The notes below the pieces were generated by a model. That model saw only the letters and a list, made by a program, of their open reading frames with translations. It made no database searches and was not told the DNA's origin. This document shows, piece after piece, positions 1 to 64,000 of a DNA stretch of 64,000 nucleotides; within the stretch, counting starts at the first letter, position 1; the number at the start of each line of letters is the position of its first letter. The DNA is from Dehalococcoidia bacterium. Its GTDB lineage: Bacteria; Chloroflexota; Dehalococcoidia; Lucifugimonadales; Australimonadaceae. A program made the translations under genes and the position numbers. Where the stretch lies: contig OZ244812.1 in assembly GCA_965220205.1 (NCBI GenBank), forward strand, positions 1,447,675-1,511,674, given 5' to 3'.

Positions 1-721
1 CGAGGCGGGGCATGATGGAGGTGCCTCCGCCCACGCGAAACTCGAAGCCGCGCTCCTCGACGCCTCCGAGGCCCGTACGGACGCGCGGGATGAACGCCAT
101 GTCGTGGATGTCGGCGACGATGTCGTCGTTCTGCTCGGTCGTGAATGCGGTCTTGAACTTGCGCGGGAGGACCTGGGTGTACTCGTGCCGGATGAACCAG
201 CGGGCGAAGGCCGCGAGGTAGGGAGCGGTGGGGAACGGCTCCGCCGGGTCGACGCCGAGCATGGCAGGGGCGCCCACGTTCCGCACGACGTTGCCGCAGG
301 CCTCGCGCGTCACGAGCCCGGCCTCGCCCAGTATGCGCATGCACTCCGGCGTGTCGGCGAGCTTCAGGAAGTGTATCTGGATGTTCTCACGCGTCGTCAC
401 GTGCCCCTTCTTGAGCGGCGCGAAGCGCGAGACGACCTCGCCAAACGCGTCGACTTGGTCGGCCGTGAGGGCGCCGGCCGGTATCTTGACGCGCATCATC
501 TGCACGTCGGCCTGACGCTGGCCGTACACGCCCCGGACGAGCCGGAACATGATGAATTGGTCCTCCGAGTCCCACTCGCCGTTCAGGAACCTGGTGGCTT
601 CGGTCTCGAAGTCGTCGGCCTCTTGGGGAACATAGGGAAGCACGCTCTTGGTGTAGTCGTGGCGTGCCTTGTCGTTCATCGTCTCAACGCCACGGACGAT
701 GGGGCCTTTCGTGGTCGTCAT
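1..721 (-). CDS. ferredoxin-type nitrite/sulfite reductase hemoprotein (Sir/NirA-like), N-terminal part; 3' end leaves the window
   Basis: Own translation of minus strand from ATG 721-719: MTTTKGPIVRGVETMNDKARHDYTKSVLPYVPQEADDFETEATRFLNGEWDSEDQFIMFRLVRGVYGQRQ...HVTTRENIQIHF...TREACGNVVRNV; open to nt 1. Absent from ORF track because it runs off the edge. Confidence 0.85.
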   Translation of the reverse strand, partial: MTTTKGPIVRGVETMNDKARHDYTKSVLPYVPQEADDFETEATRFLNGEWDSEDQFIMFRLVRGVYGQRQADVQMMRVKIPAGALTADQVDAFGEVVSRFAPLKKGHVTTRENIQIHFLKLADTPECMRILGEAGLVTREACGNVVRNVGAPAMLGVDPAEPFPTAPYLAAFARWFIRHEYTQVLPRKFKTAFTTEQNDDIVADIHDMAFIPRVRTGLGGVEERGFEFRVGGGTSIMPRL

Positions 722-764
722 GTCGTCAATCCTCTCACTCTCGCCGGGTAGCTCCAGCAACGCT

Positions 765-802
765 GGAAAGAGAAAGTGCCCTTCTCGGTATGAGAAGGGC
801 AC
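765..802 (-). terminator. intrinsic-terminator-like hairpin downstream of aldolase gene
   Basis: 11-bp perfect stem gtgcccttctc/gagaagggcac (776-802, 5-nt loop). On the minus strand it is followed by UUUCUCUUUCC (plus 765-775). Confidence 0.5.
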
Positions 803-975
803 GGCGTCTCGGACGTCCTGAACCGCCAGCCCTAGTCAGCTGCAACACCCGCAGAGCCCGTACTGGCGATATGTCGCAATCATAGCGATGCCAGGATACC
901 ACGCGGCGCGCGTCGCCGCCAGCGGAGGGAGGGGCGTCAACGTCGGACGCCCCCCGTTCCCCGTCCCGCCTACAG

Positions 976-1761
976 CTACGGAGTGACCATCCCCGCGGTG
1001 ACCCGAGCCTTGTAGGAGTTCCACACGCCGTTGCGCGGCGGGTTGCCGCCAATGCGGCGCATGAGCTCCTTGAAGTGGGGGTACTCGTGCTGAGGAGCGC
1101 GGGTCTCCAACTCGACGAGGTACTCCTCGGGCACCCGCTTGTGGTCCGAGCCCTTGGCGGCGACGGCCCAGTAGTTCATGCGCGCCTGCTCTTCGAGCGC
1201 CAGCATGCTGAGCACCGAGTCCTCGACGGAGCGGCCGGTCATAGTGGCGCCGTGACCTCGCATGATGCACGCCTTGGCGGAGCCCATCACCTGGACCAGC
1301 TCCATCCCCTCCTCCTCGCTCCATACGGTCTTGGAGTGCGGGTAGACGGGCAGCGGCCTGCGGACAAGCTCAGCCCCCTCCTGACACATGGGGACGAGCG
1401 TCTCCTCCAGCACGGACATGAGCACGACGTTGCGCGGGTGCACGTGCACCACGGACTGGATCTCGGGCCGCTCCCGGTAGATGCTCGAGTGAATCTTGAC
1501 CTCGGAGCACTGCGTCGACTTGGCGGGGCCGTCGACCTTATAGCCTTCGAGGTCGCACACGATCATGTCGTAGTACTGCATCGCTTCGAGCGCGTCGACC
1601 TCGTAGCCCCTGCCCTTGACGACGAACAGGTCGGGCTGGTTGGGCACGCGCATGCTGACATGACCGAGCCCCGCCGTGATTCCCGCCGCGAGGCCTGTCG
1701 CGGACAGGATGCGGGTCGCAGTCGCTACCTCGTACTTCACCTCGTCAATCTCACGTGACAT
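976..1761 (-). CDS. class II aldolase/adducin family protein
   Basis: 261-aa ORF with family-typical strings KGRGY, IHSSIYRERPEIQSVVHVHP, MRGHGATMTG. Confidence 0.8.
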   Translation of the reverse strand: MSREIDEVKYEVATATRILSATGLAAGITAGLGHVSMRVPNQPDLFVVKGRGYEVDALEAMQYYDMIVCDLEGYKVDGPAKSTQCSEVKIHSSIYRERPEIQSVVHVHPRNVVLMSVLEETLVPMCQEGAELVRRPLPVYPHSKTVWSEEEGMELVQVMGSAKACIMRGHGATMTGRSVEDSVLSMLALEEQARMNYWAVAAKGSDHKRVPEEYLVELETRAPQHEYPHFKELMRRIGGNPPRNGVWNSYKARVTAGMVTP

Positions 1762-1922
1762 GGTTGCTCCTCAGGTTTGTTGGGCTCGGCCAGTCTGCTG
1801 AATCGGCGCAGTGCGCGAACCTCGCATGGCCTTGCGCGCGTCATGGTACCATCCAGCCGACAGCCGAGCGCAGGCTGCTGCATCCGGCCTGCGGCGTCCA
1901 GCCTACATTCGGAGCGGTCACC

Positions 1923-2408
1923 GTGCCATCCTTCGACGTCGTCTCCAAGACAGACCTCAACGAAATCGACAACGTGGTGAACGGCATGCGCCGCGAGACG
2001 CTACAGCGTTTCGACCTCAAGGGGACGAAGTGCGGCATCGATCGCTCCGGCGGCGAGCTCACCATCACGGCGGACGACGACCTGAAGCTGCGTCAGATGC
2101 ACGAACTGCTGGCGACTTACCTGGCGCGACGCGACGTAGACGGTCGCGCGCTCGAGTACAAGACCCCCGAGAAGGCCAGCGGCGACAGCCTCCGCCAGAC
2201 CGTAACGATCCGGCAGGGCCTCGACGCCGACCTCGGGCGGCGAATCATTAAGGCGATCAAGGGAACGAAGCTGAGGGTGCAGGTGGCGATCCAGGGCAAC
2301 GAGCTGCGGGTTTCCGGCAAGAAGCGAGACGACCTACAGGAGACGATCGCATTCATCAAGGAGATGGAGATTGACCTCCCTCTCCAGTACGTGAACTTCC
2401 GGGATTAA
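1923..2408 (+). CDS. yajQ: YajQ family (UPF0234) nucleotide / cyclic-di-GMP-binding protein
   Basis: GTG at 1923 preceded by GGAG gives M-PSFDVVSKTDLNEIDNVVNGMRRETLQRFDLKG...LQYVNFRD, ~161 aa as in YajQ. The ORF-track start at 1755 is an upstream extension. Confidence 0.85.
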   Translation: MPSFDVVSKTDLNEIDNVVNGMRRETLQRFDLKGTKCGIDRSGGELTITADDDLKLRQMHELLATYLARRDVDGRALEYKTPEKASGDSLRQTVTIRQGLDADLGRRIIKAIKGTKLRVQVAIQGNELRVSGKKRDDLQETIAFIKEMEIDLPLQYVNFRD

Positions 2409-2430
2409 CCGTGTTGCCTGCGGGGGGGGG

Positions 2431-2772
2431 CTACTCCTTCAGGCCGGGGACATCCAACTCGACGCCTCCCAGCAAGGACGAGCCATCGTCATCATTGCGG
2501 GCGGAGAGTTGGGAGATGGGCACTGCGGGGAGCGTCATCACATGGACGCCCGCGCGGACGCCGAACTGGAGCGAATAGCGGGCGGCGGCGTCGTTGTCCG
2601 GAGCCTCGACGATGCCGACGAAGTCGTAGTCGCCGAGCACGGCGTAGAGGCCCAGCCCCATCACACCGGACACCTCGACCTCGTCGGCGGCGCGAACGAT
2701 GACATCGGAGTCGTTGAGCAGGCGCTCGCGCCCTGTCGAGTCCAAAGTCATCAGCAGAATGTAGTGCGCCAC
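2431..2772 (-). CDS. GYD domain-containing protein
   Basis: GTG at 2772 gives (M)AHYILLMTLDSTGRERLLND...YAVLGDYDFVGIVEAPDNDAAARYSLQ; the track ORF (to 2967) has an implausible N-extension. Confidence 0.7.
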   Translation of the reverse strand: MAHYILLMTLDSTGRERLLNDSDVIVRAADEVEVSGVMGLGLYAVLGDYDFVGIVEAPDNDAAARYSLQFGVRAGVHVMTLPAVPISQLSARNDDDGSSLLGGVELDVPGLKE

Positions 2773-2851
2773 GGCCAAACCCCCTTGCTGTTCGAATGGC
2801 GAGCGCCGGGCCGGAATGTCGACGCCGTCATCATCCGCATCCAGGCAGGGA

Positions 2852-4030
2852 CTACGCCCGCATGAGCACTTCGTGGCGCTCCGACGCTCCGACGCGGCTG
2901 GCGTCCGGTAGGTCGATGCGCTTATTCGTGGATGGGTCCCGGCGGACGTTGATGGGCTCTCCGCCATCCTCGACGACAGCCGCCTGCTCGAGCAGCAGGT
3001 CGCGGAACATGATGATCCCGAGGTCGCTGCTCCCGAGGTGTTCTAGGTCGCGCGGTGTGACAGGCCCCTGGGTTGAGACCGCCATGTTGTCCTGCCCGTT
3101 CGCCGTCCCCAGAAGGAACTTGCCGCCCTCGTCGATGCCGGCAACGTCGTAGTAGGGCGTGTCGGCGCCGTGCGCCGACGCGCGATCGGACGGCCGAGCC
3201 ATGTGGAGCAGGAACCACGTGTGAGTATCGTCAATGGGCACGACGTAGATGATGGACCCCGACTTGTTCGGCGAACCCATGAGCGCGACGTTCGGGAAGA
3301 AGACAGACGAGCCTGCGGTCCAACTGTACTCGCTCGCCGACCGGCTCATATGGCGTTCGATGATGCCCTCCTCAAAGAGGTCGAACCCGATGCGCTTCAT
3401 GGGCCCAGGCATGAAGTTCGCGCGGAACCGCGCTGCCTCCTCGGGGTCAGTCCGCTCCAGGATGTACGAGAAGTAGCGGCCGTGCAGCGCGGCGACGTGC
3501 GCGGGATCGAGCATGTTCTCGATGACTTGGAGCCAGTTGCACGCAATGATCGTCCCGTTGGTCTCGCGTAACGCGTGGTTCCACACGAGGACGTTGTAGT
3601 GAGGCACTAGCGGCGCGGGTTCCGGGCCGAGGTAGGCGAAGATGAGCCCGCCGAGCTCCTCGACGCGGTACGCGGGGACTCTGATACGTGAAGCGAACGT
3701 GCTGCTCTCGGGTTCGGTTGGCTGCTCGATGCACTGGCCAGTCGTGTCGTACATCCAACCGTGATAGGCGCAGCGCAGGCCGTGCTTCTCGGGTATGCCG
3801 TAGGCGAGCGACGTTCGCCGGTGCGCGCACGACTCAGCCACCAAGCCGAGATTGGAACTGCCGTCGCGGAACAGCACCAAGTCTTCGCCCAGGAGTCTGA
3901 CAGCCTTGACGGGCTCCTTGTCCAACTGCGCGGAGGCGGCAATGGGGTGCCAGTAGCGCCGCATCAGGAGACCCATAACGGTGCCGGGACCGACCGCCGT
4001 CAGCCGTTCGCTCTCCTCTGCCGTCAGCAT
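2852..4030 (-). CDS. Rieske [2Fe-2S] non-heme iron oxygenase, alpha-only type (phthalate-family/KshA-like)
   Basis: Rieske motif CAHRRTSL...CAYHGW; mononuclear-iron motif NMLDPAHVAALH; 392 aa. Confidence 0.85.
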   Translation of the reverse strand: MLTAEESERLTAVGPGTVMGLLMRRYWHPIAASAQLDKEPVKAVRLLGEDLVLFRDGSSNLGLVAESCAHRRTSLAYGIPEKHGLRCAYHGWMYDTTGQCIEQPTEPESSTFASRIRVPAYRVEELGGLIFAYLGPEPAPLVPHYNVLVWNHALRETNGTIIACNWLQVIENMLDPAHVAALHGRYFSYILERTDPEEAARFRANFMPGPMKRIGFDLFEEGIIERHMSRSASEYSWTAGSSVFFPNVALMGSPNKSGSIIYVVPIDDTHTWFLLHMARPSDRASAHGADTPYYDVAGIDEGGKFLLGTANGQDNMAVSTQGPVTPRDLEHLGSSDLGIIMFRDLLLEQAAVVEDGGEPINVRRDPSTNKRIDLPDASRVGASERHEVLMRA

Positions 4031-4187
4031 TGTGGCCCCGATCGTGGCGGCCAGACAGGGCGATGCCCCTGGCCTTTGTTGGATATGTCAATCGACAATT
4101 GCGTCAATCCGCGCCAAGAGCTTGCAACGCCCCACGGCATTTGTAAACCCTGAGCGCTGTTGTGCGCGAGGCGGGGTCCCAGCCGGG

Positions 4188-5537
4188 CTACTGCCCAATC
4201 ATCCTGCGGCGCTCGGCTGCGTCTGCGCCCCCCTCCACGCCTCTGGCGTTGAGCACTGGGCTGTACTTGCTTGCAGCTCCCTGCCGCTTGAAGCCCAAGC
4301 CCCCCGTGCCCGTGCCGCCGAGGTCGCCGGCGTTGCGCGCCGCCGCCAGCTCGGCCGGGAGTTCGGTGTCCATCGCGAGGTAGGTGTTCTGCTCGGGATC
4401 GCGGAACGTGTTCATCGGCTCGCCGCCGTCCTCGACGATGCGGATGTTCTCCTCGAGCATCTTGCGGAACATGATGACCCCCACGTCGGACCGCCCGAGG
4501 TTCTCCCCGGTTCGGTCGGCGATGGCGCCCTGGGTGATCCACGCAGCGATGTCCTGCGCGCTGTTGCTATCGAGGATCGACCACTGCGGGTCGCCCTTCT
4601 CGTCGAGCTGGATCAACGGCGGCGAGAAGAAGGGCATATCCTCGGGCCGCTGCTCAGGCTCGCCCTCGGCCCTTGGATGGCACATCACCCACCAGTGTTG
4701 CGTGTGCGTGTCGTCGACGGGCACGCGAATCTGGAAGGCGGGACCCATCATGCCCCAATGGTCGCGGTGGAGGCCGGAGCCGCCCTGGCGCAAGAAGTAG
4801 GGAAACACGATTGGGTGTCCCTCGCGCCACGATGTGTCCTGCTCCGTGCCCCCCTCCATAACCCTGCGTTTGATGATGCCCCAATCGAACTCGGTGAAAC
4901 CGATCTTGGCGTGGCGGCGGTGAGGACGCTTGCTCTCGGGCTCGTCCCGCCGTTCGGCGATGTAGCTGGTCCAGTACGCGTGCAGCCACTCCAGGTGCAC
5001 CGGGTCGAGTGAGTTCTCCTGGCACTGCAGCCAGTTGCAGGGAAGGACCGTGTAGCCGGCGTCGCGCACCACGTCCGGGGCCGCGAAAACGTCCCAATTC
5101 GGAACGAGGGGCGCGGGCTGGGGACCGAGATAGGCGAACAGGAGGCCCGCCTTCTGTTCGACGGGGTAGGCCTTCATCGGCGTCTTGTCCTTGAAGCGGC
5201 CCGTAGGGTCCTCGGTCTCCTCGTAGGGCTGTTCGATGCAGGCCCCTGTCTCGTTGTACATCCAGCCGTGGTAGGAACACCGCAGGCCATGCTCCTCGGG
5301 GATGCCGTAGATCATGTTCATCCGCCGGTGAGCGCAGTGGGGCTCGAGCAGGCCGAAGGTGCCGGAGCGGTCCTTGTAGAGGATCAGGTCTTCGCCGAGC
5401 AGGCGTATCTTCTTTGTGTGGCGGTCCTTGAGCTCCGAAACCGCCGCGATGGGGTGCCAGTACCGCCGCATGAGCTCGCCGGTTGGCGTCCCGGGACCCA
5501 CTCGCGTGTAGCGGTCGTTCACCTCTGCTGTCAGCAT
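4188..5537 (-). CDS. Rieske [2Fe-2S] non-heme iron oxygenase, paralogue of 2852-4030
   Basis: ATG 5537 preceded by GAGGAGGG gives MLTAEVNDRYTRVGPGTPTGELMRRYWHPIAA, parallel to the neighbour's N-terminus. Motifs CAHRRMNM...CSYHGW and ENSLDPVHLEWLH; extra Gly-rich C-terminal tail. Confidence 0.85.
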   Translation of the reverse strand: MLTAEVNDRYTRVGPGTPTGELMRRYWHPIAAVSELKDRHTKKIRLLGEDLILYKDRSGTFGLLEPHCAHRRMNMIYGIPEEHGLRCSYHGWMYNETGACIEQPYEETEDPTGRFKDKTPMKAYPVEQKAGLLFAYLGPQPAPLVPNWDVFAAPDVVRDAGYTVLPCNWLQCQENSLDPVHLEWLHAYWTSYIAERRDEPESKRPHRRHAKIGFTEFDWGIIKRRVMEGGTEQDTSWREGHPIVFPYFLRQGGSGLHRDHWGMMGPAFQIRVPVDDTHTQHWWVMCHPRAEGEPEQRPEDMPFFSPPLIQLDEKGDPQWSILDSNSAQDIAAWITQGAIADRTGENLGRSDVGVIMFRKMLEENIRIVEDGGEPMNTFRDPEQNTYLAMDTELPAELAAARNAGDLGGTGTGGLGFKRQGAASKYSPVLNARGVEGGADAAERRRMIGQ

Positions 5538-5633
5538 CGTGCCCTCCTCGCCTGCGACTGTCGAGGCTGTTCCGCGCGCATCATACGCCGCGCGGCGACG
5601 GCCTGCCACGGGCCAGCCGGGGGCGCGGCGGCC

Positions 5634-6497
5634 TCACGCGAGGGCGTCGGCCCGGGGCGACTCGCGGACAGGACGAGCGCGGATGACGTGCGGGTAGAGG
5701 ACGAGCGCAATGCCAATTATGACGCTGCCGCCGATCGCGTCCACGACGTAATGGTTTCCCGTGATGGTGATGGCGAAGAACATGATGGCGGGGGAGAGGA
5801 GGCCAAGCAGCTTCAGGATGCGTGGGCCGGTGTTCCAGAAGATGAGCCCGAGCAGGATGGCCCAGCCGAAATGCAGGCTCGGCATCGCGGCGTAGGAGTT
5901 GTAGTAGAGATCGACATCCCACGCGGCGTACCAAGGCGGCCCGTAGACGGCGATGGTGTCGACGATTCCCTCGATGTTCATGAATCGAGGGGGCGCCAGC
6001 GGGTAGAGCGCGAACAGCGCGAGCGCCACGGCGAAGCTCAGCAGCACCATCCCCCGGTAGTACAGATACCGCTCGCGGTTCACGATGTACATGACGACGG
6101 CTGTGCCAAGAATGAGCGGGAAGAACGTCAGGATGTACAGATAGTTGAAGACGAGAATCGTCGTCTCGCCTCCGTTGCTGGCAACACCCTGCAGCCACGG
6201 CTCCCAGGACAGCCCGATGTAACGCTCGAGGGCGATGACGCTCCCTGCGTTGTCGACCCCAATCTCGTCGGCCCCGGGTGCGATCACTTTGCGGACCAGC
6301 ATGTAGGCGGAATAGGCAGCGAGGAGGAGGACCACTTCACGCAGGTGACTCAGCTTGCCCCGCTGCTCGCGCCGATCGTCGGCCACGGCGGCGCCGGCGG
6401 AACGGTTCAGCCGCAACCGCCCCTTCAAGAACCGCGCCGCGTTCAATAGGGCCGCGATCGGAGTGTCATACAGACTTCCCATCCCGGCCGCAGGCAC
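5634..6497 (-). CDS. PAP2-superfamily integral membrane protein (PAP2_C / inositolphosphorylceramide-synthase-like)
   Basis: Multi-TM ORF with AMPSLHFGW ... ITGNHYVVDAIGG motifs. Confidence 0.7.
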   Translation of the reverse strand: MPAAGMGSLYDTPIAALLNAARFLKGRLRLNRSAGAAVADDRREQRGKLSHLREVVLLLAAYSAYMLVRKVIAPGADEIGVDNAGSVIALERYIGLSWEPWLQGVASNGGETTILVFNYLYILTFFPLILGTAVVMYIVNRERYLYYRGMVLLSFAVALALFALYPLAPPRFMNIEGIVDTIAVYGPPWYAAWDVDLYYNSYAAMPSLHFGWAILLGLIFWNTGPRILKLLGLLSPAIMFFAITITGNHYVVDAIGGSVIIGIALVLYPHVIRARPVRESPRADALA

Positions 6498-6758
6498 CGG
6501 TAGACGCCCTCGACTACGCGCGAAGAGGCGTCGACGAGCCGCATGCTAACAGACGTTGGTCGACCGGCGCCCCGCCGGGCCCCCGCTTGGCGTGCTCGAG
6601 ACCGGCGGTTCGGACACCCCCAGTCCTGGGGGGCTGCGAGTCCGACAATGCGGCCACGACGCGGCGCCGTTACAATACCGAGGCAGCCGACCGGATGCGG
6701 CGCCGGCGCCCACATAGGCGTGCCGGATTACCGCGGGCGGTTTGGGGCGACTGAGCGT

Positions 6759-8636
6759 ATGCGACCTATCGTCCGTATCTTCAAGATGATCATCCAGAGG
6801 CACCGAACGCAGCTGCTGTTCGGTTACTTCTCGGTGTTCGGAGCGGCCACGGCCGGTCTGGCCATCCCGCGCGTCATCGGCACAGGCGTCGACCGCGTCT
6901 TGGACCCGCAGAACGAATCGCGCGGCCTCCAGGGGCTGCTGGCGCTCGCTGTGACCCTCCTGCTCCTAGGCCTGACCCGCGGCTTCTTCTCGTGGGGCCA
7001 GACGTTCACGGCGGAGTCGTTGTCGCAGAAGATCGCCTACCGCATCCGCAACGACTACTACGACCGTCTCCAGCGTCTCAGTTTCGCCTTCCACGACAAG
7101 CAGGCGACCGGCTCGCTGATGTCGCGGGCCACGGCCGACGTCGAGGGCGTGCGCATGTTCGTGAACATAGGGGCAGTGCGCGCGATGTTCATCCTAGCGA
7201 TGGTCGCGGGCGCCGCGGTGGCGATGCTGCTCACCGACATCCGCATGGCGCTGGTCACACTCGCTTTCGTCCCATTTCTAGTCCTCCGCGTCGTCCTCAC
7301 GAGCCGAAGGCTTCGGCGCATCTGGATGCGGGTCCAAGAACTCACCGCCGAAATGGTGTCAACGCTTCAGGAGAACCTGACGGGCATCCGGGTCGTCAAA
7401 GCGTTCGCAGCCGAGAAGCACGAGATCGCCAAGTTCCGCAAGCGGTCGCTGGCCGTGGCCGAGGAGAGTTACCACGCGCAGCACACCTGGGCCAGGAACT
7501 TCGCAATCATGAACCTCGGCTTCATGCTCGTGATGAGCGTCATCCTCTGGTACGGCGGCAATCGGGTGATCGACGGACGCACCCTCGTCGACGGGCAGTA
7601 CGTGTACACCGGCCTGACGCCTGGCGAGCTGGCCAGCTTCTTCATCTATCTCAGCATGCTGGTGATGCCGGTCCGAATAACCGGGTTCGCCGTGAACAGC
7701 TTTGCGCGGGCCTCCTCGTCGGGCCAGCGGCTGTTCGACATCCTCGACACGGAGTCGCCGGTGCGGGACCGACCTAACGCCCAGGAGATAAGCGCCGTCG
7801 AGGGCCAGGTGACCTTCGACCACGTCTCGTTCAGCTACGACGGCGTGCACCCGGCCCTGCGCGACATCAACATTGACGTTGCCGCCGGGTCGGTCGTGGC
7901 ACTCGTGGGCAGGCCGGGGAGCGGAAAGACGACCTTCGCCCACCTCATCCCGCGCTTCTACGACGTGACGAGCGGGAGGGTCCTGATAGACGGCCACGAC
8001 ATCCGCGAGTACACCGTCGAGTCGCTGCGCCGCAACGTGGGCGTGGTGCAGCAGGACGTGTTCATCCACACGTCGTCGATCCGGGACAACGTGGCCTACG
8101 GAGACACGGAGGCGGACATCGAACGGGTCGAGCAGGTGACGAGCATGGCTCAGCTGCACGACTTCATTCAAGAACTGCCCGACGGCTACGAGACGGTGGT
8201 CGGCGAGCGAGGCGTGGGACTCTCCGGCGGCCAGAAGCAGCGATTGTCTATCGCGCGCACGGTCCTGCTCGGTCCGCCCGTCCTCGTGCTCGACGATTCC
8301 ACTTCCAGCGTTGACGTACACACCGAGCGGCTGATCCAGCAGGGATTGGACGAGGTCATCGGCAGCCGCACGACGTTCCTCATCAGCAACCGGTTCCACA
8401 CGATCGCGCGGGCCGACGAGATATTCGTGTTCCGCGACGGCGAGATTGTACAGCGGGGGATGCACGACGAGCTCGTCAACGCGCCCGGCGAATACAGCGA
8501 GCTCTACCACTCGCAGATGCGCCCGTTCGAGCAGGCGAGGCGCGAGTTGCAAGAAAGGCAACGGGCTGCGGGGAACGGGGCGCGCGAGGAGCAGACGAGA
8601 ATCGCCTCGCGCGACGGCCGGGAGGCGCGCAGCTGA
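6759..8636 (+). CDS. ABC exporter, fused permease/ATPase (heterodimer subunit 1)
   Basis: ATG 6759 (MRPIVRIFKMIIQRHRTQLLF); six-TM region then Walker A GRPGSGKTT, signature LSGGQKQR, Walker B VLVLDD. The track start at 6543 is an extension. Confidence 0.9.
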   Translation: MRPIVRIFKMIIQRHRTQLLFGYFSVFGAATAGLAIPRVIGTGVDRVLDPQNESRGLQGLLALAVTLLLLGLTRGFFSWGQTFTAESLSQKIAYRIRNDYYDRLQRLSFAFHDKQATGSLMSRATADVEGVRMFVNIGAVRAMFILAMVAGAAVAMLLTDIRMALVTLAFVPFLVLRVVLTSRRLRRIWMRVQELTAEMVSTLQENLTGIRVVKAFAAEKHEIAKFRKRSLAVAEESYHAQHTWARNFAIMNLGFMLVMSVILWYGGNRVIDGRTLVDGQYVYTGLTPGELASFFIYLSMLVMPVRITGFAVNSFARASSSGQRLFDILDTESPVRDRPNAQEISAVEGQVTFDHVSFSYDGVHPALRDINIDVAAGSVVALVGRPGSGKTTFAHLIPRFYDVTSGRVLIDGHDIREYTVESLRRNVGVVQQDVFIHTSSIRDNVAYGDTEADIERVEQVTSMAQLHDFIQELPDGYETVVGERGVGLSGGQKQRLSIARTVLLGPPVLVLDDSTSSVDVHTERLIQQGLDEVIGSRTTFLISNRFHTIARADEIFVFRDGEIVQRGMHDELVNAPGEYSELYHSQMRPFEQARRELQERQRAAGNGAREEQTRIASRDGREARS

Positions 8637-10492
8637 TGGCAACGACCGGCACGCAGCGGCCCACGGGGAGCCGATCTCTCGGCGCCAACCTCGACGAGAT
8701 ATTCCTCGGGAACATCTACGACGCCACGGTGGTCCGCCGCCTCGTGCGCTACGCGATGGCCTACCGCCGTACGTTCGTCGTAGCGCTGCTTGGCATGGCC
8801 GGCTACATCATCGCCATCGTCAGCCAACCGCTCATCCTCGCGTGGGGCATCGACGGGTTCATCGCGCCCCAGCCCGGCGAGGACCGATTCGGCAATCTCA
8901 CAATGGCGGCTGTCGTCCTGCTGCTGGACACGGCGCTGCTGGGCGTGTCGCAGTACGTCCAATTCCGCGCTCTGGCGCGCCTGAGCACGCGCATCCTGTT
9001 CGACCTGCGCCAGGACATGTTCGTCCACCTCCAGCGACAGCCGACGGCGTTCTATGACCGGAACGAGGTTGGCCGCATCATGTCCCGGGTGCAGAACGAC
9101 GTCCTGGCGCTTCAGGAGTTCATGGAACTGAGCCTGCCGACCATCGCGGACATCCTGCTGCTCGGCGCCATCGCCGCCACGATGCTTGCGACAGACTTCG
9201 ACCTAGCCCTCGTGGCGATCCTCCCGATTCCACTGATGGCGGGGATCATGATTGTGTGGCAGCGCCACGCCAAGCCGACGTTCCTGCGTATCCGCGCAGC
9301 CATCTCCGCCGTGAACGCGAGCCTCCAAGAGGGCATCACCGGCGTCAGGGTCGCCCAGAGCATGAACCGCGAGCCCGTCAACCTCTCCCGGTTCGATCGG
9401 CTCAACACCAATCATCGCAACGCCGCCATCCGCGGCGGCTTCCTCTCCGGGATGCTGATGCCACCGATAGAGATGATCTCGATGGCGTCGATTGGCCTCG
9501 TGATTGTGTTCGGAGGCCAGCGGGTGATCGACGGCGACCTCCAAGTCGGGGTGCTCTTTGCGTTCGTCGTGTTCCTGCTCAGGTTCTTCGAGCCGATCCG
9601 TTTGATGACGATCGAGTTCACGCAGCTCCAGAAGGCGATGGCGTCGGGCGCGCGTATCTTCGAGTTGCTGGACATTGAGCCCGACCTGTCCGACCGCCAG
9701 GGCGCCCAGGCGATGCCCCCCATCCGCGGCCGGGTCGAGTTCCGCGACGTGACGTTCGGCTACGTTCCCGGCATCCCGGTGCTCGAGCACATCAACCTCG
9801 TCATCGAGCCGGGGGAGTCGGTGGCGTTCGTCGGTCTGACCGGAGCCGGCAAGACGTCGATTATCTCGCTGGCCCAGCGCTTCTACGACGTCACGGAGGG
9901 ACAGGTGCTCGTGGACGGCGTGGACGTGCGGGACGTGACTCGCGAGTCGCTGGCGTCGCAGATGAGCGTTGTGCTGCAAGAGCCGTTCCTCTACTCGGAG
10001 TCGGTGCGGGCGAACATCCGGTACAACCACGACGACGTGACGGACGAGCAGGTCGAGGATGCGGCGAAGGCGGTGGGCGCTCACGAGTTCATCACGCGCC
10101 TGCCCCGCGGCTACGACACCGTCCTCGAACAGCGCGGCGCGAACCTCAGCATGGGCCAGCGGGCGCTCGCCAGCATGGCGCGCGCCGTCGTGTCCGACCC
10201 CCGCATCCTGATCCTCGACGAGGCGACCGCGAACATGGACTCGGAGACGGAGCACCGCCTGCAGGAGGCGCTCAAGATCGTACTCAAGGGCCGTACGTCG
10301 ATGATCATCGCCCACCGGCTATCGACAATCACCGGTTCCGACAAGATCGTAGTGCTCGACCGCGGCCGAATCGTCGACGTGGGCACACACCAAGAGTTGC
10401 TGGACCGAGGCGGCGTTTACGCCAAGCTGTACGCCATGAACTTCGACGAGGACGCGCCGCTGGACGATTGGGCGGGCAGCGTTACCATCTAG
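8636..10492 (+). CDS. ABC exporter, fused permease/ATPase (heterodimer subunit 2)
   Basis: Start overlaps the previous stop (ATGA-type coupling); Walker A GLTGAGKTS, degenerate signature LSMGQRAL, Walker B ILILDE. Confidence 0.9.
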   Translation: MATTGTQRPTGSRSLGANLDEIFLGNIYDATVVRRLVRYAMAYRRTFVVALLGMAGYIIAIVSQPLILAWGIDGFIAPQPGEDRFGNLTMAAVVLLLDTALLGVSQYVQFRALARLSTRILFDLRQDMFVHLQRQPTAFYDRNEVGRIMSRVQNDVLALQEFMELSLPTIADILLLGAIAATMLATDFDLALVAILPIPLMAGIMIVWQRHAKPTFLRIRAAISAVNASLQEGITGVRVAQSMNREPVNLSRFDRLNTNHRNAAIRGGFLSGMLMPPIEMISMASIGLVIVFGGQRVIDGDLQVGVLFAFVVFLLRFFEPIRLMTIEFTQLQKAMASGARIFELLDIEPDLSDRQGAQAMPPIRGRVEFRDVTFGYVPGIPVLEHINLVIEPGESVAFVGLTGAGKTSIISLAQRFYDVTEGQVLVDGVDVRDVTRESLASQMSVVLQEPFLYSESVRANIRYNHDDVTDEQVEDAAKAVGAHEFITRLPRGYDTVLEQRGANLSMGQRALASMARAVVSDPRILILDEATANMDSETEHRLQEALKIVLKGRTSMIIAHRLSTITGSDKIVVLDRGRIVDVGTHQELLDRGGVYAKLYAMNFDEDAPLDDWAGSVTI

Positions 10493-10548
10493 CGCGGCCA
10501 TGACGGAGGGCCGCCCCGGCGCTTTCCGGAGGACGGCGAGACTACCTG

Positions 10549-11706
10549 ATGACGCAGAGCTCACCCCACGTTGACGACATTCGCGCCGCTGTGCGCGAGG
10601 TCTGCGGCAAGTACGGGGATGCGTACTGGCGCGGCCTCGACCGTGAAGGAGCCTACCCCGAGGAGTTCGTGCGCGAGATGACCGAGCTCGGCTGGCTCGC
10701 CGCGCTCGTGCCCGAGCAGTACGGCGGGGGCGGCATGAGCGTCGCCGAGGCGTGCGTCATTCTCGAGGAAATCAACCGCTCAGGCGGGCACGGCGCCTCC
10801 TGCCACGCGCAGATGTACACGATGGGGGTGCTGCTGCGTCACGGCAGCGAGGAGCAGAAGGAGCGCTACCTGCCCGGCGTCGCCGCCGGCGATCTCCGGC
10901 TGCAAGCGTTCGCGGTCACGGAGCCGGACGCAGGCTCCGAGACGACGCGCATCCAGACCACGGCGATGCGGCGGGGCGACCGGTACGTCGTCAACGGTCA
11001 GAAGGTGTTCATCTCCCGCGTGCTGCAGTCGGACCTGATGGTGCTGCTGGCCCGGACGACGCCCTACGAGGAGCTCGACGATAAGACGCGGGGCCTGTCC
11101 GTGTTCCTGGTCGACCTCCGGCAAGCGGGCGAACATCTGCGCGTCGAGCCGCTGGACGTGATGTTCAATCACCACACGAACGCCCTCTTCTTCGACGACC
11201 TCGAGGTCCCCGCCGAGAACCTCATCGGCGAGGAGGGGATGGGGTTTCGCTACATCATCGACTCGTGGAACGTCGAACGCATCCTCATCGCTTCGGAGGC
11301 GATAGGCGACGGCGATTGGTTCGTCGAGAAGGCGTCCGCCTACGCCGCCGGACGGGAGGTGTTCGGCCGGCCCATCGGCGCGAACCAAGGCGTGCAATTC
11401 CCCATCGCGCAGGCCTACGCCCACGTCCGGGCAGCAGACCTCATGCGGTCCGACGCGGCGGGCAAGTACGACCGCGGCGAGCGCTGCGGCGCGGAGGCCA
11501 ACATGGCGAAGCTGCTGGCCTCCGAGGCTTCCTGGGAGGCGGCCAACGTCTGCATGAACACCTACGGCGGCTACGCCTTCGCCGCCGACTACGACGTCGA
11601 GCGCAAGTTCCGCGAGACGCGCCTGCTCATGTCCGCGCCCGTCACGAACAACTTAGTGCTGGCGTTCCTAGGCCAGAACGTCCTGGGCATGCCGCGGTCA
11701 TACTGA
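10549..11706 (+). CDS. acyl-CoA dehydrogenase family protein
   Basis: 385 aa; FAVTEPDAGSE, ...YGGYAFAADYDVERKFRETRL, typical ACAD layout. Confidence 0.85.
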   Translation: MTQSSPHVDDIRAAVREVCGKYGDAYWRGLDREGAYPEEFVREMTELGWLAALVPEQYGGGGMSVAEACVILEEINRSGGHGASCHAQMYTMGVLLRHGSEEQKERYLPGVAAGDLRLQAFAVTEPDAGSETTRIQTTAMRRGDRYVVNGQKVFISRVLQSDLMVLLARTTPYEELDDKTRGLSVFLVDLRQAGEHLRVEPLDVMFNHHTNALFFDDLEVPAENLIGEEGMGFRYIIDSWNVERILIASEAIGDGDWFVEKASAYAAGREVFGRPIGANQGVQFPIAQAYAHVRAADLMRSDAAGKYDRGERCGAEANMAKLLASEASWEAANVCMNTYGGYAFAADYDVERKFRETRLLMSAPVTNNLVLAFLGQNVLGMPRSY

Positions 11707-11713
11707 CTCGAGG

Positions 11714-12193
11714 CTACTTGAGGATGACGGTTCCAGTGAAGCTTCCCAGGTCGTCGAGGAACTCTCGATATTGCCCGTAGGCATCGGGATGCTCGGACTC
11801 ATTGAGAAACTGAGCGTCCGTTGTTTCACCGGTCTCCCTGACCAAGTCACCATCCCACTGGTCAATCCTGAATGCGAACACCAGACCTTGGCAATCGTCG
11901 CCATAGGCACTCTTGAATGTCATGTTGTCGCCAGAGTACACAGCGACTAGTGTTGCAGAGACCACGTCGAGCCCAGTCTCCTCCTTGACCTCGCGCTGGA
12001 GAGCCTCGAAGACTGTCTCTCTGAGTTCGATACTGCCAGCGGGCATACCCCACTTTCCGTTGTCCCTCCTCCGTATGAACAAGACCTGGCCGTGTTGGTC
12101 ACGCATCTGGCCGCGCACTCCAGGAGTCAGGAGCATCTGATTGCCTACCAACTTCCTCAAGCGACCTACATAGGACTCTTCGTAGGATGACAA
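11714..12193 (-). CDS. NUDIX hydrolase
   Basis: Nudix box GKWGMPAGSIELRETVFEALQREVKEETGLDV; visibly lower G+C than its neighbours. Confidence 0.8.
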   Translation of the reverse strand: MSSYEESYVGRLRKLVGNQMLLTPGVRGQMRDQHGQVLFIRRRDNGKWGMPAGSIELRETVFEALQREVKEETGLDVVSATLVAVYSGDNMTFKSAYGDDCQGLVFAFRIDQWDGDLVRETGETTDAQFLNESEHPDAYGQYREFLDDLGSFTGTVILK

Positions 12194-12312
12194 GCTTGGT
12201 CCTCCACCTTACTTCTGGGGGGGCTGACGCCACGCCGACGAATGTGGCACGTCCCCGTATGAGCACACTCAACGAGAATGCCCCACTCGAAAGTTCTGGC
12301 TACAGTAAGGCC

Positions 12313-12389
12313 TGGTGCCCCCGGCAGGACTCGAACCCGCGACGCCCTGGTTAAAAGCCAGGCGCTCTAACCATCTGAGCTACGGGGGC
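12313..12389 (-). tRNA. tRNA-Lys (anticodon UUU), CCA encoded
   Basis: Reverse complement GCCCCCGTAGCTCAGATGGTTAGAGCGCCTGGCTTTTAACCAGGGCGTCGCGGGTTCGAGTCCTGCCGGGGGCACCA folds as a cloverleaf; anticodon loop CUUUUAA. Confidence 0.93.
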
Positions 12390-12445
12390 AGACACCGCCC
12401 CCTATCATACGCCCCGGCGGCCCCTTGGGGGCCGGACGATGCGGC

Positions 12446-13123
12446 CTAGCGAACGCGGGAGAAGAACGCGGTCAAGCGGTCGAAGGGCCAGTAGGCCAGC
12501 GACACCTCGCCGATGACGTTCTTCCTTGGCACGTCGCCCCAATGACGAGAATCGTCGCTCTGCGCCCTGTTGTCCCCCAAAACGAAGTAGCTGTCGGGGT
12601 CTACAGTTCGCGCCGCCAGCGACTGCCGCGTGCGGTGCTCCACGTACGGCTCGTCGAGCGGTTCGCCGTTCACCCTGACAGTGCCGCGGTCTATCTTGAT
12701 ATGGTCGCCCGGCAGGCCAATCACGCGCTTGACGAAGTTCTGCTCAGGATCGACCGGCCAGAGGAACACAATGACGTCGCCGCGTTCCGGCGCGTGAAAC
12801 GGATGCCACACCTCGCCCGGTTCCGGGTCGAAGCCCGGCGTGAACCGCCCTACCCGCTCAGCCTCGATCTTCGTATAGACGACCCGGTTCACCAGCACGC
12901 GGTCTTGGTCTGCCAAGGCCGGGTCCATGCTGGGGCCGTTCACCTGGTAGTTCTGGACCGTCGTCTGGATGAGCAGGACCAGGAACACGGCGAGCGCGAT
13001 GGTCTCGATTGCTTCGCGGATGGCTGATCGCATGATGACGAAGGGGCCGGGAGCCGTGAGTATATCAAGTGCGGCGCGGACCCCGCGGAGCCGTGTCCGC
13101 CGCCCATCGAACGTCGGAACCAC
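12446..13123 (-). CDS. lepB: signal peptidase I
   Basis: NGPSMDPAL (catalytic Ser box), RVIGLPGD, GDNRAQSDDSRHWG; an alternative start at ATG 13033 is possible. Confidence 0.9.
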   Translation of the reverse strand: MVPTFDGRRTRLRGVRAALDILTAPGPFVIMRSAIREAIETIALAVFLVLLIQTTVQNYQVNGPSMDPALADQDRVLVNRVVYTKIEAERVGRFTPGFDPEPGEVWHPFHAPERGDVIVFLWPVDPEQNFVKRVIGLPGDHIKIDRGTVRVNGEPLDEPYVEHRTRQSLAARTVDPDSYFVLGDNRAQSDDSRHWGDVPRKNVIGEVSLAYWPFDRLTAFFSRVR

Positions 13124-13189
13124 GCAGGCTCGTCGCTGGTACCCTGTGGTGGGGCGTCAACGCAAACGAGCCGGCAGTGGAGGTTTCAC

Positions 13190-14020
13190 GTGGCCAAGAC
13201 GCAGCAGACCGTTCGAACCTGGACCTTGCGGATGCTCGTCTTCGCAACCGTCCTGGCGCTGGGCGCCCTGCTCGCTGGCTGCTCAGACACGGACGACAGC
13301 GATGCCGACCGCGCCGACGTCATCGCCGCTGAGTTGGAAGCCCTGAAGAGGGCGTTCCCCACGGCGGAGAAAGCTGGCGACGTCCGACAAGGAGGCATCC
13401 ACGCCCACGGCACAGGCGTCACGACCGGCGAGGCCGATATCGCTGTCCTCACGCTCGCAGCCCAAGCTCGCCGCGAAACGGTCACGGACGCCCGCGACGA
13501 CGCCGCCCGGGCCATGGACGGCATACTCGGCGCGCTGCGAGACGCCGCCATCGCCGACGGGGACATCGAGACAGCCAGATTCTCTATTCAGCCTCGCTAC
13601 GAGTATCCGCCCAACAGCACTCCGCGGCTGAGCGGGTACGAGGTCACGAACACCATCGCCGTCACCGTCCGAGACCTCGACAGCCTCCCCATGGTCATCG
13701 ACAACGCGGTCACGGCGGGCGGCGACGCCACACGCATCGACGGCGTGAGGTACGAGATCGAAGACCCGAGCGTTCTCGAACAGGAGGCGCGCCTGCTTGC
13801 GTTGCAGGACGCTATCGCGAAGGCGGACATCTACGCCGAACAGACCGGGGTGCAACGGGGCAAGCTGACCTATGTCGTCGAGACCAGCCAGGACGTCCTT
13901 TTCCGTGAGTCGGGCGCGCTCCTACGGACGGCGGATGCCGCGTTTGCCCCGCCGACCCAACTGTTCACGCCGGAGCTTCAGGTGCGCATCGACGTGCAGG
14001 CAGTTTTCCGGATCGAGTAG
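13190..14020 (+). CDS. SIMPL (DUF541) domain lipoprotein
   Basis: GTG after GGAGG; lipobox LLAGCS; C-terminal SIMPL-like YEVTNTIAVTVRDLD...AKADIYAEQTG. Confidence 0.75.
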   Translation: MAKTQQTVRTWTLRMLVFATVLALGALLAGCSDTDDSDADRADVIAAELEALKRAFPTAEKAGDVRQGGIHAHGTGVTTGEADIAVLTLAAQARRETVTDARDDAARAMDGILGALRDAAIADGDIETARFSIQPRYEYPPNSTPRLSGYEVTNTIAVTVRDLDSLPMVIDNAVTAGGDATRIDGVRYEIEDPSVLEQEARLLALQDAIAKADIYAEQTGVQRGKLTYVVETSQDVLFRESGALLRTADAAFAPPTQLFTPELQVRIDVQAVFRIE

Positions 14021-14098
14021 CGCGTCCTGAGACATCCGGGCGTCGGCCCGCGCGAACGCCTTAGGGGTAGTCTGAATAAATACGTGGAAGTGACATAG

Positions 14099-14170
14099 CC
14101 TCCTCCCCGTCTGCGGGGAGGCTCATACTCCTCCTCCCCACGGCTCTGCGGGGGAGGATTGAGGAGGGGG
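14099..14170. terminator. pair of related G+C hairpins between convergent genes
   Basis: cctcctccccgtctgcggggagg (14099-14121) and ctcctcctccccacggctctgcgggggaggattgaggag (14128-14167) share the motif CCTCCCC-N-GGGGAGG; no U-tract. Confidence 0.35.
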
Positions 14171-14198
14171 CCCTTGGTGAGACGTGTCAACGGCCCGG

Positions 14199-15020
14199 CT
14201 ACGTCTCCAACGGCGTGTCGTCGCGGTTGGCCCACTGCCCCATCGAGCCGTCGTACATACAGACCTGGGGATGGCCAATCAGCGTTAGCGCGAACGCTGC
14301 GTGCGCCGCACGCACTCCGCCCTGTCAGTAGACATGGACGGTCGTTTCCGGCGTCACGCCAAGGCCGGCGACAAGCGCTGCGAGCTCGTCAGCCGACTTG
14401 AACGTGCCGTCTTCGTTGACCAGATGCACCCACTCCAAATGCTTGGCGCCCGGGACGTGTCCCACCCGCGCGTTCCCTCGTGAGTTCGCGCCCGTGAACT
14501 CATCCTCCGTGCGCACGTCCCAAATGACGGCGTCGTCCCGGCCAACGGCAGCCTGGAGCTTCTCTGCGGTCGACTCAATGCCGTGGTCCGGCGGCTTCGG
14601 CGTGAAGGCGCCCCCGGGGGCGACGGCCGCAGGGCCCGTCTCGATCGGCCGGCCCTCCGCGGACCACTTGGCCCACCCGCCGTTCAGCACTCTGACGTTG
14701 GTGTGTCCGTAGTACGTGAGCACCCACCACAGGCGCGCGGCGTCCCGGCACAGGAAGCGGTCGTAGCCGACCACCAGCGTATCGTCGCCGATCCCCACCG
14801 ACTCGAACCACGCCTTCGCCTCGTCGGCCGGCGCGACCAGTCTCGTGTTGACGGATCCCTTGATCTGCCATGTCGGGGAGAGGGCGGCGCCGGGGATGTG
14901 TCCGCCCTCGAAGGAGCTCCCGTCTTGGGCCATCTCCACGACCTGCACGTTGGGGTCGCCGAGGCGCTCAGCGAGCCACTCCGTCTCGACTAGCAGATCA
15001 GTCCTCGGGTAATCGGCCAT
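14199..15020 (-). CDS. two-domain rhodanese (thiosulfate/3-mercaptopyruvate sulfurtransferase-like) with in-frame TGA at the catalytic Cys codon: candidate selenoprotein (or recent pseudogene)
   Basis: ATG 15020 preceded by GGAGG. The track ORF ends ...TTVHVY at TGA 14327-14325. The same frame continues QGGVRAAHAAFALTLIGHPQVCMYDGSMGQWANRDDTPLET to TAG 14201-14199. The TGA sits where C of the CxxGxR active-site loop belongs. Confidence 0.75.
14290..14320 (-). other. SECIS-like stem-loop 3' of the rhodanese TGA
   Basis: mRNA GCGGA-G-UGCGUGC-GGC-GCACGCA-GCG-UUCGC; the 7-bp upper stem starts 11 nt after UGA and the G-rich apical loop lies at +21 to +23. Confidence 0.45.
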
Positions 15021-15109
15021 CCGGCGCCTCCGCGTGGACAACTACGGCTGGGAGGAACATGAGCACGTACGCGGGGCCGCTGTCCCCGAATCACCCGGAG
15101 AGCCGTCGC

Positions 15110-16081
15110 CTATGCGCGGGCGGGCATGGCGAGGTGTCCGACGCGATGATTCTCCTGCGTACATTCCGCCGCAGTGTACTCCAGCTGGAGGGTTATGTGC
15201 GTGAGGCCGAAACCGTAGCCGATCTTCCGCAGCTTGCTGAGCAACTCCGGCGCGTGTTCCCGCTCGGCAGGGTCTACGAGCACGTGAGCCGTGAGCGCGT
15301 TGTAACCGGAGGTGATGGTCCAGGCGTGCAGGTCGTGCACCAAGTTCACGCCCTGCACGTCCTCCATATCGCCGCAGAGCCGGGAGATGTCCACGTGCTC
15401 GGGCGTCCCCTCCAGCAGCACCTTGAACACCCGCATGAACAGGCCCCAAGAGCTCTTCAGGATGAGCAGGCCGATGCCGACGCTGAGGATCGGGTCAACG
15501 ATCCACCAGTTGAGACTCAACACCAAGACGCCGGAAACGACCACGCCGATGGAGCCGAGGAGGTCCGCCATCACGTGCCGGAATGCGCCCTCGACGTTCA
15601 GGCTCTCCCCTGACGCGCGATGGAGCACCCAAGCGGCAACGATGTTGACGAGAAGTCCTGCCGCGCCGACGCTCAAGAGCAGGACGCCCTCGATCTCAGG
15701 CGGTTCGGAGAAACGGTGGTACGCCTCGAAGAATATCCAACCAGCAATCAGCCAGAGGCTGAGCGTGTTGAGCAGCGCGGCCAGCACCTCCGTACGGTAG
15801 TACCCGAACGTGCGCTCGGCGGACGCAGGCTTGTTCGCCATCCACATGGCGAACAAGGCCAGAGCGATGGCGGCGCCGTCCGTGAGCATGTGCGCGGCGT
15901 CTGCCGCCAGCGCAAGGCTCCCTGACAAGACGCTGCCGACGAGCTCCACCACCATGAAGGAGCTGATCAACGTTAGGGCTATAACCAGACTGCGCTTGCT
16001 CGCCCCGCGCGGGTCGTGGGCGTGCTCGTCGTGCGCAGCGCGGTCGTGACCCTCGTGAGCTGGGCCTTGCTCGGATGTCAT
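15110..16081 (-). CDS. cation diffusion facilitator (CzcD/ZitB-like) metal efflux transporter
   Basis: His-rich N-terminus, six TM segments, [12 protein letters not shown] and [11 protein letters not shown] motifs, C-terminal cytoplasmic domain. Confidence 0.88.
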
Positions 16082-16321
16082 AACGGCGCCTGTTCCTTAG
16101 TCCAGTTCCTATCCAGGACGCAGATTCGGCGGTTCCCCGACTTGCCGCGCCGCCGCTTAGACCGCTGCCGGCAGTCTACAACCGGCGAGTGTGACTCTGC
16201 CGGACCTCTATCAGGCAGCGCGCGCTGCGACCGCCGCACTCGACGAGGAGGCCGGGGAAAGTCCCTCGGCTATACTTACGCATGCCGCGCAACGGCCAGT
16301 TGCGCAGGCTGTGGAGGAACT

Positions 16322-17662
<1,341 letters not shown>

Positions 17663-17665
17663 AAT

Positions 17666-18022
17666 GTGAGCATGAGTGAGACCTACGCAGTCCTGACGCT
17701 ATCCGGCGCCGCCGCGACGGACACCTTACGATGCCTCGTCGACACGGGCGCAACCTTCACCAAGATTCCCGCCGCGCTGGGGGAGCGGCTGGCTTGGAGA
17801 TCGTCAGTGAAGTACAGGTCGAGTTGTCCGACGGCCGCGTGGCCGCCAGGAGCCTGGCCCCTCGCAGACGCGCAACTGGATGGCGTGAGGAGTCCCGTGC
17901 TGGTTGCCTTGGCCGAGGATGGAGCCGAGCCGCTCATCGGCGTGACGACGCTCGAGAACCTCGGTTTCAAAGTCGACCCCATAGCCGAGCGCCTCGAGCC
18001 GCGGGCGGCGATTGAGTATTAG
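17666..18022 (+). CDS. retropepsin-like (clan AA) aspartic protease, with internally frame-scrambled segment
   Basis: LVDTGAT active-site motif and C-terminal PLIGVTTLENLGFKVD; the middle ~24 codons read better in another frame (see finding). Confidence 0.6.
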   Translation: MSMSETYAVLTLSGAAATDTLRCLVDTGATFTKIPAALGERLAWRSSVKYRSSCPTAAWPPGAWPLADAQLDGVRSPVLVALAEDGAEPLIGVTTLENLGFKVDPIAERLEPRAAIEY

Positions 18023-18138
18023 GCGTCGCGCCCCGTACAGCGCCGTCTCGGCGAGGGGGATCCGAGGGCTCGGCGCCCGCCCCTAGCCGCTTGCGCTATC
18101 CTCCCCCAGCCCCTACGCCCCGACACAGGCAAGGAGCC

Positions 18139-21100
18139 ATGACTACACACCTAGACCCAGACGACCCGCGCTATCGGCAAGCCGCCGCCGAGTTGCTCCG
18201 CCGCCACAATCTCTTCGAGGCGGAGGCGAACATCACCAGCGCCGTCCGCGATTTCCTCCTAATCACCGGACTCGCCCAGCCCGACCAGATTCACGAGGAA
18301 CAAGCGCCCGCCAGCGGATCGCCCCACGCCGTTGACCTCGTCGCACTCGACTCCTTCATCGAGGTGAAGCGGAGAGTAAGCGGCCACGGCGGTTTCGACC
18401 CGAATCCCGCCTACGTCGACCAACTGGACGCCTACCTGGAACAGTCCCACGCCCAGGGCGACCCCGGGCGCATGGGCATCCTCACCGACGGCAAATACTG
18501 GCTGCTCCGCTGGGCGGCCGCGGGTGACGTTCACACGACCTACCCATACGCGTTCTGGTTGGAGGATCCGGACCGATGGTTCACTCTCTACGAGTGGCTG
18601 CGCGACAAGGCGCTCGTCTCGTTCGAGGGCGAAATACCCACGCGGGAGAATATCGAAAAGCACTTCGGCGTCGGAAGCCCGGCTTGGGAGCGGGAAATCG
18701 GAGTACTCCGCGCCCTCAGACGCGAAGCTCTCCAGTCCGCTGACCGTTCCCCAACGGTCACCGTCAAGCAAGATCTCTGGCAGACCCTCCTCAAGACCGC
18801 TCTCGGCGAGCTCACCAGCTCCCAGGAAGAGCTGGACGACCTTTTCATCCGCCACACCCACCTCAGCATCGCCGTCGGCCTCATCCTCCAAGCCTCCTTC
18901 GGCATAGACATCCGCGAACTGGCGGACCGCGACGCCGCGGACCTGCTGCGGGGACAGCGCTTCCGTGACGACACCGGACTCCAAGGCATCGTCGAGTCCG
19001 ACTTCTTCGCGTGGCCCGCCGAAGTAGGCGGCGAGACCTTGATCCGTGACATCGCCCGCCGCGTCGCCCGGTTCGACTGGCTGCAGGCCCCGCCGGACAT
19101 CGCCGCCATCCTCTACGAGACCGTCATCCCAGCCCATGAGCGCTGGCAGCTCGGCGAGTACTACACACCGCGGTGGCTCGCGCGTTCCATCGTCGGGGAA
19201 CTCGTTGACAACCCCCTCGAACAGCGCGTCCTCGACCCCTCGTGCGGCTCCGGCACGTTCATCGCCGAAGCGATGGCCCACTTCATCACAGCCGCGCGGC
19301 AGGCCAAACTCCCGCCGGAAGAAGCCCTCCGCAGACTCCGCGAGTCCGTCACCGGCATCGACGTGCACCCCGTCGCCGTTCACCTCGCCCGCTCCGCGTG
19401 GGCGCTCGGGGCCAAGCCCCTCATAGAAGACGTTGTGAAGACCGGGGCCGACGCCTCCGTCTCCATCCCCGTCTACCTCGGCGACTCCCTCCTCCTGCGC
19501 CTCCGGGTCGGAGACATGCTGGCCGAGACCGAAATCAGCATCCCCGTCGAGGACGACGAGAACACGACCCTCGTCTTCCCGCGCAGCCTCGTAGACCGCG
19601 CCGACGACTTCGACCGCCTGATGAACGACATTGCCCGCGCCGTAGAAGCCGGGGACGATCCGGCGCTCACGCTCGGCAGGCATGATCTGAAGCCAAGCGA
19701 GCGCGCCGTCATGGAGCAGACGACCGCCACGATGCAGCAGTTGCATGATGAAGGCCGCAACCACATCTGGGCCTACTACACCCGCAACCTCGTCCGCCCC
19801 CTCGCGCTCACCCGCAACCGCAACCGGGTGGACGTGATCGTCGGCAATCCGCCCTGGCTCAACTACCGCAACACCGCCAACATCCTCCGCTCCGAGTTGG
19901 AGCGCCAGAGCAAGAGCGAGTACGGCATCTGGGCAGGCCGCCACTACTCCACCCATCAAGACGTCGCCGGCCTCTTCTACGCCCGCTGCGTCGACCTCTA
20001 CCTCAAGGACAACGGCGTCATCGGCATGGTCATGCCCCACAGCGCCTTGCAGGCCGGCCAATACGCCAAGTGGCGCACCGGCGAATGGCAGTCAACGAGC
20101 GGCGGCCGCGGCTTCACCCGGACCCTCGCGGTCCGCTTCAGCAGCTACAAGACCGCGTGGGACTTGGAACAGCTGGAGCCCAACAACTTCTTCCCCATGC
20201 CCGCGTCCGTAGTATTCGCGCAGCGCGCCGGAGCGAACGCCAAGGCTAGCCCACTCGCCGGACAGGTGGAGCGCTGGTTCGGCAGTCCGGGTTCGCCCCA
20301 CGTGCTGCGGCAGTTGGCCGCCACCACCGACACGTCCGCCCTGGGAGGTTCGCCCTACTCGCAGCACACCATCCAAGGCGCAGTTATCGTCCCTCGCCGC
20401 CTCTTCTTCGTGGAAGAAGTTGCCAGCACCGCCGTCGTCCGCGCCGCCCCCACCGTAACCGTCAACCCGCGCATGGGCACGCAGGACAAGGAACCTTGGA
20501 AGAGCATCGACCTCTCTGCGCTCACTCGTCAGTCCGTTGAGGCCGTCCACCTGTTCGACGTACACCTTGGAGAGACCGTCGTCCCCTACGCCACGCTCCC
20601 CCCGCTCAAAGCCATTCTCCCGCTGAAACGCGGCGATACAAAACTCCCCGTCAACCCGGACGGCGTGGGCGGCGTCAACGTCTCCGCGCTGGCGCAGCGG
20701 ATGCAGGCCCGCTGGCGCACTATCAGCCGCCTTTGGGAGGAGAACAAAGCTCCCGCAACAAAGTTGGATCTGCTTGAGCAGCTCAACTACTACGGCAAGT
20801 TCTCAGACCAACTCAACTGGCAGCGCGAACCTGGAGAACGACCCGTGAGGTTGGTCTACACCTCCGCAGGTGAACCCACCGCCGCGCTGCTCAACAGCGA
20901 CAAGGTCATAGTCGACTACAAACTTTTCTGGGTTTCCTGCCGAGACACCTACGAAGCTCACTATCTGCTCGCCATCATCAACAGCAAGACTTTGTATCAC
21001 GCGGTAACCCCTCTCATGTCCAAAGGCCTGTTCGGCGCGCGCGACCTCCAAAAGCACCTCTGGAAACTGCCCATTCCAGAGTTCGACCCCGCTAAACGCC

Positions 21101-21300
21101 TCCACGCGGCTATCGCAGATGCCGGAGCCACCGCCGCCGAGGGCGCGGTGCAACTCCTCGACCGTCTGCGCGCAAACCGTGGGGACGACCTCACCAGTAC
21201 GTACGCCCGCCGCGAGATACACAAGTGGCTCGCCGCCTCCGAGGAAGGCCGCGCCGTCGAGAAGGCCGTCGGGCGGCTGCTGCGCGCGGCTAGCTTGTAG
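18139..21300 (+). CDS. single-polypeptide Type IIG/IIL (MmeI-like) restriction-modification enzyme: N-terminal PD-ExK-like nuclease + gamma-class N6-adenine DNA methyltransferase + C-terminal target-recognition region
   Basis: ATG 18139 after AAGGAG; AVDLVALDSFIEVKRR (D...ExK); GEYYTPRWLA; motif I VLDPSCGSGTFI; motif IV VIVGNPPWLNY; ~400 aa further C-terminal. Confidence 0.75.
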   Translation: MTTHLDPDDPRYRQAAAELLRRHNLFEAEANITSAVRDFLLITGLAQPDQIHEEQAPASGSPHAVDLVALDSFIEVKRRVSGHGGFDPNPAYVDQLDAYLEQSHAQGDPGRMGILTDGKYWLLRWAAAGDVHTTYPYAFWLEDPDRWFTLYEWLRDKALVSFEGEIPTRENIEKHFGVGSPAWEREIGVLRALRREALQSADRSPTVTVKQDLWQTLLKTALGELTSSQEELDDLFIRHTHLSIAVGLILQASFGIDIRELADRDAADLLRGQRFRDDTGLQGIVESDFFAWPAEVGGETLIRDIARRVARFDWLQAPPDIAAILYETVIPAHERWQLGEYYTPRWLARSIVGELVDNPLEQRVLDPSCGSGTFIAEAMAHFITAARQAKLPPEEALRRLRESVTGIDVHPVAVHLARSAWALGAKPLIEDVVKTGADASVSIPVYLGDSLLLRLRVGDMLAETEISIPVEDDENTTLVFPRSLVDRADDFDRLMNDIARAVEAGDDPALTLGRHDLKPSERAVMEQTTATMQQLHDEGRNHIWAYYTRNLVRPLALTRNRNRVDVIVGNPPWLNYRNTANILRSELERQSKSEYGIWAGRHYSTHQDVAGLFYARCVDLYLKDNGVIGMVMPHSALQAGQYAKWRTGEWQSTSGGRGFTRTLAVRFSSYKTAWDLEQLEPNNFFPMPASVVFAQRAGANAKASPLAGQVERWFGSPGSPHVLRQLAATTDTSALGGSPYSQHTIQGAVIVPRRLFFVEEVASTAVVRAAPTVTVNPRMGTQDKEPWKSIDLSALTRQSVEAVHLFDVHLGETVVPYATLPPLKAILPLKRGDTKLPVNPDGVGGVNVSALAQRMQARWRTISRLWEENKAPATKLDLLEQLNYYGKFSDQLNWQREPGERPVRLVYTSAGEPTAALLNSDKVIVDYKLFWVSCRDTYEAHYLLAIINSKTLYHAVTPLMSKGLFGARDLQKHLWKLPIPEFDPAKRLHAAIADAGATAAEGAVQLLDRLRANRGDDLTSTYARREIHKWLAASEEGRAVEKAVGRLLRAASL

Positions 21301-21438
21301 CTCCCAATCCCATTGCTTACGCCAGAGGCCAACCCTAGCCTCCACCCCAAGCACGCCAGTAGCTCCCCCCAACCGCGACATCCGCCCCTTCCCCCCAACA
21401 CCCCCGCCCCCTAACATCTATGCCTTGGACCTCCCAAG

Positions 21439-21662
21439 AGCCTGTCCTGAGCCCGTCGAAGGGGGCCGCCAGACCCGCTCGCCATCGGTGAACAGTCGGC
21501 CTGATCTACGAGTGGATGGCGCAAAATGGCCCAAAATGGCGCACCTTTGTTCGTCACCCACTCGTAAACCCATGCACTTTACGAGTAAGCATGCCGCGCC
21601 ATCCGGGACAATTCCCCGCCCATCCTCGTCCAATCCCGTCATTCCGATGCGCCAACACGGGA
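21439..21662. repeat. multi-module structured intergenic repeat, copy 1
   Basis: Shares ordered modules with 55141-55368/56416-56458. These are AGCCTGTCCTGAGCCYGTCGAAGGG, YTACGAGT, three tandem ATGKCSCA units, CCACTCGTAAACC, TTTACGAGT, and CCGTCATTCC...ACACGGGA. Confidence 0.7.
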
Positions 21663-21771
21663 CAGGGGGGGGTGAGCCCTCGGTAGCCCCCGCCCGTTAT
21701 CCCCTAGCGACGCCCAGAAAGCAGCCCGCGGCCCCTGACGGCGGTTGCGTTCCCTCTGGTACCCTCGCCCC

Positions 21772-23076
21772 ATGCGCATCCTGCACCTCTCCGACGTCCA
21801 CATCGGCGTCGAGAACTACGGACGGCCTGCCACCGATGCCGACGTCGAGGCGCTGCCGGCTCACTTCGCGCCGGGCGTCGACCGCGCGCAGTACGTCGGC
21901 GTGTCCACACGGCTCCTCGACTTCCTCGGCACCCTCGACGCCGCAGTCGACTACGCCGTCACCGGAGGGATCGACCTCGTCCTATTCGCGGGCGACGCCT
22001 ACAAGTCGCGCGACCCCTCGCAGACGCAGCAGCGGGAGTTCGCCCGCCGCATCGCCCGGCTCAGCGAGGCCGGCATCCCATCCTTCCTGACCGTCGGCAA
22101 CCACGACCTGCCGCACGTCGCCAACCGCGCGACCGCTCTCGATATCTTCCCCACCCTCGCCGTCGCCAACGTGACCGTCGGCGCCACGCTCACGACCTAC
22201 CCCGTGCGCGCCGGCGGGTCGACCGTCCAGATCGTCGCGCTCCCGTGGATACGCATCGGCCAATTCATGGCGAAAGCGGAGACGCGAGACCGCACGCTCG
22301 AGCAGATCAAACAGGACGTCGAGGCCCGGCTCACGGCGCACCTCGACGAAGAGGCCGCCCAGCTCGACCCCGCACTCCCGGCCATTCTCTGCGGACACGT
22401 CACCGTCTCCGGCGCCCAGCTTGCGTCGGAGCGCAGCATGATGCTCGGCAACGACCACACCCTCAGCCTCGGCACAGTCGCCAACCCCGCCTTCGACTAC
22501 GTTGCGCTCGGCCACATCCACAAGCGGCAGGTCCTTACACAGCATCCGCCCGTCGTCTATCCCGGCAGCCTCCAGCGCATCGACTTCTCCGAGGAAACGG
22601 ACGAGAAGGGCTTCTACGTCATCGAGCTCGACCCAGCCAGAGCCCGCGGGGAGCGCATCGTGCGGTACGACTTCGTGCAGGTCGCCGCTCGTCCGATGCT
22701 CACCATCGACGTGCGGACGCGCCCTGACGAAGACCCCACGGACGCCGCGCTCGAGGCCGCCGGCAAGCACGTGGGCGAAGGGCTCGAAGACTCCATCGTC
22801 CGCGTCCGCATCAGCATGGAGGCCGAACAGGAGCCCGCCTTCCGCGAGAGGGCGCTCCGGCAGGCGCTGGCGTCAGCGTTCTGTCTGGCCGGGGTCGAGC
22901 GCCAGGTGCGCCGCGAACGGCGTACGCGCCTGGGCATTGAGGACGGGGAGCAGATCACGCCGGTCGCCGCGCTCCAGCGCTACTTCGCGTCGCGCAACGT
23001 GCCCGAGGACCGCGAGCGCACGCTCCTCGCCCTCGCCGAGCGCCTCATACAGGAAGAGCTTGAGGGCGGCGAGTAG
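21772..23076 (+). CDS. sbcD: exonuclease SbcCD subunit D (Mre11-type metallophosphoesterase)
   Basis: MRILHLSDVHIG, GDAYKSRDP, VGNHD, GHIH motifs; 434 aa; no sbcC follows. Confidence 0.85.
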   Translation: MRILHLSDVHIGVENYGRPATDADVEALPAHFAPGVDRAQYVGVSTRLLDFLGTLDAAVDYAVTGGIDLVLFAGDAYKSRDPSQTQQREFARRIARLSEAGIPSFLTVGNHDLPHVANRATALDIFPTLAVANVTVGATLTTYPVRAGGSTVQIVALPWIRIGQFMAKAETRDRTLEQIKQDVEARLTAHLDEEAAQLDPALPAILCGHVTVSGAQLASERSMMLGNDHTLSLGTVANPAFDYVALGHIHKRQVLTQHPPVVYPGSLQRIDFSEETDEKGFYVIELDPARARGERIVRYDFVQVAARPMLTIDVRTRPDEDPTDAALEAAGKHVGEGLEDSIVRVRISMEAEQEPAFRERALRQALASAFCLAGVERQVRRERRTRLGIEDGEQITPVAALQRYFASRNVPEDRERTLLALAERLIQEELEGGE

Positions 23077-23143
23077 CCCGGAACCGGCCAGCTGTACACA
23101 CGCTAGCGGCCCGTCCGCGAGGACGCCCATGCCCTCCCGCCGA

Positions 23144-23172
23144 TTGACAACGGCCTAGCGGAGTGCTTTATT
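23144..23172 (+). promoter_or_regulatory. candidate sigma70-type promoter of the Rieske dioxygenase operon
   Basis: TTGACA (23144-23149), 17-nt spacer, TTTATT (23167-23172); ~115 nt upstream of the GTG at 23287. Confidence 0.3.
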
Positions 23173-23286
23173 GGCCCCCACGCTAGAGACGGCCCGCTTC
23201 GGTCGACGCGTCGGCCCTCTCCCGCATCGCTAACGGCGGCAACCAGGCTTGCTCAGGGAAGGCCCGAGTAGGGAAGGAGTGATACG

Positions 23287-24684
23287 GTGAACGTCATTAC
23301 GGCACGCGGCGATCGCTCGCTTCGGTCGCTCATCGACACCGACGGAGGTACGGTGAGCCGGGAGTTGTACGTCAACGAAGACATCTTCGAGCAGGAACAG
23401 GAGCAGATTTACGGGCGGTGTTGGCTCTTCCTCGGACACGAGAGCCAGGTGCCGAACCCGGGCGATTTCGTCGTGACGCGCATGGGCACGGAAGAGGTTC
23501 TTCTCGTGCGCGGGCGCAAGGACAAGCAGATCCGCGCCTTCCTGAACTCGTGCGCCCATCGAGGCATGAAGGTGTGCCGCTACGACCAGGGCAATTCGCT
23601 GGTCTTCACCTGCCCGTTTCACGCTTGGACCTACGACACCGCCGGCAAGTTGGTCGGGGCCGCCTACCAGTACGACGCCCGCGCGTATGCCGGTGAGATC
23701 GACAAAGAGCACTGGGGGCTGATGGAAGTGGCCCAGTTCAAGAACTACTACGGGTCGCTGTGGGCGACCTGGGACCCGAAGGCGCCATCCTTCGAGGACT
23801 ACGTCGGGCCGTTCGCCGAAGGCATCCGGTACGACTGCGAGGCCAGCGACGGCGAGGACGCCGGCATCGAGGTGTTCACACCGTTCCAGAAGTGGCGCCT
23901 CCCCACGAACTGGAAGGTCCCTGCGTTCTCATCGTCGACCGACCTGCCGCACGCCGCCATGACTCACCGCTCGGTGAACGCCGCCGCCATCGGCCCCGAC
24001 CGAGGGACCATGGGGCAAGGCGAGCGCCACCGGCGACGGGCGACGCTCCCCGCCAAGCGGTACGCCGTGGGCGACCATAACCTCGGCCACGGCGGCAACT
24101 GGACCGAGTACCAGGAAACCGGAGTGCCCGACTACGTGGATACCTGGTTCGAGCCGGGCGTCGACGAGTACTTCCGCCAGACGCACGAACGTAAGTCGCA
24201 GAAGTACGCGGACCGGGTCCTGCCTCACCACGGCCACGAGGGCGGTCACTTCTGCGTGTTCCCCAACTTCATCATGGACAGCTGGCGGTGGCGCTGGTGG
24301 CACCCGCACACGGTCGGCGTCGTCGAGCGATGGAGCCTGTTCGGCGTGGACAAGAAGGCGCCGCAACACGTGAAGGACGCCGTGCGCCACTACGTCATGC
24401 GGTACAACGGTCCGACCGGCGCCACCGAGTCGGACGACATGGAGAACTGGAACTACGTCTACGCCGCCAGCCGCGGCACGATGGCGCGGAAGCGCAACTA
24501 CTTCTTCGCGAACGGGCTGGGCCGAGGGGTCAGCCACGACGAGTACCCGGGGTTCGTCCTCAACGGCACGCACACCGAGGAGGCGCACCGCGCCCGCTTC
24601 AGCCGGTGGCTCGCGTTCATGGAGGCGGGGAGCTGGGATGAGCTCTACCCTGTCAACAAGCAAGCGGCCCACCGCATCTGGTAG
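23287..24684 (+). CDS. aromatic ring-hydroxylating dioxygenase, alpha (Rieske) subunit
   Basis: CAHRGMKV...CPFHAW Rieske motif; 465 aa with catalytic C-terminal domain. Confidence 0.88.
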   Translation: MNVITARGDRSLRSLIDTDGGTVSRELYVNEDIFEQEQEQIYGRCWLFLGHESQVPNPGDFVVTRMGTEEVLLVRGRKDKQIRAFLNSCAHRGMKVCRYDQGNSLVFTCPFHAWTYDTAGKLVGAAYQYDARAYAGEIDKEHWGLMEVAQFKNYYGSLWATWDPKAPSFEDYVGPFAEGIRYDCEASDGEDAGIEVFTPFQKWRLPTNWKVPAFSSSTDLPHAAMTHRSVNAAAIGPDRGTMGQGERHRRRATLPAKRYAVGDHNLGHGGNWTEYQETGVPDYVDTWFEPGVDEYFRQTHERKSQKYADRVLPHHGHEGGHFCVFPNFIMDSWRWRWWHPHTVGVVERWSLFGVDKKAPQHVKDAVRHYVMRYNGPTGATESDDMENWNYVYAASRGTMARKRNYFFANGLGRGVSHDEYPGFVLNGTHTEEAHRARFSRWLAFMEAGSWDELYPVNKQAAHRIW

Positions 24685-24695
24685 GAGACGAGACC

Positions 24696-24932
24696 GTGGC
24701 TTCGCCGGAAGAGTACAACCTGTCGGGCCCGGAGGGGTCAGTAGTGTTTCGGACCCTGCCGGAAGGGTTGAGCGTACAGCTGGCCGACGGGGCAACGGGC
24801 GAAATCATCGGGAATCCGGGCGATGGCGCCTACCTGCTGCTACGCATCCTGGAGAGCCCGGACCACCCATCCCGGGTTGGCGATGAGGAATACGTCTTCT
24901 TCAGCGACGTGCAGAAGGTCTTGGCCCCGTAG
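24696..24932 (+). CDS. hypothetical small protein between dioxygenase alpha and beta genes
   Basis: 78-aa ORF, GTG start 9 nt after AGGAG, G+C-rich third positions, tight spacing (11 nt after alpha stop); no family recognised. Confidence 0.5.
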   Translation: MASPEEYNLSGPEGSVVFRTLPEGLSVQLADGATGEIIGNPGDGAYLLLRILESPDHPSRVGDEEYVFFSDVQKVLAP

Positions 24933-24958
24933 CGTACTGACTCGAAGGGGGCGCGGGA

Positions 24959-25504
24959 ATGGCGGACGTTACCAGTTCGACAACGAACCTGACGGACCAG
25001 GTCGTCTTGCTCAAGGAGGTCGAGCAATTCCTCTACAAGGAGGCGCTGCTCCTCGACGAGCGTCGACTGACCGAGTGGCTCGACCTGCTGGCGGACGACC
25101 TGCACTACTGGATGCCCATCCGCAGGAACATCAAGTTCGGCGACTGGGACCTCGAGTTCAGCGACCCAAATTCAGAGATATCCTACTTCGACGAGGGGAA
25201 GGACATCCTGGTGGGGCGCGTACGGCAGATCAACACCGGCGTTCACTGGGCCGAGGAGCCGGTGTCGCGCTTCGAGCACCTCGTCACGAACGTGCTGCTG
25301 CTCGGCGTCGACGGCGACGAGGTGCGGGTCAACAGCAAGTTCTTCTGCTACCAGAACCGCTTGCAGGACGAGGTGAACCTGTTCGTCGGGAGACGATACG
25401 ACACGCTGCGCCGTGACCCCGTGACGGCGTTCAAGGTCGTGAAGCGCGAGATCATTCTGGACCAGAACGTCCTGCTTCCCAAGGTGGTCAACACCTTCTT
25501 CTAG
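24959..25504 (+). CDS. aromatic ring-hydroxylating dioxygenase, beta subunit (NTF2-like)
   Basis: FLYKEALLLDERRLTEWLDLLADDLHYWMP... typical beta-subunit N-terminus; 181 aa. Confidence 0.85.
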   Translation: MADVTSSTTNLTDQVVLLKEVEQFLYKEALLLDERRLTEWLDLLADDLHYWMPIRRNIKFGDWDLEFSDPNSEISYFDEGKDILVGRVRQINTGVHWAEEPVSRFEHLVTNVLLLGVDGDEVRVNSKFFCYQNRLQDEVNLFVGRRYDTLRRDPVTAFKVVKREIILDQNVLLPKVVNTFF

Positions 25505-25534
25505 CCGGTCCTTGGCGGGCAAGCGAGCGAGCAC

Positions 25535-25861
25535 ATGCGCATCGAGTGGCGGAATCGGAACCACGAGGACGACGCCCTCCTGACCGTCGAGGAGGACAGC
25601 AATACCGTGCTCGACGCGTGGGAGGCCGACGCGGACTCGCTCGCGGACTTCCTGAACAACATGGAACGCGTCGACGCCCAGAGAGGCCGTGGCGTCGTCG
25701 ACGGCAGTCAGCGCGACCCTCAGCAATGGGGCGGCCTCGTGGTCGCCCGGTCGGACAACGGCGACGTGCTGAGCATCGACCCCGAGCTCTACTGGGACCG
25801 CGTGACCTACTGGTTCCGGTCCCGGGGCTCAGACCCGCACCCGTGGCGCGGCGGCAGATAG
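25535..25861 (+). CDS. hypothetical protein
   Basis: 108-aa acidic ORF in operon position after the beta subunit with a coding-like codon pattern; no family recognised. Confidence 0.4.
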   Translation: MRIEWRNRNHEDDALLTVEEDSNTVLDAWEADADSLADFLNNMERVDAQRGRGVVDGSQRDPQQWGGLVVARSDNGDVLSIDPELYWDRVTYWFRSRGSDPHPWRGGR

Positions 25862-25952
25862 GCGGGACGCCCGCGCTCCCCAGCTGCGCCGTTGACACTC
25901 CCGTCGCCACGGTGATACACCGAGCGCGCATTCGAGCACGGAGGGATTCGCC

Positions 25953-27230
25953 ATGACATCCAATCGTTCGTTGGGCATCGCCATGGTCGGCATCGGCGTC
26001 GGCGGCACAGAGATGCTCCCCGCTTTCGAGCAGATGGAGACGTTGGACCTCGTAGCGGGCGCGGACATCAACCCGACGACCCGCGAGCGGTTCACGGCCC
26101 GCTATGAGGCGAGGGCCTACGACAGCATCGAGGCGTTGTGCGAGGACAAGGACGTCGAGGCCGTCTGGATATCGACGCCCAACCGCTTCCACGCCCCCCA
26201 TACGATCTACGCGCTCGAACACGGCAAACACGTGATCGTCGAGAAGCCCATGGCGCTGAACTTGGAAGAGGCCATGGCGATGCGCGACGCCGCAAAGCGC
26301 ACGGGGAACGTGCTCATCGCAGGCCACACGCGCAGCTTCATCCCGCCGTTCCGCAAGATGTACAGCGTCATCCAGTCAGGCGAGCTGGGCGCGGTGCGGT
26401 CGATCAACTTCTTCGCCTACACCGACTGGCTGCTCAGGCCACGCGTGTCCGAGGAGCTCGACCTGGCGCAGGGCGGCGGCCTCGTTTACCGCCAGGGTCC
26501 GCACCAGATCGACACGGTGCGCCTGCTCGGCGGCGGCATGGTGAAGAACGTCCGCGGCGTCGTCGGCCAGTGGATGCCCGAGCGGTCTATCCCCGGCTAC
26601 TACTCGGCCGTCATGGAGTTCGAGAACGGCGCGTTCGCCACTATCGTGCACGACGGGCACGGCTACTTCATGGGGGCGCAGCTCGTGCCGTGGGGTCACG
26701 ACCGCCAACGCTACGACGAGGCTGAGCGCATCCTGGTCCGCGACGGGCTCATCACCGGCACGCGCAACGAGGAGCAGGACAAGCAGGACATCCGCATAGG
26801 CGGCGCGCGCGAGGTGGAGATATTCAAGCGCGAGGGAGTGAACCGCAACCCGGACGGCGAGCCGTGGGTGCCCGGCGAGCCCGGGTTCGTGGTCGTCTCG
26901 TGCGAGCGTGGGAACATCACCCGCACGGCCTACGGCATCATGATCTACGACAACAAGGGGCACCACGAGATCCAGCTGAAGGCGCCGGCCGGCTGGGCGA
27001 TGAACCGCCGCGCGGAGCTCCAGGAGCTCTATGACGCCGTTGTCAACGGCGCTCCCGTCTACCACACTCCCGACTGGGGCATCGCCACGCTCGAGGTCAC
27101 TCTCGGCATCATCGAGTCGGCGAAGACAGGGAAGGCCCTGGACATGCAGCACCAAGTGCCGGTGGCGCCGAACTACGGCGACGCGAAGATTTTCGACCTG
27201 CCGCCCTCCCAGGCCGGCGTCTTCGTGTAA
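25953..27230 (+). CDS. Gfo/Idh/MocA family oxidoreductase
   Basis: N-terminal Rossmann LGIAMVGIGVGG, EKPMALNLEEA motif; 425 aa. Confidence 0.85.
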   Translation: MTSNRSLGIAMVGIGVGGTEMLPAFEQMETLDLVAGADINPTTRERFTARYEARAYDSIEALCEDKDVEAVWISTPNRFHAPHTIYALEHGKHVIVEKPMALNLEEAMAMRDAAKRTGNVLIAGHTRSFIPPFRKMYSVIQSGELGAVRSINFFAYTDWLLRPRVSEELDLAQGGGLVYRQGPHQIDTVRLLGGGMVKNVRGVVGQWMPERSIPGYYSAVMEFENGAFATIVHDGHGYFMGAQLVPWGHDRQRYDEAERILVRDGLITGTRNEEQDKQDIRIGGAREVEIFKREGVNRNPDGEPWVPGEPGFVVVSCERGNITRTAYGIMIYDNKGHHEIQLKAPAGWAMNRRAELQELYDAVVNGAPVYHTPDWGIATLEVTLGIIESAKTGKALDMQHQVPVAPNYGDAKIFDLPPSQAGVFV

Positions 27231-27285
27231 ACGGTCCGGGGCGATCTTGTCGGCTATCCAGCGGTAGACGCCCACGCGCGATTCG

Positions 27286-28461
27286 TCAGTACGCGCACGG
27301 GACCTGATGCGATAGCGACACCTCGCGACGCTCCCGCGACGAGTCCAAGATGCCTGTGAGCACCTCGAGCGTGGCCATCCCCCATGCTTCGCCTGGGAAC
27401 GTTGCCCGGTCCTCGCGCAGCGCCGCCTGCAGCTCGATGAGTTCGGCGCGACCTGGAGCGCCGCGCTCGACCGGCGCCTCTTCCCTGCCCGCCTCCGTGT
27501 AGACGTAGAGCCCGTCCGGCGACTGGCGGATGTCGCCCCGCTCGCAGCTCACGAGCGTCAGGCCGTAGAACGGCTGGAACCGGCGTCGCTCTCCCCGTTC
27601 CGCTCGAGCGCCGCCTGTGTTCGCCTCGACCCACTGATCGATCGCCGCCGCCCCGGCGGGCGCGGCGAAGCGCTGCGCTGCCGGCGCGTCGAGCTCCCGC
27701 TGCTGACCACCCTCGCCGATGCCCCACGTCAGTTCCGTGATGTCGAAGTAGCCGTAGCCGTTGAACGCCATCGTTGCCGCCGTGCCGTCCTCGAACTCCA
27801 GAAACGCCGTGTAGTCTCCTTCTCCAAGGGGAAAGTCGGGATGCCACCGGCCGGCGACGGCCCGCACGCTACGGACCATTCCGCCCGCTATGCCGCGGAC
27901 TACGTCTACTTGGTGGGGACCCTGCCGGTAAAGCACGCCGCCGCCCTGGCTCGTGTCGTATTCGGAAGCGCGGCGCGGCTGACCCGAGATCCACGGCTTG
28001 TACTCCCATGTGTTGACCTGAATCACCCGCCCGAGCTCCCCGGATGAGACAATCTCCCGCATACGCCGCACCGGCGGGTCGAACAGTTTCGAGTGGCCCT
28101 GAACGTACCTGACGCCATTCCGGTTGATCGCCTCGACCATGGCCTGCGCCTCTTCCAGCGTCACCGCCATCGGCTTCTCGCAAATCACGTGTTTGCCGTG
28201 CTCCGCCGCCGCGATTGTGTGCTCGGCGTGGAACATGTTGGGCGTGCAAACCCAGACGACATCAACGTCGGAGCTTGAGCACATCGCCTCGACAGTCGCG
28301 TAGGTCTGCACGCCGTAGCGCGTACGCGCCTCCTCACGCGGCCCCTCACGAGGAGCCGCGACTGCCGTCAGCTCAATTCCAGGCATCGCCACAATGCCCG
28401 GAATGATCTGGCGCGTCACGCTCCCGAACCCGGCGATGCCGACCCGCAACTTTGACTCCAC
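27286..28461 (-). CDS. Gfo/Idh/MocA family oxidoreductase
   Basis: GTG 28461 preceded by GGAGG gives (M)ESKLRVGIAGFGS; CEKPMAVTLEEA motif. The track start at 28569 is an extension. Confidence 0.85.
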   Translation of the reverse strand: MESKLRVGIAGFGSVTRQIIPGIVAMPGIELTAVAAPREGPREEARTRYGVQTYATVEAMCSSSDVDVVWVCTPNMFHAEHTIAAAEHGKHVICEKPMAVTLEEAQAMVEAINRNGVRYVQGHSKLFDPPVRRMREIVSSGELGRVIQVNTWEYKPWISGQPRRASEYDTSQGGGVLYRQGPHQVDVVRGIAGGMVRSVRAVAGRWHPDFPLGEGDYTAFLEFEDGTAATMAFNGYGYFDITELTWGIGEGGQQRELDAPAAQRFAAPAGAAAIDQWVEANTGGARAERGERRRFQPFYGLTLVSCERGDIRQSPDGLYVYTEAGREEAPVERGAPGRAELIELQAALREDRATFPGEAWGMATLEVLTGILDSSRERREVSLSHQVPCAY

Positions 28462-28598
28462 ATCCGCCTCCGCGATGGCTCCGCAATACACGAGCCGCTC
28501 GGAACTGCGGTAAGCATAGGCCGGCCCTCGCGCTGCGGACAAGCAGCGCGAGGGCCCCCGTATAGCCACGCCCGGCGCCGATTCCCTACAATCGGGGC

Positions 28599-29291
28599 AT
28601 GACAGACCAAACAGTGCTCGTCGTTGAAGACGAAGAGAACCTCGCGGTCGCGCTCCGCTACAACCTGGTGCGCGAGGGCTACTCGGTGCGCGTCGCGAAC
28701 GACGGGAGCGCGGGACTCGAGATTGCGCGGAGCACGTCGCCGGATCTCATCATCCTCGACGTCATGCTGCCGGGCATCAGCGGCTACGATATCTGCAGAG
28801 AGATTAGGCGCGAGTCCGACGTGCCGATCCTCATGCTCACGGCGCGCGGGGAGGAGGTCGACAAGGTCGTCGGGCTCGAACTCGGGGCCGACGACTACGT
28901 GACCAAGCCGTTCAGCGTCCGGGAACTCATGGCGCGCGTCCGCGCCCTGCTCCGGCGGCCCCGCGGCAGCGTGGCCGGCGCAAGTCTCCCCCAAACGGCG
29001 AAATCGGGCGACCTCGAGATTGACAACGTCTCGCACGTCGTCCGTAAGAACGGAATTGCCATCGAGCTCAAGCCGCGTGAGTTCGACCTCCTCGCCCTGC
29101 TGGTGGCGAACCCAGGACGGGCCTACACGCGCGATCAGCTGCTCAACGCGTTGTGGGGCCGCGACTACATAGGCGACGCGCGCACCGTGGACGTCCATGT
29201 GCGCTGGCTGCGCAGGAAGATCGAGGACGAGCCCAGCAACCCCCAGCGGCTCGTGACTCTGCGAGGCGTTGGCTACCGGTTCGAGGGATGA
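28599..29291 (+). CDS. OmpR/PhoB-family response regulator
   Basis: Receiver domain VLVVEDEE...DLIILDVMLPG...; winged-helix C-terminus LVTLRGVGYRF. Confidence 0.9.
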   Translation: MTDQTVLVVEDEENLAVALRYNLVREGYSVRVANDGSAGLEIARSTSPDLIILDVMLPGISGYDICREIRRESDVPILMLTARGEEVDKVVGLELGADDYVTKPFSVRELMARVRALLRRPRGSVAGASLPQTAKSGDLEIDNVSHVVRKNGIAIELKPREFDLLALLVANPGRAYTRDQLLNALWGRDYIGDARTVDVHVRWLRRKIEDEPSNPQRLVTLRGVGYRFEG

Positions 29292-31024
29292 GACTCCCGC
29301 GGTCGCTCCTCTGGCGGATGACGCTCGCGCACGCCCTTCTCCTCGTCTTCGCGCTTGGCGTCGTTAGCGTCTATCTCATCAGTTTCGTGCGCGGGACTTA
29401 CCTCGACGATCTCGAGGGGCGGCTGGAGCACGAGGCCCGACTCACCGCCGATAGCGCCGCCCGGTTGCTAAACGCCTCGCCCGACGGCATCGAGCTGCAG
29501 GTCCTCGCCGAGAACGCGGGAATGGCGGCGGACGCGCGCGTTACGATCGTCGATCCGGCCGGCGTCGTGTTGGCGGACAACCAAGAGAGAGCCGCGGACA
29601 TGGCCAACTATCGCGGCCGCCCAGAGGTAGCCGCGGCGCTCGCGGGCAACGTCGGCCGCACTACACGGGAAAGCGCGGCGAGCGGCGAGCGGCTGCTCCA
29701 CAAGGCTGTGCCCATCTTGACCGGCGGCGAACCGGCCGGCGCGGTCATCGTTGCAGCCTCTATGTCAGGCGTGAACAGCAACATCAACCGCATCATCTGG
29801 ACCGTGACCATCGCCGGCCTCGTGGTCACCGCCCTAGCGTTGGGCCTCGGAGCTTGGATCGCTCGCCGCACCGTCAGCTCGGTGCGCTCGGTGGCGGACG
29901 GCGCTGCGCGGTTCGCCAACGGCGACCTCGACTATCGCGTCCCGCTCCAAGAGACTTCCGAGACGCGCCTGCTCGCCGAAGCTTTCAACCGTATGGCTGA
30001 CACGGTGCGTTCGACCATCAGGGACCTGTCCGACGAGCACGCGAAGCTCTCAGCGGTCCTCGACACGATGGGCGACGGCGTCGCGCTGATCACCGCCCCC
30101 GGCGCAATCGATCTCGTGAACAGCGCTGCGCGAGACCTGCTCAGCGTCGGCGAGAGCGGGAGCGGCGCTCCCCGCCTCCGCGACCCCGACCTTCTCCAAC
30201 TGACACGCCGGGCCGTCCAGGAGAACACGCGGCAGCAGCGCGACATCGAGCTCGTGCCGGGCCCGCGCTATATCAGTGCGATCGCCACTCCCCTCGACGG
30301 CAAGCACGTGCTGCTGACGCTGCACGACCTTACAACGGTGCGGCAGCTTGACGTCACTCGGCGCGAGTTCGTCAGCAACGTGTCCCACGAGCTGCGCAAC
30401 CCCCTCGCCTCGATGACCGCTATCGTTGAAACGCTAGAGGGGGGCGCCGTCGCCGACCCGGAGGCCGCAGCCGATTTCCTCGCGCGCGTCCGGAGCGACA
30501 TCGAACGCATGAACGCGCTCGTCAACGACCTGCTCATGCTCTCCCGCATCGAGAGCGGGCGCGAGGAGCTGGACCGCGTTCGAGTAGACGTGACCGAGTT
30601 GTTCGAGGACGCCAGACGCGGAGCGGCGACGAAGCACGGACCGCTCGCCCGTATTGTCGTCGAGACGGAACAACAGCCGATTGCTCTCGCCGACCCGCGC
30701 CGGGTCCGTCAGGTCGTCGACAACCTGCTCGACAACGCCCTGCGCTTCACGCCCGCCGACGGCGCCGTTACGTTGCGCTCATGGACCCACGAGGGCGCCG
30801 TCCACCTGTCGGTGTCCGACACTGGCCCCGGGATCGCCCAAGAGCACCTCCCACACCTTTTCGAGCGGTTCTACAAGGCGGACCCCTCTCGCCACGACCC
30901 GGGCACCGGCCTCGGCCTCGCCATCGCCCGCCACATCGTCGAGGCCCACGGAGGGCACATCTCGGTGCGCAGCCAGCTGGGCCGCGGGTCCACGTTCGAG
31001 GCGACGCTCCCCGCAGCGCCCTAA
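29288..31024 (+). CDS. sensor histidine kinase (PhoR-like: TM-HAMP-PAS-HisKA-HATPase)
   Basis: ATG 29288 overlaps the regulator stop (ATGA); H-box FVSNVSHELRNPL; N/G boxes DNALRFT, DTGPGI, GTGLGLAI; next to pstCAB-phoU. Confidence 0.88.
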   Translation: MRLPRSLLWRMTLAHALLLVFALGVVSVYLISFVRGTYLDDLEGRLEHEARLTADSAARLLNASPDGIELQVLAENAGMAADARVTIVDPAGVVLADNQERAADMANYRGRPEVAAALAGNVGRTTRESAASGERLLHKAVPILTGGEPAGAVIVAASMSGVNSNINRIIWTVTIAGLVVTALALGLGAWIARRTVSSVRSVADGAARFANGDLDYRVPLQETSETRLLAEAFNRMADTVRSTIRDLSDEHAKLSAVLDTMGDGVALITAPGAIDLVNSAARDLLSVGESGSGAPRLRDPDLLQLTRRAVQENTRQQRDIELVPGPRYISAIATPLDGKHVLLTLHDLTTVRQLDVTRREFVSNVSHELRNPLASMTAIVETLEGGAVADPEAAADFLARVRSDIERMNALVNDLLMLSRIESGREELDRVRVDVTELFEDARRGAATKHGPLARIVVETEQQPIALADPRRVRQVVDNLLDNALRFTPADGAVTLRSWTHEGAVHLSVSDTGPGIAQEHLPHLFERFYKADPSRHDPGTGLGLAIARHIVEAHGGHISVRSQLGRGSTFEATLPAAP

Positions 31025-31052
31025 CGCCGCGCTAACGCCCCGCTAATGGGGC

Positions 31053-31091
31053 GTTAACAGCCCGTTCACAGAAGGGTTCTACCGTGTTGGC
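31053..31091 (+). promoter_or_regulatory. PHO-box-like array of direct repeats upstream of pstC
   Basis: GTTAAC (31053), GTTCAC (31064), GTTCTA (31076), GTTGGC (31086): four GTT-headed units at 10-12-nt phasing. This is the spacing used by OmpR/PhoB-family regulators. Confidence 0.35.
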
Positions 31092-31183
31092 GAGGTTGGC
31101 GGGCTTCCTTGCCTTCTTGCTCGCCGCTCGGCGGCGTACGCTGGGCCGCCCATGCCGCCTGTGGAGATTCGAATCACGGGGGG

Positions 31184-32137
31184 GTGACTGCTTTCGACGC
31201 TCAGTCCACGCATGGGTCGTCCCAGTTCGGCGAGCGGGCCAAGGGCCGGTTAACCCGCAAGCGCCGCGACGTGCCGGGCGGCATCGCCCATGCACTGTTC
31301 CTGGGGAGCGCGCTGCTCTCGGTCGCGACGACCATCGGCATTGTCGCCACATTGCTCGTGCAGGCCGCTGGGTTCTTCTCCGACGTGTCAATCGGAGAGT
31401 TCCTCTTCGGGACCCGTTGGTCTCCCATCCTCAAGCCGCAGTCGTTCGGGGTGCTCCCGCTGGTGGCGGGCACGATGCTCGTCGCGGCTATCGCGGCCGG
31501 GGTCGCCGTGCCGACCGGCTTGGGCATCGCGATCTTCCTGGCTGAATACGCTCCCGACCGCCTGCGCAAGACGCTCAAGCCTACGTTAGAGGTGCTGGCG
31601 GGAATTCCCACCGTCGTCTACGGGTTTTTCGCGCTCACGTTCGTCACGCCGCTGCTCCAGCGAGTGCTGCCGGACCTGCTGGTCTACAACGCGCTGACCG
31701 CCGGCATCGTGATGGGTCTGATGATTATCCCGATGATCTCCTCCCTGAGCGAGGATGCGATGGTCGCCGTTCCGCGGTCTCTGCGTCAGGCCGCCTACGC
31801 ACTCGGGGCAACCCGCCTCGAGGTCGCCGTCAAGGTCGTTGTCCCGGCAGCCTTCTCGGGCATCGTCGCGTCGTTCATCCTGGCGATATCGCGGGCCATC
31901 GGCGAGACGATGCTCGTCACGATTGCCGCAGGGGCCAGGCCGCGGCTCACCGCGAACCCGCTGGAGGACATCCAAACCATGACGGCCTACATCGTGCAGG
32001 TGGCGCTCGGCGAGGCCGCGCACGGCTCGCTCGCATACAACACAATCTTCGCGGTGGGACTCCTGCTCTTCTTCTTGACGCTGACCATGAACGTCCTGGG
32101 GAATGTCCTCGTCCGCAGGTTCCGCGAGGCGTACTGA
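31184..32137 (+). CDS. pstC: phosphate ABC transporter permease PstC
   Basis: Multi-TM protein with EAAxxLG-type loop [16 protein letters not shown]; start uncertain (GTG 31184 chosen; track ATG 31109). Confidence 0.85.
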
Positions 32138-33024
32138 TGGCGTCGAGACAGATGTCAGACCGGTTTCGGCCACGAACGGCAGCCCGCCGTCGCCGCACCA
32201 TACTGTTCCTCGGGCTTTTCCTGCTCGCGGTGCTCGTCGGCCTCGCGGGCCTCGTGTCGCTCCTAGCGCAGATCCTCTGGCAGGGCCTCCCCTACCTCTC
32301 AATCAACTTTCTCTTCGACTTCCCGTCGCGTTTCGCAGACCAGGCTGGGATCAAGCCGGCCCTGTTCGGCACACTGTGGATCATGGCTCTCACCGCGCTA
32401 TTCGTGGTGCCGGTGGGCGTGAGTTCAGCAATCTACCTAGAGGAGTACGCTCCGAAGAACCTGCTCACCCGGCTCATCGAGATCAACATCTCGAACCTTG
32501 CCGGCGTGCCGTCGATCGTGTACGGACTGCTGGGCCTGGCGGTGTTCGTGCAGCTGCTGTCGATGGGACGAATCATCATTGCCGGCGCCCTCACCATGGG
32601 GTTACTCGTGCTGCCGATCGTCATCATCGCATCCCGCGAGGCGATACGCGCCGTGCCCAGCACCTATCGCGAGGCGGCCTATGGACTCGGCGCCACGCGG
32701 TTTCAAGTCGTGAAGGGCGTCGTGCTCCCCCAGGCTGTTCCGGGCATTCTGACGGGGACGATTCTTGCCATGTCGCGGGCCATTGGCGAAGCTGCGCCCA
32801 TGGTGGCAATCAGCGCCCTGGCGTTCATGACCTTTACACCGACCAGTCCACTAGATACCTTCACAGTGCTGCCCATCCAGATATTCAATTGGGTCCAGGA
32901 CCCGCGAGAGGGATTCTCGGACATCGCGGCGGCTGCGATCATCGTCCTGCTGGCCGCCTTGCTCAGCATGAACGCAGTGGCAATCTACATTCGCAATCGG
33001 ACGCAAACGAGGTCGGAAGAATGA
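32137..33024 (+). CDS. pstA: phosphate ABC transporter permease PstA
   Basis: ATG overlaps the pstC stop; [16 protein letters not shown] loop; 295 aa. Confidence 0.88.
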
Positions 33025-33827
33025 CCGAGCGACAGACGGCACAAGCCAACGCCGCCGGCGGGACGGACAACGCCCTGACCGCACGTGGGCTCGAGGTGTA
33101 CTACGGCGGCTTCCGTGCGCTGAAAGAAATCAACCTCGACATCGGCAGGAACATGATTACGGCGCTGATCGGTCCGTCAGGCTCGGGGAAGAGCACGCTG
33201 CTGCGCTGCTTCAACCGGATGAACGACCTCGTGGCCGGCGCTTCCATCCGTGGACAGGTGCTCTTCGACGGCGAGGACATCTACGACTCCTCAGTCGACC
33301 CGACCGATGTCCGCCGCCGGATCGGCATGGTCTTCCAGAAACCGAACCCCTTTCCCAAGTCGATCTTCGAGAACGTCGCGTTCGGACTGCGGATCAACGG
33401 CTACCGGGGCGACGTGCGCGAGGGAGTCGAACGGTCCCTGCGCAACGCCGCGTTGTGGGACGAGGTCTCGGACCGGCTCGACGAGAGTGCGCTCAAGCTG
33501 TCGGGCGGCCAGCAACAACGGCTGTGCATTGCGCGTGCACTCGCGGTCGAGCCGGAGGTGATCCTGATGGACGAGCCCGCGTCGTCCCTTGACCCAATCT
33601 CGACGCTGGCAATCGAAGAGTTGATGCGGCGGTTGAGCGTCGACTATACAATCGTTGTGGTCACGCACAATATGCAGCAAGCCGCGAGGGTGTCCGATCA
33701 GACTGCATTCCTGACAATGGACGAGGACCGCGCCGGGTACCTCGTGGAGGTCGCGCCCACGCAAACCATCTTCACCAACCCGGAACACGGGCGGACCGAG
33801 GCGTACATCACGGGACGATTCGGCTAG
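33021..33827 (+). CDS. pstB: phosphate ABC transporter ATP-binding protein PstB
   Basis: ATG 33021 overlaps the pstA stop (ATGA); Walker [31 protein letters not shown]. The track ORF from 32103 is an out-of-context extension. Confidence 0.92.
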
Positions 33828-33846
33828 CGCCGCAGGAGCTGACGAT

Positions 33847-34521
33847 ATGGCAAGTTCAAACAGGGCATCGTTTGACCGCCAACTGGGCGAGCTCCAGAGC
33901 GACCTCCTCATGCTCGGGGGTATGGTTGAGAAGTCGGTGGGCAGGGCCGTCGAGGCGCTTCGCCTCCGTGACCTGGACGCCTCGGCGCAGGTCGTCAGGG
34001 ACGACGACGAAATCGACCACCTCCGGTTCGAAATCGAGGACCGCTGCGTGAACCTCATCGCACAGCAGCAGCCGATGGCAGGCGACCTTCGCCGCATCAT
34101 TGCGATTCTGCACATTGCCGTCGAGCTCGAGCGCATGGGCGACTACGCGGAGGGCATTGGCAAGATCAGCCTGATGATGGGCAACGAGCAGCCGTTGAAG
34201 CCCCTCATCGACATCCCGCGCATGGCGGACGCCGCGACGACCATGCTGCGCCACAGCTTGGACGCGCTCGTCGAGCGCAACGTCGAACTGGCCGTCCAGG
34301 TCTGCGACGCGGACGACGAGGTGGACAATCTCTACGATCAGGTGTTTCGCGAGTTGCTCACCTACATGATTCAGGACCCCAGAGCCATCCAACGCGCGAC
34401 CTACCTGCTGTGGACGGCCCACGACCTCGAACGCCTGGCAGACCGCGCCACCAACATCGCCGAGCGCGTCATCTTCTCCATCACAGGCAAGATGGGGGGA
34501 GCCCACGCCTCGAAGTACTAA
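33847..34521 (+). CDS. phoU: phosphate signalling complex protein PhoU
   Basis: 224 aa, two repeated helical motifs ELERMGDYA / DLERLADRATNIAE. Confidence 0.9.
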   Translation: MASSNRASFDRQLGELQSDLLMLGGMVEKSVGRAVEALRLRDLDASAQVVRDDDEIDHLRFEIEDRCVNLIAQQQPMAGDLRRIIAILHIAVELERMGDYAEGIGKISLMMGNEQPLKPLIDIPRMADAATTMLRHSLDALVERNVELAVQVCDADDEVDNLYDQVFRELLTYMIQDPRAIQRATYLLWTAHDLERLADRATNIAERVIFSITGKMGGAHASKY

Positions 34522-34531
34522 GTCGGCGCCT

Positions 34532-36316
34532 TCAGCGATGGGCCGGGTTGAGGCGGCCCACTGTATGATCCAACCCCCGCTGAAGCCCGAGCCTGCGCGC
34601 GAGCATGGCGACAGTAACCGTCATGCCGATGATGAACAGGCTAACGATGCCCGCGCCTTCCCAATCAGATGAACCGCGCTCCAGCGCGTAGAGCGCCAGC
34701 GTCGTCGTATCGCGGTCCGCAAGCAGGATGACCGTGCTGGCGTTTCCCGCGGCGATGACGAAGTTGATCGTGCCGATGAGCACGAGCGTAGGCATCAGCA
34801 GTGGGACCCATATCCTGAAGTAGGTCGACCACCAGCCGGCCCCGGCAACGCGGGCCATCTCCTCCATGTCCGCGCCCATCTGAAGGAACACTCCCTTGAT
34901 CAGCTGCGTGCTGATCAGCTGCGCCTGCATCATGATGACCAGCGCCAGGGCGGGCAACGTGCCGAAGAGCGGCGCCAAGAGCGGGACCCGCAGAATCAGC
35001 CAGAGCAGCCCGAGGCCGGCTAGGAGTCCGGGCATCGCGGCGGAGACCCAGAGGATCGACTCGAGGACGATGCGCCCTCGGTAGGACGTGCGCGCCAGCA
35101 CGTAGGCCACGATCGAGAACAACAGTGGTCCCACAATGGCGGCGCCCAGCGAGAGCACCAGCGTGTTCCGGAACGCCAAGAGGAAGACGCGGTTGTCCAA
35201 GACGCTGCGCCAATGGTCGAGCGTCAGGACCGGGACGCTGTTGAAGAAGCCGACGCGAGTCATGAAGCTGCCCATGATCAAGACCGCGACCGGCACGACC
35301 AGCATCACGAACAGGAGGGCGGCGATCGCCGCGAACACAACACGTCTCCAACGGCCCAGATCGATCAGCCCGACCTTGAAGCTGCCGGTGACCGTGGTGT
35401 ACCGCCTGCGGGTAATCAGCCAGCGCTGCAGGGGGATGATCGCGGCGATGAACACGAGGATGATGCTCGCCAGTGCGGTCGCGGCGCCGTAGTTGGGAGG
35501 GTCGAAGTGGCGCTGGAACTGGAGAATCTTGGTCGAGTACACGAAGAACGATATTGGCGTCCCCAGGATCTGCTCCGTCTCGAACGACTGGAACATCCGC
35601 GCCAGGCTCAGCGCGAAGACGATTGTGGTAGCCGGGGCCATCACGGGCAGCGTCACCCTGAGCATCGCGCGCCACGCGCCGGCCCCGGACACCCGGGCAG
35701 CCTCCTCCAGCGCCATGTCCATATTCCTGAACGCGGGCGTCAGCAGCATGACCGTGCTCGCGATCGTGCCGCCGCTCATCAGACGCACCCAGATGATGCC
35801 GGGCACGCTGAATACGTCGAACGGGCCGTCGTCGAGCAAGGGCAGCAGCCCGATGGCCTGGTTCAGCAGCCCAAACTGACCGTCCGCCAAGTACCTCCAA
35901 CCGAGGGTCGTCGAGATGTCGGGCAACATGAACGCGAGCCAGAATGTCATCTCGAGCTTGCCGGCCAGCGGGACGTTGGTCCGGGCGAGGACCCACGCAA
36001 TCAGGACCGCCGGCGGAAACCCGAGAGCGGTGTACGCGCCGTAGACGAGGAATGTGTTGCGCAGGGCGGTCCCGATTCCGGGTTGCTCGAACGCCAGCCG
36101 CCAGTTGTCGAGCGACCACTGCTGCGGTTCGCCTAGCGCCCCGGTGTCGAAGCTCGTCACGACGATGGCGAGAACCGGGGCCAGGACCCATAGACCGAAC
36201 ACAAGCAGGAGTCCCGACATGACGAACGCTCCCGTTGTCGGGGTGAATCGAACGTTGCGCCGCTGGCCGCCGGTTGCGCGCTGCATGTCGGAAGCGGCCG
36301 TTCCGGCCATTGTCAT
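34532..36316 (-). CDS. ABC transporter permease with two fused BPD-type domains (FbpB/ThiP-like)
   Basis: 594 aa, ~12 TM segments, two EAA-like loops (LEEAARVSGAGAWRAM and MEEMARVAGAGWWSTY); no cognate ATPase or binding protein adjacent. Confidence 0.78.
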   Translation of the reverse strand: MTMAGTAASDMQRATGGQRRNVRFTPTTGAFVMSGLLLVFGLWVLAPVLAIVVTSFDTGALGEPQQWSLDNWRLAFEQPGIGTALRNTFLVYGAYTALGFPPAVLIAWVLARTNVPLAGKLEMTFWLAFMLPDISTTLGWRYLADGQFGLLNQAIGLLPLLDDGPFDVFSVPGIIWVRLMSGGTIASTVMLLTPAFRNMDMALEEAARVSGAGAWRAMLRVTLPVMAPATTIVFALSLARMFQSFETEQILGTPISFFVYSTKILQFQRHFDPPNYGAATALASIILVFIAAIIPLQRWLITRRRYTTVTGSFKVGLIDLGRWRRVVFAAIAALLFVMLVVPVAVLIMGSFMTRVGFFNSVPVLTLDHWRSVLDNRVFLLAFRNTLVLSLGAAIVGPLLFSIVAYVLARTSYRGRIVLESILWVSAAMPGLLAGLGLLWLILRVPLLAPLFGTLPALALVIMMQAQLISTQLIKGVFLQMGADMEEMARVAGAGWWSTYFRIWVPLLMPTLVLIGTINFVIAAGNASTVILLADRDTTTLALYALERGSSDWEGAGIVSLFIIGMTVTVAMLARRLGLQRGLDHTVGRLNPAHR

Positions 36317-36524
36317 CTCCGCTAGAGACGTGTCGGACCGCGAGGGTCGGGGGAGGCAAGCCGGTAGTGTAGTCTTACACTTCGTCAGGGTGTGTCGTGA
36401 GGACCGTCGGGCCAGGGACAGGAATAGCGCCTCGGTTGGCAGTTGGAGAATGTTAATCGGGCCGAATGTGAGGCTCCGCGTACGCCTGGGTAGGCGTTCT
36501 CAGGCGTGAGGGGCCCTCTTCTAC

Positions 36525-36544
36525 CTGTATCATTCTGTATCATT
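36525..36544. repeat. A+T-rich 10-bp tandem direct repeat
   Basis: ctgtatcatt ctgtatcatt, within the 524-bp gene-free spacer upstream of the permease. Confidence 0.6.
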
Positions 36545-36840
36545 CCGCCTCTGAGGCCGGACCGGACGCCGGTGGGCAGGGGGCTGCAAGGGGTAGGCCG
36601 TTGGCAGTAGGGTAAACGGCAGGTGGCGGTTACGCAACGGGTACGTGTCGCGGCCGCGACAGGACTCTCGATGCCGGAGGACTAGGGTTAGGGTGACGCA
36701 GGCGACAGCCCATGTGTCCCCCGTTGCTACGGGAGACTCAGCCGCGCTTCGCGCGACCTCTCCCCTTGAGAGGCGAGGTCGCCTCCAGCCATATATTCCC
36801 GGTCTAGGCGCCGGTAGCGACGAAGCGGGGCGCGCCGTGG

Positions 36841-37269
36841 TCAGGACGCGGACGCCCAAGGGTCGTACGTGCCGATGTTCCAGAGCTGTCCCTCGGGGTC
36901 GCGGACTGAGAAGAGGCTGCCGCCGTAGTGCTGATGGGTCAGCTCCATCGTGACGTTGGCCCCCGCCGCCTTGACCCTCTCGTAGCAGCCCTCGATGTCG
37001 CCTACGATGATGTACGCGCTCTGCGTCAGCATCCCATCGGCAGTGGACGCGACCACGACATTGTCCGGGATGTCTTCGCTGAACGAGCCGAGCATGATCA
37101 TGCCGTTGCCGAGCACGAGCTGCGCATGCGCCACTGAGCCTTCCGCATCGCCGGGCACGACGAGATGGCGTTCGAACCCCAGGACGTTGCAAAGCCAGTC
37201 GATGGCGGCGTAGGCGTCGCGGTACCGCATGCCGGGGATAATGTTTGACTTTGGAGTTGCCTGTTCCAT
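36841..37269 (-). CDS. VOC (glyoxalase/bleomycin-resistance/PhnB-like) family protein
   Basis: 142 aa; IPGMRYRDAYAAIDWLCNVLGFE...; GSLFSVRDPEGQLWNIGTYDPW. Confidence 0.8.
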   Translation of the reverse strand: MEQATPKSNIIPGMRYRDAYAAIDWLCNVLGFERHLVVPGDAEGSVAHAQLVLGNGMIMLGSFSEDIPDNVVVASTADGMLTQSAYIIVGDIEGCYERVKAAGANVTMELTHQHYGGSLFSVRDPEGQLWNIGTYDPWASAS

Positions 37270-37381
37270 GGGGTTCTCCTTGGCGATCCTGCATAAGCCG
37301 CAGTGGTGTTACGGCAGTAGCGCCCATCGGGCACCAGTTCACGCATCACCAAGGATACGATAACACGACGCCGCCTGATTC

Positions 37382-38128
37382 CTAGGCGACGGGTGGGTCT
37401 GGCCATCGAACAAACGCTACTGAGCGGGATAGTCGCTGATAATCGGCGGAGGTGAGGTCAGACCGATAGAACAGAGCTTGCTCAATGGCCTCTGGCTTTC
37501 CTGCGTACCGGTCAACAATTCTCTCTGCATTTGTATGGGCATCGCCGTACTGTAGCACGACTACATAGCTACGGTAGTAGCCTGCATTTGGATCTCCCAG
37601 GTTCTCCTGTCTTGCATACCATGACCCGATGTCGATGAAGCGAATCACCTGGTCCCGTGCTTCGTCGTGTTTCGTGCGTTCACTAACGTCAGATTGATAC
37701 TTGGCTTCCACAAGCACTAGCCCTTGGTTTCCTAGCCTTATCAGGACATCAGGTTCAGAGAATCCTTCTCTTGTTGGTCGGCTCGGAGGTGGGGACAGCT
37801 TTGGCCAGCACTCCAGCTCGGTGGATGGCATCGCCTTCGGCGCACCAGGAGAAACTGATTCAGGGAACGCTTGACGCATAAGATGATCCAAGACTTCGCC
37901 GCGCTTCGCGCGATCGCCAAGTAGCGGGCTGAAGTAATACCAGGTGCGCGCATCTTCGGAATTCTCACTGAGAATCCGTGGCATGCCGCTCACCTTCCCT
38001 CTCGCGTAGGTTTCGGCTAGCTTGTCGCGGAACGACGGATGCGCCGTATCGGTGTGCCGGAGCAGGGGATGGGCATCCGCCGCTCTCCAAACCTTGACGC
38101 CGGAGTTGCTGACAACGTAGTCGTCCAT
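37382..38128 (-). CDS. hypothetical protein with PD-(D/E)xK nuclease-like motif, in a low-G+C islet
   Basis: 248-aa ORF; SEPDVLIRLGNQGLVLVEAKYQSD (PD...ExK spacing); G+C visibly lower than flanks; no family name recognised. Confidence 0.6.
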   Translation of the reverse strand: MDDYVVSNSGVKVWRAADAHPLLRHTDTAHPSFRDKLAETYARGKVSGMPRILSENSEDARTWYYFSPLLGDRAKRGEVLDHLMRQAFPESVSPGAPKAMPSTELECWPKLSPPPSRPTREGFSEPDVLIRLGNQGLVLVEAKYQSDVSERTKHDEARDQVIRFIDIGSWYARQENLGDPNAGYYRSYVVVLQYGDAHTNAERIVDRYAGKPEAIEQALFYRSDLTSADYQRLSRSVAFVRWPDPPVA

Positions 38129-38271
38129 TTCTATTCTCTTTCAGTAGAGGCGAGCAGCCCTTACAGGGAGGCAAACACCCTAACGTTTCGATTGGACGCA
38201 CCTTAACCTTGCAATCAGACGCGATATCTACCTGCAATTGGACGGAGTTGGAGCTGAGAACCAACGACCGC

Positions 38272-41200
38272 TTACGCCGCTGCGACCGGCTCTGTAGTCT
38301 CTAGCGTGAGAGCGTCTTCACGGCCCAAGGTCTGGCGCAAGCGGGACTCAAGATCGGCGCAGAACCCTGTGGTGATGATGGGCATCTCCAACCGCCAGTT
38401 CCGTCCCTCGCTGGTGATGAGGAGGTCGACCGCGTCGGCGCCGGGGTAGTCGAGCAGCGTCTTGAGCACCTCCTTGAGCAGGTGCGCGTCCTCCTCCGGG
38501 CGCTCCGTCTCGGTGAGATTGACGAGGAGCCGCCGCCTGGGCTCCACTGCGGCCGATTGCTCAGGAGGCGTCGAGACGGCAGCCGCCGATTGCTCAGGAG
38601 GGGGCGGGACCGAGACGGCAGCCGTCAACTCCTTCGAAGGCGGCGACGCGGCGGCGGGCGTCGTATCCGGAGGCCACTCGTGTACGCGAGGGCTCTCGAC
38701 CACCGGAGGCGGCGCGGCCGAGGACTCGGGTTGCGGTCCTGACGGCGGGTCGAACACGATGGCCTCGTCGCAGTGCACCGAGGGCTCGTCGTTGCGGCGG
38801 CGCAGGACCCCCTTGAGCTCGACCAGAGTCCCCTCGACCCAGAGCTCGGCGGTCGCCTCGTAGGCCTTGCTCCAGACGGCAACGTCGACAGTAGAGCCGT
38901 CGAATATCTCGAGCCCAACGAACGCGATGCGCCGCTGCTGCCTGTCGTATTGGAGCCTGGAGCTGTCGACGCGGCCGGCGAGCACCACCTTCTCGTTGTC
39001 CGGCAGCGCCTCGAGGTCTTCCTTGGAAAGGACGGCGCCGGGGGGAGCGAAGTGGGGGTCCAGGACTCTCGTAGTGAGCGCAACGCCAAGCAGCTCGCGC
39101 TCCCAGAGGCCCAGCTCGCGCTCACTGGGCTCAGGGGCCTCGGCAAGCTCCAACGCGGCGAGCGGCGTCGGGACCGACTGCCCGAACATGTCGAACATCG
39201 TCGACTGGCCCGACTCTTTGAGCTGCGCCTCCTGCTGGATGAGACGCATGATGGCGTCGATGCTCGCGAGGATACGGCCGCGGCCGCCGAAGGCGTCGAG
39301 GCCCCCCACCTTCGCGATGCTCTCGAGGACACGGCGGTTCGCGACCTCCGACCCGGCGCGGCGCGCGAACTCCTCGAGTGAAGTGAACGGACCGGAGGCG
39401 CGCCGTTCCTCGACGAGATCGGCGACGGCGCCCTCGCCAACGTTCTTGATAGACGCGAGACCGAAACGAATCGCCGCTCGGCCGTCGGGAGCAGTGTCGA
39501 TGGCGTACCCAACGTCGCTGCGGCTGACGTCCGGCGGCAGGACGGGGACGTCGAGACGGCGGCACTCCGACACCACGGCAGCTACCTTGTCGGCGTTGCC
39601 GTCCGAGGCGTTGAGCACGCAGGTCATGTATTCGACGGGGTAGTTGGCTTTGAAGTAGGCGGTCCAATAGGCGACTATGGCGTAGCAGACGCTGTGGGCC
39701 TTGTTGAACGCGTAGCCGGCGAACGGTTCGATGAGGTCGAAGACCTGCTCGGCCAAGGGCTTGTCGTAGCCGAGCCTTTCCGCGCCGGCAGTGAACTTGT
39801 CGCGCTCCTCGCGCATGAGGGAGGCGATCTTCTTGCCCATAGCCTTGCGCACGATGTCGGCCTCGCCCAGCGAGTAGCCGGCGAAGGTTCGGAGGATGTG
39901 CAGGACTTGGTCCTGGTAGACGATGGTGCCGTAGGTCTCTTCGAGGATCTCCCGGAGCGCCGGGTGGGGATACTGGATGGGAACCCTCCCGAACTTGGCG
40001 TCGATGTAGTGGCCGATCTGCTCCATGGGTCCTGGCCGGTACAACGCGACCATCGCAGCGAGCTCGGCGAGGCTCCCGGGACGAAGCTCCTTGATGAAAC
40101 GTCGCACTCCAGGGCTCTCGAGCTGGAAGATAGCTGTCGTCTCGCCCGACGCGAGCAGCGCGTAGGTGGCCTCGTCGTCGAATGGAATCGAGCCGAGCTT
40201 GACGTCCACGCCGCAGCGCTCTCGGACCATCCGGCGCGCATTGCTGAGGATCGTGTAGTTGATCAGGCCAAGGAAGTCCATCTTGAGCAGCCCCAGCTTG
40301 GCCACGGGCTCCATGGCGTACTGGGTCATGGCGACGCCCCCCTCGTCGCCCTTCGTTGGGCGCTGCAAGGGGAGGTGATCGGTGAGCGGGTCCTCGGAGA
40401 TGACGACGCCGGCGGCGTGAGTGCTGGCGTGGCGCACGACGCCCTCGAGCCCGAACGCCGTGTCGATGAGCTTGCGCATCGAGGGGTCCGCCTCGTACGC
40501 CTCGCGCATCTCATCGGACGACTCGTAGGCCGTCTGGAGGGTCATGCCGACACGGGTCGGGACGAGGCGCGCAATGCGGTCGACATCGGCATACGCCATC
40601 CCCAGGGCGCGCCCTGAATCGCGGATCGCCGCCTTGGCGCCGAGTGTGCCGAAGGTGATGATTTGCGCGACGTGTCCGGAGCCATAGCTATCGGTGACGT
40701 ACCGGATCGCCTCGTCGCGCCGGTCGTCCTGGAAGTCCATGTCGATGTCGGGCATCTCCTTGCGCTCGATGTTGAGGAAGCGCTCGAAGACGAGCCGGTA
40801 GTCGAGCGGGTCGATGTCGGTGACGCCAAGACAATAGAGCGCGAGGGAGGATGCCGCGCTGCCCCGAACGCCAAAGACGATGTCGTTGCGGCGCGCGAAG
40901 TCGGCGATGTCCCAGACGACGAGCATGTAGTTCGGGTACTGCGTCTCGGTGATGACGTCGAGCTCATACTCAAGTCGTTGCCGCGCCTCGCTTGGGGCAC
41001 CGTTGGGGTACCGCTCGTCGAATCCCTGCCAGCAGAGGCGCCGCAGGTAGGCGTCGGCGTCTTCGTTGCCCGGCGTCTTGTACTGCGGCAAGTGCAGGGA
41101 CGTGAAATCGAGGGTCATGTCGCACGAGGCGGCGATGCGCTCGGTCGCGGCGAGCGCCTCCGGGAGGTCGGCGAACAGCTCCGCCATCTCCGCGGGGCTC

Positions 41201-41928
41201 TTCAGGTAGTAGGACTCGTCGGACATTTTCAGACGAGAGTCGTCGGCGACGTTAGTGTTGGTCTGGATGCAGACGAGGACGTCCTGTAGCGGGGCGTCCT
41301 CCGGCCGGATGTAGTGGAGGTCGTTGGTGGCGACGATGGGGAGGTCGAGCTTGTCAGCCAGCCGCAAGAGGCTGCCGTTCAGTCCCTCAAGGAAGGGTAG
41401 GTTGTCGTGGCGCTGGAGCTCAACGTAGAAGTTGGGAATCGTGCCGGCGCACCAGCGGGCGAGCTCCTCCGCGGCCGCATCGTTGCCGTCGATGAGCAGC
41501 CGCGAGAGCTCCGACGATGGGCATCCCGATAGGACGATGAGTCCGTCGGCGTGCTCGGCGAGCAACTCCTTGTCGATGCGCGGCTTGTAGTAGAAGCCTT
41601 CGAGGTTGGCCCTGCTCACCAGCTGGACCAGGTTCTTATAGCCGACGTTGTTCTGCGCTAGGACGGTCAGGTGAAAGGGGTTCTTGTCGCTGCTGCGGCG
41701 CTCGAGGCGGCTGCCGCGGGCGACGTACAACTCGCAGCCGACGATCGGTTTGATGCCAGCGTTGACACAGGCAGAGTAGAAGTCGATGGCGCCGTACATG
41801 CCGCCGTGGTCGGTGAGGCCGAGGGCGTCCATGCCGAGCTCCTTGGCCTGTGCTACGAGCCCGTCGATGCGGCTCAGGCCGTCGAGCATGCTGTACTCAG
41901 TGTGGACGTGAAGGTGAGTGAAGGGCAC
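38272..41928 (-). CDS. dnaE: DNA polymerase III alpha subunit
   Basis: PHP domain FTHLHVHTEYSMLDG, polymerase core, OB fold; 1218 aa with Pro/Ala-rich repeat and extra C-terminal domain. Confidence 0.95.
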   Translation of the reverse strand: MPFTHLHVHTEYSMLDGLSRIDGLVAQAKELGMDALGLTDHGGMYGAIDFYSACVNAGIKPIVGCELYVARGSRLERRSSDKNPFHLTVLAQNNVGYKNLVQLVSRANLEGFYYKPRIDKELLAEHADGLIVLSGCPSSELSRLLIDGNDAAAEELARWCAGTIPNFYVELQRHDNLPFLEGLNGSLLRLADKLDLPIVATNDLHYIRPEDAPLQDVLVCIQTNTNVADDSRLKMSDESYYLKSPAEMAELFADLPEALAATERIAASCDMTLDFTSLHLPQYKTPGNEDADAYLRRLCWQGFDERYPNGAPSEARQRLEYELDVITETQYPNYMLVVWDIADFARRNDIVFGVRGSAASSLALYCLGVTDIDPLDYRLVFERFLNIERKEMPDIDMDFQDDRRDEAIRYVTDSYGSGHVAQIITFGTLGAKAAIRDSGRALGMAYADVDRIARLVPTRVGMTLQTAYESSDEMREAYEADPSMRKLIDTAFGLEGVVRHASTHAAGVVISEDPLTDHLPLQRPTKGDEGGVAMTQYAMEPVAKLGLLKMDFLGLINYTILSNARRMVRERCGVDVKLGSIPFDDEATYALLASGETTAIFQLESPGVRRFIKELRPGSLAELAAMVALYRPGPMEQIGHYIDAKFGRVPIQYPHPALREILEETYGTIVYQDQVLHILRTFAGYSLGEADIVRKAMGKKIASLMREERDKFTAGAERLGYDKPLAEQVFDLIEPFAGYAFNKAHSVCYAIVAYWTAYFKANYPVEYMTCVLNASDGNADKVAAVVSECRRLDVPVLPPDVSRSDVGYAIDTAPDGRAAIRFGLASIKNVGEGAVADLVEERRASGPFTSLEEFARRAGSEVANRRVLESIAKVGGLDAFGGRGRILASIDAIMRLIQQEAQLKESGQSTMFDMFGQSVPTPLAALELAEAPEPSERELGLWERELLGVALTTRVLDPHFAPPGAVLSKEDLEALPDNEKVVLAGRVDSSRLQYDRQQRRIAFVGLEIFDGSTVDVAVWSKAYEATAELWVEGTLVELKGVLRRRNDEPSVHCDEAIVFDPPSGPQPESSAAPPPVVESPRVHEWPPDTTPAAASPPSKELTAAVSVPPPPEQSAAAVSTPPEQSAAVEPRRRLLVNLTETERPEEDAHLLKEVLKTLLDYPGADAVDLLITSEGRNWRLEMPIITTGFCADLESRLRQTLGREDALTLETTEPVAAA

Positions 41929-42153
41929 AGGCGGGACCCCGCTGGCGGGTGGTGGCCGCCATTATAGTGAGGACGGGTTGGCGCGGCCATAAGCAAATCC
42001 GCAAGATTTGCACGCCTCGAATCACTTGACTACCGCATGGTGTAGCCAGCAGGCGTGACTTGCATCCCTTGGAGCCGCCGCCCGGCAACAGTCGATGGGC
42101 TGACCGTTCGTTGACCCGATTCCCGCGGCTCTGCTACGCTCGCTGGAAGAGTC

Positions 42154-43578
42154 ATGGCCGTCCACCCAGCCCCCCACGACCCCTCTTCGCGTTACGCCGA
42201 CGCTCTGCACCGGCTGCTGAGTCTCGCTGATCTCGAGCGCATGGTGGGGCCGTCCACTGCGCCGTACAAGCTGGACCTCGCCCGCATGCGCGAGCTCGCT
42301 CAACGGCTCGGCGCGCCGCAACTGACTGCCCCGGTGGCGCACGTCGCAGGCACGAAGGGAAAGGGCAGCGTGGCGGCGACAATCGCGAGCATCCTGCGGG
42401 CGTCGGGCCGCCGTGTGGGCCTGTTCACATCGCCGCATCTCCACACCTTCCGGGAACGGCTGCGGCTCGATGGCACGCCGTCCACGGAACTACAGTTCGC
42501 GTCGGCGCTGGAACGCGTGTGGCCGCACGTCGAGGCGATGAAGGCGGAAAGCCAGGAGGGGACTCCCACCACGTTCGAGACGCTCACTGCGATGGCGTTC
42601 AATCTGTTCCGGGACGAGGCAGTGGACGTGCAGGTGTTGGAGGTTGGCCTTGGCGGGAGGCTCGACGCGACCAACGTGGCGGAGGCGGCTGTACACGTGA
42701 TCACGTCGATCAGCCTCGACCACACGGCGATTCTCGGCGACACCCTGGCGAAGGTTGCCGGAGAGAAGGCTGGAATCATCAAGACGCCGGCTCCCGTGGT
42801 CGTCGCGCCGCAGCCGCCAGAGGCTATGGAGGTGATCCTGGCCAGGGCCGCCTCGATCGGGGCGCCGGTAACCCGCGTGGGGACGGACGTCACGATTGCT
42901 CCGCTCGAGCACAGTCTGAGCGGGCAGAGCTTCATCGTAAAGACGGCCGCGGGAGAGCACCGGCTAGCAGGGCGCCTGCTCGGCGAACACCAGCGGGAGA
43001 ACGTGGCGCTCGCGGTGGCGGCCGTGGAGGCGCTCGGGCTGCCCTGCCCGCCCGCGGCCTTCGTGGATGGCGTCGCGTCGGTGCGGTGGGACGGGCGCTT
43101 TCAGGTGCTCGCTCCGCTCCCGGGAGCGGAGCGCCGCGGACCAGTGGTAGTAGTCGATGGGGCGCACAACCCGTACTCCGCCGGGCGCTTGCGCGAGACA
43201 GCGCAGGAGTACGTCGCGCCCAAACGCACGACGCTGGTGTTCGGTTGCTCGCGGGACAAGGACCTCGAGGGGATGATCGACGCATTGTCGGGCCTCGCGA
43301 CGAGCGTGGTTGCTTGTGCGTCCCGACACCCGCGAGCGGTGGCCCCGGCGGAGGCGGCAGGCGCGTTCGAGCGCGCGGGCATACCCGCGCGGACGGCGCC
43401 CGACTTGCCCACGGCCCTTTCGATGGCGCAGGCCGAGTGCGGGACGGGCGACTTGGTGCTGGTCACCGGCTCGTTGTTCGTCGTGGCGGAGGCCCTCGAA
43501 GTGTGGTTCGGAATCGCGCCGGAGGTCTATCCGGAGCTCGACCCTGAGCAGGCATACGCGTCGGGAGGACGGCCGTGA
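42154..43578 (+). CDS. folC: bifunctional folylpolyglutamate synthase / dihydrofolate synthase (Mur ligase family)
   Basis: P-loop HVAGTKGKGS, ...SISLDHTAILG..., DGAHNPYSA. Confidence 0.88.
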   Translation: MAVHPAPHDPSSRYADALHRLLSLADLERMVGPSTAPYKLDLARMRELAQRLGAPQLTAPVAHVAGTKGKGSVAATIASILRASGRRVGLFTSPHLHTFRERLRLDGTPSTELQFASALERVWPHVEAMKAESQEGTPTTFETLTAMAFNLFRDEAVDVQVLEVGLGGRLDATNVAEAAVHVITSISLDHTAILGDTLAKVAGEKAGIIKTPAPVVVAPQPPEAMEVILARAASIGAPVTRVGTDVTIAPLEHSLSGQSFIVKTAAGEHRLAGRLLGEHQRENVALAVAAVEALGLPCPPAAFVDGVASVRWDGRFQVLAPLPGAERRGPVVVVDGAHNPYSAGRLRETAQEYVAPKRTTLVFGCSRDKDLEGMIDALSGLATSVVACASRHPRAVAPAEAAGAFERAGIPARTAPDLPTALSMAQAECGTGDLVLVTGSLFVVAEALEVWFGIAPEVYPELDPEQAYASGGRP

Positions 43579-44837
43579 CCGAGACGGCGCGGAACAGCAG
43601 GCCGCGCGTCGTTGTCACTGGCATGGGAGCGATGACGCCGCTGGGAGAGAGCGTGGCCGAGTTCTGGGAGGGCTTGGTGACGGGCCGCTCAGGCGTCGGC
43701 CCCATGCGGCAGGCGGATGCGACCGACTACCCTTGCCGGGTGTCGGGCGAGGTAAGCGGTTTCGACCCTGAGCGCTACATGGATAAGCGCGAAACCCGGC
43801 GCATGGCCCGCTTCTCCCAACTTGCTGTCGCGGCGGCTACCGAGGCGATGGCGGACGCCGGTCTGAGCCCGGATAGCTTCAACGCCGAGCGCATGGGGGT
43901 TGTGCTGGGCAACGGCAACGGCGGCCTCCCGGTAATCGACGAGAGTATGCGGGTGCTGGTCAATCGGGGCGGGATGCGCATGTCGCCTTTCTTCTTCCCA
44001 ATGATCCTGCCGAATATGGCGGCGGCGAACCTGAGCCGCATCTTCGGCGCGCTCGGCCCGAGCAACACCATTACGACGGCCTGTGCGGCGTCGACGCAGT
44101 CGGTAGGCGAGGCGGCGGAGCTGATCAAACGCGGCGCGGCGGATGTGGTCATCACCGGCGGGACGGAGGCAGGCATCAGCCAGCTCGGGCTCGCGGGGTT
44201 CGCGGTGATGCGCGCGCTCACGACCAAGAACGACGTGCCCGAGCACGCAAGCCGTCCGTTCGACGCTGACCGGGACGGTTTCGTGCCGTCGGAAGGGGCG
44301 GGAATCCTGATCGTCGAGTCGCTGGACCACGCGGCGCGGCGCGGCGCGCGGGTGCTGGCCGAGGTGGTCGGCTACGGCGCATCGTCCGACGGCCACCACC
44401 AATTCCAACCCGACGACGACGGCTCGGGCGCGGCCAGGGCGATACGCGCGGCGCTCTCGGACGCTGGAATCGGGCCGCACGAGGTCGACTACATCAACGC
44501 TCACGGGACATCGACGCCGCTGAACGACGCGTCCGAGACGCTGGCCATCAAGCGGGCGTTCGGAGACGCCGCCTACCGGCTGCCAATCAGCGCTACGAAG
44601 TCGATGATCGGGCATGCGTTGGGCGCCGCCGGCGCGCTGGAAGCGGTGGCGTGTGTGCAGACTGTCCGCACGGGCATGATCCATCCGACGATCAACTACG
44701 TTACGCCCGACCCGGCGTGCGATCTCGACTACGTGCCCAACGAGGCGCGCGCGGTGGATGTGAAGACTGCGCTCTCGAACAGCTTCGGGTTCGGCGGGCA
44801 GAACGCCTGTCTCGTGTTCACTCGATTCGAGGAGTAG
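43575..44837 (+). CDS. fabF: beta-ketoacyl-[ACP] synthase II
   Basis: GTG overlaps the folC stop; active-site context TACAAS, ...NAHGTSTP..., ...SMIGHALGAAG... Confidence 0.9.
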   Translation: MTETARNSRPRVVVTGMGAMTPLGESVAEFWEGLVTGRSGVGPMRQADATDYPCRVSGEVSGFDPERYMDKRETRRMARFSQLAVAAATEAMADAGLSPDSFNAERMGVVLGNGNGGLPVIDESMRVLVNRGGMRMSPFFFPMILPNMAAANLSRIFGALGPSNTITTACAASTQSVGEAAELIKRGAADVVITGGTEAGISQLGLAGFAVMRALTTKNDVPEHASRPFDADRDGFVPSEGAGILIVESLDHAARRGARVLAEVVGYGASSDGHHQFQPDDDGSGAARAIRAALSDAGIGPHEVDYINAHGTSTPLNDASETLAIKRAFGDAAYRLPISATKSMIGHALGAAGALEAVACVQTVRTGMIHPTINYVTPDPACDLDYVPNEARAVDVKTALSNSFGFGGQNACLVFTRFEE

Positions 44838-44905
44838 CGAGGAGCAGTGGGAGCTGCAGCTCCATCCTTTGCGCGCCCAGTCGGCAGCCTGGTATGATGA
44901 GACGG

Positions 44906-45139
44906 ATGAGCACCGAGAGCACACTCGTCGTCTACACACGTCCGGACTGCACCTATTCCGACGCGTTGTTGCACGACCTCAAGAAGGACGATGTTCCATA
45001 CGAGCAGATCGACTTGGAGGAGCACCCGGAGTTCGTCGAAGTGGTTGAGCGGCTCACCGGCGGCGACCGGGTGACGCCGGTCATGGTGGAAGGCGACTTG
45101 GTAATCGTCGGCTACCACGGTATAGGCTGAGCGTTCTAG
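44906..45139 (+). CDS. small glutaredoxin-like protein; C-terminus ...GIG-TGA-Ala-Phe-TAG, candidate U-x-x-stop selenoprotein
   Basis: MSTESTLVVYTRPDCTYSDALLHDLKKDDVPYEQIDLEEHPEFVEVVERLTGGDRVTPVMVEGDLVIVGYHGIG, then TGA (45128-45130) GCG TTC TAG (45137-45139). Starts at 44894 or 44897 are also possible. Confidence 0.7.
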
Positions 45140-45143
45140 AACG

Positions 45144-45162
45144 GACGGGCGGTCCGCCCGTC
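45144..45162 (+). other. SECIS-like hairpin 3' of the glutaredoxin-like TGA
   Basis: GACGGGCG-GUC-CGCCCGUC (8 bp; or 7 bp with loop GGUCC); loop at +25 to +27 from the U of UGA; no trailing U-tract. Confidence 0.4.
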
Positions 45163-45169
45163 ACACCGC

Positions 45170-45248
45170 GGCCCGGTGGTGTAGTCTGGTTCAACACGCC
45201 GCCCTGTCAAGGCGGAGATCACGAGTTCAAATCTCGTCCGGGTCGCCA
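45170..45248 (+). tRNA. tRNA-Asp (anticodon GUC), CCA encoded
   Basis: GGCCCGG UG GUGU AGUCUGGUUCA ACAC G CCGCC CUGUCAA GGCGG AGAUC ACGAG UUCAAAU CUCGU CCGGGUC G CCA. Confidence 0.92.
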
Positions 45249-45301
45249 GTTTCTCATTGCACAGGGGGCGAGAGCCCCTACCCCCACAAGCCCGTCCTCC
45301 G

Positions 45302-45862
45302 TCAGCAGCTTGCCCTCCACTCATCCTCGATGATGGCGTAGTAGTAAGAGTCCCGCCACTGGGCGTCCGACGGGAACTGCCGGTTGCGCAGGTGCAACCC
45401 CTCGCGGCGCATGCCGAGCTTCTCCATGACCCTGTATGACCCCGTGTTGCCCGTGTCGCAGGTTGCGAAGATACGGTGCGCTCCGAGTTGCTCGAACCCC
45501 AGCCGCAGCAGTGCGCCTGCGGCCTCCGTCGCGTAGCCGTTTCCCCATTGGTCGCGACGAAACGCGTAGCCAATCGACGCTTCCCGGCGCCTCGGGTTGA
45601 CCATGCCCACGCGGCATCCGCCGATCAGCTCCCCGCTCGTGGCAAGGGTCACGGCGAGCTCGAACGTAGTGCGCGGTTCGTCCTGCTGGGCCTGGAGGCG
45701 CCGCTCCATGAAGCTGTGCGTCACCGCCTCGGTGTTCGGCGGCAGGGCAAGCCACCGCATGACCTCGGGGTCCGAGCCGTAGCGGTGGACGGCGGTCCAG
45801 TCGTCGTAAACGTAGTCCCGGATGAGGAGCCGCGGAGTGCGGATGGGGTCGATAGTGGGCAT
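45302..45862 (-). CDS. GNAT family N-acetyltransferase (RimJ/RimL-like)
   Basis: RTPRLLIRDYVYDDW...; FRRDQWGNGYATEAAGALLRLGFEQLGAHRI. Confidence 0.85.
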   Translation of the reverse strand: MPTIDPIRTPRLLIRDYVYDDWTAVHRYGSDPEVMRWLALPPNTEAVTHSFMERRLQAQQDEPRTTFELAVTLATSGELIGGCRVGMVNPRRREASIGYAFRRDQWGNGYATEAAGALLRLGFEQLGAHRIFATCDTGNTGSYRVMEKLGMRREGLHLRNRQFPSDAQWRDSYYYAIIEDEWRASC

Positions 45863-46025
45863 GGAGGCCTCGCAGGCGGACGACAGGCGAAACGGAAGAT
45901 AGCTGGTCTGGCGCGGCGGCGCGACCCGTCGGCGTCTGGACCGAACGGGCCGCTACGAGCCGCGTGCTCCCACCTCCACGGCGGCGGAGCGTTGCGGCAA
46001 GCGCGCGCCGCGTTCGGTCCGAAGA

Positions 46026-46202
46026 CTAGGCTGCTAGCTCTTCGGACTCGTCGTGCGCCTGGAGGGAGTCGTCCTCCAGCCCCATTGCGCTGAGGAGCGC
46101 TTCGCGCATCCCCGGGGCGGGGCTGTTCATGGCGAAGAGGCTGAACTCGGCGGTGAACCGGTCCGCGTTGCGGTTGGACCTCAGGAAATTGATCAGGTGC
46201 AT
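46026..46202 (-). CDS. hypothetical small protein
   Basis: 58-aa ORF from ATG 46202 preceded by AAGGAAA: MHLINFLRSNRNADRFTAEFSLFAMNSPAPGMREALLSAMGLEDDSLQAHDESEELAA; no family recognised. Confidence 0.35.
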   Translation of the reverse strand: MHLINFLRSNRNADRFTAEFSLFAMNSPAPGMREALLSAMGLEDDSLQAHDESEELAA

Positions 46203-46519
46203 GTCGGTTTCCTTTCTGCGATGGTGAATCGCATGACAATGCCGGGCGGCGTCAGTCGCCATACCGTGGAGGCGCGCGGCGCCGCGGCTCGATGGGACAC
46301 TCGGTGTCAATGCCGGGGCGGGTCCCGCGGGGTGGCCGGTGGAGCCGCCTGGAGCGGCGGCGTTGGCCCTGAGAGAGGCGGGACCCCGAAGGACCCTTGG
46401 GTCCTGTCCGGAGGCTCTGTGTACATAGTAGCACACGACGCTTTACGACGCAAGCTCACGTATTTCGCATTTTCTGCCACGGGTTTCGCATCACGGGCGC
46501 CTGGTAGACTAGCCTGGCC

Positions 46520-47080
46520 GTGCCGACCGTTGTCCACATCGAGACCGCCCGCCTGACCGTCCGCGAGTTCACGCCGAGCGACGTCCCCGCGTTCCACGCC
46601 TTCGCTTCGGACCCTGACGTAGTGCGCCACCTGGCGCTCGGCCCCACGAGCCCAGCGGAGAGCCAGGCCATGGTCGATTGGGCCGTCGCCGCGCAAGCGG
46701 CGGCGCCGCGAACGAGCTATGCGCTCGCCGTTGCAGACCGGTCCACCCAAGAGATCATCGGGTCTTGCGGACTGCTGGTCGCGGAGGACCCGCCGAGTGG
46801 AGCCGAGACCTATTTCGTCATCCGCAAGGCGTCCTGGGGGAAGGGATATGGGACGGAGGCTGCGGCAGCAGTGATTGACTACGGGTTCCAGAACCTGGGC
46901 CTGCACCGTATCTGGGCGCAAGCGGCGCCAGAAAACGAGGCGTCGCTGCGGGTACTGGAGAAACTCGGCATGACCTATGAGGGACTCGTGCGAGGGGTCG
47001 TCCTGAAGGACGGACGGTGGCGCGACGTTCACCAGTACTCGACACTGGAAGACGATCTCCGGCGGCGGTCTCCGGTGTAG
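46520..47080 (+). CDS. GNAT family N-acetyltransferase
   Basis: IETARLTVREFTPSDV...; IRKASWGKGYGTEAAAAVIDYGFQNLGLHRI. Confidence 0.85.
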   Translation: MPTVVHIETARLTVREFTPSDVPAFHAFASDPDVVRHLALGPTSPAESQAMVDWAVAAQAAAPRTSYALAVADRSTQEIIGSCGLLVAEDPPSGAETYFVIRKASWGKGYGTEAAAAVIDYGFQNLGLHRIWAQAAPENEASLRVLEKLGMTYEGLVRGVVLKDGRWRDVHQYSTLEDDLRRRSPV

Positions 47081-47098
47081 CTCTTGGGAGGAACATCG

Positions 47099-47470
47099 AT
47101 GGAGGAACAGGTCCGCGAGGCGCTCCGCAAGGGCGGCGTGATCGATATCACCACGACTGGCCGCAAGACGGGCGAGGCGCGACGAATCGAGGTGCGGCTG
47201 CACAACGTGGACGGCGAGCTTTACCTATCGGGAGCGCCGGGGCCGCGCAGCTGGTACGCCAACATGCTCGCCAGCCCGCGGTTCACGGTGCACCTCAAGC
47301 GCGACGTCACGGCGGACATCAACGCCCTGGCGGAGCCCATCCAGGAGGAGCGGGAGCGGCGCCGCGTGTTCCGTACGCTCCTCGATCAGACGGGCCACCT
47401 CGAACAACTCGAGGACCGGATGACAAAGAGCCCGCTCGTGCGCGTCTCGGCGACTCTCGACTCGGACTAG
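47099..47470 (+). CDS. nitroreductase-family deazaflavin-dependent oxidoreductase-like protein (DUF385)
   Basis: ATG 47099 after GGGAGG; ...ITTTGRKTGEARRIEVRLHNVDGELYLSGAPGPRSWYANM... Confidence 0.7.
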   Translation: MEEQVREALRKGGVIDITTTGRKTGEARRIEVRLHNVDGELYLSGAPGPRSWYANMLASPRFTVHLKRDVTADINALAEPIQEERERRRVFRTLLDQTGHLEQLEDRMTKSPLVRVSATLDSD

Positions 47471-47483
47471 CAGGCCGGGACTG

Positions 47484-47672
47484 CTAGGAGACCTTCACGG
47501 GCTTGACCGCTCGCTCGAGCCGCGTGCGGGGCGTGAGCAAGTAGTGTCCGCAGGTGAGGCAGCGGATACCTATGTCGGCGCCAAGGCGCTCCACGCGCCA
47601 GGTCGTCCCCCCGCACGGGTGCGCCTTACGCAGCGTGAGCGTCTCGCCCAGCCGGAAGGTTACGCGTTCCAT
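47484..47672 (-). CDS. DUF951 family protein
   Basis: MERVTFRLGETLTLRKAHPCGGTTWRVERLGADIGIRCLTCGHYLLTPR...; 62 aa; start overlaps the pyrF stop by 13 nt. Confidence 0.7.
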   Translation of the reverse strand: MERVTFRLGETLTLRKAHPCGGTTWRVERLGADIGIRCLTCGHYLLTPRTRLERAVKPVKVS

Positions 47673-48490
47673 CCCTTCCCTATCCGGTCGAGCTCGGCAT
47701 TGATGGCGGCTCGCGTTGCCGACGCCGCAGCGCGCGCGGCCTCTGCGAAGCCGGAGCCATTCGATGCGTAGATGACACTGCGCGAGGCGGAGACGATGAT
47801 GCCCCTGCCGTGTCCGTCGACGCCGGCGCGCACGGAGGCTTCGAGGTCGCCGCCCTGCGCGCCGATGCCGGGTATGAGGATGGGCATCGCGGGCGCGATG
47901 GCCCGGACTCGTGCGAGCTCTTCGGGAGCGGTCGCTCCCACGACCAACCCCACGTTGCCGCGGGTGTTCCATTCGACCGCTCGCCGAGTCACGTGTTCGT
48001 AGAGCGGCGCGGCGGCGCCGTCTCGTCCGACGCTCAGGTCCTGGAAGTCCGCTCCGCCGGGGTTCGAGGTTCGCGCGAGGACGAGCACGCCCCGGTCTTC
48101 GTAGGCCAGAAACGGCTCGAGAGCGTCGCGTCCCTGGTAGGGGTTGACCGTAACGGCGTCCGCGCCCCAGGTCTCGAAGGCTGCCCTCGCATAGTGGATA
48201 GAGGTGTTGTCCATGTCGCCGCGCTTCGCGTCGAGAATGACCGGCACGCCGTCCGGTACGGCTGCAATCGTCGCTTGCAGCGCGCGCAGGCCGTCGATGC
48301 CTTCCGCCTCGTAGAAGGCGAAATTAGGCTTGTACGCGCAGACGAGGTCGGACGTCGCTTCGATGATGGCGCGGTTGAACGCTGCGATATCGCCGATGGG
48401 CATCGACGGCAGCCATGGGTCGAGCCCCACGCAGAGCAGGCTACGGTTCCGGCGGGCAGCTTCGTTCAAGCGTTCGACGAACAGGCTCAC
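47660..48490 (-). CDS. pyrF: orotidine-5'-phosphate decarboxylase (type 2)
   Basis: GTG 48490: (M)SLFVERLNEAARRNRSLLCVGLDP...ILDAKRGDMDNTS...; the track start at 48808 is an extension. Confidence 0.88.
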   Translation of the reverse strand: MSLFVERLNEAARRNRSLLCVGLDPWLPSMPIGDIAAFNRAIIEATSDLVCAYKPNFAFYEAEGIDGLRALQATIAAVPDGVPVILDAKRGDMDNTSIHYARAAFETWGADAVTVNPYQGRDALEPFLAYEDRGVLVLARTSNPGGADFQDLSVGRDGAAAPLYEHVTRRAVEWNTRGNVGLVVGATAPEELARVRAIAPAMPILIPGIGAQGGDLEASVRAGVDGHGRGIIVSASRSVIYASNGSGFAEAARAAASATRAAINAELDRIGKGWNA

Positions 48491-48549
48491 GCCGCCATTG
48501 TAGCAGCGCCCAACACGGGGAGGCGGCGCTTCTGTGCTAGCATCCCGGC

Positions 48550-49260
48550 GTGACCGGCGTTCCCAGCCTCCTGCAAGGCCGTCTCGTGTCCCGCCGCAAC
48601 CGGTTCGCGGCGGATGTCGTGGTCGGCGGTCGGGCGGCGTTAGCGCATGTGCCGAACTCCGGGCGTATGACCGAGCTGTTCGTGGAGGGGGCATCCGTGC
48701 TGCTGCGTCCCGCTCCCACGGCTTCCACGCGGCGCACGGCCTATGACCTCTTGATGATCGAGCACGGCGCACGCTGGGTGGGAGTGGACTCGCGGACGCC
48801 TCCGGCAATCGTCGTGGCGGCTTGGCGGGCGGGACTGCTGCCGGCGGTCCGCGGGTACACGAGCGTCCAGCGCGAGGTGAGGCTGGGCGCGAGCCGCATC
48901 GATCTGCTGTTCGAGGGCCGGCCCGGGGCGCTGTACGTCGAGGCGAAGTCAGTCAACCTCGTTGAGGGGCGCACGGCCATGTTCCCCGATGCGCCGACAG
49001 CGAGAGGCGTGAAGCATCTCTACGAACTCCGGGAGGCGCTGCGGCAGGGTTGCCGAGCCGCCGTGGCGTTCGTCATACAGCGCGACGACGCCGACCGCCT
49101 GACGCCCCACGCGGAGGCGGACCCGGCGTTCGCGGCGGCGCTCCGCGAGGTGGTGCAACAGGGCGTCGAGGCGTACGCAATCGCGTGCAGGGTCGGGCCC
49201 GAGGGCGTCGAGCCGGTGCGGCTCGTGCCCGTGGAGACCGGCGCCGGAGGGGCGGCGTGA
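48550..49260 (+). CDS. sfsA: DNA/RNA nuclease SfsA
   Basis: LLQGRLVSRRNRFAADVVV...HVPNSGRM...YVEAKSV...; 236 aa. Confidence 0.85.
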   Translation: MTGVPSLLQGRLVSRRNRFAADVVVGGRAALAHVPNSGRMTELFVEGASVLLRPAPTASTRRTAYDLLMIEHGARWVGVDSRTPPAIVVAAWRAGLLPAVRGYTSVQREVRLGASRIDLLFEGRPGALYVEAKSVNLVEGRTAMFPDAPTARGVKHLYELREALRQGCRAAVAFVIQRDDADRLTPHAEADPAFAAALREVVQQGVEAYAIACRVGPEGVEPVRLVPVETGAGGAA

Positions 49261-49940
49261 CTCGCGAACGGAGCCTGAGCGAGCTGCTCACCGAGGTGTA
49301 CGAGCGGTTGCTGGCGGCGCACGGCCCGCAGGGCTGGTGGCCGGGCGACGGTCCGTTCGAGACGATCGTCGGCGCCGTGCTCACGCAGAACACGGCGTGG
49401 ACGAACGTTGACCGCGCAATCGCGAATCTGCGCGAGGCGCGGGCGATGTCGCCGTCGGCGATCCGTGAACTGCCCGAGGCGGAGCTCGCGGCGCTCATCC
49501 GGCCCAGCGGCTACTTCAACTCGAAGGTCCGCAAGCTGAAGGCGGTCGCCGAGTACTTGGCGGCATACGGGGACGACACGGAACCATGGGGCGCGCGCGA
49601 GGCAAAGGAACTGCGCGCCGAGCTCCTCGGCGTGTTCGGGATCGGCCCGGAGACGGCGGACGACATCGTCCTCTACGTGGCCGGGCTGCCCTCGTTCGTC
49701 ATCGACGCCTACACCCAGCGCATGGTCGACCGCTGGGGCGTCGCGCCGGGCCTCGCCCGTTACGGCGACTACCAGGCGCTGTTCGAGGCTAACCTGCCGC
49801 ACGACGCGCCGCTGTTCAACGAGTACCACGCGCTGCTCGACGCGCACGCCGGGGCGGTCTGCCGCAAGCGTGACCCGCGCTGCGGCGCGTGCGTGCTCAA
49901 CGACCTGTGCGCGACGGGCCGCGCGGCGACCCGGGCGTAG
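49257..49940 (+). CDS. endonuclease III-like HhH-GPD base-excision repair protein with [4Fe-4S] cluster loop
   Basis: GTG 49257 overlaps the sfsA stop; VLTQNTAWTNV, GIGPETADDIVLY, C-x6-C-x2-C-x5-C (CRKRDPRCGACVLNDLC). Confidence 0.82.
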   Translation: MTRERSLSELLTEVYERLLAAHGPQGWWPGDGPFETIVGAVLTQNTAWTNVDRAIANLREARAMSPSAIRELPEAELAALIRPSGYFNSKVRKLKAVAEYLAAYGDDTEPWGAREAKELRAELLGVFGIGPETADDIVLYVAGLPSFVIDAYTQRMVDRWGVAPGLARYGDYQALFEANLPHDAPLFNEYHALLDAHAGAVCRKRDPRCGACVLNDLCATGRAATRA

Positions 49941-50038
49941 CGCCGCAGCGCGGGCGACCGGCTCCGACCGGCATTGCTGGCAGGAGACGCTTTCCCAAAC
50001 GGTGACTCTGGGGCCAGGCCGGGCGCCGCCGTTCGGCC

Positions 50039-50950
50039 CTAGGTCGAGAGCGCTTCCTCCAGCGCCCCTTCGAGCTCTTCGTGCACAAAGACGTAGCCGC
50101 TGTCCAACGCCGCCGTCGGGAGCACGCGCCTACTGTTCAGGACCTCGTGCGCGAACTCGCCGAGCAGCAGCCGCACGGAGAGAGCGGGCGCGCAGAGGAA
50201 GGCGGGGCGGCGAAGGACACGGCCTAGCGTCCTCGCAAAGACGCGTTGACGTATGGGGCTGGGCGACGCCACGTTCAGCGGGCCGGCCAGCGCATCGTCC
50301 GCGATGGCGTGGGACACGAGCCCCGCTACGTCGCTCACGTGCGCCCACGGCCACCACTGCTTGCCGGAGCCGAGCCTGCCGCCCACGCCCGAATTGAATG
50401 GCCGCGTCACCGCTTCGAGGAAGGGCGAGCCGCTGCCCACGACCGGGGCGATGCGCAGCGAGACTACGCGGACGCCGAGCGCGGAGGCGGCCTGGGCCTC
50501 CTCCTCCCAGTCGCGGCAGACGCGGGCGAGGAAGTCGCGGCCCGGCGGTTCGGCCTCGGTGAGCTCGTCGTCGCGTCGGTGACCGTAGTAGCCGACGGCG
50601 CTTGCGCTCAGGAGGACTCGTGGGCGGACGCGGACGGCCTCGAGCCCGTGGACGAGATTGCGCGTCCCAGTCACCCGGGTGTCGTAGATCAGCCGCTTCC
50701 TGTCGGCGTTCCACCGCGGCGCAACGCGCTCACCCGTGAGGTGGACGACAGCGTCGACGCCCAGCAGCGCGCTCGGCTGTAGCGGTCCGTCCATCGGGGA
50801 CCAACCGAAGGCGCGGCTCAGGCCGGGCACGGCATCGCGGGCGGCCCCGGGGTCGCGCGAGGTCCCGGCCACGTCGTGGCCGTCGGCGGTGATCGCAGCG
50901 CACAGCGCGCGCCCAAGGTAACCTGTGACTCCCGTAATCAGCACGCGCAT
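50039..50950 (-). CDS. TIGR01777/YfcH-type NAD-dependent epimerase-dehydratase family protein (with DUF1731)
   Basis: MRVLITGVTGYLG Rossmann start; 303 aa. Confidence 0.8.
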   Translation of the reverse strand: MRVLITGVTGYLGRALCAAITADGHDVAGTSRDPGAARDAVPGLSRAFGWSPMDGPLQPSALLGVDAVVHLTGERVAPRWNADRKRLIYDTRVTGTRNLVHGLEAVRVRPRVLLSASAVGYYGHRRDDELTEAEPPGRDFLARVCRDWEEEAQAASALGVRVVSLRIAPVVGSGSPFLEAVTRPFNSGVGGRLGSGKQWWPWAHVSDVAGLVSHAIADDALAGPLNVASPSPIRQRVFARTLGRVLRRPAFLCAPALSVRLLLGEFAHEVLNSRRVLPTAALDSGYVFVHEELEGALEEALST

Positions 50951-51021
50951 GTCTCAGACGTGCTCCTCAAAGCAAGGTATTCGTGGCGAGATGTGTTTCG
51001 TGAACGGAGGTTCGTAAACGT

Positions 51022-51052
51022 CAGAGGGGGCGGCCTAGGGCCACCCCCTCTG
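51022..51052 (-). terminator. hairpin downstream of proX
   Basis: 9-bp stem cagaggggg/ccccctctg with a 13-nt loop, 22 nt after the proX stop; weak U tract. Confidence 0.4.
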
Positions 51053-51073
51053 CTCCATTATCGTTAGCCGCAG

Positions 51074-52102
51074 CTAGCCGCTGATCCCTTCCAGCACCTC
51101 GTCGGCGACGCCCTCGGTGACCCAGCTCTTCCAGTCGTCAGACTCTTGGAGCCACCAGTCGGCGACGTCGGCGTAGTCGTCTCCTGTCTCGTCTAGGCGA
51201 GCGAGCAGCATATCGACGGCCTCGTCGCTCAGCGTCCACTTCGCCAGGAACGCGACGGCGTCGGGTGCCGCCTCTATCAGCTCGGTCCGCACCGCGATGA
51301 GCACCTGAGCGTCGGAGTACTCACACGCTTGCGTGATGTCGGCTGCCTCGGTTGAGGTCATGTGGTCCCAGCACTCGGCAGAGTAGCCAGGCTCTTCCAA
51401 GCGTAGGAAGCCGCCGTACTGGCCCAGCTTCGCCGGGAGCGTCTCGGGGCCCCAGTAGTAGAAGAGGATGTTTTCTTCCCTCTCGAACCCGCCGAGGATC
51501 TCCGCGTTCAGGGCGTCGTAGGAACCAGGGTTGATCATCGTGACCACATCGCCTAGGCCGTAGCCATAGACCTGCTTCTCGTTGATCACCTCGCACTCCC
51601 AGCCGGGAATGCAGGTGATCAGCCCTGCCTTGCCCTCACTGTCCGGGCGGACGAACAGGCCCCAGTGCGCCTCATCCTTGAGGTCCTCAACCGATCGGAG
51701 CCCGGGGTTGGCGTCCGCGGTGTACTGCGGGATGAGGAAGGCACTCTGCCAGGCCACGCCCGCGAGGGAGTCGCCAATCTCGGTAACGGTCCCCGCGGCT
51801 TCAGCCTCGGCCCAGGCGGCCTGCTGGTTCGGCAGCCATATCTCCATGGTGATATTCGTGTCGCCGGCGGTGAGCGCCTGCATCAGAGGAATCGTCCCGC
51901 CCGCCACGGAGTCGGTCTCATACCCGTAGCCGTTCTCCAGGATGGAGCGCGCAACCGCGTTCTGCAACCCGGCTGTGCTCCAGTTCAGGTCGGAGAAGAT
52001 GAGCACGGGCTTGTCCCCCTCGTCCCTGCACGCTGCCACCAGCGCCGTTGTCATCAGGGCCATAAGCCCGATGAATAGCCATACACGTTTCGTTGCCTTC
52101 AT
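51074..52102 (-). CDS. proX: glycine betaine/proline ABC transporter substrate-binding lipoprotein
   Basis: Signal/lipobox LVAAC; OpuAC-like body DLNWSTAGLQNAVARSILENGYGY... Confidence 0.85.
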   Translation of the reverse strand: MKATKRVWLFIGLMALMTTALVAACRDEGDKPVLIFSDLNWSTAGLQNAVARSILENGYGYETDSVAGGTIPLMQALTAGDTNITMEIWLPNQQAAWAEAEAAGTVTEIGDSLAGVAWQSAFLIPQYTADANPGLRSVEDLKDEAHWGLFVRPDSEGKAGLITCIPGWECEVINEKQVYGYGLGDVVTMINPGSYDALNAEILGGFEREENILFYYWGPETLPAKLGQYGGFLRLEEPGYSAECWDHMTSTEAADITQACEYSDAQVLIAVRTELIEAAPDAVAFLAKWTLSDEAVDMLLARLDETGDDYADVADWWLQESDDWKSWVTEGVADEVLEGISG

Positions 52103-52141
52103 ACAGTCGCCTCCTCGATATCAATGCCGTTGCATTCGTTG

Positions 52142-52171
52142 GCGCTATGCCAGTCTGCGCTATGCCAGTCT
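52142..52171. repeat. 15-bp perfect tandem duplication in proW-proX spacer
   Basis: gcgctatgccagtct gcgctatgccagtct. Confidence 0.7.
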
Positions 52172-52249
52172 CCGACTGGGGTTTTCTCTCGATTCCGTCG
52201 TTCCCCGGGATCACGGGATCCGGTTGCGCGCGCCTCTCAATGCCTTCGC

Positions 52250-53266
52250 CTAACGGTCGCCTGTCAACGCCGCCTGCCGTTCTTTCGCGGCGGCCTGCGT
52301 AATCCTGTCTATGATAATCGCCAGGATGACGATGCCCAGACCGGCAAGGAGCGCCTTGCCCGGCTCCAACCTGCCCAGGGCCCGGCTCACGTCCTCTCCC
52401 AAGCCGCCCGCTCCGACGAGGGAGGCGATGACGACCATCGCCAACGCCATCATCGTCGTCTGGTTGATGCCCGCCATGATGGTCGGCACGGCCATCGGAA
52501 TCTGCACCTTGACCAGCAGTTGGCGGGGGGTCGTGCCGAACGAGCGGGCCGCCTCCACGACCTCCGGCGAGACCTGTCTGATGCCCAGGTTCGTCAGCCT
52601 GATCGCCGGCGGGACCGCGTAGATCACGGTCGCGAACACCGCCGGTACGTTCCCGATGTGGAAGAACATCACCGCAGGCACCAGGTACACGAAGGCGGGC
52701 ATCGTCTGCATGCCGTCCAGCAACGGCCGGAGCAGCGAGTCCAGCGTGTCGCTCCGAGCGGATGCAACGCCCAAGGGGACCGCGATGCCAATCGAAATCG
52801 TCACCGCGACCACGATCAACGCCATCGTCTCCATTGCGCTGGGCCACAGGTCAACTAGGCCGATGCCGAGAAGACTCGCCACCGAGAAGACGCCGATGCG
52901 CCAACCGGCGAGCTTCCAGGCCAGCAGCCCAACGCCGAAGATCAACGCCGGCCAAGGCGCCCATAGGAAAACGCTCTCGACCCACAGCAGGAACTGGAGC
53001 ACCACTTTCGCGATGGCGTCGAATATGAAATCGCCGTTCCGGGTGGTCCAGAATATCGCCGTGTCCACCGCATCGGACAGCATCCGGGCGTAGTTGGCGG
53101 GGAATCCCATCCGGGGCCCCCAGACGGCAATCAGTACAAGCGAGACGACGAACAGAACGACGAGCCCGCCCGCGTAGAGGTAGCGGTCGGGCATGGCGTC
53201 GAAGCGGGCGCGGAGGCCGACCAACTCCTGGTCGCCGTCCTTGGTCCTTCGTGTCGCCAGCGCCAT
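52250..53266 (-). CDS. proW: glycine betaine/proline ABC transporter permease
   Basis: Multi-TM; ...VEAARSFGTTPRQLLVKVQIPMAVPTIMAGINQT... Confidence 0.88.
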   Translation of the reverse strand: MALATRRTKDGDQELVGLRARFDAMPDRYLYAGGLVVLFVVSLVLIAVWGPRMGFPANYARMLSDAVDTAIFWTTRNGDFIFDAIAKVVLQFLLWVESVFLWAPWPALIFGVGLLAWKLAGWRIGVFSVASLLGIGLVDLWPSAMETMALIVVAVTISIGIAVPLGVASARSDTLDSLLRPLLDGMQTMPAFVYLVPAVMFFHIGNVPAVFATVIYAVPPAIRLTNLGIRQVSPEVVEAARSFGTTPRQLLVKVQIPMAVPTIMAGINQTTMMALAMVVIASLVGAGGLGEDVSRALGRLEPGKALLAGLGIVILAIIIDRITQAAAKERQAALTGDR

Positions 53267-53275
53267 GACTTGCTC

Positions 53276-54538
53276 CTACCCCCTGTCCGCCCCGATGGCG
53301 ACCGCGGCCTCGGCCTCGGCCACCGCGGCAGCCTCGATGCTCTCTTGCTCCATGAGTTCGATGAGCGCGCTCGCCAGCACCTGACCGACCAGGCGTCCGT
53401 CCTCGTCGATGAGCGGGACCGGGCCGGACACGTTCCGCACCAACGGCAGGGCCGCCGACACTGACAGGTCAGCCGGAACCGGCCTTACGTCGTCGGAGAG
53501 GGCGCTGACTACCGTCTCGTCGCCGCGCTGGCTCGCCTCCGCAAGGTGGGCGAAGCTCACCGCGCCGATGTACAGGCCGCGACGGTCGGCAACGAACCCC
53601 GCGACCTCTCCCTGGCCGCCGATCGCATCCATGGCCTCCCGCGGCGACATCGTCGACAGCACCGGGACGACGGGTCGCTGCATCAGCGTGCGCACGGTGA
53701 TCACAGAGGACTTTCGCACGTCACGCACGAATTCGGTCACGTAGTCGTCGGCGGGATTCGCCAGTATCTCCTCGCCCGTGCCGACCTGGATGACTGCGCC
53801 GTCGCGCATGATCGCGATGTGGTCGCCCAGCTTCAGCGCTTCGTTCAGGTCGTGGGTGATGAACATGATGGTCTTGTGCAGTTGCTGCTGCAGCCGGATC
53901 AACTCGTTTTGCATGTCGCGCCGAATCAGGGGGTCGAGCCCACTGAACGGCTCATCCATCAACAGCAGACTGGGGTTGGCGGCTATGGCGCGGGCGAGGC
54001 CCACCCGCTGCTGCATCCCGCCGCTTAGGGTCGACGGGCGGTACTCTTCCCACCCCTTCAGTCCGACCAGCTCGAGCACCTTGCGGGCCCGTTCGGTCCG
54101 CGCGATTTTCTCGATGCCCTGCACCTCGAGGCCCCACGCCGCGTTCTCCTCGACCGTGCGGTGGGGCAGCAGTCCGAAGTGCTGGAAGACCATCGCCGCC
54201 TTCTTGCGGCGGAACTCGATCAGCTCATTCTCGTCGTACCGGAGGATGTCCTCGCCGTCCACCCGGATCTCGCCGAAGGTCGGCTCGATGAGCCGGATCA
54301 GCGAGCGCACCAACGTCGACTTGCCGCTCCCGGACAACCCCATGACGACGAACGTCTCGCCGGGGGCCACGTCGAAGCTCACGTCCCGGAGCGCCAGCAC
54401 CAAGCCGTGGGCCTCGCGGAGCTCGGCTTTCGTCTTGTCACGAATATCCGGCGTGATCTCCGTCGGAGGACGATTCCCGAACAGCTTCCAGAGGCCTCGA
54501 ACGGTCACTCGAGGGTCTACGGGTGGATGGGTCGCCAT
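53276..54538 (-). CDS. proV: glycine betaine/proline ABC transporter ATPase with tandem CBS domains
   Basis: Walker [30 protein letters not shown]; C-terminal CBS pair. Confidence 0.9.
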   Translation of the reverse strand: MATHPPVDPRVTVRGLWKLFGNRPPTEITPDIRDKTKAELREAHGLVLALRDVSFDVAPGETFVVMGLSGSGKSTLVRSLIRLIEPTFGEIRVDGEDILRYDENELIEFRRKKAAMVFQHFGLLPHRTVEENAAWGLEVQGIEKIARTERARKVLELVGLKGWEEYRPSTLSGGMQQRVGLARAIAANPSLLLMDEPFSGLDPLIRRDMQNELIRLQQQLHKTIMFITHDLNEALKLGDHIAIMRDGAVIQVGTGEEILANPADDYVTEFVRDVRKSSVITVRTLMQRPVVPVLSTMSPREAMDAIGGQGEVAGFVADRRGLYIGAVSFAHLAEASQRGDETVVSALSDDVRPVPADLSVSAALPLVRNVSGPVPLIDEDGRLVGQVLASALIELMEQESIEAAAVAEAEAAVAIGADRG

Positions 54539-55140
54539 TTACTTCTCCGCCGTTGGCCTATCCTCTGCAAGCGTTGTGCAAGCCGTCCAAATGGAGAATA
54601 GCGGGGGTGGGGTGCGCTACGTGCGAGCGCAAAGGTCACCGCACGGAAGCGTGACTCAAGTGATAGTGTGTTCCATTCGGCCCGCAGGCGTCGAAGGTCT
54701 TGGCGCCGCCCTCTCCGCGCAGGCTCTACGCCACAGTAGCGATGCGCTCCGCGCAGTGTCAACGTCACGATTCCGCCGTGCCCTCACACGATGTCGCCGA
54801 CTTGCGTGCATGCCTATATCTGTCGGACGAGCCCACCATACAGGCGCGGGCGTCCAGTCCATCGCCTCTCCGCCAAGGCCATAGGTATATACGGCCCGCC
54901 CGACGAACGCCCCGCTCTCCCGGCTGATTTCGTCGGCCAACGCGCCGTCTCACGGTCTATTCCGCTAACCCGCCTACCTGTCGCAACGGGGGCAGATTGG
55001 AGACCGCCCAGAGGCGCTTCAAGATGACGCAGCCAAGAATGACGGAGCGGTAGCGAGCGGTCCGGCCGCTATCCATCGGCCCCTCGCCATGACATCCGCT
55101 CCTTCCGTCAATGCCACGCAACCCCTACCATGCCTGTTGA

Positions 55141-55368
55141 AGCCTGTCCTGAGCCTGTCGAAGGGAACCCTCGAAACCATGGCGCTGGCGCGCCGGGGCG
55201 CTGGCCCGATTTACGAGTAAATGTCGCAAATGTCGCAGAATGTCGCACTATTTTGCCCCTCCACTCGTAAACCCCCTACATTTACGAGTGAAAAACCTCA
55301 CGCTTTGGGCCCATTTCCGGCCATTTTGGCCAATTTTCGTTCAATTCCGTCTCACCCGCCGTCATTCC
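55141..55368. repeat. multi-module structured intergenic repeat, copy 2 (left part; continues at 56416-56458 beyond the IS)
   Basis: Same module order as 21439-21662; 24/25 identity in AGCCTGTCCTGAGCCTGTCGAAGGG. TTTACGAGT (55210), 3 x AATGTCGCA, CCACTCGTAAACC (55261), TTTACGAGT (55281), CCGTCATTCC (55359). Confidence 0.7.
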
Positions 55369-56415
55369 TGTAGATGTCAACTAATTCGTTGACAGAAGCG
55401 CCAAGGACTGGAGGGGGCTCTTGCCCCCGAGGCCTTGGTGGGGCCGCTCCGTGTTGTAGTAGAGGAGGTACTCCACCAGCTCCCGCTGCAACTCTTCCAC
55501 CGACTCGAACGTCGTCTCGTCCAGCAGGTCCTCGTTCAGCGTCCGCCAGAACCGCTCGATCTTCCCGTTGGTCTGCGGCCGGTAGGGCCGCGTGTAGCGG
55601 TGCGTGATGCCCAGCTCCTGGAACATTCGCTCCATCGGGTGGTTGGCCTTGTTGGCCGGCGAAGCCACCTCGGCCCCGTTGTCCGTGAGAATGGCCTCGA
55701 ACCGGACTCCGTACTCGGCGTTCAGCAGGTTGATGCTCTTCAGCGCCGCGAACATCACGCTCAGGCTCTTCAGGTCGTCCACCACCTCCGCCCAGGCCAG
55801 GCGCGTGCAGGCGTCGAGCACCGACACCAGGTAGTGGCGCCGCTTCGCTCCCACGATCAGGTCCCTGCTCAGGTAGTGGCAGTCGAGGTGGCCCAGCTCC
55901 CCGGCACGGGTCTTGATGATCTGGCGCTTGGACTCCCGCATGGGCTTGGTCAACCGGTTCAGGCCGTGGCGCTGGGCGATGGCGTAGATGGTCGAGGGCG
56001 CCGGGGTGTGGGACTTCAGCACCGGCCTGAGTATGGCATAGATCTCGTAGCGGTTGATGCCCTTGCGCCGGAGCTCGAGCACCTTCTCCTCAATGAGGGG
56101 GAGGGTGCGGCGGCTCTTCCACTTGGGCCCCCGCTTACGGGGCAGCAGGGCATCGTCCGCCCCCGATTGACGGTAGCGGTTGTAGTACTTGGCGAAGGTC
56201 TGGCGGTTGGTCCCATGGAAGGCGTAGAAGTCCTGCACGAAGCGGAACTGGGGATGCCGCTTGGCCTTGACCCGTTCGTAGTCCCGGACCAGGAATCGCC
56301 ACTTCTGGACGTAGTTCCGCTCGATCGTGCGGTCATCGCTGTTGTCGCGCATCTTCGCCTCCCGACTGGCTTCATCCCTCACACCAGTCTGTCAGCGAAT
56401 TACCTAACATCTACA
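55369..56415 (-). mobile_element. IS481-family insertion sequence, apparently intact (1047 bp)
   Basis: 28-bp imperfect terminal inverted repeats: TGTAGATGTCAACTAATTCGTTGACAGA at 55369-55396 versus the reverse complement of 56388-56415, TGTAGATGTTAGGTAATTCGCTGACAGA (24/28). 5-bp direct repeat ATTCC at 55364-55368 and 56416-56420; single transposase ORF. Confidence 0.85.
55381..56382 (-). CDS. IS481-family DDE (rve) transposase
   Basis: 333 aa, GTG start; N-terminal HTH region; DDE triad context HLDCHY..., LTDNGAE..., TNGKIERFWRTL; stop lies inside the left IR. Confidence 0.88.
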   Translation of the reverse strand: MRDEASREAKMRDNSDDRTIERNYVQKWRFLVRDYERVKAKRHPQFRFVQDFYAFHGTNRQTFAKYYNRYRQSGADDALLPRKRGPKWKSRRTLPLIEEKVLELRRKGINRYEIYAILRPVLKSHTPAPSTIYAIAQRHGLNRLTKPMRESKRQIIKTRAGELGHLDCHYLSRDLIVGAKRRHYLVSVLDACTRLAWAEVVDDLKSLSVMFAALKSINLLNAEYGVRFEAILTDNGAEVASPANKANHPMERMFQELGITHRYTRPYRPQTNGKIERFWRTLNEDLLDETTFESVEELQRELVEYLLYYNTERPHQGLGGKSPLQSLALLSTN

Positions 56416-56566
56416 ATTCCCGTGCCCCGAATCCCGTCATTCTCGTGCCCCGACACGGGAACCCATGCCCCCAGCCCCGCCCCTTCGCCGGCGATCACGA
56501 AAGAGGGATGCTCGAAATGGCCAACAACCTCTGTGGGAGCACCACCCAAATCGCCAGGCGTTGTAG

Positions 56567-57481
56567 ATGATTGATGCGGCAGGCGTTCCTGTCGTTCGGG
56601 CCGAGGGGCTGTGGAAGCGGTTCGGCGACCGGACTGCCGTGGAGGATGTCTCGCTTTCCGCTGCGCCCGGCGAGGTGATCGGACTCGTCGGCCCCAACGG
56701 GGCCGGCAAGACGACGACTATCCGGATGCTGCTCGACATCATCCAGCCGGACGCCGGGGAGGTGTCGGTGTTCGGCGCAGCGCTGACTGCGGCTGCGCAG
56801 GAGCGCATCGGCTACTTGCCCGAGGAGCGCGGGCTCTACCGCAGCCTGCGCGTCATCCCGAATCTGTTGTACCTGGCCGAGCTCAAGGGCGTGCCCCGCG
56901 AACGCGCGATGCAACGCGCCGACCAGCTGCTCGATCGTCTCGGGCTCGAGCCGCACCGCGGCAAGAAGGTCAGCGAGCTCAGCCGCGGGCTCGGCCAGCT
57001 CGTGCAGTTCGCCGCTACGCTCATCCACGAGCCGGGCTTCGTCGTGCTCGACGAGCCGTTCAGCGGACTCGACCCGGTGAACGTACGGCTCATGAAAGAC
57101 GTCGTCGCGGACCTGCGCGCGCAGGGCGCCGCAATTATGTTCTCCACGCATCAGATGACGGACGTCGAGGAGCTCTGCGACCGCGTCGTCATGATCGACG
57201 ACGGCCGCGTTATGCTCGACGGGCTACTCAGCGAGATCAAGCGGCAGTTCGCCGGCAGCGAGATCTTCATCGCAAGCGACCACGCGCCCGATGCGATCGA
57301 CGGCGTGCTCAGGTCGCGGCGGGACGGCACGGGCTACGTGTTGCGGCTCGCCGACGGCTACGCCCCGGAGTCGGTGCTGCGAGCGCTGCTCGACCGCGGC
57401 GCGAAGATCGACAGGTTCGAGCTGGCGACGCCGAGTCTCGAGGAGATATTCCTGCGCGTGGTGGAGCGCCGCCATGCATAA
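56567..57481 (+). CDS. ABC-2-type transporter ATP-binding protein
   Basis: Walker A GPNGAGKTT, LSRGLGQLVQFA signature-like, VVLDEPFSGLD. Confidence 0.88.
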   Translation: MIDAAGVPVVRAEGLWKRFGDRTAVEDVSLSAAPGEVIGLVGPNGAGKTTTIRMLLDIIQPDAGEVSVFGAALTAAAQERIGYLPEERGLYRSLRVIPNLLYLAELKGVPRERAMQRADQLLDRLGLEPHRGKKVSELSRGLGQLVQFAATLIHEPGFVVLDEPFSGLDPVNVRLMKDVVADLRAQGAAIMFSTHQMTDVEELCDRVVMIDDGRVMLDGLLSEIKRQFAGSEIFIASDHAPDAIDGVLRSRRDGTGYVLRLADGYAPESVLRALLDRGAKIDRFELATPSLEEIFLRVVERRHA

Positions 57482-58718
57482 GACGTGGCTCGTGACGCGG
57501 CACGAGTTCGCGGTCACCGTGGGCCGCCTCAGCTTCCGCCTCTTCACCGTGGCCGTCCCGCTCATCGTCGCGCTCGCCCTCATAGGTTTCGCCGTCTTTC
57601 GGGCGGTCGCCGGAGACGACGACGAGCCCGGCTTTGAACCGGACGCGGCAGCCGAGGCCGGATACGTCGACCACACAGGCTTGTTCGCGGCGTTCCGCGA
57701 TCAGGGGTCCACGGTGTTCGTGCCGTACGAGGACCAGGCGACCGCAACCGAAGAGCTGCTGGCGGGCGGTCTCGACGCGCTCTACGTGTTCCCGGCGGAG
57801 TTTCCGGAGAACGGCGTCGTCGTCAGGGTCGAGGAGCAGCGGGCGGGCATCGCGGACCTGAACGGCGGCGGGGGCAACAGGGGTCTGCGGGAGTTCATCC
57901 TGAGCAACCTCTACGCAGGACTGGTGGGCCCCGAGGAGATGGCGCGCCTCCTGAACCCCTACAGAGTCACGGTGCTGGAAGTCGACGACTCCGGCGCGTT
58001 GGCGGCGGATGAGACGGACGAACGCCGGCTGCTCTTCTTCCTGGCCACGGGAGGGCTGCTCATCATATCCGTGTTCACGACCGCGGGGTACCTGATGCAG
58101 GGGCTGAGCGAAGAGAAGGAGAACCGCATCATGGAGGTGCTGCTCTCCTCGATCAAGCCGGAGCACCTGATGCTCGGCAAGCTGCTGGGACTTGGGGCGG
58201 CGGGGCTGTTGCAGATGGCCGTCTGGACGACTGCGATGCTGGGAGCGCTGTTCGCGCTCAGCGGCTTCATCGACGTGCCGCTCGACCGGCTCGCGCCGTC
58301 GCCTTTCGGGGTTGTCGTGGCGCTCGCGTACTTCCTACTGGGCTACGCCTTCTTCGGCACGCTTCAGGCGGCGTTCGGGGCGATCACTACGAACCAGCGG
58401 GAGGCGAACAACATGACCGTGTTCGTCGTGCTGCCGGCGTTCGCGCCGCTGTGGTTCCTCCAGGCAATCTTCTCGGACCCGGAGGGGACGCTCGCCAGGA
58501 CCATGAGCTTCGTGCCCTTCACGGCGCCCCTCACGAGTCTGGTGCGCCTGGGCCTCGACGCTATGAGCACGCTCGACCTGCTTCTCAGCCTCGGGGCGCT
58601 GTCGGTCAGCGTGTGGGTCGTCGCGCTCCTCACGACGCGCCTCTTCAAGGCCTACCTGCTCACGTTCGGTCAGCGGCCGCGCGTCGGCGACCTGCTCCGC
58701 ACGCTGCGGGGGCGGTGA
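57474..58718 (+). CDS. ABC-2-type transporter permease (NatB-like, large extracytoplasmic loop)
   Basis: ATG 57474 overlaps the ATPase stop; N-terminal TM, ~190-aa loop, then five TM segments. Confidence 0.8.
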   Translation: MHKTWLVTRHEFAVTVGRLSFRLFTVAVPLIVALALIGFAVFRAVAGDDDEPGFEPDAAAEAGYVDHTGLFAAFRDQGSTVFVPYEDQATATEELLAGGLDALYVFPAEFPENGVVVRVEEQRAGIADLNGGGGNRGLREFILSNLYAGLVGPEEMARLLNPYRVTVLEVDDSGALAADETDERRLLFFLATGGLLIISVFTTAGYLMQGLSEEKENRIMEVLLSSIKPEHLMLGKLLGLGAAGLLQMAVWTTAMLGALFALSGFIDVPLDRLAPSPFGVVVALAYFLLGYAFFGTLQAAFGAITTNQREANNMTVFVVLPAFAPLWFLQAIFSDPEGTLARTMSFVPFTAPLTSLVRLGLDAMSTLDLLLSLGALSVSVWVVALLTTRLFKAYLLTFGQRPRVGDLLRTLRGR

Positions 58719-58802
58719 CGGTGGGCACGCTCGTACGCCTCGGAACCAGCGGCTCAGGACGCTCTCGCGGGTTAGGCGCGCGCCAGCCGTTGCCCCAACG
58801 CC

Positions 58803-59261
58803 CTAGCGCGCAGCGGTCTCCTGGAACGTGAACCGCGACGCGCCCGCGCCTTGGCCCGAGGCTAGGAACTGTTTGCCTTCCTCCGGGGCCATCGTATCGA
58901 CGTATATCTCCAGCCGGTTGCCGTCGGGGTCGTCGAAGTAGACGCTCCTCGTCATGCCGTGGTCGGACAGGTTGGCAATCTCGACCCCGTGGTCGAGGAG
59001 ACGCTGGTGGAGCTCCTCGAGCTCGGCCATGCCGCCCTCGGCGGCCAACGCCACGTGCCCGAGGCCGGCGTTCCCGCGCGTCGGCTCGCCCCGGACGCTG
59101 AAGAGGCCGATGTCGTGGTGCTGTGTGCCGAACGACATGAACGCCGCGCCCTCGGAGCGATGCACCGTCTCCATCCCCAGCGCGTCCCGATAGAACGCCT
59201 CCGCCTTGTCGACGTCAGTAACCCGGAGCACTACGTGACCGACGCGTTGAATCCTCGCCAC
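58803..59261 (-). CDS. VOC family protein (glyoxalase / extradiol dioxygenase-like)
   Basis: GTG 59261 six nt after GAGGAGGT gives (M)ARIQRVGHVVLRVTDVDKAEAFYRDALGM...; HHDIGLF, GLGHVAL. Confidence 0.8.
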   Translation of the reverse strand: MARIQRVGHVVLRVTDVDKAEAFYRDALGMETVHRSEGAAFMSFGTQHHDIGLFSVRGEPTRGNAGLGHVALAAEGGMAELEELHQRLLDHGVEIANLSDHGMTRSVYFDDPDGNRLEIYVDTMAPEEGKQFLASGQGAGASRFTFQETAAR

Positions 59262-59333
59262 CTCGTCACCTCCTCGCGCGAGCGCGCTTCCAGTGTAGAC
59301 CACCTGTCTATCGTTGTGCTCGACGCGGGGGGC

Positions 59334-59927
59334 CTACCACGCCGCGCCCCATCGGTCCCGGTACGTCACTTCGGCGACGGGCTTGCGGCGGCTGCCGCCG
59401 AGGTGGTCAGGCGGTTGTGGGTAGCCGAGTGGGATCAGCGCCATGATCTCGAACCCCTCCGGCACGCCCAAGAGCTCGGCGACGTCGTCATAGCAGTGCT
59501 GCCAGATCGTCGTGAGCCGCGTCCCGATGCCGAGGGCCGCCGCCGCGAGCATCAGGTTCTGCACGGCCGGATAGATCGAGGCGCCCCGATAGACGTCACG
59601 CCCCACGATCCGCCACAATTCGACGCAGGGCAGGACGACGACGGGGACGTCCTCCATCGCGTCCGTGAACCGCGGCGGCTCGCCGTCGGGCGGAGGGGCC
59701 GACGCTCCTCCGCGCGACCGGCGCAGGCCCTCGAGGTACAGCTCGCCCAGCCTGCGCTTGACCTCGCGGTCCTCGACGACGACGAAGCGCCAGGGCTGGC
59801 GGTTGCTTCCGCTGGGCGCGCGCGTCGCGGCCTCGATAATCCGGTGGAGCGCCGCGCGGGGAATCGGATCGGACTTGAAGTGCGAGACGCCGCGCTGACT
59901 GCGGGCGACGTCGAAGAAGTCAGGCAT
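59334..59927 (-). CDS. nitroreductase family protein
   Basis: ATG 59927 after GAGGAGGAG; RSQRGVSHFKSDPIPRAALHRIIEAATRAPSGSNRQPWRFVVV. Confidence 0.85.
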   Translation of the reverse strand: MPDFFDVARSQRGVSHFKSDPIPRAALHRIIEAATRAPSGSNRQPWRFVVVEDREVKRRLGELYLEGLRRSRGGASAPPPDGEPPRFTDAMEDVPVVVLPCVELWRIVGRDVYRGASIYPAVQNLMLAAAALGIGTRLTTIWQHCYDDVAELLGVPEGFEIMALIPLGYPQPPDHLGGSRRKPVAEVTYRDRWGAAW

Positions 59928-59986
59928 GGGGGCTCCTCCTCGGTTGGTGGGAGGATTGTACGCGTGGGGGATTGCCCGGGGTCGCT

Positions 59987-61264
59987 CTATTCCACGAACA
60001 GCGACAGCTCTACGAGCGCCTCGGACAGCCATCCACTCGAGCTATCGCGCCAGACGACGACCGTGTACACGCCGGGCCTCTGCATGAGACGCCCAACATT
60101 GGCGGAGAAGCTGAAAGCGTCGGCAGTTTCGTTCCAGCTATCGGCGATGACCTCGTTGGAGTCGAGGTTGGAGTAGTAGCGCCCTGGGCCGGGCGGGCTA
60201 AGGATACGTGCGACAGGATCCCTGCAACTGGTCGTAAACCCTCCTCCAATGCAGTAGCTGCGGAGCGCGTCGATCTGCGAGGGCGTCTTGGGCGTGGGCG
60301 GAGGATCATAGGCGATGCTCGCCAGCCCTCCAATGGCGATTCCCGCTTCCCGTTTGGTGAGCGACAACGATAGCACGCCGTTTGCATTGAGGACCGGCGG
60401 CCCGTCCGCCTCAACTGCCCCGCCCTCGAAGTGCTGCACGAACGTCGTCCTCCTGCCGTTCGAGGCGACGCCGATGTTCACGGCTCGATGGCTCTCGCCC
60501 AGGATGTTGTCGCGATGACCCCAGTCCGCGTGGGCGTCGTCGTACATCATCGACTGCTGGTGGTCTGTTATCGACTCAGCAAGGTCCGGAACGATGCATC
60601 GCACGAGCCGCGAGCCGCAGCTCTGAGCGTTCCACTCACGGTCCGTCCAACCACTGGTGGCCGCGTTCTCACCGGCATAGCTCGTGCCGCCAGTTTGGCT
60701 GTACACCATGTACGGCTTCCGCCCGTCCGCCCACCAGTGGCCGAAGTAGTCGTGCGCGAGCATATCCTCGGCGTGCAGTTGCGCTGCGGGGTTCGTGCCG
60801 AGGACGACAGGCGGCAGGCCATGACCGGCCCTATCACGGTTGACGAGCCGGAGGGCAAGGCACCGCAGGGAGTCCAGTTCATCGTTTGATATCCCTGAGC
60901 GCGGCGTGGGCGTTGGGGTCGGACGCGGCGTGGCAGGGAGCCTAGACGTCGTGGTCGGACGCGGCGTGGGAGTGGGCAGGGGCCTCGCGGTCGGGCGTGT
61001 CGTGGGAGTGGGGGTGAACGACGCGGTCAGGCGAGGCGTAGGGGTGGGCCTAGGCCTCGCGGTCGGGCGGGGCGTAGTAGTGGGCCTAACTGAAGCCGCA
61101 ACGTCGCCTGCAACCGTTGGCCTGTCGTCTCGCCCCGTGGCGTATCGAACCTCTTGCTGGAAGTCTGCGACTTGCTGCCGGGCGCCGTCCGAAAGCAGCG
61201 GCGTCGCGGCCATCCCCGCGACCGCGCCGAGGACGAATAGGGCGAGGAGGACGAGATATCTCAC
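59987..61264 (-). CDS. membrane-anchored CAP/SCP (YkwD-like) domain protein with Pro/Thr-rich repeat linker and unknown C-terminal domain
   Basis: Start uncertain (GTG 61264, 14 nt after the upstream stop); TM RYLVLLALFVLGAVAGMAA. PT repeats at 60899-61087; CAP-like LVNRDRAGHGLPPV...HAEDMLAHDYFGHWWADGRKPY. Confidence 0.7.
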   Translation of the reverse strand: MRYLVLLALFVLGAVAGMAATPLLSDGARQQVADFQQEVRYATGRDDRPTVAGDVAASVRPTTTPRPTARPRPTPTPRLTASFTPTPTTRPTARPLPTPTPRPTTTSRLPATPRPTPTPTPRSGISNDELDSLRCLALRLVNRDRAGHGLPPVVLGTNPAAQLHAEDMLAHDYFGHWWADGRKPYMVYSQTGGTSYAGENAATSGWTDREWNAQSCGSRLVRCIVPDLAESITDHQQSMMYDDAHADWGHRDNILGESHRAVNIGVASNGRRTTFVQHFEGGAVEADGPPVLNANGVLSLSLTKREAGIAIGGLASIAYDPPPTPKTPSQIDALRSYCIGGGFTTSCRDPVARILSPPGPGRYYSNLDSNEVIADSWNETADAFSFSANVGRLMQRPGVYTVVVWRDSSSGWLSEALVELSLFVE

Positions 61265-61277
61265 GAGCGTCTTCGCA

Positions 61278-62189
61278 TCAGCCCAAGGTATCGTTGACCC
61301 AGTGCTGAAGCTCGACCACCCGATCGGCGGCGGCATCGGGCAACAGGGGGAAGACGAACATCTGGCCAAATAGCACGCCCGCCGCGACGGCGAGGATGGC
61401 CGACCGCAGGGAGGGCATCCTTCGCGGGCGTCGGCGGGCACCTGGGAATCGCCGCGGCGCGCGTGGCCGCTGTCGCTGCTGGGATTTCGCCTGGGCCTGC
61501 TCCCTAAGCCAGGCTAATTCGCGGTCCGCTGCGCGGGCCTGTTCCGCCTCCGCCTCTCGCTGTTTCACGCGGGCTTGCTCTGCTTCCGCGTCTTGCCGCT
61601 TCGCGCGAGCCTGCTCCGCCTCTGCCTCTTGCTGTTTCGCGCGAGCCTGTGCCGCCTCCCCCTCTAGCCACTCCTCACGGACGCGCACCAGGGCGTCCCA
61701 GTCGATGGGCGTCGTGGGCGGCTTGGGCGGAGCCGGCTCGGAGGGAGGAGGCGGCTGGGGCGGCGCGGCAAAGGGAGACCGGCGCGGGGCGCGGGGCCGG
61801 AGGTCGGGGTCGTACCCCGACCCTTGGCAATGAGGGCAACGCGCCCATCTGCCTCCGGGAGTTTCAGGGTCGACGCCCTGGGACTGGACCTGTCCCTCGC
61901 CGTCGCAGAGACGGCAAACGGCACCGTCCACGATGCGGACTCCGTGGCCGAGGCGGCGGTGCTCCAATAGGTGCTCGCCGCAGAGCGTGAGGCCTCCCTC
62001 AAGCGGCCGGAAGAGTGCCTCGGCAGGGGGTTCGCACGCCTGGCAGAAGCCCACGGCCTTCCGGCGGCACGTCTGCAACGCGCAGTGGACTTGGTCGGGG
62101 TGATGCTCGTGCAGCGGCCAGACCGATGCCGTGAAACTCTCGCCGCACTGCCTGCACGTGATCAGGTTGCTGCCGGGCCGGTTTGCCAT
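61278..62189 (-). CDS. Cys-rich zinc-ribbon / DnaJ-type CxxCxGxG protein with Pro-rich, coiled-coil repeat and C-terminal TM anchor
   Basis: CRQC, CQAC, CRLCDGEG, CPHCQGSG; (E)QARAKxQEAEAE x3.6; TM AILAVAAGVLFGQMFVFPLL. Confidence 0.65.
   Translation of the reverse strand: MANRPGSNLITCRQCGESFTASVWPLHEHHPDQVHCALQTCRRKAVGFCQACEPPAEALFRPLEGGLTLCGEHLLEHRRLGHGVRIVDGAVCRLCDGEGQVQSQGVDPETPGGRWARCPHCQGSGYDPDLRPRAPRRSPFAAPPQPPPPSEPAPPKPPTTPIDWDALVRVREEWLEGEAAQARAKQQEAEAEQARAKRQDAEAEQARVKQREAEAEQARAADRELAWLREQAQAKSQQRQRPRAPRRFPGARRRPRRMPSLRSAILAVAAGVLFGQMFVFPLLPDAAADRVVELQHWVNDTLG
61533..61664 (-). repeat. 36-bp in-frame tandem repeat (~3.6 copies) inside the zinc-ribbon gene
   Basis: Units 61533-61568, 61569-61604, 61605-61640 and a partial fourth, encoding AEAEQARAKxQE. 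Confidence 0.8.
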
Positions 62190-62335
62190 GGCGTCCCTTC
62201 GACCCACCCGAGGGCTTTGGCGCCTTCGGGTGGGCGCGCAGGGACGACGATATCACGCGTGCGCGCCTGGGGCGGGAGCGGCTCGTGCGCTCTCCTGGCG
62301 CCTCTCCCCTGGCGTCGTGGTCAGCGCTCCCGGCG

Positions 62336-62794
62336 CTAGGTCCTCACGACGAACGTCTTGGCAGCCTTATCGTGCAAGCCCTGGCGCTTGTCGTCGATCA
62401 GTATCACGAAGACGACGATGAGGCCGACGAGCAGGCCAATGCCACCGCCGGTCTCCTGACCGAGGAAGATGGCCAGAATGGCGCCGCTCGACCTGACGAT
62501 GATCTCGCGGATGAGGATGGCGCCAACGCCAGCTTTGTTGCCGTCAGCGCCAACTACTCTCATGCCGAGGGCCATCTTGCCGAGGGTCGCGCCAAAAGCG
62601 GTGGTAAGCACAACGAAGTAGCTCAAGGGGACGGCCGCCTGGATGATGAAATCAACAGTGGATACGGCGGCGTCCTCCTCGAGGCTGAACGTGTCAATGA
62701 CCCCGATCGCGTTGAGGACCGTGATGATGATGGCCACGATGATGATGTCGATGACCCATGCGAAGAACCTGGGTATTCTGCGCGCGTACTCCAT
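62336..62794 (-). CDS. RDD family membrane protein
   Basis: 152 aa; RRIPRFFAWVIDIII..., ...QGLHDKAAKTFVV typical RDD ends. Confidence 0.8.
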   Translation of the reverse strand: MEYARRIPRFFAWVIDIIIVAIIITVLNAIGVIDTFSLEEDAAVSTVDFIIQAAVPLSYFVVLTTAFGATLGKMALGMRVVGADGNKAGVGAILIREIIVRSSGAILAIFLGQETGGGIGLLVGLIVVFVILIDDKRQGLHDKAAKTFVVRT

Positions 62795-63018
62795 GTGCGG
62801 CTCCTACACGGCCAGGATTGGGGCGATGCTAGCACAGGCCCTCTCGGCGGCGCCCCGTGCGTGGCGTGCGGGAAAACGTGAAAACGCCTCGCGGCGGCGG
62901 GGCGCTGCAAGGGAGCTCAGCGGGGCGACGACACGGCACGGCGATTCCGCTCGCTGGGCTGGCAGCGTCGGGAAGCCGGTGAATCAGCAGGGTATTGGTT
63001 CCCACGTGGGGGGAGAAT

Positions 63019-63093
63019 TGGTAGCGGGGCCAGGACTCGAACCTGGGACCTTCGGGTTATGAGCCCGACGAGCTGCCACTGCTCCACCCCGCA
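63019..63093 (-). tRNA. initiator tRNA-fMet (anticodon CAU), CCA encoded
   Basis: Reverse complement TGCGGGGTGGAGCAGTGGCAGCTCGTCGGGCTCATAACCCGAAGGTCCCAGGTTCGAGTCCTGGCCCCGCTACCA. It has three G:C pairs closing the anticodon stem and a 1:72 mismatch (U.U), both initiator hallmarks. Confidence 0.85.
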
Positions 63094-63166
63094 ACGAGAA
63101 GAGGGCGGGGGCCTTTGCAGGCTAACAAGGGAAATCGAGCGAGTTGGCGCAGGGAAGGAAAGAGTA

Positions 63167-64000
<834 letters not shown>

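Follow-up and report, generated by a model that had tools for sequence, protein, structure and literature searches.

A predicted selenocysteine-containing two-domain rhodanese and its conserved SECIS-like hairpin in Dehalococcoidia/SAR202 bacteria

The gene considered here lies on the minus strand of a 64,000-nucleotide stretch of DNA from a Dehalococcoidia bacterium (hereafter, the window), where it occupies positions 15020 to 14199 and is predicted to encode a two-domain rhodanese-type sulfurtransferase of 273 amino acids. It opens with an ATG at 15020, six nucleotides downstream of a Shine-Dalgarno-like GGAGG (15031–15027), and this start agrees with the N-termini of the orthologues (MADYPRTDLLVE...). 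Directly after ...TTVHVY the frame meets a TGA (14327–14325), the codon for residue 232, and then continues through 41 open, rhodanese-like codons (QGGVRAAHAAFALTLIGHPQVCMYDGSMGQWANRDDTPLET) to a TAG (14201–14199). Orthologue C-termini, which read ...DDTPLE[VT] before their stop, coincide with this TAG, and we take it to be the true stop of the predicted selenoprotein. An earlier, sequence-only reading of this DNA had reported these coordinates, the TGA, the 41-codon continuation, and a hairpin at 14314–14298, all of which we confirmed from the sequence. The neighbouring genes encode a signal peptidase, a SIMPL protein, a CDF transporter, and GlyRS; because synteny is kept only within the close clade, they say nothing about function.

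The Pfam Rhodanese profile (PF00581) matches the 273-residue product in two stretches (E 6e-32). The N-terminal domain (approximately residues 4–125; 15011–14646) has no conserved cysteine and is presumably non-catalytic; Y86, D87, and R88 are invariant across the orthologue alignment, and the window's own Cys90 is not conserved. The C-terminal catalytic domain (residues 151–265; 14570–14226) is the best Pfam stretch, spans profile positions 1–101 of 102, and contains the TGA. In a phmmer search against the PDB, the TGA falls in the exact column of the catalytic cysteine of 1UAR (E 5e-47) and 3HWI, heading a six-residue loop that would read U-Q-G-G-V-R. The alignment is colinear and reaches residue 271–272, with residues 4–271 matching residues 3–280 of 1UAR.

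The predicted protein is colinear over its full length with the cysteine rhodaneses of solved structure, namely 1UAR from Thermus thermophilus, 3HWI/3AAX from Mycobacterium tuberculosis, and 1E0C, the Azotobacter RhdA (E 5e-47 to 1e-31). It shares with them an inactive N-terminal and a catalytic C-terminal domain, as well as a six-residue active-site loop with an arginine at +5 (CRIAER or CRIGER in theirs). The difference lies in the catalytic residue, which is cysteine in the solved members and would be selenocysteine (Sec), encoded by UGA, in the window protein; the loop of this kind is UQGG[VI]R, in contrast to CRI[AG]ER or CQTHHR. Thus, the two tandem rhodanese domains are colinear with solved members of about 270–300 residues (COG2897, two copies of PF00581), the loop agrees with theirs in length and position, and a UGA stands where the loop cysteine of COG2897 rhodaneses is expected, which makes the gene a Sec variant of this two-domain family. 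The product is accordingly predicted to be a two-domain rhodanese of the thiosulfate/3-mercaptopyruvate sulfurtransferase type with Sec232 in place of the catalytic cysteine, and by homology the 273-residue protein would probably transfer sulfur in a thiosulfate:cyanide or 3-mercaptopyruvate reaction.

Curated models of narrower rhodanese families do not claim the protein. The SseA model (NCBIfam NF008557) gives 125.7 bits against a cut-off of 250; SseA is a 3-mercaptopyruvate sulfurtransferase whose active-site loop reads CG[ST]GVT, and the loop here is UQGGVR. NF041203 (rhodanese_LYCAU) scores 36.3 bits against a cut-off of 115, with the match on the N-terminal domain, and ExtH (NF040901) scores 59.2 bits against 200. 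Other Sec-containing rhodaneses are the single-domain proteins of NF041203 (CxU), those of form 1 (UxxS), and the TsoB rhodanese/DsbD fusion (UxxxxU). All three combine a rhodanese fold with selenocysteine, as the window protein is predicted to do, but they differ from it in architecture, in the position of Sec, and in motif.

Immediately past the UGA, the mRNA can form the hairpin UGCGUGC-GGC-GCACGCA (14314–14298), whose loop lies +21 to +23 from the U of UGA. An 11-nt spacer (14324–14314) separates the UGA from the core, which consists of a 6-bp stem, GCGUGC/GCACGC, and a 3-nt loop (14313–14299). The apical GGC (14307–14305), 17 nt after the UGA, is the presumed SelB contact. An outer U-A pair (14314/14298) makes the stem 7 bp in the window. 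The bSECIS model for bacterial SECIS elements specifies a loop of 3–9 nt, a stem of 4–16 bp, a G among the first two loop positions, a UGA-to-loop distance of 16–37 nt, and an MFE of at most -7.5 kcal/mol; the minus-strand hairpin falls within all of these bounds, with a GGC loop, 6–7 bp, 17 nt, and -10.5 kcal/mol. As in the fdhF SECIS and bSECIS, it sits within the coding region directly past the UGA and has a small loop starting with G-G/U. It is, however, much smaller than the E. coli fdhF element (15–17 nt with a 3-nt loop, compared with about 40 nt), lacks the bulged U and a conserved lower helix, and is unrelated in sequence. The minimal E. coli element is reportedly just the upper stem-loop, 11 nt after the UGA, and the UGA-to-stem spacing here is the same. 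A search of 14150–14450 against Rfam returned no match at the gathering threshold or at E values up to 10; because Rfam apparently holds no matching bacterial SECIS family, this null is uninformative.

Taken from the window alone, the hairpin is weak evidence for recoding. The core folds at -10.5 kcal/mol (z -2.7 against shuffles). An outer extension, GCGGA/UUCGC, can also form in the window, yielding -15.5 kcal/mol but a z of -0.8, which is like that of shuffled sequences, and folds in wider context are unremarkable for DNA of 66% GC (z 0.24 for 61 nt and about -0.9 for 31–45 nt). Among the 1530 TGA trinucleotides of the window, 131 (8.6%) are followed at a plausible distance by a hairpin whose stem has 6 bp or more and whose loop contains a G. 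The specific combination of an 11-nt spacer, six Watson-Crick pairs, and a 3-nt loop occurs only once among the 1530, at this site. Because folding energy cannot decide the matter in DNA of 66% GC, we turned to comparative tests.

The comparison set comprised 80 species-level genomes of Dehalococcoidia/SAR202, with 95 orthologues and paralogues and 80 loci of 20 kb. The catalytic column holds TGA in 91 of the 95 genes, cysteine (TGC or TGT) in four, and TAA or TAG in none. One gene with cysteine, L088, looks like a recent conversion from Sec to Cys. The 91 TGA genes come from the genomes of 76 of the 80 species, frequently as tandem pairs; the same TGA recurs in 47 metagenome contigs and in the identical gene as assembled independently. 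The best database homologues, about 90 of them reaching down to approximately 55% identity, are all called as proteins of 230–235 aa ending in ...H[VIA]Y. Full-length cysteine forms read YCQGG[VI]RAAH..., which places a Sec/Cys pair at the functional site. The downstream 41–47 codons are open and conserved, with no premature stops in 88 genes, and their dN/dS against close orthologues is 0.055–0.26 (dS 0.5–2.4); they are under purifying selection. The sequence-only reading had named Cys/Sec pairs, TGA in close relatives, and compensatory changes in the hairpin as signs of a genuine Sec codon, and neutral decay of the downstream codons as the mark of a pseudogene. The former are what the relatives display, and selection stands in place of decay.

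The hairpin itself is kept by selection at the RNA level, as judged by covariation, by synonymous constraint, and by its loss in cysteine forms. In the RNA alignment, the spacer fills columns 10–20, the stem predicted by RNAalifold begins at column 21, and the loop takes up columns 27–29. Across 85 sequences, the pair between columns 21 and 35 is C-G in 61, G-C in 22, and A-U in one, while the remaining five stem pairs are kept in 83–85 of the 85. Metagenome loci add further A-U pairs and, in L159, a compensatory switch from G-C to U-A at pair 25–31. Covariation is thus confined to two stem pairs, and the invariance of the others says nothing about structure by itself. Of the hairpin that had been proposed from the single sequence, the 6-bp core is conserved and the outer parts are not: the lower stem GCGGA/UUCGC pairs in 66% of cells across the 85 sequences and is absent from the RNAalifold structure, and the outer U-A pair is kept in only 25 of 85.

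Synonymous positions show the constraint as well. At codons +5 to +8, synonymous third positions carry 0–0.15 bit, compared with 1.0–1.8 bit at flanking four-fold sites. Where the encoded RAAH residues are identical, the 12-mer CGTGCGGCGCAC is present in 95 of 97 Sec forms and in one of 16 Cys forms (Fisher 1e-15, uncorrected for phylogeny; as Sec and Cys forms each cluster in the phylogeny, the test overstates independence). The canonical 6-bp hairpin with a G[G/U]C loop, 11 nt after the UGA, is found in 114 of 125 distinct Sec forms and in one of 30 Cys forms. Three of the other Sec forms keep five of the six pairs, and eight clearly lack the canonical hairpin (two to three of six pairs). 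These eight have replacement hairpins slightly downstream, with loops of GUC, GUU, GUG, or AGUU, in which a G falls within the first two positions.

Two other sites in the window had been considered as possible recoding events. The sequence-only reading had counted a TGA with a hairpin at 45128 as a second case that made a shared mechanism more likely, but this TGA is the normal stop of a 74-aa ORF of the glutaredoxin family, with a TAG two codons on. The nearby hairpin is terminator-like and lies ahead of a tRNA-Asp. The sole other read-through candidate in the window, the TGA at 5636–5634, lies between two neighbouring genes that are unrelated and are in the same frame by chance.

The machinery for selenocysteine insertion is not linked to the rhodanese gene, either in the window or in the 80 loci. 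No tRNA-Sec was detected by ARAGORN and Rfam in the 64-kb window or by ARAGORN in the 80 20-kb loci; the tRNA-Sec of Chloroflexi has been reported as an atypical 8/4 type, which may escape such searches. Similarly, tblastn with E. coli K-12 queries gave no match to selA, selB, or selD in the window or the 80 loci. Two related genomes bear on this indirectly. SAR202 bin16 (L004) carries an orthologue that is 78% identical, with a GC content of 65.6% compared with 65.8% for the window, and SAR202 bin22 (L050) also carries an orthologue. Both bins are listed with SelA, SelB, and SelD (Slaby et al. 2017, Tables 2 and S4), a listing that consists of COG tables for two metagenome bins, which may contain binning errors. 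In addition, TGA genes of known selenoprotein families occur among the related loci, PrdB/GrdB-like in L001, L050, and L071 and deiodinase-like in L012, and their hairpins lie 10–12 nt after the UGA with loops of GGUCA, GGC, GGU, or GUC.

Considering these observations together, it is very probable that the gene at 15020–14199 encodes a selenoprotein in which the UGA at the catalytic residue is read as Sec by means of the hairpin. The sequence-only reading had made the same proposal, and the TGA-only column, the cysteine homologues, and the selection on both codons and RNA bear it out. The alternative that survives best accepts SECIS- and SelB-dependent recoding but holds that a non-canonical, SelB-dependent tRNA(Cys) inserts cysteine, or a mixture of Sec and Cys, so that selenium would not be obligatory for the protein. 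A tRNA(Cys) that depends on SelB and decodes Sec-UGA as Cys has reportedly been described, Chloroflexi have an unusual tRNA(Sec) of the 8/4 type, and DNA alone cannot tell Sec from Cys. Nevertheless, the related SAR202 bins have SelA and SelD, which are needed only for Sec-tRNA(Sec) and selenophosphate, and the PrdB/GrdB-like and deiodinase-like genes of related genomes have TGA at the position expected for Sec. Moreover, keeping a UGA and a hairpin over dozens of species would be costly if TGC sufficed, and forms with a cysteine codon do exist and lose the hairpin. We therefore regard cysteine insertion as quite unlikely.

Less probable still is that the UGA is a true stop, the 231-aa fragment is functional, and the 41 codons are kept as a separate small peptide or a regulatory RNA. 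Gene callers and GenBank do annotate the family as proteins of 231–238 aa, and other genes in the window stop normally at TGA. Such a fragment, however, would end before the catalytic residue, without an active-site loop and without the final portion of the rhodanese domain seen in the solved structures. No start codon is conserved in the downstream frame, where codon +4, a GTG in the window gene, is ATC in most relatives. In 91 of 91 genes this frame continues that of the upstream ORF; it is under purifying selection at the protein level and matches the C-termini of the Cys forms colinearly. The use of TGA alone, and never TAA or TAG, also argues against termination.

The two remaining explanations can be given almost no credence. 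Altered codes in which UGA is reassigned exist in some bacteria, and UGA might generally specify Trp or Gly here; however, 17 other genes with good support in the window use TGA as their ordinary stop, one of them in a GTGA stop/start overlap at 43575–43578, reading through these stops adds only short extensions that do not resemble coding sequence, and the 66% GC genome is unlike the known UGA-reassigned lineages, so that the genetic code has evidently not been reassigned. An in-frame stop in one sequence is by default put down to recent nonsense mutation, pseudogene formation, or sequencing error, and nonsense mutation or base-call error was the fallback of the sequence-only reading; this view is excluded by the same TGA in 91 genes from 76 of 80 species, 47 metagenome contigs, and an independent assembly, and by downstream codons that show no decay.

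Selenocysteine insertion at this codon would follow the known bacterial pathway. When the UGA at 14327–14325 reaches the ribosome, SelB-GTP and Sec-tRNA(Sec) would be held on the mRNA by the small hairpin with its 11-nt offset, 6–7-bp stem, and GGC loop. Insertion of selenocysteine would then replace termination, and the 41 further codons would be translated to the TAG, yielding a protein whose predicted tryptic peptide across residue 232 is SADELAALVAGLGVTPETTVHVY-U-QGGVR. By analogy with the persulfide of rhodaneses, the selenolate may accept sulfane sulfur from a donor, yielding an Se-S(-) intermediate from which the sulfur is passed on to an acceptor. When selenium is absent, only an inactive 231-aa fragment would be made. 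As a speculation, the enzyme might have a distinct role in which sulfane sulfur or selenium is carried on an Se-S or Se-Se intermediate that perhaps feeds Se/S trafficking, in place of simple thiosulfate sulfurtransferase activity.

The family to which this gene belongs is already known. The "rhodanese-related sulfurtransferase" (COG2897/cd01449, UxxG) has been a predicted selenoprotein from ocean metagenomes since 2005; thus, the selenocysteine reading is correct but not new. A review notes that nearly all such selenoprotein families are known from bioinformatics only, and the remark in the sequence-only reading that Sec rhodaneses had been predicted from metagenomes yet remain uncharacterised agrees with this literature. 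The window gene is a further member of this published, biochemically uncharacterised family, with which it shares the two-domain COG2897 type, Sec in place of the catalytic cysteine in a U-x-x-G motif (here U-Q-G-G), a bacterial SECIS with a small, G-bearing apical loop just downstream of the UGA, and a marine or metagenomic origin with many Cys homologues. The published representatives of its forms (AACY01016424, MCY3690685.1, and MBM9537886.1) were compared by description only, and motif, COG class, and habitat, rather than alignment, suggest assignment to form 4 rather than form 2. The accession of a sponge-MAG orthologue, MCY4582433.1, neighbours the series of MCY3690685.1, which is only suggestive. 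Each sulfurtransferase entry in the published papers lists one to eight sequences; in the genomes sampled here, the Sec form predominates, with 76 of 80 species carrying it.

Our findings do not open a new category, since Sec rhodaneses have long been predicted, albeit with none studied biochemically. They do have practical consequences for annotation. In databases the family appears almost throughout as cut-off entries of 231–238 aa named "rhodanese-like domain-containing protein" or "sulfurtransferase", and hundreds of records thereby stop short of the catalytic residue and the 41 that follow it; recognition of the Sec codon corrects this. The compact SECIS of this lineage, with its 11-nt spacer, 6-bp stem, and G[G/U]N loop, is common to the PrdB/GrdB-like and deiodinase-like genes. 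It could improve the prediction of selenoproteins in these genomes and provide a clean test system for the recognition of SECIS by SelB.

SAR202/Dehalococcoidia rank among the most abundant bacteria in the dark ocean and in sponges, and the data indicate that their sulfur-transfer chemistry makes use of selenium. In the sampled Dehalococcoidia/SAR202, this sulfurtransferase exists by default in its Sec form. It is conceivable, though doubtful, that a routine sulfur-transfer step may have become selenium-dependent in these bacteria, carried out by a Sec enzyme whose chemistry no cysteine rhodanese performs.

The gene lies on the minus strand at 15020..14199, where an ATG (15020) with GGAGG 6 nt upstream opens a frame that, after TTVHVY, meets an in-frame TGA (14327-14325) and continues through 41 open codons to a TAG (14201-14199), giving 273 aa in total. 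Two rhodanese stretches are recognized by Pfam in this ORF, the C-terminal one (residues 151-265) containing the TGA, and in a phmmer search against the PDB residues 4-271 match the two-domain rhodanese 1UAR (E 5e-47). The sequence-only reading had placed the TGA exactly at the rhodanese catalytic Cys, and alignment to 1UAR (CRIAER) and 3HWI (CRIGER) puts it there. The product is a two-domain sulfurtransferase with Sec232 heading the six-residue loop U-Q-G-G-V-R.

Approximately 90 best protein-search matches, ranging from 94% to about 55% identity, were all called at 230-235 aa with the C-terminus H-[VIA]-Y, and full-length homologues of 271-289 aa read Y-C-Q-G-G-[VI]-R-A-A-H. GenBank entries for this family systematically end at the Sec codon (231-238 aa; among others MCY4582433.1, MDE2837490.1, MDA0799223.1, MQF86685.1, MCH8848021.1 and MCI0815684.1), so that entries under the names "rhodanese-like domain-containing protein" or "sulfurtransferase" are missing both the catalytic residue and the C-terminal part. 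The codon was read at the DNA level in loci from 80 species-level genomes of Dehalococcoidia, SAR202, other Chloroflexota MAGs and one Candidatus Entotheonella. When homologues were aligned for Cys/Sec pairs and for TGA in relatives, the catalytic column held TGA in 91 genes and a Cys codon in four (three TGC, one TGT), with TAA or TAG in none of the 95. The frame 3' of the TGA is open in every relative, ends at the same point and shows stronger conservation than the part before the TGA; over codons +10 to +38 from the UGA, comparison with close orthologues gives dN/dS of 0.055-0.26 at dS of 0.5-2.4, and the decay of the 41 downstream codons expected of a pseudogene was not seen in relatives. 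An independent assembly carries the identical gene, TGA included. Together, the conserved TGA, the constrained downstream frame and the independent assembly show that the TGA is neither a sequencing error nor a recent nonsense mutation, and that the gene is no pseudogene. At least 15 of the 80 genomes (L039, L042, L046, L048, L050, L051, L053, L054, L058, L059, L061, L063, L066, L069 and L070) also carry a tandem rhodanese paralogue about 1-1.9 kb upstream of the main gene, with the loop U-Q-A-G-L-R, an acidic C-terminal extension, likewise a TGA as the catalytic codon, and the same hairpin; the window itself has only one rhodanese.

The hairpin proposed 3' of the TGA is present at 14314-14298, with a GGC loop and a folding energy of -10.5 kcal/mol. 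Taken by itself, and within the window only, it is weak evidence: in longer sequence contexts it folds no better than shuffles, and 8.6% of the window's 1530 TGA trinucleotides have some comparable hairpin. The combination of an 11-nt spacer, six Watson-Crick pairs and a 3-nt loop occurs only at the rhodanese TGA among these 1530. The published bacterial SECIS model specifies a loop of 3-9 nt, a stem of 4-16 bp, a G at loop position 1 or 2, as a rule with G or U next, a UGA-to-loop distance of 16-37 nt and an MFE of at most -7.5 kcal/mol; the window element agrees with the model in all of these (loop GGC, 6-7 bp, 17 nt, -10.5 kcal/mol).

RNAalifold, run on 85 distinct aligned Sec forms, predicts a single helix of six pairs, the first exactly 11 nt past the UGA, closed by a 3-nt loop, G[G/U]C. 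The outermost pair varies (C-G 61, G-C 22, A-U 1), its changes going with Val/Ile and Ala/Gly exchanges at the protein level, and the remaining five are nearly invariant. This invariance is not due to the protein, because synonymous third positions are frozen across the Arg-Ala-Ala-His codons +5 to +8 (0-0.15 bit, versus 1.0-1.8 bit at nearby four-fold sites); 89 of 91 genes use CGT for the Arg, though the genomes are about 66% GC. One metagenome locus, L159, shows a compensatory change in a second pair, from G-C to U-A. The lower-stem extension and outer U-A pair drawn in the sequence-only reading are not conserved in relatives.

As a control, a metagenome scan with the Cys-form alignment yielded 47 further TGA genes and 25 Cys genes. 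Among genes coding the same Q-x-G-[VI]-R-A-A-H, the 12-mer CGTGCGGCGCAC is found in 95 of 97 Sec forms versus 1 of 16 Cys forms, and the canonical hairpin forms in 114 of 125 Sec forms versus 1 of 30 Cys forms. The sole Cys exception, L088:1288 (Ga0101943_1000111), has TGC together with the full canonical hairpin and the codons CGT GCG GCG CAC, and probably switched from Sec to Cys recently, keeping its SECIS as a fossil. Three Sec forms (L065, L077, L079) retain five of the six pairs. Clear loss, seen in eight Sec forms, falls in the AAQS and AANS subclades and L150 (loci without the canonical hairpin: L057, L132, L139 and L141 in AAQS; L140, L146-148, L153 and L162 in AANS; and L150), and is accompanied by changed encoded amino acids. 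Substitute hairpins there lie 3-8 nt further downstream, each with a G as first or second loop nucleotide (GUC, GUU, GUG or AGUU), so that the SECIS has turned over inside a single protein family.

Neither tRNA-Sec nor selA, selB or selD was found within the 64-kb window or the 80 related loci. Two of these loci come from published sponge-symbiont bins, SAR202 bin16 (L004, MPMJ01000004.1; 65.6% GC, orthologue 78% identical) and bin22 (L050, MPMM01000002.1); both bins, like the other three SAR202 bins, are listed with SelA (COG1921), SelB (COG3276) and SelD (COG0709) (Slaby et al. 2017, Tables 2 and S4), and tRNA-Sec of Chloroflexi is described in the literature. When the 80 loci were scanned for other in-frame TGAs flanked on both sides by coding signal, four more TGA genes of known selenoprotein families emerged near the rhodanese: PrdB/GrdB-family genes with U-x-x-C (L001:4139, L050:2963) and a deiodinase-like thioredoxin-fold gene with FGSVT-U-PPC (L012:362), in all of which profile matches span the TGA, and a more distant PrdB/GrdB-family gene with T-U-G-T (L071:2634), for which a tblastn alignment to the L001 protein does so. 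Their hairpins begin 10-12 nt past the UGA, with 6-8 bp and loops GGUCA, GGC, GGU and GUC. This is the architecture of the rhodanese hairpin, as would be expected if one SelB reads all four genes and the rhodanese.

The genetic code is otherwise standard, since 17 other window genes stop at TGA, one in a GTGA stop/start overlap, and translation past these stops gives junk. A second TGA-plus-hairpin case had been claimed at 45128, and this we reject as a recoding site: a 74-aa ORF of the glutaredoxin family simply ends there (44906-45130, plus strand; PF00462, CxxS motif CTYS), with a TAG two codons on and a terminator-like hairpin at about 45140-45165 ahead of tRNA-Asp (45170-45248). Apparent read-through at TGA 5634-5636 (minus strand) reflects a chance shared frame of adjacent genes, a membrane protein (6497..5634) and a gene with its own start 8 codons on (5609..4188, starting MLTAEVNDRY). 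TGA is the usual preferred stop of high-GC bacteria. By crude GC3-based gene calls, the commonest stop here is TAG despite about 66% GC, both in the window (27 TAG, 18 TGA, 5 TAA) and pooled over the 80 loci (404, 310 and 175; about 45%, 35% and 20%).

In regard to function, the window protein is no SseA equivalog, scoring 125.7 bits against that model's cut-off of 250, and no NCBIfam seleno-rhodanese model fits it. Apart from the Sec column, the family has no conserved Cys, Cys90 and Cys253 of the window protein being clade-specific, which rules out a UxxC-type redox pair. Most likely the selenolate would take up sulfane sulfur as an Se-S(-) adduct in a rhodanese ping-pong cycle. The neighbors are housekeeping genes (signal peptidase, SIMPL protein, CDF transporter, GlyRS) and offer no functional hint. 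Elsewhere in the window, a 1069-aa N6-adenine methylase/Eco57I-like restriction-modification protein (18091-21300, plus strand) has a counterpart in 0 of 80 otherwise syntenic loci; it may represent an insertion specific to this strain, placed between the GlyRS gene and the conserved gene after it. The 23S rRNA gene 3' end (63167-64000, minus strand) is followed 74 nt on by a tRNA with anticodon CAT (63019-63093), with no 5S rRNA match between them at the Rfam gathering threshold.

TGA/Cys pairing, downstream constraint, hairpin conservation and the Sec/Cys contrast agree that the gene encodes a selenocysteine rhodanese with a SECIS-like hairpin. The sequence-only reading was right in this, and its statement that rhodanese selenoproteins had been predicted from metagenomes and remain uncharacterized is borne out: a "rhodanese-related sulfurtransferase" (COG2897) with a predicted SECIS was among the new selenoprotein families predicted from the Sargasso Sea in 2005, the GOS survey again listed sulfurtransferase selenoproteins (cd01449, COG2897), and a 2026 review describes rhodanese forms with the motif UxxG and calls such families functionally uncharacterized. 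The window gene fits the published UxxG family by description (U-Q-G-G), and is an additional member of an already known family. What may go beyond the published lists is the dominance of the Sec form in this bacterial class, its tandem duplication, and a sharply defined SECIS that has turned over in subclades.

Follow-up and report, generated by a model that had tools for sequence, protein, structure and literature searches.

A glutaredoxin-like UXX-star family 2 gene in a Dehalococcoidia bacterium with a probable C-terminal selenocysteine and a candidate SECIS hairpin in its 3′-untranslated region

Organization of the locus, family assignment and predicted fold

The DNA analysed here, hereafter the window, is a stretch of 64,000 nucleotides from a Dehalococcoidia bacterium of the phylum Chloroflexota, with a GC content of 66%. 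It carries a small glutaredoxin-like gene whose neighbours include folC, fabF, a tRNA-Asp gene and a GNAT acetyltransferase gene. The open reading frame starts at an ATG at 44906 and encodes 74 aa (MSTESTLVVYTRPDCTYSDALLHDLKKDDVPYEQIDLEEHPEFVEVVERLTGGDRVTPVMVEGDLVIVGYHGIG) before reaching a TGA at 45128–45130; these coordinates, proposed in a first-pass annotation of the sequence, were found to be exact, as were the presence of a CTYS redox motif near the N-terminus and the succession of codons GCG TTC TAG directly after the TGA. The same annotation placed the putative selenocysteine (Sec) at the penultimate position of the extended product, which has to be corrected, since two residues follow it and it is the third from the end. 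Two ATG codons upstream, at 44894 and 44897, are possible alternative starts and account for the choice of gene callers, which gives 78 aa; the exact 78-aa gene call is present on three metagenome contigs. The upstream folC-fabF synteny is poorly kept, 12 of 65 related loci having fabF next to the gene, and offers no functional clue. The features of the locus, together with a second candidate selenoprotein gene of the window, are the following.

44906..45139, forward strand: predicted coding sequence of a glutaredoxin-like selenoprotein of 77 aa (MSTEST...GYHGIG-U-A-F, then the stop TAG), from the sequence and its reading frame, the NF041211 profile and Pfam
44948..44959, forward strand: C15-T-Y-S18 motif, a monothiol CxxS site at the N-terminus of helix 1
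45128..45130, forward strand: TGA, almost certainly read as selenocysteine (Sec75), judged from the codons of 65 related loci
45131..45139, forward strand: two tail codons, GCG (Ala) and TTC (Phe), and the terminator TAG, from the conservation of the tail and the drift of the stop
45144..45162, forward strand: putative bacterial SECIS (bSECIS)-type hairpin in the 3′-UTR, with an 8-bp stem, a GUC loop at 45152–45154, a UGA-to-loop distance of 21 nt and a folding energy of −14.0 kcal/mol
45170..45248, forward strand: tRNA-Asp(GTC), detected by ARAGORN and by the Rfam tRNA model (65.6 bits at 45170–45245), 7 nt past the hairpin
14199–15041, reverse strand: candidate two-domain Sec-rhodanese/3-mercaptopyruvate sulfurtransferase homologue, with a TGA at 14325–14327 at the catalytic position (...VHVY-U-QGGVRA...)

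With Cys placed at the TGA position, the 77-aa product reaches 115.5 bits with NF041211, the NCBIfam equivalog model of the ‘UXX-star (seleno)protein family 2’ (curated cutoff 100 bits), and covers positions 1–71 of the 71-position profile; the truncated 74-aa form also passes the cutoff, with 107.3 bits. The umbrella model NF041212, ‘Uxx-star family glutaredoxin-like (seleno)protein’, gives 87.3 bits against a cutoff of 66. The Uxx-star family, which had been named in the first-pass annotation, is real and the reading frame passes both of its models. The sole Pfam match is the generic Glutaredoxin domain PF00462 (33.4 bits, cutoff 22.9). The NCBI name of family 2 is already attached to Chloroflexota homologues that are 73–80% identical to the window protein (P0039 and P0103), and its source is reportedly the work of Haft and Tolstoy, published in mSystems in 2025. 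A Sec/Cys-x-x-stop architecture is common to the window gene and all 65 related loci. In a published review, the family is listed with a GxGU motif and one Sec (PMC13188914); the window protein shares this motif, the single Sec, the Sec-x-x-stop ending and the affiliation to Chloroflexota, and no difference from the family was detected. Judged on sequence, the gene is an ordinary member of the catalogued family NF041211, displaying every defining feature that could be tested, and it very probably represents a Sec-encoding UXX-star family 2 gene equipped with a bSECIS in its 3′-UTR.

Several related assignments were considered and rejected. Identity with NrdH-redoxin (TIGR02194) fails on the score (35.1 bits for a cutoff of 85.75), on the active site, which is CTYS instead of a CVQC-type dithiol, and on the presence of VGYHGIG in place of WSGFRP, and the models for YruB, mycoredoxin and classical glutaredoxin all remain far under their cutoffs (32 bits versus 89.5 for mycoredoxin). 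UXX-star families 1 and 3 and the HUGP/GUXX-star fusion share a glutaredoxin-like core and a Sec three residues from the end, but their models NF041114, NF047338 and NF045501 yield only partial matches of 41–56 bits, well under the cutoffs of 72, 97 and 325. Family 1 is listed as having a UxxT motif and two Sec (PMC13188914), whereas the window protein combines a Cys-containing CxxS motif with a single Sec.

Residues that are invariant in homologues include Y10, T11, R12, P13, C15, Y17, S18, T57-P58, G69, Y70, G72 and G74, with C15, Y17 and S18 invariant in alignments A1 and A3 and T57-P58 corresponding to the cis-Pro position of the fold. An AlphaFold model was built for a natural Cys form of the protein, P0110 (mean pLDDT 74.8, pTM 0.67). 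It predicts a beta-alpha-beta-alpha-beta-beta core, comprising a strand at residues 5–9, a helix at 14–25, a strand at 31–34, a helix at 39–49 and strands at 57–60 and 63–66, in which helix 1 begins right after the Cys. The last nine residues (67–75) form an unstructured tail, the pLDDT being under 50 for residues 68–72. The nearest solved folds are those of small glutaredoxins, NrdH-redoxins and mycoredoxin (TM 0.65–0.76, 24–34% identity), whereas at the sequence level solved structures match weakly, and no further than G69-Y70. A proposed alignment of the Sec with the semi-conserved Cys that follows the ‘GG’ motif of classical glutaredoxins is therefore not supported, as the alignments stop before it. 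G69-Y70 matches the SGF of the NrdH motif WSGFRP, and the Sec lies five residues further, on a tail without a solved counterpart. The nearest solved structures by sequence (1H75, 4HS1, 2LQO and 3IC4) thus resemble the window protein in their fold, N-terminal active site and cis-Pro, but differ from it by a CxxC rather than a CxxS site and by the WSGFRP motif and C-terminal helix that it lacks, in favour of its own GxG-Sec-x-x tail. From the model and the alignments, the protein is predicted to consist of a minimal thioredoxin-fold core prolonged by a glycine-rich Sec arm, without a C-terminal helix.

Comparative analysis of the UGA codon and the downstream hairpin

A protein search returned 111 homologues, 109 of which are annotated with an end exactly at ...G(I/V)G; one, P0110, runs on as ...GIGCAF. 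DNA was compared for 65 loci from species-representative genomes, all belonging to Dehalococcoidia, SAR202 or other Chloroflexota. The codon that follows the last Gly is TGA in 64 of them and TGC (Cys) in the remaining one (L045, ...GIG-C-A-Y-stop), and a second natural Cys form is provided by the DNA encoding P0110 (L066), which reads GGT TGC GCG TTC TAG. The ending of homologues, suggested earlier as a check on the proposal, is U-x-x-stop in the 64 TGA loci and C-x-x-stop in both Cys forms, and a GIG followed by TAA or TAG was never found among the homologue loci compared. The two codons between the Sec position and the terminator are constrained at the level of the amino acid. In the first, Ala is specified by four codons (GCG 31, GCC 4, GCA 2 and GCT 1) and Ser by both of its codon families (TCG 7, AGC 8 and AGT 4), and the remaining residues are Asn, Thr or Glu; the second encodes Phe (TTC or TTT) in 63 loci and Tyr in two. 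The terminator itself, three codons after the Sec position, is TAG in 27 loci, TGA in 25 and TAA in 13. A TGA in other genomes aligned with Cys in L045 and P0110/L066 is the general hallmark of a Sec/Cys-pair selenoprotein. Because the TGA is fixed, its sole alternative is Cys, and it is followed by a constrained tail and then by a drifting stop, the codon does not behave as a stop, and the UGA at 45128–45130 is almost certainly recoded to selenocysteine.

Downstream of the gene, the inverted repeat GACGGGCG-GTC-CGCCCGTC occupies positions 45144–45162, its first base lying 16 nt after the U of UGA, and both its sequence and its position agree exactly with the strong hairpin first described there. 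Taken alone, the hairpin of the window is not above chance: its folding z-score is −1.1, 29 of 200 shuffled sequences fold as well, and a hairpin that satisfies the published bSECIS model follows 9.3% of the 1530 TGA trinucleotides of the window (8.0% in related loci). The case must therefore rest on the comparison across genomes. All Sec-type loci possess a hairpin of 7–10 bp whose apical loop lies at +20 to +26, counted from the U of the UGA, and nearly always starts with GU or GG; at least 90% of 46 sequences have G as the first loop base. The 8-bp helix of the window was evaluated in alignment A2, which comprises 46 non-redundant sequences. Pairing is maintained in 85.3% of cells, whereas shuffled columns give 53.8 ± 1.9% and registers slid along the alignment no more than 53.3%. 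Double-sided changes occur at all eight helix pairs, as exemplified by position 21–33 (GC 20, CG 16 and AU 8), and the covariation score of 0.747, versus 0.207, was reached by none of 500 shuffles. RNAalifold independently recovered the same helix, with compensatory changes at 6 of 6 predicted pairs.

The bSECIS model specifies a loop of 3–9 nt, an upper stem of 4–16 bp, a G in the first two loop positions, a spacing of 16–37 nt and a minimum free energy of −7.5 kcal/mol or lower (PMC13188914, Fig. 2A). With its 8 bp, 3-nt GUC loop, spacing of 21 nt and energy of −14.0 kcal/mol (the median across sequences being −15.3), the hairpin of the window falls within all of these bounds, and a SECIS check of the region downstream of the gene, advocated in the first-pass annotation, thus yields an element that fits the published model and whose helix covaries. 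Among the 65 Sec-type sequences (64 loci and the window), 58 pass the model, with a spacing of 16–22 nt; the other seven have AT-rich or mismatched stems and miss the strict cut on energy or contiguity. Of the two Cys forms available as controls for hairpin absence, only L045 is usable, as the sequence of L066 extends 17 nt past the stop; in L045, the same model detects no bSECIS-type hairpin. The hairpin at 45144–45162 is very probably a bacterial SECIS and a putative SelB site, its presumed function in recoding being supported indirectly by the covariation and by the lack of a hairpin at L045.

As in the bSECISearch model and the E. coli fdhF prototype, the element is a stem-loop just 3′ of the UGA, with a small loop starting with G[U/G], a spacing in the 16–37 nt range and an energy of −7.5 kcal/mol or lower. 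It differs from the bacterial prototype in being a simple hairpin (7–10 bp in the family) with no evident bulged U, and in lying past the true stop rather than in the coding region; since the UGA is separated from the real stop by just two codons, the SECIS would be placed wholly in the 3′-UTR. A 3′-UTR SECIS is mildly unusual, albeit inherent in the Sec-x-x-stop design of the family. Rfam scans, at the gathering threshold and in a permissive search of 45080–45270, returned the tRNA only and no SECIS family, a result that is uninformative on bacterial SECIS. Neither an intrinsic terminator nor a promoter-like site was found in 44500–45600; the stem is followed by ACACCGC, and the earlier remark that no U-tract accompanies the hairpin is borne out.

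The proximity of the hairpin to tRNA-Asp raises the question of whether it belongs to the tRNA rather than to the selenoprotein gene. Of the 51 related loci scanned, 41 have a tRNA-Asp downstream, at 40–49 nt from the TGA in most of them, about 60 nt in L053, L055 and L057, 100 nt in L045 and about 140 nt in L046, L047 and L049. The ten loci devoid of a downstream tRNA-Asp (L048, L050, L052, L054, L056, L059, L060, L062, L063 and L064) all retain the hairpin, at an unchanged distance from the TGA. A role as a mere leader or processing structure of tRNA-Asp, which had been listed at the outset as a finding that would undermine the Sec proposal, can be rejected: the hairpin is present without the tRNA and, being locked to the TGA as the distance to the tRNA shifts, is tied to the former.

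The linkage itself may nonetheless carry biological meaning. In the window and in about 30 of the 41 tRNA-linked loci, tRNA-Asp starts 40–49 nt past the UGA and 5–14 nt past the hairpin; as this gap leaves no space for a separate promoter, the selenoprotein mRNA and tRNA-Asp would form a single transcript, and the conserved adjacency suggests that the two are probably co-transcribed. A dual role of the SECIS hairpin, whereby RNase P cleavage at the 5′ end of the tRNA would leave the stem-loop as the 3′ end of the mRNA, is a speculative extension that we regard as possible but rather unlikely. If true, the formation and stability of the mRNA 3′ end would be coupled to tRNA processing, and Sec insertion could depend on the processing of the transcript.

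Selenocysteine decoding in the window and the clade, and competing readings of the UGA

The rhodanese gene provides a second case of probable Sec use in the window. It was detected by a scan for read-through reading frames that demanded a GC3 typical of coding sequence both before and after the TGA; a motif search with [UC]..G.R[ST] for Sec-rhodanese returned out-of-frame noise only. Coding-type composition extends 41 codons past the TGA, and residues 7–272 of the read-through product align to positions 3–278 of the 281-position NF008557 profile. Ninety-two of its closest homologues end exactly at ...VH(V/T)Y, and among full-length relatives, 23 of 28 read ...Y[C]QGG(I/V)RA. A hairpin with a G-first loop, UGCGUGC-GGC-GCACGCA, is located at +20. 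The rhodanese, invoked from the beginning as a sign that this organism decodes UGA as Sec, therefore proves to be a genuine Sec/Cys pair, with homologues cut at the TGA on one side and Cys in full-length proteins on the other.

Regarding the decoding machinery, ARAGORN, Rfam and checks of open reading frames of compatible size detected none of selA, selB, selC and selD in the 64-kb window. Scans of the window and of 55 loci for tRNA-Sec were negative, and SelA and SelB were not seen in the window or in the related regions examined. The related genomes are more informative with respect to SelD. In L043, SelD is encoded 3.5 kb downstream of the gene (TIGR00476, 367.7 bits for a cutoff of 125) and has a TGA where the E. 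coli protein has Cys17 (SCAG-U-AGK), and in the L015 and L017 genomes, SelD contains the same in-frame TGA (TCAG-U-AGKF), with a conserved hairpin about 30 nt downstream. Among the matches listed, at least three genomes that also carry the UXX-star gene have a SelD with an in-frame TGA at the catalytic position. The mere presence of SelD was not accepted as proof that Sec is decoded, as SelD in L070 and L071 lies inside a selenoneine-like cluster; it is because SelD may serve a selenoneine-type cluster that the in-frame TGA within it was taken as the evidence. Since SelD of L043, L015 and L017 itself needs Sec, these genomes would have a working Sec insertion system, and we infer that the Sec machinery is present in the organism of the window as well. 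A literature search found no selenoprotein literature on SAR202.

The UGA could also be read in two other ways. Were it a plain stop, the product would be 74 aa long and the hairpin would be a transcript-end structure or a leader or processing structure of tRNA-Asp. Every gene caller indeed annotates the truncated form, which with its 107.3 bits still exceeds the profile cutoff, and the hairpin, itself unremarkable when the window is considered alone, lies 7 nt before a tRNA-Asp whose linkage is kept in 41 of 51 loci. Nevertheless, a plain stop would be expected to drift among TAA, TAG and TGA like the next in-frame stop (13, 27 and 25 cases, respectively), yet the codon is TGA in 64 loci and otherwise TGC. 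The maintenance of the [A/S/T/N/E][F/Y] tail through synonymous changes, including those between TCG and AGY serine codons, would be unexpected if the tail were untranslated, and the natural Cys forms do read on, through C-A-F and C-A-Y. The hairpin keeps to 16–22 nt from the TGA while the tRNA lies at 40–140 nt or is absent, and there is no U-tract. Termination at this codon is accordingly judged very improbable.

Tail conservation would be explained just as well by any other read-through mechanism, be it decoding of UGA as Trp or Cys by a near-cognate or suppressor tRNA, or a reassignment of UGA in the clade. Reassignment is contradicted by the use of UGA as the ordinary terminator of 17 of the 52 predicted genes of the window and by the 25 relatives in which this gene itself truly terminates at UGA. 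Read-through by a tRNA other than tRNA-Sec sits poorly with Cys as the only sense alternative, which is the hallmark of Sec/Cys pairs, with a covarying hairpin that fits a SelB-type SECIS model and with the classic substitution of Sec for Cys17 in SelD of relatives. Decoding of the UGA as an amino acid other than Sec appears, if anything, slightly less probable still than plain termination, and insertion of selenocysteine at this codon is the reading retained in what follows.

Proposed function and significance

In the mechanism proposed for the Sec-containing product, the hairpin at 45144–45162, with its G-first loop 21 nt past the UGA, would recruit SelB-GTP-Sec-tRNA(Sec). The resulting Sec75 would be carried by a flexible glycine-rich tail that leaves the last strand beside the active-site face, within reach of Cys15. 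Proteins of the thioredoxin/glutaredoxin fold have the loop that succeeds their final strand next to the active-site Cys, which would put Cys15 within range of a flexible arm five residues long. Cys15 and Sec75 would then form a selenenylsulfide redox couple, making the protein a small thiol/selenol oxidoreductase; considering the predicted tail and fold, this couple is the most likely chemistry and the one that we favour. An analogy can be drawn with mammalian thioredoxin reductase, which ends in a C-terminal Gly-Cys-Sec-Gly redox arm. Both proteins would carry Sec on a flexible, glycine-flanked C-terminal arm near the stop, possibly shuttling electrons with a buried Cys centre. The window protein has no vicinal Cys-Sec pair, however, and the partner would instead be Cys15 of the same small domain; its fold is unrelated and its SECIS is of the bacterial rather than the eukaryotic type, so the resemblance is one of analogy and not of homology.

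Sec75 might alternatively be inserted without pairing with Cys15 and serve as a metal or metalloid ligand, or as a selenium or sulfur carrier, for instance with the Sec-rhodanese or in selenium trafficking. A metal or metalloid ligand role has been put forward for the family, the function of which is experimentally untested (PMC13188914). The active site is a monothiol CxxS rather than a CxxC, a Sec-rhodanese is encoded in the same window and a selenoneine-like cluster stands beside SelD in relatives, all of which would suit a ligand or carrier. On the other hand, the flanks of the gene in the window contain nothing that points to metal resistance or transport, upstream synteny is weak, with fabF adjacent in only 12 of 65 loci, and an invariant Cys15 together with cis-Pro58 in a Grx/NrdH fold is typical of redox-active members. 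A ligand or carrier role is thus a minority possibility, and the Cys15-Sec75 couple is preferred.

NCBIfam and the literature already contain the family under this name and with its Sec-x-x-stop architecture, and NCBI annotates it in the same clade; the gene does not represent a new type of system. What may be added to published work are the covariation figures for the hairpin, the linkage to tRNA-Asp and the near-universal truncation of public records. The practical value lies in the correction of annotations: this gene, some 110 homologues and the rhodanese are nearly all deposited truncated, and the catalytic Sec is missing from the records as a consequence. For the SAR202/Dehalococcoidia lineage, the analysis points to selenium use in at least two genes within one 64-kb window. 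Together with the Sec-containing SelD and the possible selenoneine-type cluster of relatives, this bears on the use of selenium in marine Chloroflexota.

Another selenoprotein gene: a rhodanese homologue

The window carries a second selenoprotein gene in addition to the glutaredoxin-like UXX-star gene:

14199-15041, (-), homologue of two-domain rhodanese/3-mercaptopyruvate sulfurtransferase, with TGA at 14325-14327

The TGA occupies the position of the catalytic Cys (context VHVY-U-QGGVRA) and is followed by a further 41 codons of coding-like sequence, with a hairpin at +20 whose loop has G first. Cys stands at this position in 23 of 28 full-length homologues, and 92 homologues are cut at the TGA position.

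The tRNA-Asp gene and other features of the window

The following features, including the tRNA gene found 3′ of the UXX-star gene, were also annotated:

45170-45248, tRNA-Asp(GTC)
55381-56382, (-), IS481-family transposase
63019-63093, (-), tRNA-Met, just downstream of the 23S rRNA gene
63167-64000, (-), 23S rRNA gene, 3′ part, continuing past the window end
57291-58718, (+), ORF of 475 aa
2852-4030, (-), ORF of 392 aa
58959-60176, (+), ORF of 405 aa

At the related loci (L001-L065), a tRNA-Asp(GTC) gene is likewise found 3′ of the UXX-star gene, in 41 of 51 genomes and even at L045, the locus encoding the Cys form; its usual distance from the UGA is 40-49 nt. This spacing is too short for a separate promoter, which suggests that the two genes are co-transcribed. 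Genes for tRNA-Asn and tRNA-Ala(CGC) are often found within 1-3 kb.

The transposase, scoring 206 bits, slightly below the cutoff of 224, is flanked by gene-free gaps (54538-55381); it is possibly an insertion sequence, adjoining proVWX-like betaine transporter genes. The three ORFs have good coding composition and gave no NCBIfam match at the thresholds applied.

SelD and its neighbours in related genomes

SelD genes with an in-frame TGA are found in relatives, at one UXX-star locus (L043) and at the SelD loci of two related Dehalococcoidia genomes (L070 and L071):

L043, 9764-10813, SelD
L070 and L071, about 9900-10945, SelD
L043, 10858-11664, repeat ORF just 3′ of SelD
L070, 10001-13257 and 17588-18568, SelD and neighbouring genes
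L071, 10001-13260 and 17576-18556, SelD and neighbouring genes

In all three, the TGA lies at the Cys17-equivalent catalytic position, within the motif (S/T)CAG-U-AGK, and a conserved hairpin, GGACCUC-GGC-GAGGU(C/U)C, follows about 30 nt 3′. Among the 120 SelD homologues listed from the database, nearly all measure 305-327 aa; these records are missing the N-terminal part, a gene-caller effect.

The repeat ORF contains about 20 tandem copies of P-E-P-R-Q-(T/A) and, C-terminal of these, a JAMM/MPN-like domain (HSHTHS...SDTD).

At L070 and L071, the gene for the Sec-containing SelD is directly followed by one for an FGE-sulfatase/DinB_2 protein and one for a glycosyltransferase, and an EgtD-like Methyltransf_33 gene lies in the vicinity. 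This arrangement resembles the senC-senA-senB selenoneine biosynthesis cluster. If the cluster is of the selenoneine type, these bacteria would make selenium-containing small molecules besides selenoproteins.
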